Below are positions 1 to 64,000 of a stretch of DNA of 64,000 nucleotides, piece after piece. The position numbers and the translations under genes were made by a program. Each line of letters starts with the position of its first letter. Within the stretch, counting starts at the first letter, position 1. Below the pieces are notes generated by a model. The model saw nothing but the letters and a program-made list of their open reading frames with translations, did not search any database and had not been told where the DNA came from. This DNA comes from Alphaproteobacteria bacterium (GTDB lineage Bacteria; Pseudomonadota; Alphaproteobacteria; UBA828): positions 32,001 to 96,000 of the forward strand of contig CBDCRW010000006.1 in NCBI GenBank assembly GCA_965221125.1, given 5' to 3'.

Positions 1-106
1 GAGGCTTGAGATCGGCGCCGCGCCAGCCGATATCACGACAAGGGGCTGCGTGCGGCCATCGCGCCGGGTGCCGCCCGACGAGGACGGCAACACAAGGATC
101 GAGACC

Positions 107-556
107 ATGCGATTAGTGGGATTTGCGGCCGCCGGCCTGGCCGCCGGCGCGATCGCTCTCAGCGCCGGCGCCCTGCAGCCGGCATCGGCGGCGTCGGAGC
201 CGCAGCGGGTCACTATGACCGGCGAGATCATCGATTCCTGGTGCTATCTGAGCGAGATCATGTGGGCCGAAGGCTCGGCCCATCACCGCTGCGCCGTCTG
301 GTGCGCGCGCGGCGGCGTGCCGGTGGGCATCCTCGGCGAGGACGAGGAGGTCTACATCGTGCTCAAGATGGAGAACGACCCCGGCGTGATCGGCAACAGG
401 GCGGTGTTCCGCATGCAGACCAACGAGGTCGTCGTCACCGGCGATCTCTACGAGCGCGACAGCGTCAAGTATCTCGCCGTCGGCGAGATCGTCGAGGACC
501 ACGGGATCGTGAACTACTCCCACGAGGACTTCGACATCCAACCGGGAGGGCTCTGA
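107..556 (+). CDS. Hypothetical exported protein with Cys/His motif
   Basis: ORF 50..556, ATG at 107 starts a signal-peptide-like N-terminus; motif DSWCY...HHRCAVWC; high-GC3 codon usage. Confidence 0.7.
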   Translation: MRLVGFAAAGLAAGAIALSAGALQPASAASEPQRVTMTGEIIDSWCYLSEIMWAEGSAHHRCAVWCARGGVPVGILGEDEEVYIVLKMENDPGVIGNRAVFRMQTNEVVVTGDLYERDSVKYLAVGEIVEDHGIVNYSHEDFDIQPGGL

Positions 557-558
557 TC

Positions 559-1104
559 ATGCGGGCCAACCGAACATTCGTCCGTCTCGCCGCCGCGCTC
601 GCGTTCGCAGGCTCCATGGCGGTCTCGGGGATCGCGGCCGCGGCCAACAGCTGGGGGCTGCCCGAGGAGGTCGAAGCGCGCTTCGACGCGCAGGTGACCG
701 ACGTGCTCTGCGTACTCAGCGGCGACTGCCCCGAGGACTGCGGCGCAGGCTCCCGCCTGCTGGGCCTGCTCCAGGACGACGGCACCCTGGTGCTGCCGCT
801 CAAGAACGCCGGCCCGTTCACCGGGCCGACCGCCGATCTCATCCCCTTCTGCAACCAGCGGGTGACCGTCGACGGTCTCTTCACCACCAACTACGGCGTC
901 ACCACCTTCGCGGTCCAGTTCGTGCGGCCCGAGGGCGGCAAGTGGCGCGGCGCCAACGGCTTCGTCCGCCAGTGGGCCAAGGAGCGCGGACTGGAGACGA
1001 AGGACAAGAAGGCGCGGCGCTGGATGCGCCACGACGAGGCGATCCTCGAGGTGATCGAGGAGCAGGGCGTGCTCGGCCTCAAGGACAAGGGGATCACCCC
1101 TTAG
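559..1104 (+). CDS. Hypothetical exported Cys-rich protein
   Basis: ATG at 559, 2 nt after previous stop; signal peptide ending AAA; CVLSGDCPEDCG. Confidence 0.7.
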   Translation: MRANRTFVRLAAALAFAGSMAVSGIAAAANSWGLPEEVEARFDAQVTDVLCVLSGDCPEDCGAGSRLLGLLQDDGTLVLPLKNAGPFTGPTADLIPFCNQRVTVDGLFTTNYGVTTFAVQFVRPEGGKWRGANGFVRQWAKERGLETKDKKARRWMRHDEAILEVIEEQGVLGLKDKGITP

Positions 1105-1211
1105 AGCGCGTCCTTACTTGACGGATGGGCGGGCGGCGCGCAGGCCCGGCGCGCCGCACCCCCGCCGCCGCTTGAGCGTCGACGCCGCGCGGTGCGGCTG
1201 GTAGGCACGCG

Positions 1212-1835
1212 ATGAGCCGGTTCCCGCTCGATCCCTCCGGCCTCTGGCGCGAGGTGCGGAGCGGCCGGCCGGTCGAGCCGGGGCCCGCGCTCTTCCTCGA
1301 CCGGGATGGCACGCTCATCCGGCTTGTGAACTACCTGAGCCGCGCAGACGACGTCGCGCCGGTCCCCGGCGCCTTCGAGAGTCTCGCGCAGGCGCGGCAC
1401 GCGGGCTTCCGGGCGGTCATCGTCACCAACCAGTCGGGCATCGGCCGCGGCTGCTACGGGTGGGACGCGTTCGCCGCGGTGCAAGCGCGCGTGATCGCGC
1501 TGGCGGAGGCGGCGGGTGGGGCGATCGACGCGGTCTATGCCTGCCCGGCGCTGCCGGGGAGCGGCGCCGCCTGCCGCAAGCCCGCGCCCGGCATGATCCT
1601 GGCTGCCGCAGAGGACCTCGCCATCGACCTCGGCGCAAGCTGGATCGTGGGCGATTCGGCGAGCGATCTGGAGGCCGGCCGCCGCGCCGGCCTCCGCCGC
1701 GGCTGGCTGGTGCCGACCGGCTACGGCGCGGGCGATCGCAGCCTCGCTGCGGGCTTGGCCTCCGGCAGTTTCCGCGTCACCATCGGGCGGCCGATCGCCG
1801 CGCTGGGCGCGGCGCTCGCCGCAGAGCGAGCCTGA
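1212..1835 (+). CDS. gmhB: HAD-IIIA phosphatase, heptose-1,7-bisphosphate phosphatase-like
   Basis: FLDRDGTL, VTNQSGIGRG, CRKPAPGM, VGDSASD; adjacent to gmhA-like gene. Confidence 0.85.
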   Translation: MSRFPLDPSGLWREVRSGRPVEPGPALFLDRDGTLIRLVNYLSRADDVAPVPGAFESLAQARHAGFRAVIVTNQSGIGRGCYGWDAFAAVQARVIALAEAAGGAIDAVYACPALPGSGAACRKPAPGMILAAAEDLAIDLGASWIVGDSASDLEAGRRAGLRRGWLVPTGYGAGDRSLAAGLASGSFRVTIGRPIAALGAALAAERA

Positions 1836-1852
1836 GGCGTGCAGGGAGCCCC

Positions 1853-2473
1853 ATGACCTTTCCCGACAAGGCCTATCCGTCGATCGCGGACTTCTGCGAC
1901 GATTACCTGGCCTGCCTCGCACGGGCGGGCGCCTCCATCGACCGCGCCCGGCTTACGGAGGCCAGCGCGCTGCTCGATGCGGCGTTCGCCCGCAGCGCGT
2001 GGCTCTTCGTCTGCGGCAACGGCGGCTCGGCCGCGATCGCCAATCACCTGCTCTGCGACGTCGCCAAGGGCGTGCAGACCGACACCGGCGTGCTGCCGCG
2101 GGTGATGAGCCTGAGCGCCAACTTGGAAATCGTCACCGCGATCGCCAACGACATCGCCTTTGAGGACTGCTTCGCCTACCAGCTCAGGACCGCGGCCCGG
2201 CCCGGCGACGTGCTGATGACCATCTCGGCCTCGGGCGATTCGGAGAATATCGTCCGCGCGCTCGACTGGGCCAGCGCCAACGGGCTCGAGAGCATCGCGC
2301 TCACGGGCTTCGACGGCGGCCGCTCGGCGCCGCTCGCCAGCGTCAACCTCCACGTGGACGGCGACAACTACGGCGTGATCGAGGACACCCACCAGTCGAT
2401 CATGCACATGCTCGCGCAGTACCTGCGCCAGGCGAACATGCCGGACGCGCTCATCCCCGAACGTAAGTTCTAA
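1853..2473 (+). CDS. gmhA: SIS-domain phosphoheptose isomerase-like protein
   Basis: CGNGGSAA, TAIAND, ISASGDSENI, LTGFDGG, IEDTH; GGAG before ATG 1853. Confidence 0.8.
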   Translation: MTFPDKAYPSIADFCDDYLACLARAGASIDRARLTEASALLDAAFARSAWLFVCGNGGSAAIANHLLCDVAKGVQTDTGVLPRVMSLSANLEIVTAIANDIAFEDCFAYQLRTAARPGDVLMTISASGDSENIVRALDWASANGLESIALTGFDGGRSAPLASVNLHVDGDNYGVIEDTHQSIMHMLAQYLRQANMPDALIPERKF

Positions 2474-2621
2474 CGCGCGACCGACTTTGACGGACGCGCG
2501 TCAGGCCGCGACAGCGGCCCGCCGCGAACGCGGCGCGCCCGCGCAGGCGCCGGCTGAAAGCCGGCTGCCGTGAGCGATAAAGGCATAGAGCGTTTCCGTG
2601 CAAGACGGAAACGCTCTATGC
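2474..2621 (-). repeat. Dispersed ~150 bp double-hairpin repeat, copy A
   Basis: Perfect 17 bp stem GCATAGAGCGTTTCCGT(2583-2599)/ACGGAAACGCTCTATGC(2605-2621); reverse complement aligns with 37543-37692 and 49680-49815. Confidence 0.85.
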
Positions 2622-3215
2622 GGCGAAGCGGATCGCCAGGATCGCGGCGATCAGTACGGCGAGGGCGGCGAGGGCGACCCAGCCCAGGTGGCGCTCGACG
2701 AAGGCGCGCGCCGGCGGGCCGAACTGCCAGAGCAGCGCCGCCACGATGTAGAAGCGCGCCCCCCGCGCGAGCAGCGAGGCGAGAATGAAGACGCCGATGT
2801 CGAGCTTGCCCGCGCCGCTCGCAATGGTGATCAGCTTGTAGGGGAGCGGCGTGAAGCCGCCGGCGACGACGATCCAGGCGCCCCATTCGTCGCGGTAGCG
2901 CTGGAAGGTCGCGAGCTTGTCCTCGTTGCTCCAGAGCTCGAGCAGCGGGCCGCCGAAGGCATCGAACAGGTAGTAGCCGATGGCGTAGCCGAAGAGGCCG
3001 CCGGCGACCGAGAAGAGGGTGCAGACGCCTGCCAGCAGCCACGCCGCCGCCCGGCGCGCAAGCACCATGGGGATGAGGAGCAGGTCCGGCGGGATGGGAA
3101 AGAACGAGCTTTCGGCAAACGCCACGGCGGCGAGCGCCCAGACGGCGTGGCGCTTGCCGGCGAGCGCCAGCGTCCAGTCGTAGAGCCTGCGGAGCGGCCC
3201 GGGCCTTCCACTCAC
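2616..3215 (-). CDS. YqaA/DedA family membrane protein
   Basis: AFAESSFFPIPPD, GFTPLPYK, RGARF; start chosen at GTG 3215 after GGAG. Confidence 0.85.
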   Translation of the reverse strand: MSGRPGPLRRLYDWTLALAGKRHAVWALAAVAFAESSFFPIPPDLLLIPMVLARRAAAWLLAGVCTLFSVAGGLFGYAIGYYLFDAFGGPLLELWSNEDKLATFQRYRDEWGAWIVVAGGFTPLPYKLITIASGAGKLDIGVFILASLLARGARFYIVAALLWQFGPPARAFVERHLGWVALAALAVLIAAILAIRFAA

Positions 3216-3296
3216 AGCCACGCTCCGCCCGAGGCCGGTTGACCGTTGCCCGGCCCCGCCCAACAATGCCGCGAGCGCTCCGGACGGGCACCCCTC

Positions 3297-4388
3297 ATGC
3301 AGTCACGACTCATCCTCTTCGCCGCCTCGGCCGGTATCGCCGCCCTCACTATCTATCTCCTCATCTCGGGGCGGAACATCCTGATCCCGATCGCCATCGC
3401 CGTCATGGCCTGGTACCTGATCAACGCGATCGCGCGCGGAATTAGGCGCATCAGCATACGCGGCGTGCGCCCGCCGCGCTGGGCCGCGCTCACGCTCACG
3501 GTGCTGGTGGTCATCGCGGCGGTGATGTCGCTGGCCGAGATGGTGAGCGGCAACTTCTCCGCCGTCGTCGATGCGATCCCCACCTACCAGGCCAACCTGC
3601 AGCGCCTGATCGGCGAGGTGGCCGCGCTGTTCGGGATGCAGGAGACGCCCAACCTCACCGATCTCGTCGAACGCATCGACTTCAGGTCGGTCGTCAGCAG
3701 CATCGCCGCGACGCTCACCGGAATCGCGGGCGAGGCCGGGCTCATCCTGGTCTACGTGCTCTTCCTCTTCGTCGAGCAGGGCAGCTTCGACCGCAAGATG
3801 AAGGCGCTCTTCCCCGACCCCGAGCGGGAGGAGCGGGTGCACAAGATCCTCACCCACATGAGCGAGGAGATTCAGAACTATCTCTGGATCAAGACCTTCA
3901 CGAGCGCGCTGACGGCGGGGCTGAGCTACGCCGTGCTGGCCTCGGTCGGCCTCGACTTCGCCGGCTTCTGGGTGGTCATCATCTTCCTGCTCAACTACAT
4001 CCCGACCATCGGCTCGCTGCTCGGCATCATCTTCCCGGCGCTGCTGGCGCTGGTGCAGTTCGATACCTTTGTGCCCTTCCTCATCGTTACTCCGAGCCTT
4101 GCCGTGATCCAGGTCTTCGTCGGCAACTTCCTGGAGCCGATGCTGATGGGCTCCTCGCTCAACATCAGCCCCTTCGCGACGCTCGTCTCGCTTGCGGTGT
4201 GGGGCTCGATCTGGGGTATACCGGGGATGTTCCTGTGCGTGCCCATCACCGTGATCGCCATGATCATCTTCGCCCACTTCCCCCGCACGCGGCCGATTGC
4301 GGTCATGCTGTCCACCGACGGCCGCGTCGCCTGGGGCGAGACCGAGCCTCGCCCGCCGCCAGACCCCCGCCCGCCGCCCGGAGCCTGA
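3297..4388 (+). CDS. AI-2E family transporter
   Basis: Multi-TM; FLLNYIPTIGS, GNFLEP, WGSIWGIPGMFLCVP. Confidence 0.85.
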   Translation: MQSRLILFAASAGIAALTIYLLISGRNILIPIAIAVMAWYLINAIARGIRRISIRGVRPPRWAALTLTVLVVIAAVMSLAEMVSGNFSAVVDAIPTYQANLQRLIGEVAALFGMQETPNLTDLVERIDFRSVVSSIAATLTGIAGEAGLILVYVLFLFVEQGSFDRKMKALFPDPEREERVHKILTHMSEEIQNYLWIKTFTSALTAGLSYAVLASVGLDFAGFWVVIIFLLNYIPTIGSLLGIIFPALLALVQFDTFVPFLIVTPSLAVIQVFVGNFLEPMLMGSSLNISPFATLVSLAVWGSIWGIPGMFLCVPITVIAMIIFAHFPRTRPIAVMLSTDGRVAWGETEPRPPPDPRPPPGA

Positions 4389-4390
4389 CC

Positions 4391-5512
4391 ATGACCGTTC
4401 CCCAGGAAGACGCCCTCGCGATCGACGCCGGGCGGCTGAGAGAGGCTGTCGCCGCAATCTTCACGACCGCCGGCTGCGCGGAGGAGGAAGGCGCGCGCAT
4501 CGCCCGCTACCTGGTGGAATCCAACCTCACCGGGCACGACAGCCACGGCGTCATCCGCGTACCCCGCTACGTGTACTGGCTCGACGCCGGCACCGTGCGC
4601 GCAGGCCGGCACGTCAAGACGGTGATGGACGCAGGCGCGGTCGCCGTGCTCGACGGCGACCACGGCTTCGGCCAGACCATCGGCGAGGAGGCGATCACCC
4701 TCGCGGCGGAGAAGGCGCGCGAATACGGCGTCTCCGTGGTCGGCCTGCGCAACTCTGGCCACCTGGGGCGGATCGGCGACTGGGCCGAGCTCGCGGCGGC
4801 GGAGGGCCTGATCTCCATCCACTTCGTCAACACCAGCGGGCTCGGCATGATCGTGGCGCCCTTCGGTGGCACCGAGCGGCGCATGTCCACCAACCCCATC
4901 AGCATCGGCGTGCCGATGCCGGACGGCCCGCCGCTGGTGCTCGACTGCGCGACGTCGGTCGTGGCCGAGGGCAAGGTGCTGGTCGCGCTCAACGGCGGCA
5001 AGCCGCTGCCCGACGGCGCCCTGATCGAGCGGGACGGCACGCTCACCACCGATCCCAATGCCCTCTACGGCGAGGTGGACGGCACCCAGCCCCACGACCA
5101 GCGCACCGGCGCGGCCGCCGTGCGCGCGATGGGGGAGCACAAGGGCTCCGGCATCAGCTTCATGTGCGAGCTGCTCGCGGGCGCGCTCACCGGCGGCGGC
5201 TGCGGCAAGGCGGGCCACAAGACGCTGGAGAACAATATGCTGTCCATCCTGCTCGACCCGGCGCGCTTCGGGACCGAGACGGTGCTCTGGCCGGAGATCG
5301 ACCGCTACATCGAATTCGTGCGCAGCGCGCGTTCGGCGCCGGGGCATGACCAGGTGCGCCTCCCCGGCGAGCCCGAAGAGGAGATGCGCGCCGAGCGGCG
5401 TGCGCACGGCGTCCCCCTGCCGCGGAAGGTGCGGGCGAGCCTCGCGCTCACGGCGAACTCCCTCGGCCTGGCGGAGGTGGCCGCCGTGTTCGAGCCCGAG
5501 GCGCGCGCGTAG
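4391..5512 (+). CDS. Ldh_2 family (malate/lactate/ureidoglycolate-type) dehydrogenase
   Basis: GHDSHG, DGDHGFGQ, HLGRIG, STNPI, HKGSG, LPGEPE. Confidence 0.85.
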   Translation: MTVPQEDALAIDAGRLREAVAAIFTTAGCAEEEGARIARYLVESNLTGHDSHGVIRVPRYVYWLDAGTVRAGRHVKTVMDAGAVAVLDGDHGFGQTIGEEAITLAAEKAREYGVSVVGLRNSGHLGRIGDWAELAAAEGLISIHFVNTSGLGMIVAPFGGTERRMSTNPISIGVPMPDGPPLVLDCATSVVAEGKVLVALNGGKPLPDGALIERDGTLTTDPNALYGEVDGTQPHDQRTGAAAVRAMGEHKGSGISFMCELLAGALTGGGCGKAGHKTLENNMLSILLDPARFGTETVLWPEIDRYIEFVRSARSAPGHDQVRLPGEPEEEMRAERRAHGVPLPRKVRASLALTANSLGLAEVAAVFEPEARA

Positions 5513-5600
5513 GCCACAAATCGTGTAAGCTTTCCTTTACGATGCTACCCTTTCGCTCAATCATCCATCTTGCACCAGCCTCAGAGAGGTAGCTTGGGTT

Positions 5601-6677
5601 ATGCCTGCCGCCACCCCTGACCAGCTGGCTCATCAGCTGGGAACCCAACGAAGAATGGTCGACTTCGATACCTTCGACATTCAACTTCAAGAGCTCTTGC
5701 GAATGCTTGAGGGTGGCCAAATTACAATCGCCCCGGCCTACCAGCGCCAATTCAGATGGGATACTGAGAGATGCGCTCAGCTAATTGAATCTCTAATGTT
5801 GGGAATTCCCATCCCAAATCTATTTATGGCAACTAACGAGGACAACACTTGGGAGGCAGTCGATGGAGTTCAACGACTGAGTGCGATTGTCAAGTTTGCG
5901 GGCAACGATGAATTGAGGCAAAAATTAAAACTCGGGAAGGCTCTTGTTCTCGAAGGGTTACACAAGGTTAGTATGTTCAACGGACTTCCCTTTTCCAAGC
6001 TTCCGCAAACAATTCAACAACACATTAGAACACGCCCTCTGAAGGTTGTAACTTTAAACGACAAGAGCGATAAAGTTGTGCGGTTTGACTTGTTTGAACG
6101 GCTCAACACCGGAGGTGTTTCGTTATCGAGTCAGGAAATTCGTGATTGTGTATATCAGGGACCATTTGCCGAAAAGCTAGACGAATTGGCGGCGACCGGT
6201 GAGTTTAGAACGGTAGTAAGGTTAACAAGCAGACAGATCAAGGACGGAACAATAGAGGAATGTGTCTTGCGCTTTTTCGCATTCTTGGAGCGATATAAAA
6301 AATTTGAACACAGCGTGACGGACTTCTTGAATGATTACATGAGGGACGCTAGTGAACATTTTGAGCAAGCGAGAGAGCGTGAGTTTCGACGTACATTTGC
6401 TGAACTTGCAGAGTGCTTCCCTGATGGCATTAGGCGTCCAGGCCGGAAAGGTAACACACCCCTGAACTTGTTCGAAGGAGTGGCAGTTGGAGCTGCATTG
6501 GCTCTCAGGAGACACGCAGGCCTGGAGATTGCAAACTTACAACAATGGTTGGGCTCTGAAGAACTCCGACAGTATACAACCGGCGCAACCAATAATCGTC
6601 GTGCTGTGAATGGTCGTATCGAATTCTGCAGAGACCGCTTCATGGGAAAGCCTTATGTTCCCCACGTTGAAGAGTGA
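5601..6677 (+). CDS. DUF262 (ParB/Srx-fold, GmrSD N-terminal-like) protein
   Basis: PAYQRQFRW, IESLMLGIPIP, VDGVQRL, FERLNTGG; AT-richer than flanks. Confidence 0.85.
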   Translation: MPAATPDQLAHQLGTQRRMVDFDTFDIQLQELLRMLEGGQITIAPAYQRQFRWDTERCAQLIESLMLGIPIPNLFMATNEDNTWEAVDGVQRLSAIVKFAGNDELRQKLKLGKALVLEGLHKVSMFNGLPFSKLPQTIQQHIRTRPLKVVTLNDKSDKVVRFDLFERLNTGGVSLSSQEIRDCVYQGPFAEKLDELAATGEFRTVVRLTSRQIKDGTIEECVLRFFAFLERYKKFEHSVTDFLNDYMRDASEHFEQAREREFRRTFAELAECFPDGIRRPGRKGNTPLNLFEGVAVGAALALRRHAGLEIANLQQWLGSEELRQYTTGATNNRRAVNGRIEFCRDRFMGKPYVPHVEE

Positions 6678-7299
6678 AGTTGAGGCGAGATTTGGGGCTA
6701 TCGAGAAGTTCTTGCAGGAGACCAAATGTCTAGAAGGAGATCACGCAGCAACTGCAAAGGGCTTGATGTTTGTTCAAGTTTACGCTGTGTATGAGTATAC
6801 GGTGAGGAGCGTAGTAAGGGCAGCGGTTGATTCAATAAGGGCTCGAAAAGATAAGTTGAAGCACCTTTCCCCGTCAATGTTGGCGTTGTTCCTAGATCCA
6901 GAGTGGGAGTCACTCAGAGACAGTGGAAGAAAAAGTCAGTGGCAGAGGCGCCTGAATATTATGGAACGGGCGTTTTCGAATGACGCTGTTGACTTATCTA
7001 GCGATACAAAATTACCAGACGATGGTTCGCACTTTAGGTACACACATTTGCTCATGATATTCAAGGTTTTTGGTATATCGCGGTTGCCAGTGCGCCGTAG
7101 GCGACACAGACAAAGAATCGACGAGGTGGTTGCTCACCGAAATTCAATTGCTCACGGGGAAGAGAAAGCGGACGACATAGGTAGGAGGTATAGTCGGTCG
7201 GACATTCGCCATATGACACGTCAGATGAAAAGTGTTTGCCTGCTGCAAGTAGAGGTTTTCGAAAGCTTTTGCTCGAGCAATTTGCCGCGTCGAAGATAG
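6655..7299 (+). CDS. HEPN-domain putative RNase (MAE_28990/RiboL-PSP-HEPN-like)
   Basis: Rx4H motif RNSIAH(G), upstream YAVYE helix; overlaps DUF262 gene by 23 nt. Confidence 0.75.
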   Translation: MFPTLKSEVEARFGAIEKFLQETKCLEGDHAATAKGLMFVQVYAVYEYTVRSVVRAAVDSIRARKDKLKHLSPSMLALFLDPEWESLRDSGRKSQWQRRLNIMERAFSNDAVDLSSDTKLPDDGSHFRYTHLLMIFKVFGISRLPVRRRRHRQRIDEVVAHRNSIAHGEEKADDIGRRYSRSDIRHMTRQMKSVCLLQVEVFESFCSSNLPRRR

Positions 7300-7418
7300 G
7301 AGGGGGGAGCACAAAGAATGGTGCCATTTGGAGAGTTTGTATTGGATACTTTCAACTCCTTCCGGTTGTACAGGCCCCTGCTTGACCTTATTTCGGCAGA
7401 TAGCTTTACGATGGCGCG

Positions 7419-8198
7419 CTACCACACGCCGGGGTAGCGGCCCCCGTCGATCACCAGGTTCTGGCCGGTGATGTAGCCGGCCTGCGCGCTGCAGAGGAAG
7501 GCGCAGGCCTCGCCGAACTCGGTCTCGTTGCCGAAGCGCTTCGCCGGCACGCTCTCCCTCTGCCGCTCGGCGAACTCGTCGACGCTGAGGCCGGCCCTCT
7601 TGGCGCCCTTCTCGATGCCGTCGTAAAGCCGCTCGGTATCGAAGAAACCCGGCAAGAGGTGGTTGATCGTCACGTTGCTCGCGGCGACTTGGGGCAGGAC
7701 GCCGGCAAGGAAGGCGGAGAGGCCTGCGCGCGCGCCGCTGGAGAGGTCGAGGCCCGGCACCGGCATCTTCACCGAAACCGAGGTGATGTTGACGATCCGC
7801 CCGAAGCCGCGTGCGGCCATGCCGTCGATCACGTGGCCGATCATCTCCACCGGGGTCGCCATGTTCATCACCACGCCCTGGATGAACGCGGGGCGGTCGA
7901 TCTCGCGGAAGTCGCGGCGGGGCGGGCCGCCGTTGTTGTTGACGAGGATGTCGGGCTCGGGCACCGCCTCGATCAGGGCGGCCTGAATTGCGGGCTCGCT
8001 GATGTCGCCGGCGACCGTCTGCACGGCAACGCCGGTCTCGTCGCGGATCGCCTGCGCCGTCTCCTCGAGGGAGGCGCGGTCGCGCCCGTTGATGACGATG
8101 TCCACCCCGTTCCGGGCGAGCGAGACGGCGCAGCCCCGGCCGAGCCCGCGGCTTCCGGCGCAGACGATGGCGCTGCGCCCCTTGATACCGAGATCCAT
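7419..8198 (-). CDS. SDR family oxidoreductase
   Basis: MDLGIKGRSAIVCAGSRGLG, NNNGGP, YITGQNLVIDGG; AGGAG before ATG 8198. Confidence 0.85.
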   Translation of the reverse strand: MDLGIKGRSAIVCAGSRGLGRGCAVSLARNGVDIVINGRDRASLEETAQAIRDETGVAVQTVAGDISEPAIQAALIEAVPEPDILVNNNGGPPRRDFREIDRPAFIQGVVMNMATPVEMIGHVIDGMAARGFGRIVNITSVSVKMPVPGLDLSSGARAGLSAFLAGVLPQVAASNVTINHLLPGFFDTERLYDGIEKGAKRAGLSVDEFAERQRESVPAKRFGNETEFGEACAFLCSAQAGYITGQNLVIDGGRYPGVW

Positions 8199-8316
8199 GG
8201 CTCCTATCTCCCCTGCAGCGGCCGCATCCTGGCGCGGCTTCCCCCGCCGACGCAAGGCCGCAACCCCAAGCTCCCGCGGACAACGAAGCGATGCTTGATT
8301 CGCCGCAACAATGGTG

Positions 8317-8343
8317 TTAGCACTCATTCCTAGCGAGTGCTAA
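8317..8343. promoter_or_regulatory. CIRCE operator (HrcA site)
   Basis: Exact TTAGCACTC-N9-GAGTGCTAA upstream of groES; inverted repeat extends to 8313-8347. Confidence 0.97.
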
Positions 8344-8385
8344 CACCGCTTCCAGACCATCGTCAGGACGAAATCGGAGGAACCA

Positions 8386-8700
8386 ATGAAGTTTCGACCG
8401 CTGCATGACAGGGTCGTGGTCCGTCGCATTGGCGAGGACACCAAGACCGCCGGCGGAATCATCATCCCCGACACGGCTCAGGAGAAGCCGCAGGAAGGCG
8501 AGGTCGTGGCCGTGGGCCCCGGCACCCGCGCCGATGACGGGACGCTGCATGCGCTGGACGTGAAGCCGGGCGACCGTGTGCTGTTCGGCAAGTGGTCCGG
8601 CAACGAAGTGTCGCTCGATGGCGACGAGCTCCTCTTCATGAAGGAGTCCGACATCATGGCCATCGTCGAGACCGGCAAGAAGGCGAAGAAGGCCGCGTAG
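8386..8700 (+). CDS. groES: Co-chaperonin GroES
   Basis: [30 protein letters not shown]. Confidence 0.98.
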
Positions 8701-10374
<1,674 letters not shown>

Positions 10375-10397
10375 CCCGGCCTTCCAGGCTTTCGTTC

Positions 10398-10426
10398 AGG
10401 GGCGGGCCTTCGGGTCCGCCCCTTTT
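10398..10426 (+). terminator. Intrinsic terminator after groEL
   Basis: AGGGGCGGGCC-TTCG-GGTCCGCCCCT followed by T run. Confidence 0.8.
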
Positions 10427-10431
10427 CGTTC

Positions 10432-10635
10432 AAGTACTTCTCAGACTTCAAGTGGTGCATGAAACGTGTATACCGGCACTGCACCAAAATGCACCTACAT
10501 CGCTACAAAGCCGAATCTGAGTTTCACCACGACAATCATTCTTTGAGTTAAATCAACGGCTTCACCTGGTTAGAGTCGCTTCTTAGTGGCGTCGTCGGCA
10601 AGTGGCCTCTGTACCGGGACTCGTTTCACGTATAA
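10432..10635 (+). pseudogene. Degenerate C-terminal remnant of an IS1595-family transposase
   Basis: Manual translation KYFSDFKWCMKRVYRHCTKMHLHRYKAESEFHHDN...*...LLSGVVGKWPLYRDS resembles the IS1595 C-terminus (FSxFKRGMKGVYQHCxxKHLHRYLAEFDFRYN...GIVGKRLTY); in-frame stop, no start. Confidence 0.7.
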
Positions 10636-10668
10636 TGTCGCCTAAACCGTTGAGTGGGGGGATTCGCG

Positions 10669-11418
10669 TTGGCTGACGCGAAGGACCTAGTCCTAAAGAT
10701 CGACGCCTATGCTCCCGAGACGATGCCGATGAGTCGTCTTGCGGAGTACATGACTGACTTGGCCAAGCTCCTCGGGGAGAAGGCCAGTGTTCATTTTGTG
10801 CGTCTTGAGCCTGGGAGTACCCAACTGGTTCACCGCATTGACCACGAAGCCGTACCCAAGGTGGAAGAACGTCTGCGTCGAGTGAGGACAGGAAGTGGTC
10901 CGAGCGAAGCTCAACGCGCTGCTGCCGAAATTAACCGCCGGCTAGCTGCGGACAACGCGAGCGGTGTACTGAAGGAAAAAGCTGGATCCGAGATTATTCC
11001 GTTTCCGGGCGTACATCGTTTTGTCGAACCCGAATTCGGTCCATTCAATGAGCCTGGCTCCATAGATGGCGTAATAATCCGGGTTGGAGGACAAAGGCAG
11101 AAGGTGCCCGTACATCTTGAAACCAGGACAGGCTTTGAAACTCATTGCGAGACTACACGCGATTTAGCGAAGGAATTGGGAAAGCTCATCTACGGACCAG
11201 AAGTGCGCTGTATCGGATTTGGCCGCTGGCACCGAGACGGTACAGGCACTTGGGAAATGCGTAATTTCACAATTTCCGAGTTTTCCATATTGGATGACAG
11301 GCCGTTGGCAGAGGTAGTTGCTGAGCTTCACGCTGTAGAGGGGAGTGGTTGGCGAGAAATTGCCGACCCGTGGGCCGAGCTTTCTGACATTCGATCCGAC
11401 AGCAAGGCTCCTAAGTAG
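10669..11418 (+). CDS. Hypothetical protein, partner of PIN gene
   Basis: Long ORF (10654..11418) in AT-richer island; TTG 10669 after a G-rich RBS; no family recognised. Confidence 0.75.
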   Translation: MADAKDLVLKIDAYAPETMPMSRLAEYMTDLAKLLGEKASVHFVRLEPGSTQLVHRIDHEAVPKVEERLRRVRTGSGPSEAQRAAAEINRRLAADNASGVLKEKAGSEIIPFPGVHRFVEPEFGPFNEPGSIDGVIIRVGGQRQKVPVHLETRTGFETHCETTRDLAKELGKLIYGPEVRCIGFGRWHRDGTGTWEMRNFTISEFSILDDRPLAEVVAELHAVEGSGWREIADPWAELSDIRSDSKAPK

Positions 11419-11996
11419 TGGCACTATTTGACGCCAATATCTTGTTGCTTTTGCTGGACCCCACCTTGCCGGCGCCCCTTGATAAGGCTACCGGAAAGAC
11501 GGTGACGGACGTCGGGCGACGAATCAAATATCTGGTCAGTTTGCTACAGAAAGACCGAACAAAGATCATTATTCCGACACCCGCTCTTGCTGAGGTTCTG
11601 ACGCGAGCAGAGCGGGCGGGCGCTGACTACTTTACGATGCTGAATCGATCAGCAGCGTTCAAGATTGAACCATTTGAAACCCGCGCTGCCATCGAATTGG
11701 CTCGGATGACTGCAATGGCGCTTGCCGGCGGAGATAAACGGGAAGGCCTCGAAGCTACATGGAGCAAGATTAAGTTCGACAGACAAATTGTAGCAATCGC
11801 AAAAGTGGCTAAAGTTTCAACAGTGTATTCCGATGATGAAGACTTGGGGAGATTTGCTAAAGCCCAAGGGCTTAGTGTGATGACAGTTGGGGAATTGCCC
11901 TTGCCTCCCGAAGATGCTCAGATGACATTCGCTTGGGACGTGATTCACGAAGAGCAAGAAGCTGATGAGAATCAGCCGTACGAAGATATGAACTGA
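11418..11996 (+). CDS. PIN-domain putative ribonuclease
   Basis: FDANIL, IPTPALAEVL, FDRQIVAIA, YSDDEDL give the PIN acidic residues; GTG overlaps upstream TAG. Confidence 0.75.
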   Translation: MALFDANILLLLLDPTLPAPLDKATGKTVTDVGRRIKYLVSLLQKDRTKIIIPTPALAEVLTRAERAGADYFTMLNRSAAFKIEPFETRAAIELARMTAMALAGGDKREGLEATWSKIKFDRQIVAIAKVAKVSTVYSDDEDLGRFAKAQGLSVMTVGELPLPPEDAQMTFAWDVIHEEQEADENQPYEDMN

Positions 11997-12119
11997 GGTA
12001 TCACGTGATACCAAGCGCTTATATCTGGGGCGTCTGTCAGCAAGTAGTGCGAACAGAATAGCCATCTTTCGTTTGCAGCCGCGGCACGCACGAGCGCTGC
12101 ATCAGCCGAGGGAATCCCC

Positions 12120-13565
12120 ATGAGCGCCGATATCGGAGCCTTGTTCGACGAGCGGGATTCGCTCGAGATCGCAGCCCTGGTGAAGGCGGGCGAAGTGACG
12201 CCCAGCGAGCTTGCCGAGGAGGCGATCGGGCGCATCGAGGCGCTGAACCCGGTGCTGAACGCGGTCTCCATCCCGCTCTTCGACCATGGCCGCGAGGCCG
12301 CCGCCGACCCCGCCCTGCCCGACGGGCCGTTCAAGGGCGTGCCGTTTCTGCTCAAGGACCTCGGCACGCTGTGGGAGGGCATCCCGCTGGTCAACAGCTG
12401 CCCCTACTTCAAGGACTTCGTCTGCCCTGCCGACATGACGTACACGCGGCGGATCAAGCAGGCGGGCTTCGTGCTGCTCGGCCGCAGCAACGCGCCCGAG
12501 ATGGGCTGGTGCCTGGCCACCGAGCCCACCCTCTTCGGCCGCGCCAACAACCCCTGGAACCTGGAGCGTACGCCCGGCGGCTCCAGCGGCGGTGCGGCGG
12601 CGGCGCTGGCGGCGCGCATGGTGCCCTTCGTCGATGCGAGCGACGGCGCGGGCTCGACGCGCGTGCCGGCGTCGCATTGCGGGCTGGTGGGGCTCAAGCC
12701 CGCGCGCGGCCGGGTCACGCTCGAGCCCTACCCCGACTACTGGTACGGCGGCGCGAGCTTCCTCACCGTGACCCACACGGTGCGCGAGACCGCCGCCTAT
12801 CTCGACGCGGTCGGCGGCCGGGTGACGGGCGACGTCTACTACACGGACATGCCGGAAACTCCGTACCTGGACGAGGTGGGGCGCGAGCCCGGCACGCTCC
12901 GCATCGGCGTCACCACGGCCTCGCCGGCGGGGCTCCCCATCCACGACGAGGTGGCGCAGGCGGTGCAGGGTGCCGCGGCGCTCTGCGAGAGCCTCGGCCA
13001 CGAGGTGGAGGAGCGGGAGCTTGCCCTGGACTGGGAGCGGTTCTGGGGCGCGTACACGCGGATGACGGCGGCGGAGACGGCCTCAGGGCTAGAGGATGCG
13101 GAGGCGCTGATCGGCCGCCCGATGACGGAAGACGACGTGGCGCCTCTGATCTGGGCGATCGTCCAGAAGGGCAAGGCCATCGGCGGGCCGCAGCACTACC
13201 GCGACGTGAACGATCTCAAGCTCATCAGCCGCGCGCTGATCGCGAGCATGGCGGACTGCGACGTGCACCTGATGCCGGTGATCGGCCACCCCGCCCGCCC
13301 CCACGGCCACTATCCCATGAGCATGGGCGATATCGAGCGCTACAACGCCGACCTCATGGGGCCGGATGCGGTGTTCACGGCGCCGTTCAACGCTTCCGGC
13401 CTGCCTGGCATGTCGCTGCCGCTGCACGTGACGGCCGACGGCCTGCCGGTGGGCGTGCAGCTCGTCGGCCGCGAGTGCGACGAGCGCACCCTCTTTCGCC
13501 TCGCCGGCCAGCTCGAGGCCGCGAAGCCCTGGAAGCACCGCCGCCCGCCAATTCTCGCCGGCTAG
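12120..13565 (+). CDS. Amidase signature family enzyme
   Basis: [32 protein letters not shown]. Confidence 0.92.
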   Translation: MSADIGALFDERDSLEIAALVKAGEVTPSELAEEAIGRIEALNPVLNAVSIPLFDHGREAAADPALPDGPFKGVPFLLKDLGTLWEGIPLVNSCPYFKDFVCPADMTYTRRIKQAGFVLLGRSNAPEMGWCLATEPTLFGRANNPWNLERTPGGSSGGAAAALAARMVPFVDASDGAGSTRVPASHCGLVGLKPARGRVTLEPYPDYWYGGASFLTVTHTVRETAAYLDAVGGRVTGDVYYTDMPETPYLDEVGREPGTLRIGVTTASPAGLPIHDEVAQAVQGAAALCESLGHEVEERELALDWERFWGAYTRMTAAETASGLEDAEALIGRPMTEDDVAPLIWAIVQKGKAIGGPQHYRDVNDLKLISRALIASMADCDVHLMPVIGHPARPHGHYPMSMGDIERYNADLMGPDAVFTAPFNASGLPGMSLPLHVTADGLPVGVQLVGRECDERTLFRLAGQLEAAKPWKHRRPPILAG

Positions 13566-13592
13566 AGCGTTTCCGCACGAAGCGGGAGGGAC

Positions 13593-14732
13593 CTAGTCCT
13601 TCAGGTCCTCCCACAACTCCTTCACCTTTGAGAAGAAGCCCTCCGCCTCGGGGCTGGTGGGGCGGGAGCCGCCGTGGTCGTCGAACTGCTTGAGCAGCTC
13701 CTTCTGCCGCTTGGTGAGGTTGACCGGCGTCTCGACCGCGACCTCGATGTACATGTCGCCGTGGCCGGCGCCCCGCAGCGCCGGCATGCCCTTGCCGCGC
13801 AGGCGGAACTGATGCCCTGACTGTGTGCCGGCCGGCACCGTGACGCGCGCGCGGCTGCCGCCGACGGTGGGCACCTCAACCGCGCCGCCCAGCGTCGCCG
13901 TCGTCATCGGGATCGGCACGCGGCAGTGAATGTGCATCGCGTCCCGCTGGAAGATGTGGTGCGGCTTGAGCGAGAGGAAGATGTAGAGATCGCCCGGTGG
14001 GGCGCCGCGCGCGCCGGCCTCGCCCTCGCCGGCCAAGCGGATGCGGGTGCCGTCCTCGACGCCGGACGGGATGTTCACCGCGAGCGATTTCTCCTTCTGC
14101 ACACGGCCCGCGCCGCGGCACTCGGGGCAGGGATCGGCGATGACCTGGCCCGCGCCTTGGCAGGTGGGGCAGGTCCGCTCGACGGTGAAGAAGCCCTGCT
14201 GCGCCCGCACTTTGCCCACGCCGCCGCAGGTGCCGCACGCGGTGGGCCGCGTGCCCGCGCGGGCGCCGGAGCCGTTGCAGGCCTCGCAGCTCACCGTGCC
14301 GGGGACGCGTATCGTCGCCTGCTTGCCGGAGAAGGCGTCCTCCAGCGAGATCTCCATGTTGTAGCGGAGATCGGCGCCGCGCGGCGGCTGCCGCCGGCCG
14401 CCGCGCCTCGCGCCGCCGCCCATGAACTCCCCGAACAGATCGTCGAAGACGTCGGCGAAGCTGGTGCCGAAGTCGAAGCCGGCCGCGCCGGGGCCGCCGC
14501 TCGCGCCATCGAACGCGGCGTGGCCGAAGCGGTCGTAGGCCGCGCGCTTCTCCTTGTCGGAGAGCACGTGGTAGGCCTCGGAGATCTCCTTGAACTTCTG
14601 CTCGGCGACCTTGTCGTCCGGGTTGCGGTCCGGATGGTATTGCATCGCGAGCTTGCGATAGGCCTTCTTAAGGTCGTCCTCGCTGGCATCGCGGGAGGCG
14701 CCGAGAAGGTCGTAATAGTCGGCCTTGGCCAT
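13593..14732 (-). CDS. dnaJ: Chaperone DnaJ
   Basis: J domain HPD, G/F region, four CxxCxGxG repeats. Confidence 0.98.
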
Positions 14733-14812
14733 GGCTCAGCGGCCCGTCGCGGCCCGAAGTGCGGGCAGGCGGCAGTCGTCGCTTTGCAGGGGCACGGGTG
14801 GCGCCCGCCGGC

Positions 14813-16762
<1,950 letters not shown>

Positions 16763-16892
16763 GTCTCGTCCCTATCGTCAGCAGGCCCGAGCGACCACAT
16801 CATGCATCGCGTCGAGCCCCGGTGTCCCTCACCCCACGCCTGGCGACCGTGGGGCCTCCCTCGCGGCGGTCGCCCGCCGCGCTCAAGCCTCA

Positions 16893-16920
16893 ATATGGGT
16901 GCGGATTCGCGCGCTGCAAG
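16893..16920 (-). promoter_or_regulatory. Putative RpoH (sigma32) promoter of dnaK
   Basis: Minus strand CTTG-N17-CCCATAT in the grpE-dnaK spacer. Confidence 0.65.
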
Positions 16921-16935
16921 CGCCCCGTGCAGCGC

Positions 16936-17664
16936 TCACGCAGGCTCATCCGCCGGCGTATCGGCGCCCTCCGCCCCGGTTTCGGCCTCGTCGTCATCGC
17001 CGCCGTCGGCCGGCGCCGAGCCGCCCTTGGCCACGCCGACCATCGCCTCGCGCAGCAGCCGGTCGCCGATCCTGTAGCCGGTCTGCAGCACCTGGACCAC
17101 CGTGCCGTCCGGCTGGTCCGTCTGATCGGTCTCGAACAGCGCCTGGTGGAGGTTGTAGTCGAACTTCTCGCCCAGCGGGTCGATCCTGGTGATGCCGTGG
17201 CGTCCCAGCGCCGCCTCGAACTCCCGCACCGTCATCTCGATGCCGTCGGCGATCGCCTTCACCGCCTCGTCACTCTCGCGCCGCTCGGCGGGGATGCTGT
17301 CCAGCGCGCGGCCCAGATTGTCGCCCACGCCGAGCAGATCCTGGGCGAAGCGCGAGATCGCGTAGGCCCGTGCGTCGTCCACGTCCTTCTTCGCCCGCCT
17401 GCGCGCGTTCTCCGCATCGGCCAGCGCGCGAAGCAACTGGTCCCTGAGCGCCTCGTCGCCGCCCTCTTCCTCGTCCTCGTCGGCGTAATCGCCTTCTTCG
17501 GCCTCGGCAGCGTCGTCTCCGCCGTTATCGTCCGCCTGGGCGTCAGCGGCACCAGCGTCCTTGTCCTCGGCGTCGCCCGTTCCCGCCGCCCGCTCCGCGT
17601 CGCTCTGTTCCGCAGCCGCGGGAGCTTCCGCGTCCGGCTCGGCCCGTTCCGTCTCGTCCTGCAT
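16936..17664 (-). CDS. grpE: Nucleotide exchange factor GrpE
   Basis: LRALADAENARRR, FDYNLHQA, GYRIGDRLLREAMVGV; AAGGAG before ATG 17664 (alternative 17718). Confidence 0.95.
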   Translation of the reverse strand: MQDETERAEPDAEAPAAAEQSDAERAAGTGDAEDKDAGAADAQADDNGGDDAAEAEEGDYADEDEEEGGDEALRDQLLRALADAENARRRAKKDVDDARAYAISRFAQDLLGVGDNLGRALDSIPAERRESDEAVKAIADGIEMTVREFEAALGRHGITRIDPLGEKFDYNLHQALFETDQTDQPDGTVVQVLQTGYRIGDRLLREAMVGVAKGGSAPADGGDDDEAETGAEGADTPADEPA

Positions 17665-17726
17665 CGTCTCCTTCGTTCCCTTTTTCGGCCCCCAGCCCCG
17701 CCGCTCCGATTTCGCCATGCCGCCGC

Positions 17727-18764
17727 TCACCCCAGCACCCGGCCGATGATCGCGGCGGTGTGATCGACCATCGGGATGATGCGGCCGTAGTTGATCCGGG
17801 TCGGCCCGATCACGCCAATGGCGCCGATGAAGCGGGCTTCGGAATCGCGGTATGGGGCGACCACCATGGAGCACCCGGTGGAGGCGAAGAGCGTGCTCTC
17901 CGCCCCGATGAAGATCTGGACCCCTTCCGCGTCCTCGGTGCTTTCCAGCAGGCGGATGAAGTCGTTCCGCTCGTCCAGGGCGTCGAACAGCTGGCGGATG
18001 CGCTCGAGGTCGGCGAGCGCCGTGACATCCTCGATGAGGTTGGCCCGGCCGCGCACGATGAGGCTGCCGTGATCACGCGCCTCGTTCGCCCATTCGGCGA
18101 TTCCGGCCTCGACGACGCGGGCGGTGAGATCGTCGAGCTGGGCCCGGTGGTCCTCGATCTCCGCGCCGATCTCGTCCCTGAGCTCGGCGAGCGTGCGCCC
18201 GGCGAGCCGCGCGTTCAGGTAGTTGGTGGCGCGGCTCAGGTGCGACTGCGTCATGCCCGTCGGCACGTCGATGACGCGGTTCTCGACGAGCCCGGCCTCG
18301 GTCACCATGACCGCGAGCGCGCGGCCGTGGCTGAGGCTCACGAACTCGACCTGGCGGCACGGCACGTCGGCCTTGGGCGCGAGCACCAGCCCGGCGCAGC
18401 CGGAAAGCCCGGAGAGCGCTTCCGTGGTCTCGGTCAGCATCTCCTCGACCGTGCGTCCCGCCGCGCGGCACTTGCCCTCGATGCTGGCGCGCTCCTCCTC
18501 GGTGAGGCGCCCCAGCTCGAGCAGCCCGTCCACGTAGATCCGCAGGCCCAGTTGGGTCGGCAGCCGGCCCGCCGAGACATGGGGCGAGTAGAGCAGGCCG
18601 GCGTCCTCCAGGTCGGCCATGACGTTCCGCACCGTGGCGGGCGACACCGGGGTCGAGAGCCGGCGCGAGAGCGTGCGTGAGCCCACCGGCTGCCCGGTCT
18701 CCATGAATTCTTCCACCAGGCGGCGGAGAACCTCCCGCGAGCGATCCGTCAGTTCGCGCAGCAC
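17727..18764 (-). CDS. hrcA: Heat-inducible transcription repressor HrcA
   Basis: PVGSRTL, SPATVRNVMADLE, PHVSAGRLPT, GVIGPTRINY; GTG start 18764. Confidence 0.96.
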   Translation of the reverse strand: MLRELTDRSREVLRRLVEEFMETGQPVGSRTLSRRLSTPVSPATVRNVMADLEDAGLLYSPHVSAGRLPTQLGLRIYVDGLLELGRLTEEERASIEGKCRAAGRTVEEMLTETTEALSGLSGCAGLVLAPKADVPCRQVEFVSLSHGRALAVMVTEAGLVENRVIDVPTGMTQSHLSRATNYLNARLAGRTLAELRDEIGAEIEDHRAQLDDLTARVVEAGIAEWANEARDHGSLIVRGRANLIEDVTALADLERIRQLFDALDERNDFIRLLESTEDAEGVQIFIGAESTLFASTGCSMVVAPYRDSEARFIGAIGVIGPTRINYGRIIPMVDHTAAIIGRVLG

Positions 18765-19017
18765 CGTGCGATCCCGTCCTGTGATGGGCGGCCTGAATGT
18801 AGTGAGCGCCCCCTGGAGCGTCAACGCCGGCCCCGGCAAAGAAATCAGCATCTCCGAGAGGGGAACGGGAGCATCCGCACGGTGCAGACTGCCGCAGGAC
18901 ACCCGAGGCATGGCGGCATGCACTGACGGCATGCCTACCCGACTTTCAGGCCCGCCATGACCGAGTTCAGAGAGATATGAGACGGGCCCCTTGAAGTGGG
19001 GGTGGGGGTCTCCGAGG

Positions 19018-21107
19018 CAGGAACATTTTTTAGTCATGGCTGAGAGGGCGGGATGACCGAGAGCGGGCAGGCTTGGGCCGATGAAGGTCCTGGCCGAGCT
19101 TGGCTGGGCGGCTGCATGGGGTCCGCGGGGGCCGGTAGGGCTCGGTTTTCGGGCTCGCCGGGCAAAGCGATCCCGCCGCGCCGTTCGACGGCGCGTCCCG
19201 TCGCGCTCTGCGACGCGGTTACGCCCGCAGGATCATGCAGCGGGCGCGATCAGGATCGCGTCGAGAGCCTCCTGGGCGCGGGCGGCATAATGCCGGTTGG
19301 CCTCGGGCAGGAAGCGGAAGCGCCCGTCGCAGCGCACGATGGCGATGGCCGCGTTGGTCAGGCAGGAGAGATTGCGCGGCAGGTGGCGCACGTACGCCCG
19401 GCAGCGGTCTTCGTCATAGGTGAAGTCGCGCACGTAGTGCAGCCGGTTCTCGATGTGCCAGTGATTGCGGACCAGAGCCAGAAGCTCCTCGGGCCCGGCG
19501 CGGTCTGCGCCGAGCGAGGTCAGGCTCCAGGTCACCTCGACGCTGCGCTCGCCGGTCTTGAGGATCTCGCGCTCGCGTTCGATGCGCATCGCCTGGCGGC
19601 GTCCGTGAAGGTTGGCGTAGCCGTCCCATTCGGCAGCGGAGAGGTCGACGACGGCGCAGCGGCGGCGCTCGATGCGGCCATGGCCCTTGTCGACGGTTTC
19701 GTGCCAGGGCGCGTCGGAGAAGTCGATCGCCTTGAGGTCTTCGAGGATGGTCTCCTGATTGTCCTTCACCGCGGTGACCACGTAGTCGGCGCGACGCCCG
19801 AGCAGGCAGCGCGCGGTCTCGTGCTGGGCGTGCATCGCATCGAGGGTGACGGTCCGGCCTGCGAGGTCGAGACTGCTGGAGAGTTCGCGCACGGCGGGGA
19901 TCTCGTTGCTCTTTCTATCGACCTCGACCTGTCCCAGGACCATGCCGGTCTTGTGCACCAGCGCCGCGACCATCATGCGCCGCCCGTCTTCGGTCTGCTT
20001 CGAGGCGCCGCGCAGGTCCTTTCCGTCCATGGCGACCGGGGCGTGCGCGCCGTCGTGCTGGCCGGTCCACCGGCCGATGGCGTTGTCCAGCGTCTCCGGC
20101 GGCAGGGCGGCGAGGATGTTGTGGAAGGTGGTGATCGCGGGCGCGGTGTAGCGCTTCTTCGAAGGGCTCCAGAACGCGCCGACCGCCTCGAGCTGCTCCT
20201 GCGAGAGCAGGGCGGCGAACTGGGCGAAGGCTGTCGAGCCCCGGTAGCCGGCAAGGCGGGCGGCGACGGCAACCGCCAGCACGGTCTTCAAGGGATAGCG
20301 CTTGCCCCGGGCATGGCGGCACTCGGGCACCTCGCCCAGGCACTCGAACAGGCTGCGCAGCCGGGGCGCCGTCATCGGCTCGCTGTGTTGCTCGGCGTTC
20401 CAGTTCGCCGGGATCTCGGCCCGGCTCAGCGCTTCGGCGGCGCCATCGCTAAGTTCGAACACGAAGACCTCCTTGGGCTGGCCGTGGTGGCGCCAGCGCG
20501 GAGCAGCTCCGGGGTCACGGGCAAAGCCGCGCGTCATCCCCAGCGAGCGCCAGTTCGACGCGCGGTAGCAGGTGCCGGCGAAGCGCGCGGGATCGACGAA
20601 GGTCTCGGCCAGGAGCGCCGGGTATCCATGCACCGCCTGGGTGTCCGCAGACAGCCGCCGCAGGCTCAGCCCCAGAACCCGCGAGGCCAGGTTGGGAACC
20701 CGCTCAGGCGTCAGGATCACGAAGCGCGAGTTGTTCGCGATCAGATGCAGGCGCCGGAACTGCTGCTCCGCCGACCAGCCGATCCAGCGGTCGCGCGCGG
20801 CCAGCTTGAACGCGCCCGGCTGCCAGCCGATCAGGGCGAGCCAGGTCTCGCCATGCACCGCGACATGGCGCAGCCCCTTGCCGACGACGCCGTGGAATCG
20901 CAGGTAGTGGTGCTCCTCCACCAGCCGGTCCCAGCGCCGGTGCTCCCGCGCGCCCCAGGTCGGGCGCACCGTGACCGCACGCAGATCAATGGACGAATCC
21001 AGGCCCGGCAACGTCGCCATGGCCGCTACACTGCCACAGCGAAAACGAAATGACCAGCGCCGCGATCACCTCACGCCGCTCGCCGGGCGGACAAAAAACG
21101 AGCCCTG
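19018..21107 (-). mobile_element. ISAs1-family insertion sequence
   Basis: 10 bp duplication GTCTCCGAGG at 19008-19017 and 21108-21117; imperfect CAGG..TTTTTT terminal inverted repeats. Confidence 0.88.
19233..21020 (-). CDS. ISAs1 transposase with N-terminal DUF4338 (DruA-like) domain
   Basis: C-terminal DGKDLRG, KSNEIPA, TLDAMHAQ, HGRIERR, HWHIENRLHYVRD; N-terminal HHYL, RDRWIGW, NNSRF, NLASRVL, ETFVD, GTCYRASNW. Confidence 0.88.
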   Translation of the reverse strand: MATLPGLDSSIDLRAVTVRPTWGAREHRRWDRLVEEHHYLRFHGVVGKGLRHVAVHGETWLALIGWQPGAFKLAARDRWIGWSAEQQFRRLHLIANNSRFVILTPERVPNLASRVLGLSLRRLSADTQAVHGYPALLAETFVDPARFAGTCYRASNWRSLGMTRGFARDPGAAPRWRHHGQPKEVFVFELSDGAAEALSRAEIPANWNAEQHSEPMTAPRLRSLFECLGEVPECRHARGKRYPLKTVLAVAVAARLAGYRGSTAFAQFAALLSQEQLEAVGAFWSPSKKRYTAPAITTFHNILAALPPETLDNAIGRWTGQHDGAHAPVAMDGKDLRGASKQTEDGRRMMVAALVHKTGMVLGQVEVDRKSNEIPAVRELSSSLDLAGRTVTLDAMHAQHETARCLLGRRADYVVTAVKDNQETILEDLKAIDFSDAPWHETVDKGHGRIERRRCAVVDLSAAEWDGYANLHGRRQAMRIEREREILKTGERSVEVTWSLTSLGADRAGPEELLALVRNHWHIENRLHYVRDFTYDEDRCRAYVRHLPRNLSCLTNAAIAIVRCDGRFRFLPEANRHYAARAQEALDAILIAPAA

Positions 21108-21155
21108 GTCTCCGAGGCTGTTGGTGCGAACCGAAGCAGCCTGAAGGAGGCCCCC

Positions 21156-21304
21156 ATGCAGGTCAGAAGCCTGCCCCGCCATGTTATCCGAAACGCGATG
21201 GTCGGGTCGCGCCTGATCGGCGCGGAGCCCCCCGACAGCGCAGCGGCGATCAGGCGCGATGCGCTTATGCGTTGGCAGCAGGCCCGAGCGCGGGGACTGA
21301 GTGC
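21156..21304 (+). pseudogene. 5' fragment of the interrupted IS481-like transposase
   Basis: AAGGAGG then ATG 21156; frame joins the 25926-26801 fragment across the AGTGC duplication. Confidence 0.8.
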
Positions 21305-21673
21305 TGTTGTTTTCCGGTCTAGCCGGATAGAAGCACGGGTTTTTTTCTCACTTTGATTGGTTGGTGGATTTCCCGGGATGGTGGCCGAGTGCGGGAAGGA
21401 CGCTGCCTGCGGCATTTTTTTGATCCTCAGCAGAATCCTCATTGCTGTTGAAGCTGTGGAGCGGTGGGCGCGAGATCGGCGAGTGTGGTCAGGCGGTGGG
21501 CAAGCGCCAGCTTGTCCACGGGCTGTCCACACGGTCCGCAGGACGCCGATCGGTCCGCAGGACGCGTCCACGGCTCCACAGCTTGGCGGCGGCGGGGAGC
21601 GTCCGTAATCTTGGCCTCTCACTGAACGACAAAGAGAGGCCCGGGGGACGGAACTCCCGCCGGGCCAGGGCCG

Positions 21674-22309
21674 GTGCAGCTTCGCTACGAAACGGGGCTC
21701 ACCAGCGAGGAATACGTTAAGACCGAGGCGTGGCGCGACGCAAGGCTTGAGCGCTGCCCGAATCACCCGCACGGCGGATGTTCTGTGGCAAGCCACGGCA
21801 CCTACGAGCGGAAGACCCCGCCCGGCGCAAGGGTTCCTCGCTGGTATTGCCGTGAGAGCCATACGACCATCGGCCTGCTGGCCGACTGTCTGGCGGCGCG
21901 GCTGCCGGGCACGCTCGATGCGCTGGAAGCGGTTGTTGTCGTGGCGGAGGAGGCCGGCAGCCTGGAGGAGGCAGCGGACGAGGTGCGCTGCCCCGAGGAC
22001 GAGGACGCCATCGAGCTTCCCGGCGCCGTGCGTTGGATCCGCCGCAGGCTGAAGCTTGTGCACGACGCGCTTGTGCGCGTCATCGGCCTGATCCCCGACC
22101 TGCTCGCGGGCTGCGCGCCCACCATGAGCGCGGTGCGCGAGCGTCTGAAGAGCGACAGCGCGTTGATGGAACTGCGCGGCCTGGTCGCCGGGCAGCTCCG
22201 GACGCTACCCGCGCCTCTGGGCTTCCAACCCCACGGCATCGACGTGGGGAATCGCAAACCGCAGTTCCAACAACGGGCGGGGCCGGACCCGCCGCCGGAG
22301 AGTTCGTAG
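21674..22309 (+). CDS. Transposon accessory protein with putative Zn-binding N-terminus
   Basis: CPNHPHGGC..HGTYERK..RWYCRESH; first gene of the element operon. Confidence 0.65.
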   Translation: MQLRYETGLTSEEYVKTEAWRDARLERCPNHPHGGCSVASHGTYERKTPPGARVPRWYCRESHTTIGLLADCLAARLPGTLDALEAVVVVAEEAGSLEEAADEVRCPEDEDAIELPGAVRWIRRRLKLVHDALVRVIGLIPDLLAGCAPTMSAVRERLKSDSALMELRGLVAGQLRTLPAPLGFQPHGIDVGNRKPQFQQRAGPDPPPESS

Positions 22310-22354
22310 CGTGACGATCCCGGGGCCAGGGAGTCCCTGAACGAGGATCGCACC

Positions 22355-23683
22355 ATGAACAGCTCAGACGACGACCTTCGCCAACAGATCGCGCTCTTCC
22401 GATACGACGTCATCGCCGATCTGGTGCATCTGCCCGTGGGTGCACCGGGTGCCGGCGCGATGATGCGCGCCAAAGCCGAGAAGACCTACACGATCCCCGG
22501 AACCACCAGGACCCGGGTCGCCGCCGAGACCATGCGGCGCTGGATCAAGGACTACCGCTACGGCGGCTTCGACGCGCTCTACCCCAAGCCCCGCACCGAC
22601 CGGGGGAAGCCCCGGCGGCTGCCGCCCGAGGTCGCCGAGCGCCTCATCGCGCTGAAGACCGAGAACGACGCATTGTCGGTTCGCGCCATCATCCAGAAGG
22701 TCAAGGAGGAGGGTATCGACCACCCGCTCGCCTCGTCCACCGTGCACCGCCTCTTCAGCCGCGAGGGCCTGTTCGACAAGAAGCCGCCCGACGGGGCGGA
22801 TCGCCGCCGCTTCGCCTTCCGGCATGCCGGCGAGATGTGGATGAGCGACGTCATGCACGGACCCAAGGTCCGGCACGGCCGAACCCGGCGCAAGACCTAC
22901 CTGATCGCCTTCATCGACGACGCCACCCGCGTCATCCCGTTCGCCGCCTTCGCCATGGCGGAGAACACTGCGGCGTTCCTGCCGGTGTTCAAGGACGCGC
23001 TGATCCGGCGCGGCCTCCCGGCCCGCTTGTACGTCGACAACGGAAGCGCCTACCGCTCCCGTCATCTCTCCCTGGTCTGCGCCAGGCTCGGCGTTGCGTT
23101 GATTCACGCAAGGGCGTTCCAGCCAGCGGGAAAGGGTAAGATCGAGCGCTTCTTCCGCACCCTCCGGGCCGGCTGGCTCCGCCACCTCGGCGATGACGTC
23201 GACAGCCTGGAGGCGCTCAACCGCAGCCTCTGGGCCTGGATCGAGGGGGAGTATCACAACAGCCCGCATCGTGGCCTCGACGAGGGGCGCACCCCGCTTG
23301 AGCAGTGGGCGCTGGCCTCGGCCGGCGTGCGCTATCCCGACGCCACCATGGACCTCGACGATCTGTTCCTCTTCGAGGCCAGGCGCCGTGTCTACAAGGA
23401 CCGCACCGTTAGTCTGAACGGCCGCGTCTACGAGGTCGACGCCCTCCTGGTGGGTCAGAACGTCATCCTGCGCTACGACCCGGCCGCGCCGCCCTCGCGC
23501 CCTCTCGACGTGGTCCATGACGGCAAGCCGGCCGGCAAGGCCAGCCCTCTCGACGCCTACGCCAATACCGCCGTCAGGCGCACCTACCCGGCCAGGGAGA
23601 TCGAGGCCGAAGATCCGGCGCCCGAGCCTCCGCCCTCGCCGCTGGCCATGCGCAACCTCAAGGACAAGAAGGAGGACGAGTGA
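22355..23683 (+). CDS. DDE integrase/transposase (rve core, Mu-type C-terminus)
   Basis: HTH region, WMSDVMHG, FIDDATR, YVDNGSAY, GKIERFF, YHNSPHRGL. Confidence 0.92.
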   Translation: MNSSDDDLRQQIALFRYDVIADLVHLPVGAPGAGAMMRAKAEKTYTIPGTTRTRVAAETMRRWIKDYRYGGFDALYPKPRTDRGKPRRLPPEVAERLIALKTENDALSVRAIIQKVKEEGIDHPLASSTVHRLFSREGLFDKKPPDGADRRRFAFRHAGEMWMSDVMHGPKVRHGRTRRKTYLIAFIDDATRVIPFAAFAMAENTAAFLPVFKDALIRRGLPARLYVDNGSAYRSRHLSLVCARLGVALIHARAFQPAGKGKIERFFRTLRAGWLRHLGDDVDSLEALNRSLWAWIEGEYHNSPHRGLDEGRTPLEQWALASAGVRYPDATMDLDDLFLFEARRRVYKDRTVSLNGRVYEVDALLVGQNVILRYDPAAPPSRPLDVVHDGKPAGKASPLDAYANTAVRRTYPAREIEAEDPAPEPPPSPLAMRNLKDKKEDE

Positions 23684-24483
23684 TGTACCTGCGCCACTTC
23701 GCCTTCACCCGCCTGCCCTTCGAGACCCCGGCAGAGACCGACGAGCTGTTCGAGTCCAACGCGCGCCGCGAGGCCGAGGCCAGGCTCGGCCACCTCATCG
23801 ACCTGCGCGGCATCGGCCTGCTCACCGGCGAGGTGGGCTCCGGCAAGACCACCGTGTGCCGGCATCTGACCGCGCAGCTTCATCCAGGCCTCTACCGGGT
23901 CCACTACGTCTCGCTGACCACGGGCAACGTGCTCGACATGTACAAGGCGATCGCGTGGGAGATCGGCCTGCCCATCGAGCGCTCCCGCGCCTCGGCCTAT
24001 CAGGCCATCCGAAACGAGATCTCCCGCCTCGTCACCGAGGCCAAGCAGCTGCCGGTCCTCGTCATCGACGAGGCCCATCATCTGCGCAACGACGTCCTTG
24101 AGGACCTGCGCCTGCTCACCAACTTCGCCATGGATGCAGAGCAGCGCCTGTGCCTCGTCCTCGTCGGTCTGACCGAGCTCAGGCGCCGCCTGGCCATGGC
24201 CATGCACGAATCCCTCAGCCAGCGCCTCGTCGTCCGCCACCACCTGAGCGGTCTCGACCGCGACGAGGTCGACGCTTACATCAAGCACCGCCTCAGGCTC
24301 GCGGGATGCGAACTGCCGCTGTTCGAAGAGCCCGCCGTCGAGGCCCTGTTCCAGGGCGCGCGCGGCCTGCCGCGCCAGATCAACCGCATCGCCCACTACG
24401 CGCTCTCCGCCGCCGCTCTCGACGAGGCGAGGACCGTCAGTGCCGACCACCTGCAGCACGCGCTCGAGGAACTGCGGCCATGA
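23680..24483 (+). CDS. ExeA-like AAA+ transposition helper ATPase
   Basis: Walker A GEVGSGKT, Walker B VIDEAH, GLPRQIN; overlaps transposase stop. Confidence 0.9.
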   Translation: MMYLRHFAFTRLPFETPAETDELFESNARREAEARLGHLIDLRGIGLLTGEVGSGKTTVCRHLTAQLHPGLYRVHYVSLTTGNVLDMYKAIAWEIGLPIERSRASAYQAIRNEISRLVTEAKQLPVLVIDEAHHLRNDVLEDLRLLTNFAMDAEQRLCLVLVGLTELRRRLAMAMHESLSQRLVVRHHLSGLDRDEVDAYIKHRLRLAGCELPLFEEPAVEALFQGARGLPRQINRIAHYALSAAALDEARTVSADHLQHALEELRP

Positions 24484-25520
24484 CCGGCTTCCCGACCCGC
24501 GCCCCGATCGAGCTGGAGGAGCGGCCGCGCGAGCAGCAATGGCTGGTGGACACGCTATGGGGCGAGCAGGCCGTCGGCATCGTCGGCGGCGAGCCGAAGT
24601 GCGGCAAGTCCATCCTGGCGCTGGACCTCGCGGTCGCAGTCGCCGCCGGCGTCCCATGCCTGCGGCACTTCGCCCCGGCCCGGCCTGGCCCGGTCCTGCT
24701 GTTCGCCGCAGAAGACGCCGGCCACCTCGTGCGCAAGCGCCTGCAGGGGATCGCCCGCGCCGCAGGCGCCCGCTTCGAGACCCTCGACATCGCCGTCATC
24801 GACGTGCCCACACTGCGCCTCGACCATCTCGACGACCGCCGCCGCCTGCAGCAGACCGTGGAGCGCATCGCACCGCGCCTCGTGGTCCTCGACCCCCTGG
24901 TCCGCCTGCACGGCGTGGACGAGAACACGGTTGCGGACGTCGCCCCGATCCTCGGCTTCCTGCGCGACCTGCAACGCCGCTTCGAGACCGCCGTCCTCCT
25001 CGTCCACCACGCCCGCAAGAGCGGGGCCACGAGGCCGGGGCAGGCCCTGCGGGGCAGCAGTGAGCTGCACGCCTGGGGGGACTCGAACCTCTACCTGCGC
25101 CGCCGGGACCGGCAGACCCTCATGACCGTCGAGCATCGCGCCGCACGCGGTCTCGACGACATCGAGATCGAGCTCAAGGAAGACGGAGAGGAGCCCTCCT
25201 TCCGGCTGCGCCAGCCGCCCACGGCCGGCGGCGGGGCGCCTCAGCCCGAAACACCCGAATGCCGCGTTCTCAAGGCGCTCGCCGACGCCGGGGCGCCGCT
25301 CTCGCAACGCCAGATCCGGGAACGCGCCGCGACCCGGCACAAGACCGTCGGCGTAATCTTGCAAAAGCTCGTCCAGGAGGGTCGCGTCGCGCGCAACGCC
25401 GAGGGCGGCTACAGCGTCGTCGCAGGCGCAGCGGACAAGCGGGCGGCGGCCGCCGCCGCCAACGGCAGCAGTCGGCCGCAGGCCCCGCGGTTCCCGGAGC
25501 CCGGTTCCGCCAACGCCTAG
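24480..25520 (+). CDS. RecA-fold AAA_25 (RepA helicase-like) ATPase with C-terminal HTH-like region
   Basis: GGEPKCGKS, FAAED, LVVLDPL, LVHHARK, LRGSS; ATGA overlap with ExeA gene. Confidence 0.82.
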   Translation: MTGFPTRAPIELEERPREQQWLVDTLWGEQAVGIVGGEPKCGKSILALDLAVAVAAGVPCLRHFAPARPGPVLLFAAEDAGHLVRKRLQGIARAAGARFETLDIAVIDVPTLRLDHLDDRRRLQQTVERIAPRLVVLDPLVRLHGVDENTVADVAPILGFLRDLQRRFETAVLLVHHARKSGATRPGQALRGSSELHAWGDSNLYLRRRDRQTLMTVEHRAARGLDDIEIELKEDGEEPSFRLRQPPTAGGGAPQPETPECRVLKALADAGAPLSQRQIRERAATRHKTVGVILQKLVQEGRVARNAEGGYSVVAGAADKRAAAAAANGSSRPQAPRFPEPGSANA

Positions 25521-25925
25521 GGGTTCGAGCCGGAACCGCCGTCGGGAACCACCCTTCCCCAACGGTCCGGAAGGCGCTGCGCCTCCACCGGGATACTACG
25601 TCAGGTGAGCGGCCAGTCCGTGGCCGGAAGCTTGCTTCAGGCCATGGCAGCACTTCGTCGTGTGGACGGTGGCGAGTCACCCGAAGGGCCGAAGCGAAGC
25701 GCAGGAGCGGCGCAGCCGCTTGACGCGCCGACGGCCGCGCGACACCTCGTCAGCTCTCCTCAAGCACCAGTCCAAACCTCAATCAGACAGCGACCCCGGA
25801 CCGCCCGCAGAGACCATGAGCTCCTACGCTTCGATCCGGAAAAGACCGAGCAATCTGGGAAATCAGGGCAGCGATCACGTCAAATAATCTGGGAGATTCG
25901 GCGTCAAATAACGTGCGAAACAACA

Positions 25926-26801
25926 AGTGCCGCCGATGCCGCAGAGGCGGTCGGCGTGCCGCGCGCCACCCTCTATCGCTGGGCGAAGCGCCCGGAGCCC
26001 GGCTCGCGCCGGCCCCACCGGCTGCGCCGGCCGACCTGGTCGCCGGCGCTGGTGGAGGCGGTCGAGGCCATGCGCCGCGACTATCCGATGTGGGGCAAGG
26101 CCAAGCTGGTCGTCCTGTTGCGCCGCGAGGGCTGGGTCGTCTCGGAGAGCACCGTAGGCCGCATCCTGGCGATGCTGGTCGCCCGAGGCCGGGTCGTGCC
26201 CGTGCCCACCCTGCGCCGCCGCCGCCATGGCGTCCGCCGCAAGCGGCCCCACGCCAGGCGCCTGCCCAAGGGCCTGAGGCCGAGCCGGCCCGGCGAGATC
26301 GTCCAGCTCGACACGCTCAGCGTCTCTCTCGGCGCAGAGCGGCGCACACTCAAGCAGTTCACCGCCTGCGATCCGCTCGCCAAGTGGACCTGCGCCCAAG
26401 CCTTCCGACGCGCCAGCGCGCACAACGCCAAGAACTTCCTCGACAAGCTCCAGGCCGACATGCCCTTCCCCATCCAGGCCATCCAGGTCGATGGCGGATC
26501 GGAGTTCAAGGCCGACTTCGAGGCCGAATGCGCGCGGCGCGGCATCGCCCTCTACGAGCTGCCGCCCCGCACGCCCGAACTCAACGGCCATGTCGAGCGC
26601 AACAACGGCGCCTGGCGCTACGAGTTCTACGCTACCTGGGAGCTGCCCAGCGACAGCCTCAAGGACATCAACCGATGGATCGACGCCTTCGCCGACGAGT
26701 TCAACAGCTTCAGGCCACACCACGCCCTTGGCGGACAAACACCAGCCGAATACCTTGCTCAGATCACAGCCAACGAAACCCAGCCGTCTCATAAGCCCTG
26801 A
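25926..26801 (+). pseudogene. 3' fragment of interrupted IS481-like transposase (integrase core)
   Basis: VGVPRATLYRW, VQLDT, IQVDGGSEF, NGHVER, RPHHALGGQTP. Confidence 0.85.
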
Positions 26802-26815
26802 ACTAGGACACGCCA

Positions 26816-26844
26816 TTGTATCGGCCGGCTCGGCACACTATGAT
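26816..26844 (+). promoter_or_regulatory. Putative sigma70 promoter of rne
   Basis: TTGTAT-N17-TATGAT about 320 nt upstream of the rne ATG. Confidence 0.55.
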
Positions 26845-27164
26845 ACAGGTGCGAACCGGAAATGGACGGACCGCGTCGCACCGCGCACTCGATGATGGCG
26901 AGGGCGGCGGCCTCCCGGCAAGAATTGCCCGGCGGCAGCGGTTGCGTCCAGTGATTCCACACCTCGAAACCACGGAACGAGTCCGATGCGGCAGCCGCCA
27001 CCCATCGAGCCGACCGACCCCGCCGTGACGCGGCCCGTCGCGAGACGGGATCGCCACGCGCCGGCCGGCGGCCGCTTCTCGGCGCGGCGCCGCATCGCGT
27101 TCCCGCGGACGCGCTTACCGGAGGCGAAGCCCTCCGCGCGCTCCCGGACGGAGAATATTCAGGA

Positions 27165-29786
27165 ATGGCCAAACGTATGCTCATCGATGCCAGCCACGCG
27201 GAAGAGACCCGCGTGGTCGTGGCGGACGGAACGCGACTAGAAGAGTTCGACTTCGAATCGGCTGCGCGGAAGCAGCTCAAGGGAAATGTCTATCTGGCCA
27301 AGGTGATGCGCGTGGAGCCCTCGCTCCAGGCGGCGTTCGTCGACTATGGCGGCAATCGCCACGGCTTCCTTCCCTTCAACGAGATCCATCCCGACTACTA
27401 CCAGATCCCGGTCGCGGACCGGGAGGCGCTCTACGCCGAGCAGGCGGAGGCGGACGAGACCGACGAGCCGGCCCTGGCCCAGACGGCCGTACCGGCGGAG
27501 AACGGCTCAGGCGACGAGGCGCCGCCCGATGGCGACGTCCAACCGGACGGGGCGGAGGCTCCGCACTCTGCCGAGGCGGCAAACGACGCCGGGAGCGGCG
27601 GCAGCGGCGACGACGGTGCGGCCGAGGCCGGCGCTGCCGAGCCCGGCAGTACCGGCGAGGGCGACAGCGCTGCCAACGGCGACGGCGGCGATGTGGAGGT
27701 CATGGGCGGCGACGAGATGGACGACCTGGAACGCCGCCGGCTCCAGGCCAGCCGCTCGCTGCTCAGCCGCCGCTATCGCATTCAGGAAGTGATCAGGAAG
27801 CGCCAGATCCTTCTGGTGCAGGTGGTCAAGGAGGAGCGCGGCAACAAGGGCGCGGCGCTCACCACCTACCTCTCCCTCGCCGGGCGCTACATCGTGCTCA
27901 TGCCCAACGCGATCCGGGGCGGGGGCATCTCGCGCAAGATCGTCAACGCCGACGACCGCCGGCGCCTCAAGAAGATCATGAACGACCTCGATATCCCGGC
28001 GCGCATGGCGGTCATCGTGCGCACGGCGGGGCTGTCGCGGTCCAAGACCGAGATCAGGCGCGACCTGGAATACCTGGTGCGCCGCTGGCAGAACATCCGC
28101 GACCTCACGATGGAATCGATGGCGCCCTGCGTGATCAACGAGGAGGCCAACCTGATCCGCCGCTCGATCCGCGATCTCTACACGCGCGACATCGAGCAGA
28201 TCCTGATCGAGGGCGACGAGGGCTACAAGACCGCCAAGGGCTTCATGAAGACCATGATCCCGAGCCACGCCGCGCGGGTAAGACCCTATCGGGACCGGAT
28301 TCCGCTCTTCGTCCGCTACCAGATCGAGAGCCAGCTCGATTCCATGTACGGGCCGGAGCTGCAGCTCAAGTCGGGCGGCTACCTGGTCATCAACCCGACC
28401 GAGGCGCTGGTCGCGATCGACGTGAACTCGGGCCGGGCGACCAAGGAGCGCACGATCGAGGAAACCGCGCTCAGGACCAACCTGGAGGCGGCGGAGGAGA
28501 TCGCGCGTCAGCTTCGGCTGCGCGACCTCGCCGGGCTGATCGTCATCGACTTCATCGACATGGACGAGAACCGCAACCAGCGGGCGGTGGAGCGCAAGCT
28601 CAAGGAGGCGATGCGGGTCGACCGCGCGCGCATCCGCATGGGCCGGATCAGCCCCTTCGGGCTGATGGAGCTCTCGCGCCAGCGGCTGCGCCCGAGCCTG
28701 GTGGAAGCCAGCATGGAGCGGTGTACGAGCTGCGGCGGCACCGGCGTCCGGCGCTCGGTGGAATCGTCGGCGGTCCACGCGCTCCGCGCCATCGAGGAAG
28801 AAGGGCTGCAGGGGCGGAGCGCCGAGATCCTGCTGCGTGTGCCGGCGGCGGTCGGCCTCTACATCCTCAACCGCAAGCGCCGCATGCTGGAGGACATCGA
28901 GCAGCGCTACGAGTTCGCCGTGAGCTTCGAGCAGGACGACAGCCTCGTGCCGCCGAGCTACGCGATCGAGCGCATCGCGGCGCGGACCGCGCCGGTCGAG
29001 GAGGCGGCCGAGGAGGACGCGGTCGAGGCGGCACCGGCCGAGCCCGAGACCAAGGCGGAGGCTGCGGAACCGGCCAAGAGGCGCAGGCGCAGGCGGCGCA
29101 AGCCGCGCGCCGAGGCGACGGAGGCAGCCGAGGCCGGCGCCGCTGCCGCCGAGCCGAAGCAGGCTCAGGCGGAAAGTCAGGCGGAAGAGGAGCCGGAAGA
29201 CGCAGCCGCCGCAGGGGACGGCAAGGCCGAAGAGGCCCCCCGCGCCAAGCGCCGCCGCCGCGGCCGGCGGGGCGGTCGCGGCCGCGCCTCGAAGCAGCAG
29301 GAGCAGCAGGAGACGCCGCGCGAGAGCCCGGCCGAGGGCGCTGCAGAGGAGGCGCCGCCTGCCCCGCTCGCGGCTGCGGAAGACGAGCTGCCGGCGCCCG
29401 AGAGCGAGCCCCCGGCGAGCGCTGCAGAGCCCGATGCCGACGGCGCGGCCGACCCCGCAGACGGTGCGATCCCGCCGGCGGAGGAAGCGGCCGAGCCCGC
29501 TCCGGTCGAGGCGGACGTCCTGCCCGGCCCGATGCCTGCGCCCGAATTAGTGGTCACCCCGGAGGCGGATGCCGACGACGGTGCGGAGGCGCGCGGCGAG
29601 CCTGCAGAGGCGCTACCCGCCGAGGTGGCGGTCCCGGCCGCTCCGGTGAGCGCGGAGCAGGACGACGTTACGCCGGCCGGCGGCGACCAAGAGGCGCATG
29701 GCGAGGAGACCGCGCCGGCGGCGCTGCCGGACGACAGGCCGCGCCGGCGCGGCTGGTGGCAGCGGATCGCCTCGACGTCGCGCTAA
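27165..29786 (+). CDS. rne: Ribonuclease E (Rne/Rng family)
   Basis: MLIDASHAEETRV, SLQAAFVDYG, DVNSG, IDFIDM, CxxC Zn link, acidic S1 insert, disordered C-terminus ending RRGWWQR. Confidence 0.96.
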   Translation: MAKRMLIDASHAEETRVVVADGTRLEEFDFESAARKQLKGNVYLAKVMRVEPSLQAAFVDYGGNRHGFLPFNEIHPDYYQIPVADREALYAEQAEADETDEPALAQTAVPAENGSGDEAPPDGDVQPDGAEAPHSAEAANDAGSGGSGDDGAAEAGAAEPGSTGEGDSAANGDGGDVEVMGGDEMDDLERRRLQASRSLLSRRYRIQEVIRKRQILLVQVVKEERGNKGAALTTYLSLAGRYIVLMPNAIRGGGISRKIVNADDRRRLKKIMNDLDIPARMAVIVRTAGLSRSKTEIRRDLEYLVRRWQNIRDLTMESMAPCVINEEANLIRRSIRDLYTRDIEQILIEGDEGYKTAKGFMKTMIPSHAARVRPYRDRIPLFVRYQIESQLDSMYGPELQLKSGGYLVINPTEALVAIDVNSGRATKERTIEETALRTNLEAAEEIARQLRLRDLAGLIVIDFIDMDENRNQRAVERKLKEAMRVDRARIRMGRISPFGLMELSRQRLRPSLVEASMERCTSCGGTGVRRSVESSAVHALRAIEEEGLQGRSAEILLRVPAAVGLYILNRKRRMLEDIEQRYEFAVSFEQDDSLVPPSYAIERIAARTAPVEEAAEEDAVEAAPAEPETKAEAAEPAKRRRRRRRKPRAEATEAAEAGAAAAEPKQAQAESQAEEEPEDAAAAGDGKAEEAPRAKRRRRGRRGGRGRASKQQEQQETPRESPAEGAAEEAPPAPLAAAEDELPAPESEPPASAAEPDADGAADPADGAIPPAEEAAEPAPVEADVLPGPMPAPELVVTPEADADDGAEARGEPAEALPAEVAVPAAPVSAEQDDVTPAGGDQEAHGEETAPAALPDDRPRRRGWWQRIASTSR

Positions 29787-29805
29787 CGGGTCAGATTCAG
29801 GCGGC

Positions 29806-30948
29806 CTACCTGAGCCAGCGCTGGAGGGCGGCGCAGGCGCCTTCCACCTCTTCCGTGGCGCCCGCGTAGGAGAAGCGGACGAAGGCGCGGCCACGCTCGG
29901 TGTCGAAATCGATGCCGGGCGTCGCCGCGACCCCGCACTCGGCCAGCATGCGCTGGCAGAAGGCCTCACTGTCGTCGGTCAGGCCGGAGACGTCGGCATA
30001 GGCGTAGAAGGCGCCGTCGCAGGGCGCGAGCGCGCCGAAGCCGGCAGCCGGAAACGCCTGCTGGACGATGCTGCGGTTGCGGGCGTAGCGCGCCACGTTG
30101 GCCTCCAGCTCGTCCCGGCAATCGAACGCGACGAGCGCGGCCCGCTGCGAGAGCGCGGGCGGCGAGATGAAGAGGTTCTGCGTGAGCCGCTCCACCGCCC
30201 GCGCGAGGTCCTCGGGCACGAGCATCCAGCCGAGCCGCCAGCCGGTCATCGCGAAATACTTCGAGAAGCCGTTGATCACGACCGCGCTGCGCGAGAAAGC
30301 GGCGGCGCTGGCTGCAGGCTCGCCGTAGGTGATGCCGTGGTAGATCTCGTCCGAGACCACGCGGATTCCCCGTTGCTCGCAGTGGGCCGCCAGCGCCGCC
30401 AGCATGCGGCGCGACAGCATGGTCCCGGTCGGGTTGGAAGGGCTGGCTATGATCAGGCCTTGGATCGGCTGCTCCAGCGCCTCAAGCATGGCTACCGTCG
30501 GCTGAAAGCGGGTCTCCGCCGTGGTCGGCAGCGGCACCGGCTCGAGCCCGAGCGCCTGCAGCGTGTTGCGGTAGGCCGGATAGCCGGGGTTGGCGAGCGC
30601 GATGCGATCGCCCACGTCGAAGGCGGCGAGGAAGGCGAGAATGAGCCCGGCCGAGCCCCCGGTGGTGACGACGATGCGGTCCGCAGACGGGGCGAAGCCG
30701 TAGCGTTCGTCATAGAGGGCGGCGATGCGCTGGCGGAGCAGCAGCACGCCGTGGGCCTCGGTGTAGCCGATCTTCTCGGCCCCGAGCGCGGCCCGTGCTG
30801 CGTCGAGGACGGGCTTGGGCGCGCCCGAGCCGGGCTCGCCGGTTTCCATGTGAAAGACCCGCGCGCCCTCGGCCGCGCGTTCCGTCGCGGCCTTGAGGAT
30901 TTCCATCGCGAAGAAGGGCGCGACCTCCGCGCGCCGGGATGCACCCAT
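29806..30948 (-). CDS. PLP-dependent aminotransferase class I/II
   Basis: SPSNPTG, SDEIYHG, GFSKYFAMTGWRLGW. Confidence 0.92.
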   Translation of the reverse strand: MGASRRAEVAPFFAMEILKAATERAAEGARVFHMETGEPGSGAPKPVLDAARAALGAEKIGYTEAHGVLLLRQRIAALYDERYGFAPSADRIVVTTGGSAGLILAFLAAFDVGDRIALANPGYPAYRNTLQALGLEPVPLPTTAETRFQPTVAMLEALEQPIQGLIIASPSNPTGTMLSRRMLAALAAHCEQRGIRVVSDEIYHGITYGEPAASAAAFSRSAVVINGFSKYFAMTGWRLGWMLVPEDLARAVERLTQNLFISPPALSQRAALVAFDCRDELEANVARYARNRSIVQQAFPAAGFGALAPCDGAFYAYADVSGLTDDSEAFCQRMLAECGVAATPGIDFDTERGRAFVRFSYAGATEEVEGACAALQRWLR

Positions 30949-31063
30949 TGCCGGGTCCTAGAGCGCAGGCAGCGGCGCAGTCGCCACGAATACGTGAAGG
31001 GCCGTGCATTGACGCAAGCGCGCGAGCGGCATATCCAGACGCGAACCCCTTGGACTGTGAGCG

Positions 31064-32416
31064 TTGGCCATCCGTCTTGCACGCGCCGCTGCACTCGCCT
31101 GCGTAACGCTCGCCTCGATCCTGGCAGCGGCGACGCAGGCGCAGAGCATGTCGCTGATCCGCGACGCCGAAATCGAAGATACCATCCGCTCCTATGCCGC
31201 GCCACTGCTGGAGGCTTCGGGCCTGGGCGAGGGCGCGGTCAAGCTGCACATCGTCAACGACCCCAGCATCAACGCCTTCGTCGCCGGCGGCCCCAACCTC
31301 TTCCTCTCGAGCGGCATGCTGTCGGCCTCCGAGGAACCGGGCGAGATCATCGGCGTCATCGCGCACGAGATCGGCCACATCGCCGGCGGCCACCTGGTGC
31401 GCACGCGCGATGCCATGGAGAACGCATCCACCGAGATGATCCTGGCGACCGTGCTCGCGGCCGGCGCCATCGTCGCCGGCCAGGGCGAGGTGGGCAGCGC
31501 CGTCCTGAGCGGCGGCCAGGCGATGGCGCAGCAGTCGTTCCTCCGCTACAGCCGGGCGCAGGAGGAGGCCGCCGATCAGGCCGCCATCCGCCTCCTGGAC
31601 AAGACGGGACAGTCCGCCGAGGGCCTGCTGCGCATGTTCGAGAGGCTGGAGGAGCGCGAGCGGCTCTCCCTCGGCAATGCGAACAGCTACGCGCGCACCC
31701 ACCCGCTCACGCGCGAGCGCGTCCGCTTCGTCCGCGACCATGTGGCTGAGGCGGAGGGGGCCGTGAACGAAACGCCGGAAGCGGCGCGCCTCGCCCATCG
31801 CCGGATGGTGGCGAAGCTCAAGGGCTTCCTCGATGAGCCGGAGGAGACGTTCCGCGTCTATCCGGCCGAGGACCGGTCGCTCGACGCGCGCTACGCCCGC
31901 GCGATCGCCTACTACCGGATTCCCGACCTGCATGGCGCGCTCGAGACCCTCGACGCGCTGCTAGCGGACCACCCCGACGACCCCTGGTTCCACGAGCTCA
32001 AGGGGCAGGTCCTCTTCGAGAACGGGCGCGTGCGCGAGGCGATCGAACCCTATGCCCGCGCGGTGGCGCTAAAGGGGGATTCCGCCCTGCTGCGCCTCGG
32101 CCTCGCCCGGGCGCAGATCGAGACCGGCGAGGCCGATCTGATGCTGGAGGCCGTGGCGAACCTGGAGGCGGCGAGCCGGCTGGAGCCGAAGGAGCCGCAG
32201 CACTGGTATCAGCTGGGCATTGCGCGGGGGCGTGCGGGCGCGCGCGCGGCCTCCTCCCTCGCCTTCGCCGAGGCGGCCTATCTGCGGGGCGACGCCCGGA
32301 CGGCGCACCGCCACGCATCCATCGCGGCGGAGGGTTTGGCATACGGCAGCGCGTCCTGGCTCAGGGCCGAGGATATCCGCAACGCCGCCGAGCAGGCGAT
32401 GAAGAGGCAGCGCTGA
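31064..32416 (+). CDS. Periplasmic M48 metalloprotease with TPR repeats (BepA/YfgC-like)
   Basis: Signal peptide, INAFV, HEIGH, EEAAD, THPL; exact start uncertain. Confidence 0.88.
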   Translation: MAIRLARAAALACVTLASILAAATQAQSMSLIRDAEIEDTIRSYAAPLLEASGLGEGAVKLHIVNDPSINAFVAGGPNLFLSSGMLSASEEPGEIIGVIAHEIGHIAGGHLVRTRDAMENASTEMILATVLAAGAIVAGQGEVGSAVLSGGQAMAQQSFLRYSRAQEEAADQAAIRLLDKTGQSAEGLLRMFERLEERERLSLGNANSYARTHPLTRERVRFVRDHVAEAEGAVNETPEAARLAHRRMVAKLKGFLDEPEETFRVYPAEDRSLDARYARAIAYYRIPDLHGALETLDALLADHPDDPWFHELKGQVLFENGRVREAIEPYARAVALKGDSALLRLGLARAQIETGEADLMLEAVANLEAASRLEPKEPQHWYQLGIARGRAGARAASSLAFAEAAYLRGDARTAHRHASIAAEGLAYGSASWLRAEDIRNAAEQAMKRQR

Positions 32417-32487
32417 GTCGATTCCGCGCGCCTGCCGGCGCTAACGCGATTCCGCGCGCCTTCCGGCGCGACCGGACCGCGGATCGG

Positions 32488-33480
32488 TCAGATGAGGCCG
32501 CCGAGGGGGGACGAGGGGTCGGCGTAGCGCTTCTTCGCCATGCGGCCGGCGAGATAGGCGAGCCGGCCGGCCTCGACGGCGTGACGCATGGCGTGCGCCA
32601 TCAGCACCGGGTCGCGCGCGCCGGCGATGGCGGTGTTCATCAGCACCCCGTCGCAGCCGAGCTCCATCGCCACCGCCGCGTCCGAGGCCGTGCCGACGCC
32701 GGCATCGACGAGCACGGGCACGGCGCAGCGCTCGACGATGATGCGGATGCCGACGGGGTTCTGCACGCCGAGCCCGGAGCCGATGGGCGCAGCCAGCGGC
32801 ATGATGGCGGCGCAGCCCATGTCCTCTAGCCGCTTGGCCATGATGGGGTCGTCGTTGCAGTAGACCATCACCTCGAAGCCGTCCGCGATCAGGATTTCGG
32901 CCGCGCGCAGAGTCTCCGGCATGTTGGGGTAGAGGGTCTCCTGATCGCCGAGCACCTCGAGCTTGACCAGCGACCAGCCGCCGGCCTCGCGGGCGAGCCG
33001 GAGCGTGCGCACGGCGTCCTCGCCGGTGAAGCAGCCGGCGGTGTTGGGCAGGTAGGTGTAGCGCTTGGGATCGACGTAATCGATCAGCATCGGCGCATTG
33101 GGATCGGTGACGTTCACGCGGCGCACCGCAACCGTGACGATCTCGGCGCCCGAAGCCTCCAGCGCCGCCGCGGTCTGCTCGAAGTCCCGGTACTTGCCGG
33201 TGCCGACGATCAGCCGCGAGCGGAAGCGCCGCCCGGCGACCTCCCACGTGTCGTCGTCGGCAGCCGCCGGCGCAGGGTCGGCGCCGCCGCCGATGAAGTG
33301 CACGATTTCGAGCCGGTCGCCGGCGGCCACAGTGGTGTGGTCGTAGGCGCTGCGCGGCACGATCTCGAGGTTGTGCTCGACGGCGATCTTGCGCGGATCG
33401 AGGCCCAATCCGCTCACGATGCTGTGGACCGACTGGGGCTCCTCGAAGTCGCGGAGCTCGCCGTTTATCTGCACCTGCAT
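32488..33480 (-). CDS. thiG: Fused sulfur carrier ThiS - thiazole synthase ThiG
   Basis: MQVQINGE...EIVHFIGGG then [38 protein letters not shown]. Confidence 0.93.
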
Positions 33481-33657
33481 GGGTGAGGTTCCGTGAAAAA
33501 TCCGCACGCTGCCGCAATGTTGCGGCCTCATCTGGAGTATTGGTGAGTAACATGGCGATTTCAACCGGCCAAGGCGGCGGCGGACACGCGGATTGAAGCC
33601 CGAGTCCCCGCCGTGCTAGACCGGACATGCGGGCGGGCATCACGACCCGGTGCGGTC

Positions 33658-34101
33658 ATGAGTCACAATATCTTGATTCTGAACGGCCCTAACCTCAATA
33701 TGCTGGGGTTGCGGGAACCTGAGATCTACGGTCGCGAGACCCTGGACGACATTCGCGCGCGGTGCGAGCGCCACGCGGAGGGTTGCGGGCTCGCGGTCGA
33801 TTTCAGGCAGAGCAACCATGAGGGCGAGCTGATCGACTGGATTCAGCAGGCGCCGAAGGCGCACGCCGGCATCATCCTCAATCCCGGCGGCTACACCCAC
33901 ACGTCGGTCGCCATCATGGACGCGCTGCGCGCCGTGGCGCTGCCTGCCATCGAGCTGCACCTCTCGAACATCCACCGGCGCGAGCCCTTCCGCCGGCGCT
34001 CCTATGTCGCGCAAGCCGTGCAGGGCTCGATCTGCGGCTTCGGCGCCGACGGCTACCTGCTCGCGCTCGACGGGATGCGCGCGCTCTTGACGGAGGACTG
34101 A
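33658..34101 (+). CDS. aroQ: Type II 3-dehydroquinate dehydratase
   Basis: [36 protein letters not shown]. Confidence 0.96.
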
Positions 34102-34105
34102 CGCG

Positions 34106-34606
34106 ATGGCGGTGAAGCCTGTGCCGGATGCCCGGCCGGAAGACCCGGAGCCCGTGTTCGGACCCGATATCGAGTTGATCCGCGCGCTTGCCGCGGTGCT
34201 CGACGAGGCAGGTCTTACCGAGATCGAGATCGGCGAGGGCGCGAACCGCATCCGCATCGCGCGCCAGACGGCGGTGGGCGCAGCGCCCCCGCCTGCGGCT
34301 GCCGCGCCCCCGGTGGCGGCCGTGCCCGTGGCGCAGGCGGAGCCCCCTGCGCCGCCGGATGCGGACGACGACCCCGGCGCCGTGACCTCCCCGCTCGTCG
34401 GCGTCGTCTACGTGGCGCCGGAGCCCGGCGGGCGCCCCTTCGTCCTGGTGGGCGACGAGATCAACGAGGGCGATACGCTCTTCATCGTCGAGGCGATGAA
34501 GACGATGAACCCCGTCCGCGCCCCGCGCGGCGGCCGTGTCACGCGGATTCTCGCCGAGAACGGTGCCAGGGTCGAGTACGGCGAGGTCCTGCTGATCCTC
34601 GAGTGA
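34106..34606 (+). CDS. accB: Biotin carboxyl carrier protein
   Basis: EAMKTMN biotinylation motif, Pro/Ala linker. Confidence 0.95.
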   Translation: MAVKPVPDARPEDPEPVFGPDIELIRALAAVLDEAGLTEIEIGEGANRIRIARQTAVGAAPPPAAAAPPVAAVPVAQAEPPAPPDADDDPGAVTSPLVGVVYVAPEPGGRPFVLVGDEINEGDTLFIVEAMKTMNPVRAPRGGRVTRILAENGARVEYGEVLLILE

Positions 34607-34611
34607 GGCCG

Positions 34612-35970
34612 ATGTTCGACAAGGTCCTGATCGCCAACCGGGGGGAGATCGCGGTCCGGATCATTCGCGCCTGCCGGGAGTTCGGCATCAAGACGGTCGC
34701 CGTTCATTCCACGGCCGACGCGGAGGCGATGCACGCGAGGCTCGCGGACGAATCGGTCTGCATCGGCCCGCCTGCGCCCCGGGAGAGCTACCTCAACATC
34801 CCGGCCATCATCGCCGCCGGCGAGATCACCAACGCCGACGCGATCCACCCCGGATACGGCTTCCTCTCCGAGAGCGCCGACTTCGCGACCATCGTGGAAG
34901 AGCACGGCTTCATCTTCATCGGCCCGACGCCGTCGCACATCACGCTGATGGGCGACAAGATCCGCGCCAAGCAGACTGCGGCCGAGCTCGGCCTGCCGGT
35001 TGTGCCGGGCTCCGCGGACGCGCTGGAGGGGGCCGACGCCTTCGCCGAGGCCGCCGACGAGATCGGCTATCCGGTGCTCATCAAGGCGGTGGCCGGCGGC
35101 GGCGGGCGCGGCATGATGCGGGTCGACCGCCGCGAGGAGCTGGCCGTGGCGGCCGGCACGGCGCGCGCCGAGGCCGAGGCGGCTTTCGGCAACGACGCGC
35201 TCTATCTGGAGAAGCTGGTCGCGGCGCCGCGCCATATCGAGGTGCAGGTGCTGGCGGACCAGTTCGGCAACGCGGTGCATCTGGGCGAGCGCGACTGCTC
35301 GCTCCAGCGCCGCCACCAGAAGGTGCTGGAGGAAGCGCCCTCGCCGGCGCTCGACGCCGAGCGGCGGGCGGAAATCGGCGAGCGCGTCCGCACCGCCGTC
35401 CGCGAGCTCGGCTATCGCGGGGTCGGCACGCTGGAATTCCTCTACGAGGACGGCGCCTTCTACTTCATGGAGATGAACACGCGCATCCAGGTGGAGCATC
35501 CCGTCACCGAGATGATCACCGGGGTCGACCTCGTTCAGGAGCAGCTCCGCGTCGCCGCCGGCGAGCCCTTGGCCTTCGGCCAGGCGGACATCCGCTTCGA
35601 GGGCCACGCCATCGAATGCCGCATCACGGCGGAGGACCCCGAGACCTTTCACCCCTCGCCCGGCACCGTCAGCGGCTACCACACGCCGGGCGGGCCTGGC
35701 GTGCGCATCGATTCCGCGCTCTACGACGGCTACCGGATCCCGCCCTACTACGACAGCCTCATCAGCAAGGTGATCGCGCAGGCGGGCGACCGCTCGGCCT
35801 GCCTGATGCGGCTCCGACGGGCGCTGGAGGAATACGTCATCCAGGGCATCTCGACCACGATCCCGCTGCACCTGCGGCTGCTCGCCAGCAAGGCGTTCGC
35901 GGACAGCGCCTACGACATCCACTGGTTCGAGCGCTTCGTGACGGAGACCAGCGCAGACCCCGGCACCTGA
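34612..35970 (+). CDS. accC: Biotin carboxylase
   Basis: [40 protein letters not shown]. Confidence 0.96.
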
Positions 35971-35980
35971 CGAAGACGGC

Positions 35981-36652
35981 ATGACCACGGTCGAGCTCAC
36001 GCCCGCGCTGATTCTCAGGGCGTACGGCTGCGGTCTCTTTCCCATGGCCGAGGGCAAGGCGGAGCGGGACGTCTTCTGGGTCGACCCCGAGACGCGGGGC
36101 GTCATCCCGCTGGACCGCTTTCACGTGGCCCGGCGGCTTGCGCGCACGGTCCGCGCCGGGCGCTTCCGCGTCACCGTGGACCGCGACTTTCCCCGCGTCG
36201 TGAGGGGCTGCGCGCGGCGCACCGGGCGCAGGCCGGAATCCTGGATCAACGGGCCCATCTTCGAGGCGTACTGCGCGCTGCACCGGCAGGGGCACGCCCA
36301 CAGCGTGGAGGCCTGGTGCGACGATGCGCTGGCGGGCGGCCTCTACGGCGTGGCGCTGGGCGCGGCGTTCTTCGGCGAGAGCATGTTCAGCGCCGAGCGC
36401 GACGCCAGCAAGGTGACGCTGGTGCACCTGGTCGCGCGCCTGAGAGCGGGCGGCTACACCCTGCTGGATACCCAGTTCGTCACCCCGCACCTGCGCCGCT
36501 TCGGCGCGGTCGAGATGCCGCGGGCGCGCTACCTCTCGCAGCTCGCGGACGCGCTCTCCCGGCAGGCGACCTTCTACCCGGCGGGCTTCTCCGACGCGAC
36601 GGTATCGTCTGCCGGCGCGGCGGCGGCGCAGGCCAGCACCCAGATGTCGTAG
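35981..36652 (+). CDS. aat: Leucyl/phenylalanyl-tRNA-protein transferase
   Basis: [32 protein letters not shown]. Confidence 0.93.
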
Positions 36653-36996
36653 ACCGGGTGCTCCAGCGCCGCGAGGCCCGGCGTCGACGAGAACATCCAG
36701 CCGGTATAGAGGCGCACCGCGCTCTCGTCGTGGTGAACCTCGTCGATCTCGAGGAAGGCCGCGTTCTCCGGCGGCTCCTCCGGCGGCGCGGCATGACAGG
36801 CGCGGACGACGATACGGAGGGTGCCGAAGCGGACCGGCTGGTCGAGCGGCGCCTCCAGCTCGGAGGTGCGCGCCACCACTTTGTCGAGCGCCTGGAGCAC
36901 GGCAACAGGACGCTCGGCCGCGCCGGCGCCTGAGCCGCCGGCGAGCGCCGCGCCGAGCGCTGCGCCCGCGGCCAGCAGTACGAAACCGGGCCTCAC
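36574..36996 (-). CDS. DUF2155 family protein
   Basis: [31 protein letters not shown]; position between mlaD and aat. Confidence 0.8.
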
Positions 36997-37437
36997 CTAC
37001 TCGGTGCCGAACGCGAACTTGCCGATCAGCTCCTCGAGCAGGAGCGAGGATTGTGTATACGCGATGCGGCCGCCGTCCTCGATGAGCGCCTCCTCGGCGC
37101 CGGGCTGAAGGTCGATGAACTTGCCGCCGAGCAGGCCGTCGCTCACCACCGCCGCGGTGGAATCCATCGGCAGCTCGACCGTTTCGTCGATGCTCATGCG
37201 CAGCACGGCGCGGAAGGTCTCGGGCTCAAGGGTGCGCTCGATCACCGTGCCGACCTTGATGCCGCCGATGCGGACGTCGGAGCCATTGGAGATGCCGTCC
37301 ACGCGGTTGAACGCCGCGCTCACCTCGTAGCCGCTGGCCGTGGCGACGCCGCTCTTGTTGTAGGCGAAAACCAGGAAGCCGATGGCCACCGCCAGCACCA
37401 CCGCACCCAGCAGGGTCTCGACCAGGCTTCTCGACAT
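36997..37437 (-). CDS. mlaD: MCE/MlaD family protein
   Basis: ETLLGAVVL, GSDVRIGGIKVG, DGLLGGKFI, TQSS. Confidence 0.85.
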   Translation of the reverse strand: MSRSLVETLLGAVVLAVAIGFLVFAYNKSGVATASGYEVSAAFNRVDGISNGSDVRIGGIKVGTVIERTLEPETFRAVLRMSIDETVELPMDSTAAVVSDGLLGGKFIDLQPGAEEALIEDGGRIAYTQSSLLLEELIGKFAFGTE

Positions 37438-37542
37438 GGCGACCTCCTTCCCTGCCACTGGCGTGACGACTGCGGCCCCGTCCGGCCGAGGCAGGGCCGC
37501 GCCGAGTCGCAGTTTGCCATAGCGTACCCGGTCTCGGGTACG

Positions 37543-37692
37543 GGCTGGGGCGTTTCCGTTATAGACGAAAACGCCCCAGCCATTTGTCGCTCACGGCGGC
37601 CGGCTTTCAGCCGGCGCCTGCGCGGGCGCGCCGCATTCGCGGCGGGCCGCGGTCGCGGCCTGTCGCGCGTCCGTCGGGGACGGACGCGCTCT
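37543..37692 (+). repeat. Dispersed double-hairpin repeat, copy B
   Basis: Shares TCGCTCACGGC..CCGGCTTTCAGCCGG..TTCGCGGCGGGCCGC..GCGCGTCCG core with copies A and C. Confidence 0.82.
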
Positions 37693-37715
37693 TGGTTGCC
37701 AACGCTGGGTTGAGG

Positions 37716-40256
37716 CTAAGCGCCGGCGGACAGGTCGATGCCTCGCGCGGCGACGAAGTCGCGGTAGGGCGCGAACGCCTCGTCCACCGCGTCTGGCGTG
37801 AGGCCGTAATCCTCCAGGCTGTACTCGTGGCGCGGTTCCTGCCGGCGCTGCTCGGCCTGGAGGGCGAGCCAGTCCTCCATGGCGTCGGCAGTATCCGTGC
37901 CAAGCGGCCAGCCGAGGCGGGCGTAGATGGCCCTCACGACGGCCATCGGGTTATCGACCAGATCGGCATAGCGCACGTCGACCCAGCGCTCTTCCAGCGC
38001 GGGATTCGAGGCACGGAATTGCGTGGCGTCGTTGAGCATGCCGCTCATGAACGCCAACTGCTCGGCGCCGGTCTCGTGCGGCGGTCTCGGCTCCGTGGCG
38101 AAGCCGCGAAGCCGCTCCGCCAGGCTGTTCCAGGACGCCATGAACTGCACAGGCTCGCGGTGGGTCTGGATGAAGACCGCGTCGGGATAGGCCTCAAGCA
38201 GCGCCTCCAGTTCCTTGAGGTGGAAGGGTGCCTTGAGCAGCCAGTGCCGTTGCCCTTCCGGCTCTCGCTGCCGGTGCTGCCAGGTAAAGTTCTGCATGAC
38301 GCGCCGGTGATGCGCATAGACCTCGCGGGATCCGGCTGTGGCCAGCCAGCGGCCATACCCTGGCACGTGATGCGCGATGGTGAAGGCCCAGGTCCTGAAG
38401 GCGAGCCAAAGGAGCATGAAGTCCTCCTCCGGCTCGCTCATGTCAACGCGGTGAAGCCCGGCGAGCGCGTCGACGGCCCCGGTCGCGTTCAACACCTCTT
38501 CCGCGTAGACCCGGCGGGGATCCTCTGCCGTCCAGGCGACGGTGCCGTATTCGCCGGTGGACAGCACCGGCTCAGTCAACTCGTACCGGCGCAATGCCCA
38601 GAACTGAGGATCACGTGACAGGAGGCGATGCAGAAATGTCGTGCCGGTCCGATTGATGCCGGCGACGAAAACCGGGCGCTCGATCTCTTCTCGCTCGATT
38701 TCGGGGTGCTGCTGGCGCTCCCTCGCAAGCGTGGCGTTGTTGCGCAGCGCGCGGGTCAGCCCGTAGATAACATGACTGATCGCCTTCTCCCGCAGCCCGG
38801 CCTCGGGCGATTTCAGCGCCTCGATCAGTTGCTTGAGCCCCTCCAGCTTCCATGCGGGATAGGCCTCTTCGAAGGGGACACCCATGCGCCGGGCGTACGT
38901 CTCGGCCTGAGCGACCAGACCTTCGAAGTCCAGGCGGGCCTGCGGGACGGAGTGGGGCCATTTCTCCTCGTTTCGTCTGAGCCAGTCGTATGAGCGGGCG
39001 TGGCGGACCAGCAATGCCGGCCACTTGATCGGGCGCGGGCAGTCCTCCCGAATGGCACGATCGCTGATCGGCAACGTTTGGCGGATCTTGTCCTCGCTGA
39101 ACCAGTAGGGCGCGAAATGGTCGAACAGCACCCACTGCCCGTGCAGCGGAGACTCCTCGCCGACCGTCTGGCACGAACGCCTGAAGGACTGATACGAGAC
39201 TTCCTGCCAATAGAACCCGAACTCCGCCAATTCGAGATCCTCATGCGGCGGCTCTGGGTCACAACAGTGATAGACGGTGAAACGCCGATCAGGGTTCAGG
39301 GAGATCGCCGCACATATTTCGATAACCGTGTCCACCGGCTCGGACTGCCTTTGTGTAGTAAAGCCTCGCGGCACCTTCTCCAGTTGAGTGGCCGCAGCAA
39401 ACAGCCGGGTCGGGAAGTCGTTCGCGTGCGTATACCCTGTGCTGGGTAACCCCATCAGCGGCAGGCGAAAGATTGCGGTCGGCACGCCGGCCGACCTCGC
39501 GGACAGCACGCCTTGCTCGGCCACCAGCTTGCTCCACGGATAGCCGACGACGCCGAGCGGAAAGATATTCTTCATTTCAGTGACGTCGGGCGACATTTGA
39601 TCGTCGATGCGGCTCTGACTGTACTCCCGCGCAAAGTTGCAGAAATACGCAGGAAATATGCCCATGCTGGAGACGTAAAACAGGTGCTTGATTCGAGTCC
39701 GCAAACACAGCTCGAGCAGGGGACGAACGCCGAGCACGTTCGCCTCGCGTATGTCATCGTAGGGCACGACCAGGCCCACGTCGGCGGCGACGTGATAGAC
39801 CGCATCGATCTGCCGGGAGAAACCCTCGAACGCGACATCGCTCAGGCCGAAGCGTTCCTCGGTGACGTCGCCGGGCACCACCCGCAGGCGCGGCGCAAAC
39901 GCGTCCTCCCAGATTTCCGCCTGCTCCAGGGCATCGCGCAGCCGCTGGAAGCCGTGTTCGACGCTCTCGGCGCGGATCAGGCAGTGAACAATCAGGCGGT
40001 CGTTCTGCCGCAGAAGCTCGCGCAGGAGGAAACGCCCGACGAAGCCGGTCGCGCCCGTCAGCAGGACCTCTCGAAAGTCGTCTGGCGACACGGCCTCGGC
40101 CGGCGTCTCGCGCGAGCGCGCCGCATGAACGACGCGGCGCAACTCGTCCACGTCTTTCTGGCAGTGCGGCGGCAACCGGCCGATGAGCGGCGGCACCGCC
40201 CGGTCAGAGGCGGATGGTGCGGCCATCGTGTCGGCCCGGGATATTGCATATGCCAT
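37716..40256 (-). CDS. swfB: Thioester reductase (R) - sulfotransferase fusion, SwfB-like
   Basis: LLTGATGFVG, HVAA, ANV, YVSS, GYPWSKLVAE, then RPVFVAGINRTGTTFLHRLL, WLLKAPFH, THREP, VRYADL; start uncertain (40289/40256/40226). Confidence 0.85.
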   Translation of the reverse strand: MAYAISRADTMAAPSASDRAVPPLIGRLPPHCQKDVDELRRVVHAARSRETPAEAVSPDDFREVLLTGATGFVGRFLLRELLRQNDRLIVHCLIRAESVEHGFQRLRDALEQAEIWEDAFAPRLRVVPGDVTEERFGLSDVAFEGFSRQIDAVYHVAADVGLVVPYDDIREANVLGVRPLLELCLRTRIKHLFYVSSMGIFPAYFCNFAREYSQSRIDDQMSPDVTEMKNIFPLGVVGYPWSKLVAEQGVLSARSAGVPTAIFRLPLMGLPSTGYTHANDFPTRLFAAATQLEKVPRGFTTQRQSEPVDTVIEICAAISLNPDRRFTVYHCCDPEPPHEDLELAEFGFYWQEVSYQSFRRSCQTVGEESPLHGQWVLFDHFAPYWFSEDKIRQTLPISDRAIREDCPRPIKWPALLVRHARSYDWLRRNEEKWPHSVPQARLDFEGLVAQAETYARRMGVPFEEAYPAWKLEGLKQLIEALKSPEAGLREKAISHVIYGLTRALRNNATLARERQQHPEIEREEIERPVFVAGINRTGTTFLHRLLSRDPQFWALRRYELTEPVLSTGEYGTVAWTAEDPRRVYAEEVLNATGAVDALAGLHRVDMSEPEEDFMLLWLAFRTWAFTIAHHVPGYGRWLATAGSREVYAHHRRVMQNFTWQHRQREPEGQRHWLLKAPFHLKELEALLEAYPDAVFIQTHREPVQFMASWNSLAERLRGFATEPRPPHETGAEQLAFMSGMLNDATQFRASNPALEERWVDVRYADLVDNPMAVVRAIYARLGWPLGTDTADAMEDWLALQAEQRRQEPRHEYSLEDYGLTPDAVDEAFAPYRDFVAARGIDLSAGA

Positions 40257-40288
40257 GGCGGAGTCCGTTCTCCTGCAGCCGGATTGCA

Positions 40289-43200
40289 CTACTCGGCCGC
40301 CATGGCCTTGGCGGCGCTATTTCCGGAGCACGGCGCCGGCGGGAAGTGATCCTCAGGCGGGCTCGCGAACACCGAGGGCTTGCGGCGAACGCGGCGCGCG
40401 GCGGCGAGGGGCGCATCCAGGGTCCCGCCGTCTTCGTCGTCGGCGTCCGTCCCGTCGTCCGTCTCCGTTCCATGGACGATGGCATGCGCCAGCGACTGGC
40501 ACGAGGCCGTGGTCATCAGCTCCAGCGCGCTCGCCTGGAAGCCGAACTCGCTCTGAATGAACGCCCCCAGCTCGGCGACGGAGATGGAGTTGAGCCCGAA
40601 GCTGGAGAGGGGCTCTTCCAGGCCGCCCTCGTCGTGGCCGCAGAGCTCGGCGACCTTGGCGGCGATCTGCGCCATCACACCATCGACCGTCAGCCGCTCG
40701 TCGGTGCCGACCGCGAACGCGTCCTGGTTGCTCATCAGGCGGCCGGTGCGCATGTGGTCGGCGGAGTCCACGCTCCAGAGGAGGCGCTTGAAGAGCGCGG
40801 TGATCAGGTGGTCGCTCCCGCCCATCGTGCGCAAGGCGTAGTCGAGGTTGGCGACCGCGAAATAGCTGCTGACCGGCGGCATGCCTGCGGCCTTCATCAG
40901 GCGGAGCACGCCGAGGTTGCGCGCGGCCATGCCCGCGTCCGCAACCGCCGCCAGGTTGTAGGAGAGCGCCGGCAGGCCGTCGCGGCGGCGGCAGGCGGCG
41001 AGGCCGTCGAGATAGGCGTTGGCGGCGCTGTAGTTGATCTGCCCCGGATTGCCGAAGGTGGACGACGTGGACGACACCATGACGAAGTGATCGAGGGCGA
41101 GGCCGGCGGTGGCGCGGTGGAGATTGAGCGCGCCCCTGGCCTTGGGCGCGAACACGCGGGCGACGGAGTCCGCCGAGAGGTCAGCCAGCAGGCAGTCGTC
41201 CAGCGCGCCGGCGAGGTGGAACACGCCCTTGAGCGGCCGCTTCACGTCGGCGACGCAGCGGCGCACGTCCGCCTCTAACGCGACGTCGCCCTGGACCAGA
41301 TCGATCTCGATCCCCTTCCCGATGTCCGCAAGCGTCGTGGACCGGCGCAGCCAGGTCTCGCTGCGCCGGCGCTCGGGGTCGCGGTCCATCAGGGTGAGGT
41401 GGCGGGCGCCGGCGGTCGCCAGGTATGGCAGGAGCCGCTGGCCGAAGCCGCCCAGACCGCCGGTCACGAGATAGGTGGCATCCGGGTCCAGCAGCGGCCG
41501 CCGGTCGTCGATGGGGAAGTCGGGAGCGGCCCCCGCCGGCGGCGCCTGCAGCACCAGCTTGCCCTGGTGCTGGCCCGAGGTCATGAGGCGGAGCGCCTTC
41601 GCATAGTCGCCGTAGGGGAAGACGGTGACCGGCAGCGGCGGCACCACGCCGCGATCGAGCAGGTCGAGGCAGGCCTGGGAAAGCTCGCGCGACAGGAGCG
41701 GATCGTCCACCATCAGGCGGTCGAGGTCGATGGCGGCGAAGCGCAGGTTCTTGCGGAAGACACGGAGGCCGAGGGCGCTGTCGGCGTAGATGTCGACCTT
41801 GCCGATCTCGCAGTGCCAGCCGCCCGGCCGCAAGGCTTCCAGGCAGAGGGACACGTGGCGGCCGGCCAGCGAGTTCAGCACGACGTCGACGCCCTGGCCG
41901 CCGGTTGCCGCCATCAGCCCCTCGTACCAGTCCTCGCTGTGGGAATCGAAGGCCGCCCGCACGCCGAGCGCGCGCAGCTGCTCGCGCTTGCTCTCGCTGC
42001 CCGCGGTGGCGTAGACCTCCGCGCCCACGTCGCCTGCGAGCGCGATGGCGGCCTGCCCGATGCCGCCCATGGCCGAGTGGATGAGGACGCGCTGGCCCTT
42101 GCGAAGCCGCGCCAGGTGAATGAGGGCGTAGTAGGAGGTGACGTAGACCGAGAGCGACGACGCGGCTTCCTCCATGCTGAGGCCGGCGGGCTTCGGGAAC
42201 ACGCGGTGCTGGCCCACCACCGCGCGGTTGGCGATGCAGCCGCCGTCCACGAAGACCACCTCGTCGCCGGGCTCCAGGCCGTCGACCGCCATGCCGGCGC
42301 GGCGGACCACGCCGCTCGCCTCCATGCCCACCTCGCGGCCGAGGGCCGAGCGCTCGTAGGCCAGCGCCGGCAGCAGGCCGAGCGTCACCATGACATCGCG
42401 GAAGTTGAGCGCCGCTGCGGCCACGTCGATCTCCACGTGGTGCGGGCCGAGCGGCGGCGGCTCGCAGGTCTTCATCTGCAGGCCGGCGATCTGGCCTGCG
42501 TTCTCCAGGAAGAGCCGATAGGGCGGGTCTTCCCCGGCAGGCACGGGCGGGAACGGCGCCCGGTCGCTCAGCACCCGCGGCGCCCAGAGCCGGCCGTCGC
42601 GCACGCCAAGCTCGCGCTCGCGCAGGTCGTGCCGCGCGAGCCACGCGAGGGTCTTCAGGTCATCGGCCGAGCCCAGGTCCACGAGGCGGAAGTCGAGCTT
42701 CGCCTCCTCGGCGACCTCCGCCGCCATGCTGCGCACCGCTCCCCAGAGCGCGCTGCCGCGCGCATCCTCGGCATCCAGGACTGCCTTGCGGGTCGCCACA
42801 GTGACGCGGCAGCGGCAACTGGCTTCGTCGATCCTGTAGGGGACCAGCGACTGGATGAAGGCGACGAAGAGCGAGACCGCCTTCTCGCCGGTCGGATCCT
42901 CCGCATCCCGGTCGAAGAAGACGTCGATCGCGTGCACGTCCGCCGCATGCGGGCAGGCCTCAGGATCGAGGCGGTCGTCGGACGCGAGGGCCTCGTAGGG
43001 GAGCGGATGGACAGAAGGATCGTCGAGCAGGTCTGCCCAGGCGGTGGCCAAGCTCTGCGGCTCGCCCAGCACCCAGCGGGGGCCCGGCAGCACCGCGTCG
43101 TCCGGCGCGTCCACGCGGTGGGGCGGCGCCTGCAGCAGGGTCGAGCGCCGGCCGGTGCGCAGCGTGGTCCAGCCGGCGGCGGGCTCGATGACGGTGCCGT

Positions 43201-46200
43201 CTTCGTGGGAGACCAGCGCCAGCGCGCCGGGGACCGCCACCGCCTGCCAGAAGTTCCACGCCTCGGGCGTGAACGCCCCTTCGTCGTGCAGGAACAGGAT
43301 TTCCGCCGCGTGCCGGCGCAGCAGGCCGTCCTCCAGCGCGGAGGGCTCGCGCGCGGCGGGATCGAGGCAGTCGAAGCGGAGCGCGGCGTCGTGCCCGTGG
43401 AAGGCGTCGAAGTGCGCACGCGCGCCCGCCTCGTCGTCGCCGACGAGCCAGAACGCGCTCTGCACCTCCTCCCGCGAGAGATGGTCGATGCAGCGGTGAA
43501 GCACGGTCTGTTCCGGCTCCCGGCCACCGGCGAACTCCACGGCGTGGCGGGCGCGCACGTCGTCGCACCCGTCCGCCTGCTCGAGCGCGGCGAGCAGGGC
43601 GGCCGGCTCGACCTCGCCGTCGGGCAACGCGTCCACGATCGCGCGGCCGTCGGCCACGAACTTCGGCTGCCAGGCGATGCGGTGCTTGGTGTACGGCAGG
43701 TCGACCCGTCGCGGGTTCGAGATGAAGGAGATGTACTTCTCGATGTGAAGGATGAGGTCTCCGGTCTCACCGTCGTAGCAACTCAAGCTGCCGGAAACCC
43801 ACTCCCCCGTCGGCACCGTGTATTGGCCCTTGTCGTCGACCTCGTACCGAATGCCGTCGGGATAGGTCACGCGGCACGTCATTCGCGGCACCGTGGGTGG
43901 GCGCAAGAAGGTCACGTTCTCGGCCCGACGCGGAATGGCAAAAAGATCGGCTCCGAGCATCAGGTCATAGAGATACGACTGCAATCCGCCGTCGAGCAGA
44001 GCCGGGAACAGGGTGTAGCCCTCTTCCTGGCCCGCTTGCCACAGGGCTTCGTCCACCTCGACATCGAAGAGCAGGAAATCGGTGGCGATCTCACGCCGCA
44101 GCCGACGCATGTTGCGGAAGTGGGGACCGTACTGGAAGGTTTCACCGAGAACCGTCTCGAAGCGTTCGTAGAGCTCGTCGTCCGACGCATAGGGCAGGGG
44201 CTCGTAGCGGGACTCGTCGATCTCCCTCACGTGTTCGGGCACGTCCGGCATGTGCTCAGGCCCGATGCGGCGCGCCCGGCCGCGGCAGTGCAGCTCGCAC
44301 TTCGCGTCGATGTCGTAGGGCTGGGTCGAGATGGTGACGGTGAATTCGCCGGGCGAGTTCGACACCGGCTGCAGGGCCGTCTGCAGCCGCAGCGGCGTCC
44401 TCGGAACAGGGCAGGGCTGGAGGAATTCCAGCATCTCGATGTGGACGGGTGCACCCTCCAGGGCCTGCAGAACAAGTTCGACAAAACCCGCGGCCGGCAT
44501 GATCGGCGCGTGGTGGACGCGATGCTCCGCCAGCCACGGAAACGCTCTTTCCGACAGCCGCGCTTCGAACAGGAGATGGTCGCTCGGGACGCGGTGGCCG
44601 ACCAGGGGCCCGTGCGCGTACTCGCTCTGCTGCAGGAAGAACTCGTCGTCCAGCGCCCTGTCGACGCTCTTCTGCTCGTCGCGCGGGTGCCCCGGCAGCA
44701 GAGGGACGATGGGGTCCGGCCTGGGATACTGGGCCGCGAAATCCAGCGATACGCCGGCCCTGAAGAGGGCGCCGAGCGCCTCGTGAAAGGCGAGGCGCGT
44801 ATCGGCGTCCCGCATGAGGGTCGGGACGGAGACGGGCGGCGATGCGGCGTCTTCCACGCATTGCGCGATGAGGGGCTGGAGCGCCGAGTGGGGTGCGAGC
44901 TCCAGCACCACGCCGGGCCGGTGCTCGCGCTTGACGGCCTCCATCGCTGCGGCAAAGCGGACCGGCTGGCGGATGTTCGACCACCAGTAGGCGCTGTCCA
45001 ACCGCTCCGTCTCGGTGCCCATCACCGACGAGACGAAGGGCACGTCCGCGTCGAAGGCGCGGCCGTCGAGGAAGGCGAGCGCGGCGAAGACATCGGCCTC
45101 GATAGCGTCCATCGCCCGGGAGTGGAAGGCGATGTTGCCCGGGATCAGGCGGTTCTGGAGGTTGCGGCGATCCAGCGCCGCCATCACCGTCCGCAGGTCG
45201 TCCTCCCGGCCGCAGATGACCGTGTTGGCCGGCGCGTTCTCGCAGGCGATCTCCACCCGGACGGGCCGGCCGCCGCCCTGGCGGAAGGGAACGTCCAGGC
45301 CGTCGAGCAGCTCCTCCACGCCCGGCCGGTCGAGGCCGATCGCCAGCATGCGGCCTGACCCCGCCACGCGCTGCTGCAGGGTGGCGCGATGGAAGACCAG
45401 GCGCGTCGCATCGGCGAGCGAGAGCGCGCCGCACGCGTACGCCGCGGCGACCTCGCCGGAGCTGTGGCCCACCACGCAGTCGGGATGGACGCCCCAGGTC
45501 TTGAACAGCTCCACCAGCGCGCACTGGATCATGAAGATGGCGGGCTGGGCGAGCTGAACCTCGTCGAGCTCGTCCTGGGGAGCCGAGAAGCAGGCCGCGC
45601 GCAGGGAGGTCTCCGCGTGTTCCCGCCAGTGCTCGTCGATGGCGTCGATGGCGCGGCGGAACACGGGATGCGCCTCGTAGAGCGCTTGGCCGCAGCCAGC
45701 CCACTGCGTGCCCTGCCCGGCGAAGACCATGGCCAGCCGGCGCTCACCCTCCTCCGCGCTGGCGATGGGAGCCTCTGCCTCTGCGAAGGCATCCAGCGCC
45801 TCGGTGAGCTCGGGCACGCTCCGCGCCACGAACGACGTGCGCGCGGCGAAATGGGTGCGGCGGCGGCTGAGATTGCCGGCGAGCGCGTAGAGGTCCACCG
45901 GCTCCTCGTCGAGCAGCCGGCGCAGGCGCCCCGCGCTCTCGACCAGCGCCTTCGGCGTGCGTGCCGAGAGCGGGATCATGTAGCCCGCCTCCGGCGCGAG
46001 CGGCAGCGACCAGAGCCGGGGCCGCGCCGGGCGGTACTCGCGCACCACGCAGTGGCCATTGGCGCCGCCGAAGCCGAAGGAGTTGATGCCGACGACGACG
46101 GGATGGTCGGGGAAGGGCTCACATTCCGTCTGCACCTCCATGGGGCCGCGCGCGAAGTCGATCTCCGGATTGGGCACCTGGAAGCTCTTCGACGTGGGCG

Positions 46201-47350
46201 CGAAGGTGCGCCGCTGCATCATCAGGATCACCTTGAGCAGGGCGCAGTGGAACGCGGCGGCCTCCATGTGCCCGACGTTGCTCTTGACGCTGGAGACCCT
46301 GAGGGGGACGTCGCGCCCGGACTCGCCGAACGCCTCGGCGATGGCGTTGCCCTCGATGCGGTCGCCGACCTCGGTTCCGGTGGCGTGGGCCTCGATGTAG
46401 TCGAACTCCCCCGGCGTCCGCGCGGCGCGGGCCGCGGCCTCGCGCATCAGCTCGATCTGGGCGTGGCGGGTGGGCGCGCTGATGAAGCGCCCCGGCGCGA
46501 GGCCGGCGGAGCCGTCGGCGGCGCCAGCCGCGTTCACCGCCGTCGCCTCGATCACGGCGTAGATCGGGTCGCCGTCGCGCTCCGCCGCCGCCAGCGGCTT
46601 GACGGCGAAGACGAACGCGCCCTCGGAGCGCATGTAGCCGTTGGCTGCGGCATCGAAGGAATGGCAGACGCCGTCCGGGCTGATGATGCCCATGAGGTTG
46701 AAACCGCTGCTCATCCGGGCGCTGCCGAGATAGGTGACGGCGCCGACGAGCGCCTGGTCGCAGTCGCCGCTGCCGAGCGCGTTCATCGCCGCGTGCAGCG
46801 CGGTCACGCCGGCGGAGCAGGCGGTGCAGTAGGTCGCCGACGAGCCCATGAGGTTGAAGTGGTAGGATACCCGGTTGGCCAGCATGGCCAAGCTGATGCC
46901 GCCGACGGAATACTCCGTGACGCCATGCTGCGGCCGCCAGTTGGAGACGGCGGGAACCTGGGAGCCGATGAAGACGCCGGTGGCGCTGTTGCGCAGGGAG
47001 TGGAGGTCCCAGCCGACATGCTCGATGGCCTCCCACGCGCAGTTCAGCAGCATCCTGACCTGCGGCTCGGTCTGCCGCAGTTCGTTATGGGACATGCCGA
47101 AGAAGGTGCGGTCGAAGAGCAATTCGTCTTCGTCGCGGATGAGCCCCTCATAAGGGCTTGCGAGGCGACCGGGGCCCGAAAACTTGCCTATGGGCAGATG
47201 GCCTCGTCCATAACGAACGCTTATCGGCTCCTGGACGATATCGCGCTCGCTGAGCAGGCGCCAGAACTCCGCATCCGAACGGATGCCGCCGGGCATGCGG
47301 TAGCCGTACCCGGTGATCGCAACCCCGCCGCTGATGTCACGAGCGTCCAT
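40289..47350 (-). CDS. swfA: Mono-modular reducing type I PKS/FAS KS-AT-DH-(linker/pseudo-MT)-ER-KR-ACP, SwfA-like
   Basis: KS TACSA, EAHATGT, KSNVGH; AT GQG, GHSSGE, IAFHS; DH HRVHHAPIMP; ER LIHSAMGGIG; KR GGLGGFG, YSAAN; ACP GLNSI; 2353 aa. Confidence 0.9.
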   Translation of the reverse strand: MDARDISGGVAITGYGYRMPGGIRSDAEFWRLLSERDIVQEPISVRYGRGHLPIGKFSGPGRLASPYEGLIRDEDELLFDRTFFGMSHNELRQTEPQVRMLLNCAWEAIEHVGWDLHSLRNSATGVFIGSQVPAVSNWRPQHGVTEYSVGGISLAMLANRVSYHFNLMGSSATYCTACSAGVTALHAAMNALGSGDCDQALVGAVTYLGSARMSSGFNLMGIISPDGVCHSFDAAANGYMRSEGAFVFAVKPLAAAERDGDPIYAVIEATAVNAAGAADGSAGLAPGRFISAPTRHAQIELMREAAARAARTPGEFDYIEAHATGTEVGDRIEGNAIAEAFGESGRDVPLRVSSVKSNVGHMEAAAFHCALLKVILMMQRRTFAPTSKSFQVPNPEIDFARGPMEVQTECEPFPDHPVVVGINSFGFGGANGHCVVREYRPARPRLWSLPLAPEAGYMIPLSARTPKALVESAGRLRRLLDEEPVDLYALAGNLSRRRTHFAARTSFVARSVPELTEALDAFAEAEAPIASAEEGERRLAMVFAGQGTQWAGCGQALYEAHPVFRRAIDAIDEHWREHAETSLRAACFSAPQDELDEVQLAQPAIFMIQCALVELFKTWGVHPDCVVGHSSGEVAAAYACGALSLADATRLVFHRATLQQRVAGSGRMLAIGLDRPGVEELLDGLDVPFRQGGGRPVRVEIACENAPANTVICGREDDLRTVMAALDRRNLQNRLIPGNIAFHSRAMDAIEADVFAALAFLDGRAFDADVPFVSSVMGTETERLDSAYWWSNIRQPVRFAAAMEAVKREHRPGVVLELAPHSALQPLIAQCVEDAASPPVSVPTLMRDADTRLAFHEALGALFRAGVSLDFAAQYPRPDPIVPLLPGHPRDEQKSVDRALDDEFFLQQSEYAHGPLVGHRVPSDHLLFEARLSERAFPWLAEHRVHHAPIMPAAGFVELVLQALEGAPVHIEMLEFLQPCPVPRTPLRLQTALQPVSNSPGEFTVTISTQPYDIDAKCELHCRGRARRIGPEHMPDVPEHVREIDESRYEPLPYASDDELYERFETVLGETFQYGPHFRNMRRLRREIATDFLLFDVEVDEALWQAGQEEGYTLFPALLDGGLQSYLYDLMLGADLFAIPRRAENVTFLRPPTVPRMTCRVTYPDGIRYEVDDKGQYTVPTGEWVSGSLSCYDGETGDLILHIEKYISFISNPRRVDLPYTKHRIAWQPKFVADGRAIVDALPDGEVEPAALLAALEQADGCDDVRARHAVEFAGGREPEQTVLHRCIDHLSREEVQSAFWLVGDDEAGARAHFDAFHGHDAALRFDCLDPAAREPSALEDGLLRRHAAEILFLHDEGAFTPEAWNFWQAVAVPGALALVSHEDGTVIEPAAGWTTLRTGRRSTLLQAPPHRVDAPDDAVLPGPRWVLGEPQSLATAWADLLDDPSVHPLPYEALASDDRLDPEACPHAADVHAIDVFFDRDAEDPTGEKAVSLFVAFIQSLVPYRIDEASCRCRVTVATRKAVLDAEDARGSALWGAVRSMAAEVAEEAKLDFRLVDLGSADDLKTLAWLARHDLRERELGVRDGRLWAPRVLSDRAPFPPVPAGEDPPYRLFLENAGQIAGLQMKTCEPPPLGPHHVEIDVAAAALNFRDVMVTLGLLPALAYERSALGREVGMEASGVVRRAGMAVDGLEPGDEVVFVDGGCIANRAVVGQHRVFPKPAGLSMEEAASSLSVYVTSYYALIHLARLRKGQRVLIHSAMGGIGQAAIALAGDVGAEVYATAGSESKREQLRALGVRAAFDSHSEDWYEGLMAATGGQGVDVVLNSLAGRHVSLCLEALRPGGWHCEIGKVDIYADSALGLRVFRKNLRFAAIDLDRLMVDDPLLSRELSQACLDLLDRGVVPPLPVTVFPYGDYAKALRLMTSGQHQGKLVLQAPPAGAAPDFPIDDRRPLLDPDATYLVTGGLGGFGQRLLPYLATAGARHLTLMDRDPERRRSETWLRRSTTLADIGKGIEIDLVQGDVALEADVRRCVADVKRPLKGVFHLAGALDDCLLADLSADSVARVFAPKARGALNLHRATAGLALDHFVMVSSTSSTFGNPGQINYSAANAYLDGLAACRRRDGLPALSYNLAAVADAGMAARNLGVLRLMKAAGMPPVSSYFAVANLDYALRTMGGSDHLITALFKRLLWSVDSADHMRTGRLMSNQDAFAVGTDERLTVDGVMAQIAAKVAELCGHDEGGLEEPLSSFGLNSISVAELGAFIQSEFGFQASALELMTTASCQSLAHAIVHGTETDDGTDADDEDGGTLDAPLAAARRVRRKPSVFASPPEDHFPPAPCSGNSAAKAMAAE

Positions 47351-47602
47351 GCAAAAGAACCCCGGCGAAAGGTGTCATTGACTCCGCATCAGAGACTTCC
47401 GGAACGCAAGCCGGCGATATCAGGTATCCAAGCAATCGTGCCGCGTTCCAAGCCTGTTCGATTGCCCTTCCTCCCCTTGATCGACACGTTATGTCCATAT
47501 CGTATAGTCCGCAGCCGCATCACCTCCAATAGCGATTTCTTAGCCGTTCCATAAGTATCGCTGATTGAGGACAGAAGCAGGATTCGCCCGCGCCAGCCGC
47601 CA

Positions 47603-48010
47603 TCAGCCTACGATCTCGCCGTCGACCATGGCGATCGCCTCGATCTCGATTTCGAGCTCGGGCAGCGCGAGGCCCGTGATCTCGACGATGGTGTCGGCCG
47701 GGTAGGGCGGCGTGAAATACTTCTCGCGGAGCGCCACGATCTTGCCGAAGTTGCCCATGTCCTTCAGGTAGATGTTCACCTTGACGATCTTGGCCAGGCT
47801 GGAGCCGCCGGCCTCCAGCACCGCCGCCAGGTTCTTGAAGGTCTGTTCGGCCTGCGCGTCGAAGTTGCCGACGCCGACGATGGTGCCGTCGAGGTCGATG
47901 GCGGTCTGGCCGGAGACGAAGATCAAATCGCCCACGCGGTAGGCCTGCGCCAGCTTGAAGGGCTCGTAGGGATCGGGGTCGGTCTTGATGCGAACGGCGT
48001 TATCGGCCAT
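47603..48010 (-). CDS. RidA/YjgF family protein
   Basis: IFVSGQ, IVKVNIYL, EIEIEAIA. Confidence 0.88.
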   Translation of the reverse strand: MADNAVRIKTDPDPYEPFKLAQAYRVGDLIFVSGQTAIDLDGTIVGVGNFDAQAEQTFKNLAAVLEAGGSSLAKIVKVNIYLKDMGNFGKIVALREKYFTPPYPADTIVEITGLALPELEIEIEAIAMVDGEIVG

Positions 48011-48130
48011 CGGTCTTCTCCCTCTCGGTCGCTGCGAAGCGGGGGTGCGAAACGGCATCCTCGCCGACCGCGCCGCCAGATGCTAGGACGCGCCGAGCCG
48101 CGACGGCGGCGCCAACAGGAGACCGACGAC

Positions 48131-48928
48131 ATGAGCGACACTGTGCTGATCGAGCGAGACGGCGGCATCGCCCGGGTGACCCTCAACCGGCCCGACGTGC
48201 TGAACGCGCTCGACGACGAGCTCTGCGATGCCCTGGTCGGCACGCTGGCCGGCGTGGAGCGCGATCCCGAGGTGCGCGTGATGGTGCTGCAGGGCGCCGG
48301 CGGCTACTTCATGGCGGGCGGCGACCTGCGCTCCTTCCACGCGCTGATCGAACGTGCGCCGGACGAGCGCCGGCGGCACTTCGAGACGATGATCGACCGG
48401 GTTCACGCGATCATCCGCATCATGCGGCGCATGCCGCAGCCGATCGTCGCCAGGATCGACGGCGCCGCCGGCGGCTTCGGGCTGAGCCTGGTTCTCGCCT
48501 GCGACCTCGCCGTCGCCGCGACCGACGCCATCTTCACCATGGCCTACTGCCGCATCGGCACCAGCCCCGACGGCTCTTCCACCTGGTTCCTGCCGCGCAC
48601 GGTGGGCGCCAAGAAGGCGATGGAGCTGGCGCTGCTCGGCGACCGCTTCGGCGCGCGCGAGGCGGAACGGCTCGGCATCGTGAACCGCGTCGTCTCCCCG
48701 CACAGGCTGGAGGAAGAGACGGACGCGCTCGCCCGCCGCCTCGCCGCCGGGCCTGCCCTGGCCTACGCCAACACCAAGCGGCTGCTCCAGGCCTCGCCCC
48801 ATGCGTCGCTCGAGGAACAGCTGCAGGCGGAAGGCGAGCGCTTCGCCGACTGCGCGGCGAGCGCGGATTTCGCCGAGGGTGTGCGCGCCTTCGTCGAGAA
48901 GCGCCGGCCCAGCTTCACCGGGCGCTGA
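48131..48928 (+). CDS. Enoyl-CoA hydratase/isomerase family protein
   Basis: LNRPDVLNAL, FMAGGDL, AGGFG, PDG, EGVRAFVEKRRP. Confidence 0.9.
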   Translation: MSDTVLIERDGGIARVTLNRPDVLNALDDELCDALVGTLAGVERDPEVRVMVLQGAGGYFMAGGDLRSFHALIERAPDERRRHFETMIDRVHAIIRIMRRMPQPIVARIDGAAGGFGLSLVLACDLAVAATDAIFTMAYCRIGTSPDGSSTWFLPRTVGAKKAMELALLGDRFGAREAERLGIVNRVVSPHRLEEETDALARRLAAGPALAYANTKRLLQASPHASLEEQLQAEGERFADCAASADFAEGVRAFVEKRRPSFTGR

Positions 48929-48931
48929 GCC

Positions 48932-49672
48932 ATGGGCGGCAGGCTCGCCGGCAAGACCGCGCTGATCACGGCGGCAGGGCAAGGGATCGGCCACGCGACC
49001 GCCGTGGCGTTCCAGAAGGAAGGGGCGCGGGTCTGGGCGACGGATATCGACGAGGCCAAACTCGCCGGCCTCGCCACGCTGGAGCGCGTCACCTGCCGGG
49101 CGCTCGACGTGCGCGACAGCGATGCCGTCGCCGCGCTGGCGGACGAGACCGGCGCGCTCGACGTGCTCTTCAACTGCGCGGGCCGGGTGCCCCACGGCGC
49201 GATCCTCGACTGCGCGGCGCAAGACTGGGCGGAGGCGCTCGACCTCAACGTGACCGCGATGTACCGGACGATCCGCGCCTTCCTGCCGGCGATGCTGGCG
49301 CAGGGCTCAGGCTCGATCATCAACATGGCGTCGGTGGTCTCGACGCTGAAGGCCGCGCCGGAGCGCTGCGCCTACCACGCCAGCAAGGCCGCGGTCTTGG
49401 GGCTCACCACGTCGGTCGCGTTCGACTACGCAGGCCGCGGCATCCGCTGCAACGCGGTCTGCCCCGGCGCGATCGATACCCCCTCCTTCGACGAGCGGAT
49501 GGATGCCCACGCCGAGCCCGAGGCCGCGCGCAGGGCCTTCATCGCGCGCCATCCGATCGGGCGGATCGGATCGCCGTCCGAGGTGGCGGCGCTCTGCGTC
49601 TATCTGGGGTCGGACGAATCCGCCTTCACCACCGGCCAGGCGCTGGTGATCGACGGCGCCTGGAGCCTGTGA
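48932..49672 (+). CDS. SDR family oxidoreductase (BDH2-like)
   Basis: TAAGQGIG, NCAG, YHASK, CPGAIDTP. Confidence 0.88.
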   Translation: MGGRLAGKTALITAAGQGIGHATAVAFQKEGARVWATDIDEAKLAGLATLERVTCRALDVRDSDAVAALADETGALDVLFNCAGRVPHGAILDCAAQDWAEALDLNVTAMYRTIRAFLPAMLAQGSGSIINMASVVSTLKAAPERCAYHASKAAVLGLTTSVAFDYAGRGIRCNAVCPGAIDTPSFDERMDAHAEPEAARRAFIARHPIGRIGSPSEVAALCVYLGSDESAFTTGQALVIDGAWSL

Positions 49673-49679
49673 CGGCCCG

Positions 49680-49815
49680 AGAGCGTTTCCGTCTCACACG
49701 GAAACGCTCTAAGCATTTATCGCTCACGGCAGCTGGCCGGCCTGCGCTTGCGCGCCGCATTCGCGGCGGGCCGCGGTCGCGGCCTGGAGCGCGTCCGTCA
49801 AAGCCGGACGCGCTC
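49680..49815 (+). repeat. Dispersed double-hairpin repeat, copy C
   Basis: AGAGCGTTTCCGT-N5-ACGGAAACGCTCT and GAGCGCGTCCG..CGGACGCGCTC hairpins, between convergent genes. Confidence 0.85.
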
Positions 49816-49833
49816 AAGACAGCCCGGACGGGG

Positions 49834-50727
49834 CTAACCCTCGGTCGCCTCCCGCGAATCCCGGCGCGATGCGACCAGCCCGAAGAGGGCGTTGGCCGCC
49901 ACCGAGGCCAGGATCACCACGGCGCCGATGAAGACCAGCGTGCCCGGAAGTTCGCCGAAGCCGAGCCAGACCCAGACCGGCGCGAAGACCGCGTCGATCA
50001 GCACGACGAAGATGAGCACCGGCGCTGGCAGGTAGCGCGCGGCGTAGAAGTAGAGGGTGAGCGCAGACGCGAGCTGCACCAGCCCGAGAGCCGCCATGAA
50101 CCCCACTTCGCGACCGGTCGCCTCGAACGGCAGCGCGAACGGCAGCGAGAGGAGGCCCGCGATCACCGCCGCCATCAGCACCGCCGGCTCCATCCGCCCG
50201 GTGCGGAAGCGGCGCGCGATCAGCGTCTGGATCGCGATAGCGGCGGCGATGGAAAGCGCGAGCAGGTTGCCGATCACGCCGCCGCCGCCCATGTCGCTCC
50301 AGAACATGACGCCGACGCCGCAGAGACTTCCCAGCATCGCGAGCCAGGTGCGGAGCGCCACCGGCTCGCCGAGGACCGGCTTGGCCAGCAACGCCACCAT
50401 GACGGTCGACGTCGTCATGATCGCGATCACGTTGGCGACCAGCGTGTACTGCATCGACAGCACGTAGGCGATGATCCCCCACGCCGTGGCGACGCCCACC
50501 GCGACCACCGGCCAGCCCGAGGCGCGGAGCAGCGGCCACACCCGCCCCCGCTCGCTCACGAGGAGGATCAGGAGGATGCCGAGCCCGGCGAAGAAGCAGC
50601 GGACGGCGATGATCTCCCACGGGTCGACCGACACCGAGCGGACGAAGAAGCCGCCCGTGCTGAAGCAGAGGCCTGAGACGATCGCGAGGCCGGCGCCGAC
50701 GAGCAGGCGGCGGCGGGCAGGGGTCAT
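49834..50727 (-). CDS. DMT/EamA family transporter
   Basis: About 10 hydrophobic segments in two repeats, LGE/FGE motifs. Confidence 0.85.
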   Translation of the reverse strand: MTPARRRLLVGAGLAIVSGLCFSTGGFFVRSVSVDPWEIIAVRCFFAGLGILLILLVSERGRVWPLLRASGWPVVAVGVATAWGIIAYVLSMQYTLVANVIAIMTTSTVMVALLAKPVLGEPVALRTWLAMLGSLCGVGVMFWSDMGGGGVIGNLLALSIAAAIAIQTLIARRFRTGRMEPAVLMAAVIAGLLSLPFALPFEATGREVGFMAALGLVQLASALTLYFYAARYLPAPVLIFVVLIDAVFAPVWVWLGFGELPGTLVFIGAVVILASVAANALFGLVASRRDSREATEG

Positions 50728-50852
50728 GGGCGGGCTCCCGTGTCACCCGATCCGTGCCGTGACTCGGGGCCGGGCGCCGGCATGGTAGCGCGTCGCGCCG
50801 TGCGGCGCTTGCCGGCGGATGACGCTGGCGCGGCGCTCTGGCATGGTGAGGC

Positions 50853-52097
50853 ATGAGCGAAGACCCGAAAATTCTTTTGCGCCGCCTGCTGGACGTGGCC
50901 CTTGCCAGCGCCCGGCCGGCGCGCTGCGTGCCGCCGCACCTGCCCGAGCCGCCCCCGGGCCGCACCGTGGTCGTCGGCGCGGGCAAGGCGGCAGCGACCA
51001 TGGCGCAGGCCGTGGAAGATCATTGGGAGGGTTCCCTCGAAGGCCTGGTCGTGACCCGCTACGGCCACCGCGTGCCGACGCGGGCGATCGAGGTGGTCGA
51101 GGCGGCGCATCCGGTGCCGGACGCCGGCGGGCGCGAGGCCGCTGCGCGTATCCTCGCCATGGCCGAGGGACTGGAGGCGGACGATCTCGCGCTCTGCCTC
51201 ATCTCGGGCGGCGGCTCGGCGCTGCTCACCCTGCCGGCGCCAGGGATCACGCTTGCGGACAAGCAGGCGGTGACCGGCGCGCTGCTTCGTTCGGGCGCCG
51301 CCATCGGCGAGATAAACGCCGTGCGCAAGCACCTCTCCGCCATCAAGGGCGGACGGCTGGGCGCGGCCTGCCACCCGGCGCGCCTCGTGAGCCTCCTGAT
51401 CTCGGACGTGCCGGGAGACGATCCCGCGGTGATCGGCTCAGGACCCACCGTGCCCGACCCCACCACCTTCGCGGACGCCCTCGGCGTGCTGCGAAAGTAC
51501 GGGATAGGCGAGCCCGCCGCCGTCATCCGGCACCTCGAGAGCGGGACGGAGGAGACGCCGAAGGAGGGCGATCCCCGGCTCGGCGGCGCCGAGACCCGGA
51601 TCGTGGCGACCCCCGCCATGGCGCTAGCCGCCGCCGCCGAGGTGGCGCGCGCGGCCGGCTACACGCCCGTCATCCTGGGCGATGCGCTGGAGGGCGAGGC
51701 GCGCGATCTCGCCCGCGAGCATGCGGCTCTCGCCCATGACGCGGCGCCCGGCACCGTGCTGCTCTCCGGCGGCGAGGCGACGGTGACCGTGACGGGCGAA
51801 GGCCGGGGCGGTCCCAACGCCGAGTACGCGCTGGCGCTCGCGCTCGCCCTCGACGGCGCGCCCGGCATCTTCGCCACCGCCTGCGACACCGACGGGATCG
51901 ACGGCACCGAGGACAACGCCGGCGCGCTCGTGGCGCCCGATACGCTCGCGCGGGGCCGGGCGGTGGGGGAGGACGCGGCAGGCCGGCTCGCCGCCAACGA
52001 CGCCTACGGCTTCTTCGCCGCGCTCGGCGACCTGGTGATGACCGGGCCGACGCTCACCAACGTCAACGACTTCCGCGCGATCCTCGTTCGCCGTTGA
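50853..52097 (+). CDS. ttuD: Glycerate 2-kinase (MOFRL/TtuD family)
   Basis: GAGKAA, AAHPVPD, ISGGGSAL, SDVPGDD, DTDGIDG, TGPTLTNVND. Confidence 0.9.
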   Translation: MSEDPKILLRRLLDVALASARPARCVPPHLPEPPPGRTVVVGAGKAAATMAQAVEDHWEGSLEGLVVTRYGHRVPTRAIEVVEAAHPVPDAGGREAAARILAMAEGLEADDLALCLISGGGSALLTLPAPGITLADKQAVTGALLRSGAAIGEINAVRKHLSAIKGGRLGAACHPARLVSLLISDVPGDDPAVIGSGPTVPDPTTFADALGVLRKYGIGEPAAVIRHLESGTEETPKEGDPRLGGAETRIVATPAMALAAAAEVARAAGYTPVILGDALEGEARDLAREHAALAHDAAPGTVLLSGGEATVTVTGEGRGGPNAEYALALALALDGAPGIFATACDTDGIDGTEDNAGALVAPDTLARGRAVGEDAAGRLAANDAYGFFAALGDLVMTGPTLTNVNDFRAILVRR

Positions 52098-52150
52098 CCG
52101 CCGGCGGCGGCCCGTCGATAACGGACACAAAGACCGCAGAGGCAGTTCCC

Positions 52151-53572
52151 GTGCGCCGACACCGCCGCGCCAAGATCGTCGCGACACTCGGGCCGTCGAG
52201 TTCCGACGAGGCGACCGTCCGCGCCCTGTTCGAGACCGGCGTGGACGTCTTCCGCCTCAATTTCAGCCACGGCACCCACGCCGAGCACCGGGCGCGTCAC
52301 GACCTGGTTCGGTCGGTGGAGGCGGCGGCGGGTAGGCCCATCGGGACTCTGGCAGACCTGCAGGGGCCGAAGCTCAGGATCGGGACGTTCCGGGGCGGCG
52401 AGACGCTGCTCGCCCAGGGCCAGCGCTTCACTCTCGACCTCGGCGATGCGCCGGGGGACGAGACCTGCGTCGGCGTGCCGCACGCCGAAGTCTTCGCGGC
52501 GCTTGAGCCCGGCGCCGACGTGCTGCTCGACGATGGCAGGGTGCGGCTACGCGTCGCCGCGTGCGGGCCGGACCGGGCCGAGACCGTGGTGGTGACGCCG
52601 GGCGTCCTCTCCGACCGCAAGGGCCTCAACCTGCCGGGCGTGACGCTCCCCATCGACGCCGTCACCGCCAAGGATCGCGACGATCTCGCCTTCGCCCTCG
52701 GCCTCGGCGTCGACTGGGTGGCGCTCTCCTTCGTCCAGGGCCCGGCGGACATCGCCTCTGCGCGCCGCCTGGTGCCGGACGACGTGGCCATCGTGGCCAA
52801 GCTGGAGAAGCCGAGCGCGCTCGACTGCCTGGAGGAGATCGTCGACCTCTCCGATGCGATCATGGTGGCGCGCGGCGACCTCGGCGTGGAGCTTGCGCCC
52901 GAGGACGTGCCGGCCGCGCAGAAGCGCATCGTCCATGCGGCGCGGAACGCCGGCAAGCCGGTGGTGATCGCGACCCAGATGCTGGATTCGATGATGAATG
53001 CGCCGGCACCCACCCGCGCCGAGGCCTCGGACGTGGCGACGGCGGTCTATGACGGGGCCGATGCGCTCATGCTCTCCGGCGAATCGGCTGCCGGCCGCTT
53101 TCCGCGCGAGGCGGTGGCGATGATGAACCGCATCATCGAGCGCGTGGAAGGCGACGACGCCTACCGGCGCCATGTTCACTGGCAGCAGCAGGACCCCGAG
53201 GCGACGACCGCCGACGCGATCACCGCCGCCGCGCGCCAGGTGGCGGACACGCTGGACGCCGCCAGCATCGTGACCTACACCACATCGGGCTCCACCGCCG
53301 TCAGGGCTGCGCGCGAGCGGCCCAGGGCGCAGATCCTCGTGCTGACGCCGTCGCGCGACACGGCGCGCCGGCTGGCGCTCGTCTGGGGGGTCCACTGCGT
53401 CCACACCGAGGATGCCACCGGGTTCACCGACATGGTGGAGCGCGCGTGCGCCCAGGCGCTCGACGCGGGCCACGCCGAGCCGGGAGAGCGCATCGTCATC
53501 ACCGCCGGCGTCCCCTTCGGCACGCCGGGTACGACCAACGTGCTCCGCATCGCGCGCGTTCAGCCTTCATAG
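52151..53572 (+). CDS. pyk: Pyruvate kinase
   Basis: KIVATLGP, RLNFSHG, DLQGPK, MVARGDLGVE, ATQMLDSM, MLSGESA. Confidence 0.96.
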   Translation: MRRHRRAKIVATLGPSSSDEATVRALFETGVDVFRLNFSHGTHAEHRARHDLVRSVEAAAGRPIGTLADLQGPKLRIGTFRGGETLLAQGQRFTLDLGDAPGDETCVGVPHAEVFAALEPGADVLLDDGRVRLRVAACGPDRAETVVVTPGVLSDRKGLNLPGVTLPIDAVTAKDRDDLAFALGLGVDWVALSFVQGPADIASARRLVPDDVAIVAKLEKPSALDCLEEIVDLSDAIMVARGDLGVELAPEDVPAAQKRIVHAARNAGKPVVIATQMLDSMMNAPAPTRAEASDVATAVYDGADALMLSGESAAGRFPREAVAMMNRIIERVEGDDAYRRHVHWQQQDPEATTADAITAAARQVADTLDAASIVTYTTSGSTAVRAARERPRAQILVLTPSRDTARRLALVWGVHCVHTEDATGFTDMVERACAQALDAGHAEPGERIVITAGVPFGTPGTTNVLRIARVQPS

Positions 53573-53691
53573 GCGACGACTCGTGCCGCGCGCTTGACCC
53601 TTGCCCGCCGCGATTTCTATGCTGCCGGCCTGTCCATGCCGCCGGCGGCGGAGCGGGCGGCGGCCCGCACGAACCCGAAGGAGGGGAAGTC

Positions 53692-54849
53692 ATGAATAAG
53701 CTGTTGTCCGCGGGCCTTGGTGCGCTCGCCGTGCTGGCGATGACGGCGCCAGGCGTGCACGCGCTGGACGACCTCTCGAACTACGTGTTCGTGCCGAACC
53801 GGGCGTCGGCCGACGTTGCGGTCATCGACACGCGCACCGACGCGGTGATCGCGCATATCCCGGTGGGGCAGGTGCCGCACCAGGTCGCGGTCTCGCCGAG
53901 CCTCGGCAAGATGGCGGTGACGAACACCGCCGACGACACCGTCTCCGTGATCGATCTGGCGACGCTCACGGTGACGGCCACCATCCCGCTCGGCCACGAG
54001 CCCGAGCACATGGAGATCGCCCCCTCCGGCGACGTGCTGGCCGTGGGCAACATCGGCGAGGGCACGGTCTCGCTGGTATCGCTCCTCGGCGAGCGCGAGC
54101 TCGCGCGCGTGGACGGGCTGCACGAGCCCCACAACATGACCTTCAGCCCGAACGGCGAGCGCCTCTATGTCGGCAATCTGGGCGCGAGCTTCGTCAGCAT
54201 GATCGACGTACCGCAGGCTATTGTCGCGGGCGAGATCGCCGTCGGGCCCGACCGCGCGCTCGCGCATCACGAGGACGACGAGACCGCCTACCAAGGCATC
54301 ATCAACGTCACCGCGACGCCCGACGGGCGCCTCGGCTTCGCCGCCTACGGCGAGGGCGATCGCATGGCGGTGATCGACCTTGAGGCGGGCCGGACCCTCG
54401 AGACGCTCGAACTCGGCGACACGCCCTGGCGCGCGTTCACCACCACCGACGGCCGCTACATGATCGTCCCCAACAACGGCGACGAGACGGTCTCCGTGGT
54501 CTCGACCGAGACGCTCGAGGAGGTCGCGCGCCTCGCCGGTGCGGCCGACATGACCGGCGTCAACACCGGCGCGTTCGACACGCTCGCCTACGTGATCAGC
54601 CGGGGCGACGACAAGGCGCTGGTGATCGACCTCGAGACCATGCAGCCCGCCGGCGAGGTCGCGCTGCCAGGCACGCCCGAGACCGGCGTGGTCACACCCG
54701 ACGGCACCAAGCTCTACGTCGCTTTGAGCGATGCCGGCACGGTCGCCGTGATTGACGTGGCGACGAAAGCGGTCACCGCGACGATCGACGGCGTGGGCGC
54801 GGAGCCCTGGGGCGCTCACATGGCGGGTGCGGTCAACTACTGTCACTGA
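53692..54849 (+). CDS. Exported YVTN/YncE-type beta-propeller protein
   Basis: Signal peptide; repeated VTN..DDTVSVID, PDG.KLYV blades; ends NYCH. Confidence 0.85.
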   Translation: MNKLLSAGLGALAVLAMTAPGVHALDDLSNYVFVPNRASADVAVIDTRTDAVIAHIPVGQVPHQVAVSPSLGKMAVTNTADDTVSVIDLATLTVTATIPLGHEPEHMEIAPSGDVLAVGNIGEGTVSLVSLLGERELARVDGLHEPHNMTFSPNGERLYVGNLGASFVSMIDVPQAIVAGEIAVGPDRALAHHEDDETAYQGIINVTATPDGRLGFAAYGEGDRMAVIDLEAGRTLETLELGDTPWRAFTTTDGRYMIVPNNGDETVSVVSTETLEEVARLAGAADMTGVNTGAFDTLAYVISRGDDKALVIDLETMQPAGEVALPGTPETGVVTPDGTKLYVALSDAGTVAVIDVATKAVTATIDGVGAEPWGAHMAGAVNYCH

Positions 54850-54899
54850 CCGCGGCGGCTTTCTCGACGGCTGCGTTCGCCCGCTTCGCGGCAGGCCTC

Positions 54900-55694
54900 T
54901 TGGCGCTGGCGGCGCTCGCCGGCGCCTCCGCTGCACACGCCGAGGCTGAGGCCCCGCGCGACCGCCTGCTCGGCGCCGTGGCACGCCACGCGGCCCTGCC
55001 GGCGACGCTCGCGGCGGACGTCGCGCGGCACTGCCCACCCGCCGATACCCGCTGCGCCGCCCGGCTGATCGCGGGCAGCCTCGCTGCCGCGCGCCTGGTT
55101 CGGGTGAACCACCCCGATACCGACACGATCCGCCGGGCGCGCACGGAGCCCTCGGTCGCCGCCGCCGAGCGGCGGGATGACGGGGCGCTGGTCGTGGTGC
55201 TCGACCGCTTCGGCCGTACGGCCGACCGCGAGGTCGCCGATGCCGTCGCCGCGCGCGGGGTCGGCGCACCGGGCCGGCTGGTGCTCGACCTTCGCGGCAA
55301 CGGCGGCGGGGACTTCGACCGGATGCGCCGGGTCGCGAGCCTCTTCACCGGACCGGTAGAGGGGGCGATCCGCTTGGTCGGCCTGAATGGCGCGACCGGC
55401 GTGGCGCTCCCCGCGCCGCTTCGAGACCTGGGGCTGGATGACGCCGCGATCGACGTGCTGATCGGCCCCGGCACGGCGAGCAGCGCGGAGGTGCTGGCGG
55501 CGCTGCTGCGCCGGCACGCCAACGCCCGGCTCGTGGGCGCACGGACAGCGGGCAAGGACTGGCTCACGCGCCTTGTCCCGGTCGATCACGACTGGCGGCT
55601 CGCGATCCCCGCCGAGCGCATCGGGGTGCCGGGCGAGCATCTGGCGGGGGGTCTTCTGCCGGATGTCGAGCTCCCGCCCACCGCCGAGCCGTGA
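54900..55694 (+). CDS. Short S41-family peptidase-like protein
   Basis: LVLDLRGNGGG, GTASSAEV, GARTAGK; start uncertain; no PDZ evident. Confidence 0.65.
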   Translation: MALAALAGASAAHAEAEAPRDRLLGAVARHAALPATLAADVARHCPPADTRCAARLIAGSLAAARLVRVNHPDTDTIRRARTEPSVAAAERRDDGALVVVLDRFGRTADREVADAVAARGVGAPGRLVLDLRGNGGGDFDRMRRVASLFTGPVEGAIRLVGLNGATGVALPAPLRDLGLDDAAIDVLIGPGTASSAEVLAALLRRHANARLVGARTAGKDWLTRLVPVDHDWRLAIPAERIGVPGEHLAGGLLPDVELPPTAEP

Positions 55695-55744
55695 CCGGCG
55701 CCCTCTTCGCGTGTCTAATGCGCCCGTCAACGAGGAGAATAGGA

Positions 55745-56224
55745 ATGACACGGTTCGGTGGCGTCGCCGTTGCTCTGGTCGCCGCCCTGGCGTCAGTCGC
55801 CACGGCGGTGCCCTTGGCGGCGCACGAGGAAAAGACCGCGCACATCACGCTCGTTCACCCCTGGTCGCGGCCGGCGCCGCAGGGGCAGAACGGCGTGATC
55901 TATCTCGAAATCCGGAACGACGGCGAGGTCGACGATCGTCTGATCGGGGTCAGCACGCCTCTCGCCGAGAGGGTGGAGCTGCACCGGAGCACCATGGAGG
56001 ACGGCATCCACCGCATGGAGAAGGTGGAGAGCATCACGGTGCCGGCGGGCGGCACGGTCGAGCTCGCGCCCGGCGGCCTTCACGTCATGCTGGTCGGCCT
56101 CAAGTTCATGCTGATGGCGGAGGAAACGATTCCCGTCACCTTCACCTTCGAGCAGGCGGGCGACGTCACGGCCACGTTTGCAGTGGAGACCCGGAGCGGC
56201 GGCGATTCCGGGTACGGCCACTGA
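55745..56224 (+). CDS. Copper chaperone PCu(A)C
   Basis: Signal peptide; ELHRSTMEDGIHRM...LAPGGLHVML. Confidence 0.88.
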   Translation: MTRFGGVAVALVAALASVATAVPLAAHEEKTAHITLVHPWSRPAPQGQNGVIYLEIRNDGEVDDRLIGVSTPLAERVELHRSTMEDGIHRMEKVESITVPAGGTVELAPGGLHVMLVGLKFMLMAEETIPVTFTFEQAGDVTATFAVETRSGGDSGYGH

Positions 56225-56244
56225 GGCCGCGGCAACGAAGAACG

Positions 56245-57321
56245 TCAGTCGCCGAGGCGCTGGCCGCTCTTCCGGTCGAAGAGGTGAAGCGATTCGAGGC
56301 GCGGCATCAGGCGGATCGTTTCGCCGGGCTCGAAGTCGTGCCGCTCCTTGAACTCGGCGCAGACCTCGTGCCCGGCCATCTCGCAGAACACGAGCGTGCT
56401 GGAGCCGGTCGGCTCCACCACCGAGACCGTGGCCTCGACGCCCGCGCCGTTGGCTGAAAGCGCCAGGTCCTCGGGGCGGATGCCGTAGACGATCGGCTGT
56501 CCCTCGCCCGCGCGGGCACCCGGCGGCAGCGGCAAAGCGGTGCCGTCGTCTGCGGTCGCTGCCGGCGCGTCGCCCGCCGCGCCGCCCGAGGCCTCGATGA
56601 AGTTCATCGCCGGCGAGCCGATGAAGCCCGCGACGAAGAGGTTGGCGGGGCGGTCGTAGAGATCGAGCGGGCGGCCCACCTGCTCGACCCGGCCCAGGTT
56701 CATCACCACGATGCGCTCGGCCATGGTCATGGCTTCCACCTGGTCGTGGGTGACGTAGATCGAGGTGGTGCGCAGCCGCTGGTGCAGCGCCTTGATTTCC
56801 GTCCGCATCTGCACGCGGAGCTTGGCGTCGAGGTTGGACAGCGGCTCGTCGAAGAGGAACACCTGCGGGTCACGCACGATGGCGCGCCCCATGGCGACGC
56901 GCTGGCGCTCGCCGCCCGAGAGCTGGCGCGGCAGGCGGTTGAGCAGGTTCGTCAGCCCCAGGATCTGGGCCGCGCTGTCCACCCGCTCGCGGATCAGGTT
57001 CTTGTCCTCTCGGCGCAGGCGCAGGCTGAAGCCCATGTTCTGGCGCACGGTCATGTGTGGGTAGAGGGCGTAGTTCTGAAACACCATGGCGACGTCGCGG
57101 GCCTTGGGCGCCATGTCGTTCACCACCGTGTCACCGATGGCGATCTCGCCGTCGTTGACCTCCTCGAGGCCGGCGATCATCCGCAGCAGCGTCGACTTGC
57201 CGCAGCCCGATGGGCCGACGAGAACCAGGAACTCGCCGTCGTGGATGTCGATCGAGACGCCGTGAATCACGGCCGTGTCGTCGAAGGACTTGTGGACCTC
57301 GCGGACCGATACCGTTGCCAT
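56245..57321 (-). CDS. Sugar-type ABC transporter ATP-binding protein (MalK/UgpC-like)
   Basis: GPSGCGKST, FQNYALYPH, LSGGERQR, DEPLSNLD. Confidence 0.93.
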   Translation of the reverse strand: MATVSVREVHKSFDDTAVIHGVSIDIHDGEFLVLVGPSGCGKSTLLRMIAGLEEVNDGEIAIGDTVVNDMAPKARDVAMVFQNYALYPHMTVRQNMGFSLRLRREDKNLIRERVDSAAQILGLTNLLNRLPRQLSGGERQRVAMGRAIVRDPQVFLFDEPLSNLDAKLRVQMRTEIKALHQRLRTTSIYVTHDQVEAMTMAERIVVMNLGRVEQVGRPLDLYDRPANLFVAGFIGSPAMNFIEASGGAAGDAPAATADDGTALPLPPGARAGEGQPIVYGIRPEDLALSANGAGVEATVSVVEPTGSSTLVFCEMAGHEVCAEFKERHDFEPGETIRLMPRLESLHLFDRKSGQRLGD

Positions 57322-57342
57322 GACTGCCTCCTACAACCCAGC

Positions 57343-58251
57343 CTAGCCCTTGACCGCACCGAGGGTAAGCCCGCGCACGATGTAGCGCTGCGCGAACAGC
57401 GCGATCAGAACCGGCGGGATCATGGCGATGAGCGAGCGCACCGCCACGAACCAGAACTGCACGCCGCGCGAATCCACGCCGCCCGCGATATGGACCGGCA
57501 TGGTCGCCGAATCCTTGATGGTCAGGATCACCGCAAACAGATACTCGTTCCAGGCGAACGCGAACATGATGAGCGCGGACGCTGCGATCGCCGGCAGCGC
57601 GAGCGGAATCGCCACGCGAAAGAACGCGATGAAGTGCGAGGCGCCGTCCACCAGCGCCGCCTCCTCCAGCTCGATCGGCAGGTCCTGGAAGGTCTGACGC
57701 ACGATCACCACCACGAAGGGCAGGATGAAGGTGGCGTTGACCAGGATCAGCGCGGCATGGGTGTCCAGCATGTCGAGGGAGGAGAAGACGATGAAGAAGG
57801 GCACCGCGGTCGCCACCGGCGGCAGCACCCGCTGCGACAGGAACCAGATCGTGAGGTCCTTGTTCTTGATGCGCTTGAAGCGGAAGCGCGCCAGCGCGTA
57901 GGCCGCCGGCAGGCCGAGGACGAGCGCGATCAGCACCGAGCAGACGGAGATGATCAGGCTATTGCCGAAGGCGTTGGCGGCCTCCGGCGTCGAAATCTGC
58001 GATATCCAGTTCTCGAGCGTCGGCGTGAAGTCGAGGAAGGGGACGCCGAGGCCGGCCACCGTGAAGGTGTCCGCCGGCGCGCGCAGGCTGTTGGAGACCG
58101 CCCAGTAGATGGGGAAGAAGAAGATCAGCGCGATGAAGATCGCGATGATCGAGAAGCCGGCATCGGCGAACCAGAGCCGCTTGCGCTTGGCCCGCGCCTG
58201 GGGGACGCCGGCGGGCTGGCCGAACAGCGACTTGCCCAAGCCGCTAAGCAT
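57343..58251 (-). CDS. Carbohydrate ABC permease (MalG-like)
   Basis: ELEEAALVDGAS loop, WNEYLFA, GLTLGAVKG. Confidence 0.9.
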   Translation of the reverse strand: MLSGLGKSLFGQPAGVPQARAKRKRLWFADAGFSIIAIFIALIFFFPIYWAVSNSLRAPADTFTVAGLGVPFLDFTPTLENWISQISTPEAANAFGNSLIISVCSVLIALVLGLPAAYALARFRFKRIKNKDLTIWFLSQRVLPPVATAVPFFIVFSSLDMLDTHAALILVNATFILPFVVVIVRQTFQDLPIELEEAALVDGASHFIAFFRVAIPLALPAIAASALIMFAFAWNEYLFAVILTIKDSATMPVHIAGGVDSRGVQFWFVAVRSLIAMIPPVLIALFAQRYIVRGLTLGAVKG

Positions 58252-59197
58252 AGGTCTGCCTGAGCCGGCGGAAGAAGAGCGTGACGATGATCATCACGAC
58301 GATCAGCAGCAGGTAAGCCATGGCCGACGCGTAGCCGAAGTCGTTCAGCTTGAAGCCGCGCGTGAACGCCAGGTAGCTGTATGACTGGGTGGCAATTCCG
58401 GGCCCGCCCTTGGTCAGCGTCGCGATGATGTCGAAGAGCTTGACCGCCTCCGCCAGTCGCAGCAGCAGCACGATGATGATGACCGGCTGCAGCATCGGGA
58501 TCACGACGATGCGCCACAGATCCCATGCCGAGCCGCTGTCCAATCGCGCGCACTCCACAAGATCGTCGGGGATGCTCTGAAGCCCGGCGAGGAACACAAG
58601 GAAGCAGAACGGCGTCCATTGCCATATGTCGACCAATATGACCGAGACGAGGGCCCAATCCGGGTGCGACAACCATGGTATGCCCAGGAATTCGAGCGGG
58701 CCGCCGATCTCGTAGAAGACAGTAAAGAACAGGTATCCGACCGCGATCGGAGTCGCGAAAATCGGCAATATCATGATCGTTCGCAAGACCGCTCGCCCGA
58801 ATATGTATCGGTGGAAGAGGAAGGCGAGCAGGAATCCCAGTACAATCTCGAGCGTCACCGCCGTGAACACGAAGATCGCGGTGACCTTGACCGCAGACCC
58901 CACCTCCTCGTCGCCGAAGGCACGGATGAAGCTGGCGAAGCCGTTCCAGGTGAAGTTGGTCTGAAGCTCGCGGTGCACCACGGTCTTGGTGCGGGGCTCG
59001 CCGCTCTTCTTGAGCACGGGCTCGCCGGCCTCGTTGAGCACGGGCACCTTCTCGCGCCCGGTGACGACCACCTTGCGGTCGACGTCATGGAAGCTGAGAT
59101 AGAGAGAATAGCCGAGCGGGAAGACGGTGAACGCCAGCACCCAGAAGACGGCCGGCAGCAAGAAGACGAACTTGACCGGCTTGGTCCAGCGGATCAT
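58244..59197 (-). CDS. Carbohydrate ABC permease (MalF-like)
   Basis: DIWQWTPF, AGLQSIP, ECARLD, TKGGPG. Confidence 0.9.
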   Translation of the reverse strand: MIRWTKPVKFVFLLPAVFWVLAFTVFPLGYSLYLSFHDVDRKVVVTGREKVPVLNEAGEPVLKKSGEPRTKTVVHRELQTNFTWNGFASFIRAFGDEEVGSAVKVTAIFVFTAVTLEIVLGFLLAFLFHRYIFGRAVLRTIMILPIFATPIAVGYLFFTVFYEIGGPLEFLGIPWLSHPDWALVSVILVDIWQWTPFCFLVFLAGLQSIPDDLVECARLDSGSAWDLWRIVVIPMLQPVIIIVLLLRLAEAVKLFDIIATLTKGGPGIATQSYSYLAFTRGFKLNDFGYASAMAYLLLIVVMIIVTLFFRRLRQTYA

Positions 59198-59224
59198 GGC
59201 CGGCTAGGACTCACTGAACAAGGC

Positions 59225-59269
59225 GGGGCGCAGGGCAGGCGCGGCTTGAGTGCGGCCGCCCTGCGCCCC
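59225..59269 (-). promoter_or_regulatory. Intercistronic stem-loop between binding-protein and permease genes
   Basis: GGGGCGCAGGGC (59225-59236) / GCCCTGCGCCCC (59258-59269) perfect 12 bp inverted repeat. Confidence 0.5.
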
Positions 59270-59285
59270 AGTCGATGACCCTGGA

Positions 59286-60929
59286 CTATCCGCCGAAGCC
59301 GATCGCCTCCTGGTACTGCTGGAGGATCTTTTCACGGCCCAAACGGTCCGTGATGTCCTGCCAGGACGCTGCGGTATCGGAAAGAGCTTCCTGAGCGGTC
59401 TTCTGGCCGCTCATGGCCGCGGACAGGTTCTTGTCCATGATGTCCCAGTACGCGGGCGCGCCCTCGATCCTGAGATAGGTCAGGATCGTCGGTGCGGTGA
59501 AGTTGTCGTAGTAGGCCTGCGTGTACTCGGCGACATCGTCGGCATGCCAGCCGGCGGCCACGTAGTCCTCGATCTTCGCCTCACCCAGCGGCTCCAGGAA
59601 CTGGTAGTAGTACCCCGGATCGACACCGGTCCAGCCGTGATACGCGCCCCAGTTCGACGACGGCTTGATCGCCATCAGCGAGAGGAACGAGTAGGCGGCG
59701 TCCGGGTTCTCCGAGAAGGCCGAGATCACGCCGTGCCACGAGCCGCCGGTGGTGTTGCCGACCGGCTGCGGGTCGTCGGTCTCGACCCAGGCGCCGTTCT
59801 CGTGATCCCAGTACTTGTCGGAGCTGGGCATGAGCGCCGAACCGCAGATCCCCTTGATCTTGGAACGCGATTCATCCTGGCAGAGCGAGCCCACGTCGCC
59901 CCAGCTGAACACGAACACCGACTTGCCGCGCAGGAAGTAGTCCCACGCCTCGCCCAGGCTCCAGCCGACCTGCGCCTCGGGGCCGGTCTTGTGCAGCTCC
60001 TGCAGGAACTCGAGCGCCGCGACATGGCCGGGGCTGTCGATCAGCGGCCTCATGTCGGTGGGATCGAACCAGTAGACGTTGTGGTACTGGGTCACCGCCT
60101 CGCCCGGCGTCATGGCGAAGGACGCGGAGAGCGACTGGAAGTGATAGTGCCCCTGCTCGCCCACCTTGAGGTGGAGCACGGTGCCGCTATCGGCCTCGTC
60201 GTCGTTGGCATCCCAGTTCTTGCCGTCGAAATACTGCGAGATGTCGAGGAGCTGCTGCCATGTCTTGGGCGGGACAGGCATGTCGTAGCCCTTCTCCGCC
60301 TTGAACGCGGCCTGGTGCTCGGGGTCGTTGAGCACGTCGCGCCGGTAGTAGAGCACTTGGCCGTCGGCGTCGTTGAGCACGCCGTAGCCCACGTCCCCCC
60401 AGGTGTGCAGGGTCTTGAGCGAGTCCGGCATGGAATCGTAGGTCCATTGCGGATGCTCGCCGCTCTCCATGTACTCCTCGATGGGGAGCATGTAGTCGCC
60501 GGCGACCAGGTCGCCGTAGAAGAAGGCGCCGACGATGATCCCGTCGTAGAGGCCGGTGCCTTGACGCAGGTCGAGCATCATCTTGGCGTAGAGGTCGGTG
60601 ATCGGCGTGAGCGCGATCTCGAGCTTGCCGCCGGAAAGCTCTTCCCAGATCGGGCGGAAGCTGAAGATCGGCCCCGAGATCCCGCCGCGCGGACCCGAAT
60701 CGAGGGTGAGCACGGTGATCGTGGTGCCCTCGAACGGCGCTTCGCCGGGCCCGAAGAGGGAGCCCAGCTCATCCCGCGAGGTCTTGATTACGGCGCCGTC
60801 CTCCATGATGAGGTCGACGGAACCATCGTCGTGCCACACGACGTGGCTGTCTTGCGCCATTGCGTCTGACGCGGTCAGTGCGGCGAGCGCCACACCGGCC
60901 GAAACCAAACCGGCTCGTAAGGCCTTCAT
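59286..60929 (-). CDS. ABC transporter extracellular solute-binding protein
   Basis: Signal peptide; LYYRRD, PPKTW; first gene of the ABC operon. Confidence 0.88.
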   Translation of the reverse strand: MKALRAGLVSAGVALAALTASDAMAQDSHVVWHDDGSVDLIMEDGAVIKTSRDELGSLFGPGEAPFEGTTITVLTLDSGPRGGISGPIFSFRPIWEELSGGKLEIALTPITDLYAKMMLDLRQGTGLYDGIIVGAFFYGDLVAGDYMLPIEEYMESGEHPQWTYDSMPDSLKTLHTWGDVGYGVLNDADGQVLYYRRDVLNDPEHQAAFKAEKGYDMPVPPKTWQQLLDISQYFDGKNWDANDDEADSGTVLHLKVGEQGHYHFQSLSASFAMTPGEAVTQYHNVYWFDPTDMRPLIDSPGHVAALEFLQELHKTGPEAQVGWSLGEAWDYFLRGKSVFVFSWGDVGSLCQDESRSKIKGICGSALMPSSDKYWDHENGAWVETDDPQPVGNTTGGSWHGVISAFSENPDAAYSFLSLMAIKPSSNWGAYHGWTGVDPGYYYQFLEPLGEAKIEDYVAAGWHADDVAEYTQAYYDNFTAPTILTYLRIEGAPAYWDIMDKNLSAAMSGQKTAQEALSDTAASWQDITDRLGREKILQQYQEAIGFGG

Positions 60930-61052
60930 CTTTTCACTCTCCCTTGTCGTGAACCGTCGTCACTGCCTTCAAGGCGTGATCGGCGAATATAGACGACGCG
61001 GCCGGGACAGGAAACCGGCCGATGCCGCGCTGCGTGCTCAGAAGCGCCGCCC

Positions 61053-61742
61053 CTACATCACCAGGGCGATCGGGCGGACCGGGCAGCCGGTCCCGTCCCG
61101 CAGCTTGAGCGGGGCGGCAACGAACAGGAACTCCTTGCCCACCAGCGCGCCCAGGTTGCACATCTGCTGGACCATGCAGATGTTGGCCTCCAGCCAGATG
61201 CGGTGGGTGGGCCACCACCACTCGGTGGGGTCGTCCATGCCGATCAGGTCGGTGCCGAAGAGCGCGATCTCCTGCTCCACCAGCCAGTGGGCGGTCTCGG
61301 TGGGCACGTAAGGCCGGTTCAGGGTGAAGCCGGGCTTGCCCCAGTCGTCCTCGACCCCGGCCCAGACGAGGAGCGCCGTGCCGGGCCGAACCGCGCGGCC
61401 CGACGCTTCGGCCGCGGCTTCGAGATCGGCGATGGTGATCGCCTCGCCGTTCTGCCGGTGGGTGAGGTCGAGCAGGTGCCCGGGCAGAACGAGGCGTTCC
61501 AGCGGCACGTCGGCGACGTCGGTGGCGCCCCGCGTGCAATGGCGCGGGACATCCAGGTGGGTGCCGCAATGCTCCGGCAGCAGCATCATGCGGGATTCCA
61601 TCGAGAGCTTGCCGTCGCTCAGCGTCTCCAGCTCGTCGAAGGAGTTGACCGGCCAGAAGGCCACGGCCGCGCCGCCGATATTCGGCATGTTGTGGAACAT
61701 CGTGTGGCCGAGATCGACGATCTCCTTCGGCACCATGGTCAT
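61053..61742 (-). CDS. Cyclase family (kynurenine formamidase-like) metal hydrolase
   Basis: EHCGTHLDVPRH, APLKLRDGTGCPVR. Confidence 0.88.
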   Translation of the reverse strand: MTMVPKEIVDLGHTMFHNMPNIGGAAVAFWPVNSFDELETLSDGKLSMESRMMLLPEHCGTHLDVPRHCTRGATDVADVPLERLVLPGHLLDLTHRQNGEAITIADLEAAAEASGRAVRPGTALLVWAGVEDDWGKPGFTLNRPYVPTETAHWLVEQEIALFGTDLIGMDDPTEWWWPTHRIWLEANICMVQQMCNLGALVGKEFLFVAAPLKLRDGTGCPVRPIALVM

Positions 61743-61954
61743 TGTCCGTCTCCCCTGTGCTCGCCGGCATTCGATGAGGCCGGCTGCTCCCGGCCCGGCC
61801 ATCGCGCTGCCCGAGCTTAGCCCGGAATTCTCGCCGGGGTCATGGCCTGCGCGCTGGTCCTTGTGTCTTTTGTTCCCGTTGCCGCGCTGCGGGCGGAGCC
61901 ATAATCTCTGCGGCTCGCCTCAGGCTCCCGAGGCCAGCCAGCGTGGAGGACAAC

Positions 61955-62614
61955 ATGGGCAAGATGATCGAGTTCGGCTGCCCCGGCGGCAGCGAGGCGG
62001 AGGGATACCTGGCGGAGGCGCCGGGATCGCGCGCGGGCCTCGTCGTCATCCAGGAGTGGTGGGGCCTCAACGATCAGATCAAGGGGACCGCCGACCGCTT
62101 CGCAGGAGCCGGCTTCACCGCGCTCGCCCCCGATCTCTACCACGGCCGGGTGACGCAGGAGCCCGACGAGGCCAACCACATGATGGAAGGGCTGGACTGG
62201 GTCGGCGCGACCGAGGTCGAAATCCACGGCGCCTGCACGCGGCTCAAGGAGAGCTGCGACAAGGTCGGCGTCACCGGGTTCTGCCTGGGCGGCGCGCTCA
62301 CCGTCATCGCCTGCGTGAAGGTCCCCGCGTGCGATGCCGGCGTCTCGTTCTACGGCATCCCGCCCAAGGAGCAGGCCGACCCGGCCGACATCACGGTGCC
62401 GTTCCAGGGTCATTTCGCCAACACCGACTGGTGGTGCACGCCGGAGCTGGTGACCGCGCTGGAGAACACCATGAAGGACTCCGCGTCGCCGGTGGAGATC
62501 TACCGCTACGACGCCGAGCACGCCTTCTTCAACGAGCAGGACGACGCCCACCACCCGGAGTCCGCCGCGCTCTCCTGGGAGCGGACGCTGGCGTTCTTCC
62601 GCGCGCACCTCTGA
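61955..62614 (+). CDS. Dienelactone hydrolase family protein
   Basis: QEWWGLN, APDLY, GFCLGG, HAFFN. Confidence 0.9.
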   Translation: MGKMIEFGCPGGSEAEGYLAEAPGSRAGLVVIQEWWGLNDQIKGTADRFAGAGFTALAPDLYHGRVTQEPDEANHMMEGLDWVGATEVEIHGACTRLKESCDKVGVTGFCLGGALTVIACVKVPACDAGVSFYGIPPKEQADPADITVPFQGHFANTDWWCTPELVTALENTMKDSASPVEIYRYDAEHAFFNEQDDAHHPESAALSWERTLAFFRAHL

Positions 62615-62631
62615 CGCCGCGCAGGTCTGCG

Positions 62632-63306
62632 TCAGGTCAGGCGGTCGATCGCCTCGTCGGCCGTCAGCACGTCGCCGTAGGTGGCGAAGCAGACGGCGTA
62701 GGTCCAGGCGTCCTCTTCCGCCGAGCGGCCCGCGTTCGCGTCCGAGATCATGACCGTCCTGAAGTCGTAGGCCGCCGCCTCGCGCGCGGTCGTCTCGCAG
62801 CAGACGTTGGTGACCGTGCCGACGACGAGCACCGTGTCGACACCGCGATCGCGCAGCACTTGCTCGAGCTGCCCCTGGCTGCCGATGAAGCCGCCGAAGC
62901 GGTTCTTGTGAACGAGCGGGTCCGTCTCGCGCACGTCGAGGTCGGGCCAGATCGCGTGGCCCGCCGCGCCCTCGCTGAGCCCGCCGCGGAAGACCGCCGC
63001 GGCCTCTTCGCCGAGGACGACGTCGAGGTTGGCCCAGTTCCTCGCCTCGTCCGGGCCGTAGGTCGAGACCACCCAGACGACGTGCCCGCCGCGCGCCCGC
63101 AGCGCGGCGGCGAGCCGGTTGACCGTCGGCACGATCGCCCGTGCGCTCGGCATCTCCGACGGGCTACCCTCGCGCATGAAATGGACTTGCAAGTCCACCA
63201 CGAGGAGCGCCGTGGTTGCTGCGTCCAGGCTCTCGTACACGTGCAGCCGGCCGCGCCGGCGCAACACGCGATCGATGACGCGCTGGGGAATCTGCGGCGG
63301 TTCCAT
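62632..63306 (-). CDS. Isochorismatase-family cysteine hydrolase
   Basis: ALLVVDLQ, KNRFGGF, GTVTNVCCETTAR. Confidence 0.88.
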   Translation of the reverse strand: MEPPQIPQRVIDRVLRRRGRLHVYESLDAATTALLVVDLQVHFMREGSPSEMPSARAIVPTVNRLAAALRARGGHVVWVVSTYGPDEARNWANLDVVLGEEAAAVFRGGLSEGAAGHAIWPDLDVRETDPLVHKNRFGGFIGSQGQLEQVLRDRGVDTVLVVGTVTNVCCETTAREAAAYDFRTVMISDANAGRSAEEDAWTYAVCFATYGDVLTADEAIDRLT

Positions 63307-63371
63307 GCTCACCTCCCGTCTCCACGTACCAGGCCAATCGAGCGTGCTGCGCCCGAGGAGAGAGATTAGCG

Positions 63372-64000
63372 ATGATCCGTAGCGGTGAGGAATACCTTGA
63401 ATCGTTGCGCGACGGGCGTGCCGTCTACGTCGGCGGCGAGCGGGTCGACGACGTCACCACCCATCCCGGCTTCCGCAACGCGGCGCGCTCCTACGCGAGG
63501 GTGTTCGACGCCCGCTTCGACCCCCGTTACCGCGACCTGCTGAGCTACGAGGAGGACGGCGCGCGTCACGCCATGTACTACCTGCGGCCCCGCTCGCGCG
63601 AGGACCTGGAGCGCCGCTCGCGCTCGGCCGAGGTCATCGCCGACTTCACCTACGGCATGATGGGCCGCTCGCCCGATTTCATCGGCGGCTACGTCTCGGG
63701 CGCCGCCATACAGCCGGAAGTCTTCGACAGCGGCAGCCGGCCCTTCGCGGCCAACCTGCTCGCCTACTACGAGCAGTGCAAGCGCGAGGACCTCTTCCTC
63801 TCCCACGCGGTGACGCCGCCGCCCGGAGCCAAGGACGAGAGCTTCGCGGGCCGCGCCGCCGACACGGTGCCGACGGCGCTCGCCGTCACGGCGGAGCGGG
63901 ACGACGGCGTGGTCATCAGCGGCCTCAAGATGCTGGCCACCAGCGCCGCCTTCAGCGATCACGTCTGGATCGGCAACATTCAGCCGCTCGCCAGGGGCCA
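63372..64000 (+). CDS. 4-hydroxyphenylacetate 3-hydroxylase (HpaB) family protein, truncated by window end
   Basis: Not in ORF track; manual translation MIRSGEEYLESLRDGRAVYVGGERVDDVTTHPGFRNAA...MGRSPDF; no stop seen to 64000. Confidence 0.85.
   Translation, partial: MIRSGEEYLESLRDGRAVYVGGERVDDVTTHPGFRNAARSYARVFDARFDPRYRDLLSYEEDGARHAMYYLRPRSREDLERRSRSAEVIADFTYGMMGRSPDFIGGYVSGAAIQPEVFDSGSRPFAANLLAYYEQCKREDLFLSHAVTPPPGAKDESFAGRAADTVPTALAVTAERDDGVVISGLKMLATSAAFSDHVWIGNIQPLARG

Follow-up and report, generated by a model that had tools for sequence, protein, structure and literature searches.

A compact Tn6049-type DDE transposon carries an optional RepA-like ATPase gene with a possible role in replication

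Within the window, the 64,000-nucleotide stretch of alphaproteobacterial DNA analysed here, positions 21305–25925 form a 4621-bp transposon. It is an active, compact DDE transposon with TGT..ACA ends that makes 5-bp target duplications at many sites. Its conserved core consists of a DUF6431-type zinc-ribbon/HTH protein, an IS481/Mu-like DDE transposase and an AAA_22 ATPase. To these the element adds a fourth gene, encoding an AAA_25 ATPase, which is not random cargo but does not belong to the universal core either. From its sequence relationships and its genomic setting, we tentatively propose that AAA_25 is an optional, exchangeable replication accessory that would aid the replication step of transposition, a reading to which we give slightly less than an even chance.

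That the element is both active and bounded follows from its 20 copies in the same genome, 15 of them with perfect 5-bp duplications, and from an exact empty site. Seventeen copies match element bases 1–4621 at 100% identity with identical ends, three further copies are interrupted by a 1453-bp IS, and all 20 keep all four genes. In the window, the element lies on the forward strand between two copies of AGTGC (21300–21304 and 25926–25930), so that the ends and duplication read in a preliminary description of this DNA are confirmed to the base. Elsewhere, two copies have a 4-bp duplication, one has a duplication matching at four of five positions, and two inverted copies on C4 have reciprocally swapped flanks (CGGGG/CCCTC). 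The 20 insertions occupy 20 different sites with a weak preference for CCNGG, and among these copies we found no orientation bias relative to local GC skew (six of 12 sites with clear skew are co-oriented). The target in the window was an IS481-like IS, whose left part (21107–21304, forward strand) and the right part of whose split transposase gene (25926–26801, forward strand; NCBIfam IS481 6.8e-51) lie outside the element. When the flanks are rejoined around a single AGTGC, the reconstruct matches four uninterrupted copies of this IS from its position 103 onwards without a break, at 100% identity at three places on C7 and at 99.8% at one on C6. Run X1 likewise contains a contig that joins 21299 to 25926, skipping 4626 bases, that is, the 4621 bases of the element plus five.

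The non-coding ends extend over 21305–21673 on the left and 25521–25925 on the right (both forward strand). They terminate in TGTTGTTT (21305–21312) and AAACAACA (25918–25925), and the terminal TGTTGTTTCCC is common to relatives. The left end contains a subterminal GATTTCCC (21367–21374) and a direct repeat, CGGTCCGCAGGACGC, at 21532 and 21551. In the right end, on the minus strand, TTATTTGACG occurs at 25878 and 25902, TCCCAGATT at 25852 and 25886, and GATTTCCC at 25857. At the element we found no sigma-70-like promoters and no more terminator-like sites than in shuffled sequence, and Rfam gave no match at E ≤ 0.1 within 21000–26300. RNA run X18 yielded contigs only over the two element ends, which we do not take as a sign of transcription. 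The circular junctions that the preliminary description proposed to look for did not appear: no circle or cointegrate junction is among the joints listed for the contigs of all runs. The 20 copies and the one inversion with swapped flanks fit replicative inversion and later recombination alike.

Four co-oriented genes fill the space between the ends, the last three joined by overlapping stop and start codons, as had been noted from the sequence. The first, orf1 (21674–22309, forward strand), encodes a 211-amino acid protein with a divergent DUF6431-type zinc-ribbon domain and a helical, weakly HTH-like domain. Its cysteines and histidines are conserved (C28, H31, C36, H41 and C59 in alignment A1), but the protein itself has no Pfam match. 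The assignment comes from its relatives: A1 aligns with A3, an alignment of the upstream ORFs of distant relatives, at 96.4% in hhalign (E 1.1e-9), seven of the 14 A3 members match DUF6431, and the Atlas neighbours of orf1 carry this domain. The AF2 model of orf1 is confident (pLDDT 89.7) and has no Foldseek match at E ≤ 0.001; against solved folds, VIA-align reached a best Z of 4.2, with weak HTH-like rows on residues 79–174. The second gene, tnpA (22355–23683, forward strand), encodes a 442-amino acid DDE transposase with the Pfam domains HTH_32, rve and Mu-transpos_C, which matches the transposase family phrog_310 (3.2e-49) and scores 201.9 bits with the NCBIfam IS481 model, under its cut-off of 224. 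Its stop codon is overlapped by the start (GTGA or TGATG) of the third gene (23680–24483, forward strand), whose 267-amino acid product is an ExeA/GspA-like, MuB/TniB-like AAA+ ATPase (Pfam AAA_22 5.7e-27) with a match to the 'DNA transposition protein' family phrog_296 (1.4e-29). Among the four proteins of the element we found no match to a resolvase, TniQ, TnsA or Cas protein, in agreement with the preliminary description, which had seen no resolvase, TniQ or Cas gene. By phmmer, the orf1-tnpA-AAA_22 core could be followed as far as relatives with about 46% identity in TnpA, and it was recovered in a group at 34–43% identity by profile comparison and DUF6431 matches.

The fourth gene (24480–25520, forward strand) shares an ATGA overlap with the AAA_22 stop codon and encodes a 346-amino acid RecA-fold ATPase (Pfam AAA_25 1.7e-36) with a C-terminal winged helix. 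This tail gives matches to winged-helix domains of the MarR, GntR and IclR type (MarR_2 at E 3.8e-5, below the Pfam cut-off). The resemblance to RSF1010 RepA seen earlier holds: the AAA_25 profile matches RepA (1g8y) at E 3.2e-12, and K43, E78, D138 and R191, which are invariant across 74 AAA_25 sequences, align to the Walker A lysine, catalytic glutamate, Walker B aspartate and arginine finger of that structure. PHROG matches lie in the helicase portions of phage primase/helicases, and a RepB_primase gene precedes that of a non-transposon relative, 31% identical. Not every RecA-fold AAA_25 protein is a helicase. Structure prediction, one of the checks proposed at the outset, gave a confident model for orf1, to which no solved fold could be matched, and for AAA_25 a monomer model (pLDDT 60.9) too poor for a fold search. 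As judged from dN/dS, AAA_25 (0.18–0.39) is under purifying selection like the core genes (tnpA, 0.22–0.29; orf1, 0.25–0.33).

In 33 of 33 cases that could be judged, namely those with 900 bp or more of sequence upstream, in a set that includes loci found with AAA_25 as query, the AAA_25 gene lies directly behind the AAA_22 gene in the same orientation. These genes are spread over at least three TnpA/AAA_22 lineages; between lineages A and B, AAA_25 is about 70% identical, but TnpA only 25% and AAA_22 27%. Of the 55 judgeable elements found with the transposase as query, however, 34 lack a fourth gene altogether, and in 14 a Toprim gene takes its place. This gene, encoding a primase-like DUF3991+Toprim_2 protein, is the only other gene we found in the fourth-gene slot; it lies behind AAA_22 in 18 loci and behind AAA_25 in four. 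The Toprim protein retains the Toprim E and DxD residues and has no sequence match in the PDB, and a complex prediction for AAA_25 and the Toprim protein from L115, a locus with the five-gene form that has both genes, scored 0.00, a result we count neither way. Our element has the helicase-like gene without the primase-like one, and its own genome contains no Toprim homologue of this type. Three-gene relatives are 3.3–3.5 kb long, and at least five genomes hold several identical copies of such a three-gene form with 5-bp duplications. Transposition therefore also occurs in elements that have neither AAA_25 nor Toprim, and the fourth-gene module is dispensable.

Gain and loss can be followed between close relatives. 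The three-gene relative L016 matches our element up to the AAA_22 stop codon and again over the last ~95 bp, and the comparison of L016 with L105 shows AAA_25 gained or lost; L049 carries Toprim and L111 carries AAA_25. Every row of the 10-row clade that holds our element has AAA_25, although L016, L018 and L032, inside the same 17-row clade, do not. AAA_25 homologues at E ≤ 1e-30 make up 478 clusters, and more distant ones occur outside transposons. Among reference genomes, AAA_25 matches were found in four of 401 of the class and five of 401 of the phylum (our genome included), and a tblastn search of 72,556 plasmids gave no match at E 1e-10. The preliminary description had allowed that AAA_25 might prove to be sporadic cargo; its constant place in 33 of 33 cases, its spread over at least three transposase lineages, the purifying selection on it and its RepA likeness argue otherwise. 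The comparison of homologues that it proposed bears out the zinc-finger gene as conserved and AAA_25 as always following AAA_22, but AAA_25 does not persist across the family. Likewise, of its suggestion that the second ATPase is a dedicated replication or target-processing subunit, a replication-related role survives as the best reading; the notion of a fixed subunit does not, given the 34 relatives without a fourth gene and the 14 with Toprim instead.

How might such a gene act? We infer replicative transposition solely from the lack of a TnsA-type nuclease. As in Mu, Tn552 and Tn5053, which likewise have no such second nuclease, cleavage by the transposase would be confined to the 3' ends of the element, and their joining to a target selected with the help of the ATPase would give a forked strand-transfer intermediate that would need to be replicated. 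AAA_25, a predicted RepA-like ring ATPase or helicase with a DNA-binding winged helix, would be co-produced with the AAA_22 ATPase by translational coupling. It might then separate the strands at the transposon fork, or on an intermediate that has been copied out, and make the start of replication less dependent on host restart factors. The primase-like DUF3991-Toprim protein of sister elements may have a companion function, either by itself or next to AAA_25. The module would raise the efficiency of transposition, the chemistry of which would not need it. The idea of a host lacking PriA was rejected: PriA is present (624 bits), and AAA_25 therefore fills no obvious host gap.

Other roles for AAA_25 have to be set against this one. 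The protein could be a target selector or adaptor whose winged helix recognizes a DNA structure or site, such as forks or incoming plasmids, and recruits AAA_22 and the transposase. In Tn7-like elements, TnsD, TniQ or TnsE is placed after the AAA+ regulator, and the position of AAA_25 directly after the AAA+ gene, its translational coupling, its C-terminal winged helix and its optional, exchangeable character, like that of Tn7 target selectors, would all suit such a function. We nevertheless consider it unlikely, as 20 insertions at 20 sites show only the weak CCNGG preference and no orientation bias against GC skew, orf1, conserved and with its zinc ribbon and HTH-like domain, is the more TniQ-like candidate, and RepA-type catalytic residues with a Toprim partner fit replication better. 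A regulator of the element, its winged helix bound to the ends or a promoter and its ATPase a switch that sets copy number or target immunity, is a reading we hold to be very unlikely. The repeated motifs in both ends are candidate binding sites for it, and both the MarR/GntR/IclR-type matches and the dispensability of AAA_25 for transposition agree with it; yet a 230-residue RepA-like ATPase with invariant catalytic residues would be an unusual repressor, the recurrent Toprim partner would be left unexplained, and twenty copies do not suggest tight repression.

Were AAA_25 a passenger working for the host or for a different mobile element (for instance in defence, or as a fragment of plasmid or ICE replication) and hitch-hikes between AAA_22 and the right end, its absence from most relatives (34 of 55), its gain or loss between L016 and L105 and the homologues outside transposons would be expected. 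The single slot and orientation, with coupling to AAA_22, in all 33 cases, the lack of any other kind of cargo in that slot, selection like that on the core genes and the absence from 72,556 plasmids make this highly improbable. Least credible to us is that AAA_25 is an obligatory second ATPase subunit on which the sublineage of this element has become dependent: the gene is intact in all 20 copies and present throughout the 10-row clade, but L016, L018 and L032 do without it inside the 17-row clade, and three-gene forms are mobile. We retain the optional replication accessory as our preferred reading.

A bolder version of that proposal, which we regard as possible though doubtful, is a superfamily of compact DDE transposons with a minimal primosome of their own. 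The MuB-like AAA_22 ATPase would bring AAA_25, Toprim or both to the strand-transfer fork, and the transposon would begin its own replication independently of host restart proteins; the module would move as a cassette between transposase lineages only ~25% identical. To our knowledge, Mu, Tn7, Tn552 and IS21 all depend on the host for replication or repair of the strand-transfer product. That a widespread, very compact relative has repeatedly gained helicase- and primase-like genes, but no others, suggests that replication can be a limiting step and one for which the element can itself provide. The 4.6-kb element would offer a way to study how replication is brought to transposition intermediates, and the work gives a context of function to DUF6431 and to one AAA_25 subfamily. 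Our literature search found no paper on AAA_25 or Toprim genes in Tn6049-, Tn552- or Mu-like transposons.

Among known systems the closest is Tn6049, found in Cupriavidus metallidurans CH34 and on the P. aeruginosa plasmid pHS87a, and reportedly first described by Van Houdt and colleagues in 2009. Like our element, Tn6049 has a small zinc-finger ORF, an IS481-like DDE transposase and an overlapping AAA_22 'GspA/ExeA-like' ATPase; its first ORF matches orf1 of lineage B, and its TnpA is 25.8% identical to ours over 92% of the length (E 4e-14) and 49% identical to that of a second lineage with AAA_25. By these comparisons our element belongs to the Tn6049 superfamily, in which Tn6049, the named member, is one tip of a widespread family spanning many phyla. 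The three-gene core was thus already known, and the earlier statement that the element matches no described family was too strong. Tn6049 differs in its length (3.5 kb versus 4621 bp), in a 90-amino acid ORF at the place of our 346-amino acid fourth gene, and in its end sequence, TGTGCATAAGCA. Passages of two papers, which give no mechanism for Tn6049, credit it with ends in TGT, direct repeats of 4 bp and numerous copies in a genome (PMC2864759, PMC4739549).

Tn552, Tn5053/Tn402, Mu and Tn7 share with our element an rve transposase with a Mu-type C-terminal domain, one AAA+ helper, TGT..CA ends and a 5-bp duplication, and staphylococcal Tn552-type transposases match our TnpA at 21–27% identity. 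Unlike these, our element has no resolvase, TniQ, TnsA or phage genes; with the Pfam model of TniB, which Tn5053/Tn402 elements encode, it scores 20.8 bits, under the model's cut-off of 22.4, and by Pfam none of its four proteins matches the TnsA endonuclease or TniQ/TnsD of Tn7-like elements. Our literature search found neither an upstream DUF6431 protein nor an optional helicase/primase-like gene described for these transposons. Pairing of a DDE transposase with an AAA+ regulator, as in Mu, Tn7, Tn552 and IS21, is textbook knowledge and the basis of CRISPR-guided insertion tools. IS21 and IS481 elements are, like ours, short, IS-like and without cargo, and IS21 too has a dedicated ATPase. 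IS481 is the best, sub-threshold NCBIfam match of our TnpA, but IS481 elements have one gene and ours has four; with the IS21 model our TnpA reaches 43.1 bits against a cut-off of 160. The IS21 ATPase, IstB, is a DnaC-like AAA+ protein, whereas ours is an AAA_22 protein, and no IstB_IS21 match occurs in the element. The AAA_25 protein, finally, finds its counterparts in RSF1010 RepA, where the match covers Walker A, the AED motif, Walker B, HHxxK and RGSS, and in the helicase halves of T7 gp4- and P4 alpha-like primase-helicases of phages and satellites. An origin and an initiator are not evident beside it; AAA_25 differs from these proteins in its C-terminal winged helix and in being encoded in a DDE transposon rather than in a plasmid or phage replication module.

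The element (21305-25925) begins TGTTGTTT, finishes AAACAACA and has AGTGC on either side. Its own assembly (7 contigs, 4.58 Mb, 69% G+C) holds 17 copies that match it at 100% over bases 1-4621 with exactly the same ends, and 3 further copies each interrupted by the same 1453-bp IS256-like element; the assembly may have been consensus-polished, which bears on the 100% identity, while the 20 distinct flanks are independent of any polishing. A perfect 5-bp target duplication surrounds 15 of the 20 copies, a 4-bp duplication two, and at one copy four of five positions match. The window copy sits in the interior of an IS481-like IS, and its flanks, rejoined minus one AGTGC, align uninterruptedly with four intact copies of that IS (identity 100% for three sites on contig C7 and 99.8% for one on contig C6). 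The same empty-site joint appears in one contig of sequencing run X1. The identical ends, the duplications and the empty site fix the bounds exactly and show recent and frequent movement of the element, which bears out the TGT..ACA ends and AGTGC duplication of the preliminary description. On contig C4, two inverted copies 45 kb apart (671960-676580, minus strand; 716887-721507, plus strand) have reciprocally exchanged 5-bp flanks (CGGGG/CCCTC), showing that the 40-kb segment between them was inverted. Replicative inversion and later recombination fit these flanks alike, and they therefore do not discriminate on mechanism.

Other mobile sequences lie in and around the copies. The IS256-like IS has 14 blastn matches in this genome, including C7:276233-277686, C5:758404-759856 and C6:194952-196404 outside the window, and three of the 14 fall within the non-coding ends of element copies (element positions ~172-179, 4541 and 4564). 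At 19233-21020 (minus strand) lies an ISAs1-family transposase gene (595 aa) whose N-terminal region gives a Pfam hit to the Druantia DruA domain (E 1.7e-21); the adjoining ~104 bp (21005-21108) are repeated with 99-100% identity at 11 further sites of this genome and are probably the end of an ISAs1-like IS or a small repeat. Sponge and marine metagenome runs contain contigs with near-identical copies of the element itself (at least 20 holders; 8 studies among the matches listed), and in runs X5 and X7 contigs begin exactly at its left end, base 21305. Contigs from a sponge metatranscriptome run lie mainly over the ends (21305-21916 and 25730-25925), with little of the genes, and could stem from DNA carry-over.

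As initially described, the four genes are co-oriented and the last three joined by stop/start overlaps (GTGA or TGATG, then ATGA); domain searches of the four proteins likewise gave no resolvase, TniQ or Cas domain, and no TnsA. TnpA (442 aa) contains HTH_32, rve and Mu-transpos_C domains, and its best NCBIfam model, IS481, scores 201.9 bits against a required 224. Next comes an ExeA/GspA-like AAA_22 ATPase, which matches the PHROG ‘DNA transposition protein’ (1.4e-29), and last a RecA-fold ATPase of the AAA_25 type whose tail is a winged helix. The product of orf1 (211 aa) has the zinc-ribbon residues C28, H31, C36, H41 and C59 and no Pfam match. Relatives at 34-43% TnpA identity also have a zinc-finger ORF upstream, and the profile of these ORFs matches that of orf1 (96.4% probability, E 1.1e-9). 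Pfam DUF6431 is matched by 7 of 14 of them and is also present in protein-atlas neighbours of orf1. Together, these likenesses identify the supposed Zn-finger-like ORF as a divergent DUF6431 zinc ribbon, with His in place of some Cys. AF2 predicts it confidently (pLDDT 89.7), yet the model matches none of the solved folds compared and is only weakly HTH-like in its helical half.

A TnpA scan of one genome per species confirmed 447 relatives. The best 79 of these 447 loci, which were kept, have identities between 98% and 34%; among their hosts are Alpha- and Gammaproteobacteria, Spirochaetia, Bryobacterales, Verrucomicrobia, Desulfobacterota and Firmicutes. The series orf1-tnpA-AAA_22 is kept in nearly all loci down to ~46% TnpA identity. 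Within-genome copy comparison revealed three-gene elements, 3.3-3.5 kb long, with TGTTGTTTCCC..GGGAAACAACA as ends and with 5-bp duplications, and their copies are identical within the genome in at least five genomes; the three genes therefore suffice for mobility in this family. At loci L073 (5116-9497 and 10017-13310) and L034 (5077-8604 and 9212-12584), two distinct superfamily lineages adjoin in the same genome; the AAA_25 genes of the two L073 elements share 80% DNA identity across 1264 bp, their transposases being distant.

The slot behind AAA_22 is variable. Among elements found with TnpA (55 judged, 25 more cut too short), it holds AAA_25 in 7 (5 genomes), a primase-like DUF3991+Toprim_2 gene in 14 (9 genomes) and no gene in 34 (23 genomes). 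On the TnpA tree, Toprim forms are basal and paraphyletic and AAA_25 forms cluster mainly in a single well-supported clade of 17 rows, three of which lack AAA_25; one form without it is sister of an AAA_25 form, and slot state requires at least 8 changes. Similarity between the window element and a three-gene form (L016) ends at the AAA_22 stop codon and returns 95 bp from the right end, so that AAA_25 behaves like a cassette. With AAA_25 as query, we found 31 metagenome loci and a few genome loci, and over the loci of all searches taken together AAA_22 directly precedes it in all 33 with enough upstream sequence. Its assignment to a core operon thus stood as to position and fell as to constancy, given the many relatives with no fourth gene. 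Its hosts are of three kinds: lineage A, that of the window element; lineage B, whose TnpA shares 49% identity with the Tn6049 protein and only 25% with that of the window element; and a third lineage. Lineage B has a Toprim gene behind AAA_25, as does a single A-type fragment (L123). Between A and B the AAA_25 proteins share ~70% identity, far more than the transposases do; the module has therefore moved between transposase lineages. Few reference genomes have the gene, and 72,556 plasmids gave no match at E 1e-10; a large protein library holds 478 clusters of homologues at E <= 1e-30.

The proposed resemblance of AAA_25 to RSF1010 RepA holds: its profile matches that helicase in PDB (E 3.2e-12) across Walker A, AED, Walker B, HHxxK and RGSS, and all of 74 sequences, the most divergent at 34% identity, keep K43, E78, D138 and R191. 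Its PHROG matches lie in the helicase parts of phage primase/helicases. Outside transposons, a 31% identical relative (L138) is preceded by a RepB_primase gene, and another has the same AAA_25+wHTH build. The Toprim partner retains the Toprim Glu and DxD residues. At L095 (616-2400), a 595-aa protein joins an N-terminal DUF6371 domain to a distant AAA_25 homologue.

The element is an active DDE transposon built from three core genes and an optional cassette. Mu, Tn7 without TnsA, Tn552 and Tn5053 have no second nuclease and generate a forked strand-transfer product that requires replication. By analogy, a transposase of this kind would leave a fork to be replicated, and a helicase-like or primase-like cassette would help the element to do so. 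Since the accessory genes seen are helicase-like and primase-like only, and coupled to an AAA+ regulator, a self-supplied replication aid is the most economical reading of the AAA_25/Toprim module, one to which we give slightly less than an even chance. Against it count the dispensability of the module, the lack of a primase-like gene in the window element, the presence of PriA in the host and the lack of a replication intermediate among the assembled contigs of the runs.

The fourth gene may instead be an obligatory subunit, in a family whose three-gene members are mobile, or a target selector, but the insertion-site data speak against strong targeting. It may also be a regulator, or a passenger gene; the notion that AAA_25 is sporadic cargo is contradicted by its constant place behind AAA_22 and by its dN/dS (0.18-0.39), similar to that of tnpA and orf1. 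For the replication aid, the accessible parts of the literature searched (including PMC10293859; most subscription journals lie outside it) contain no account of a helicase- or primase-like module for this transposon family or its relatives.

The element had been thought to match no described family; its core family is that of Tn6049, already catalogued yet uncharacterised. The accessible parts of the reports describe Tn6049 of Cupriavidus metallidurans CH34 as 3.5 kb long, present in 12 copies and encoding a ‘gspA’ ATPase (PMC2864759), and on pHS87a as having TGT-type inverted repeats and 4-bp direct repeats (PMC4739549); in those parts of the literature found, no mechanism is given. Its annotation has a small ORF first, then a transposase of the ‘IS481 family’, an overlapping AAA ATPase and lastly an ORF of 90 aa. 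The TnpA of Tn6049 is 25.8% identical to that of the window element, and a C. necator plasmid relative, in which the first ORF is annotated DUF6431, is closer (39.6%).
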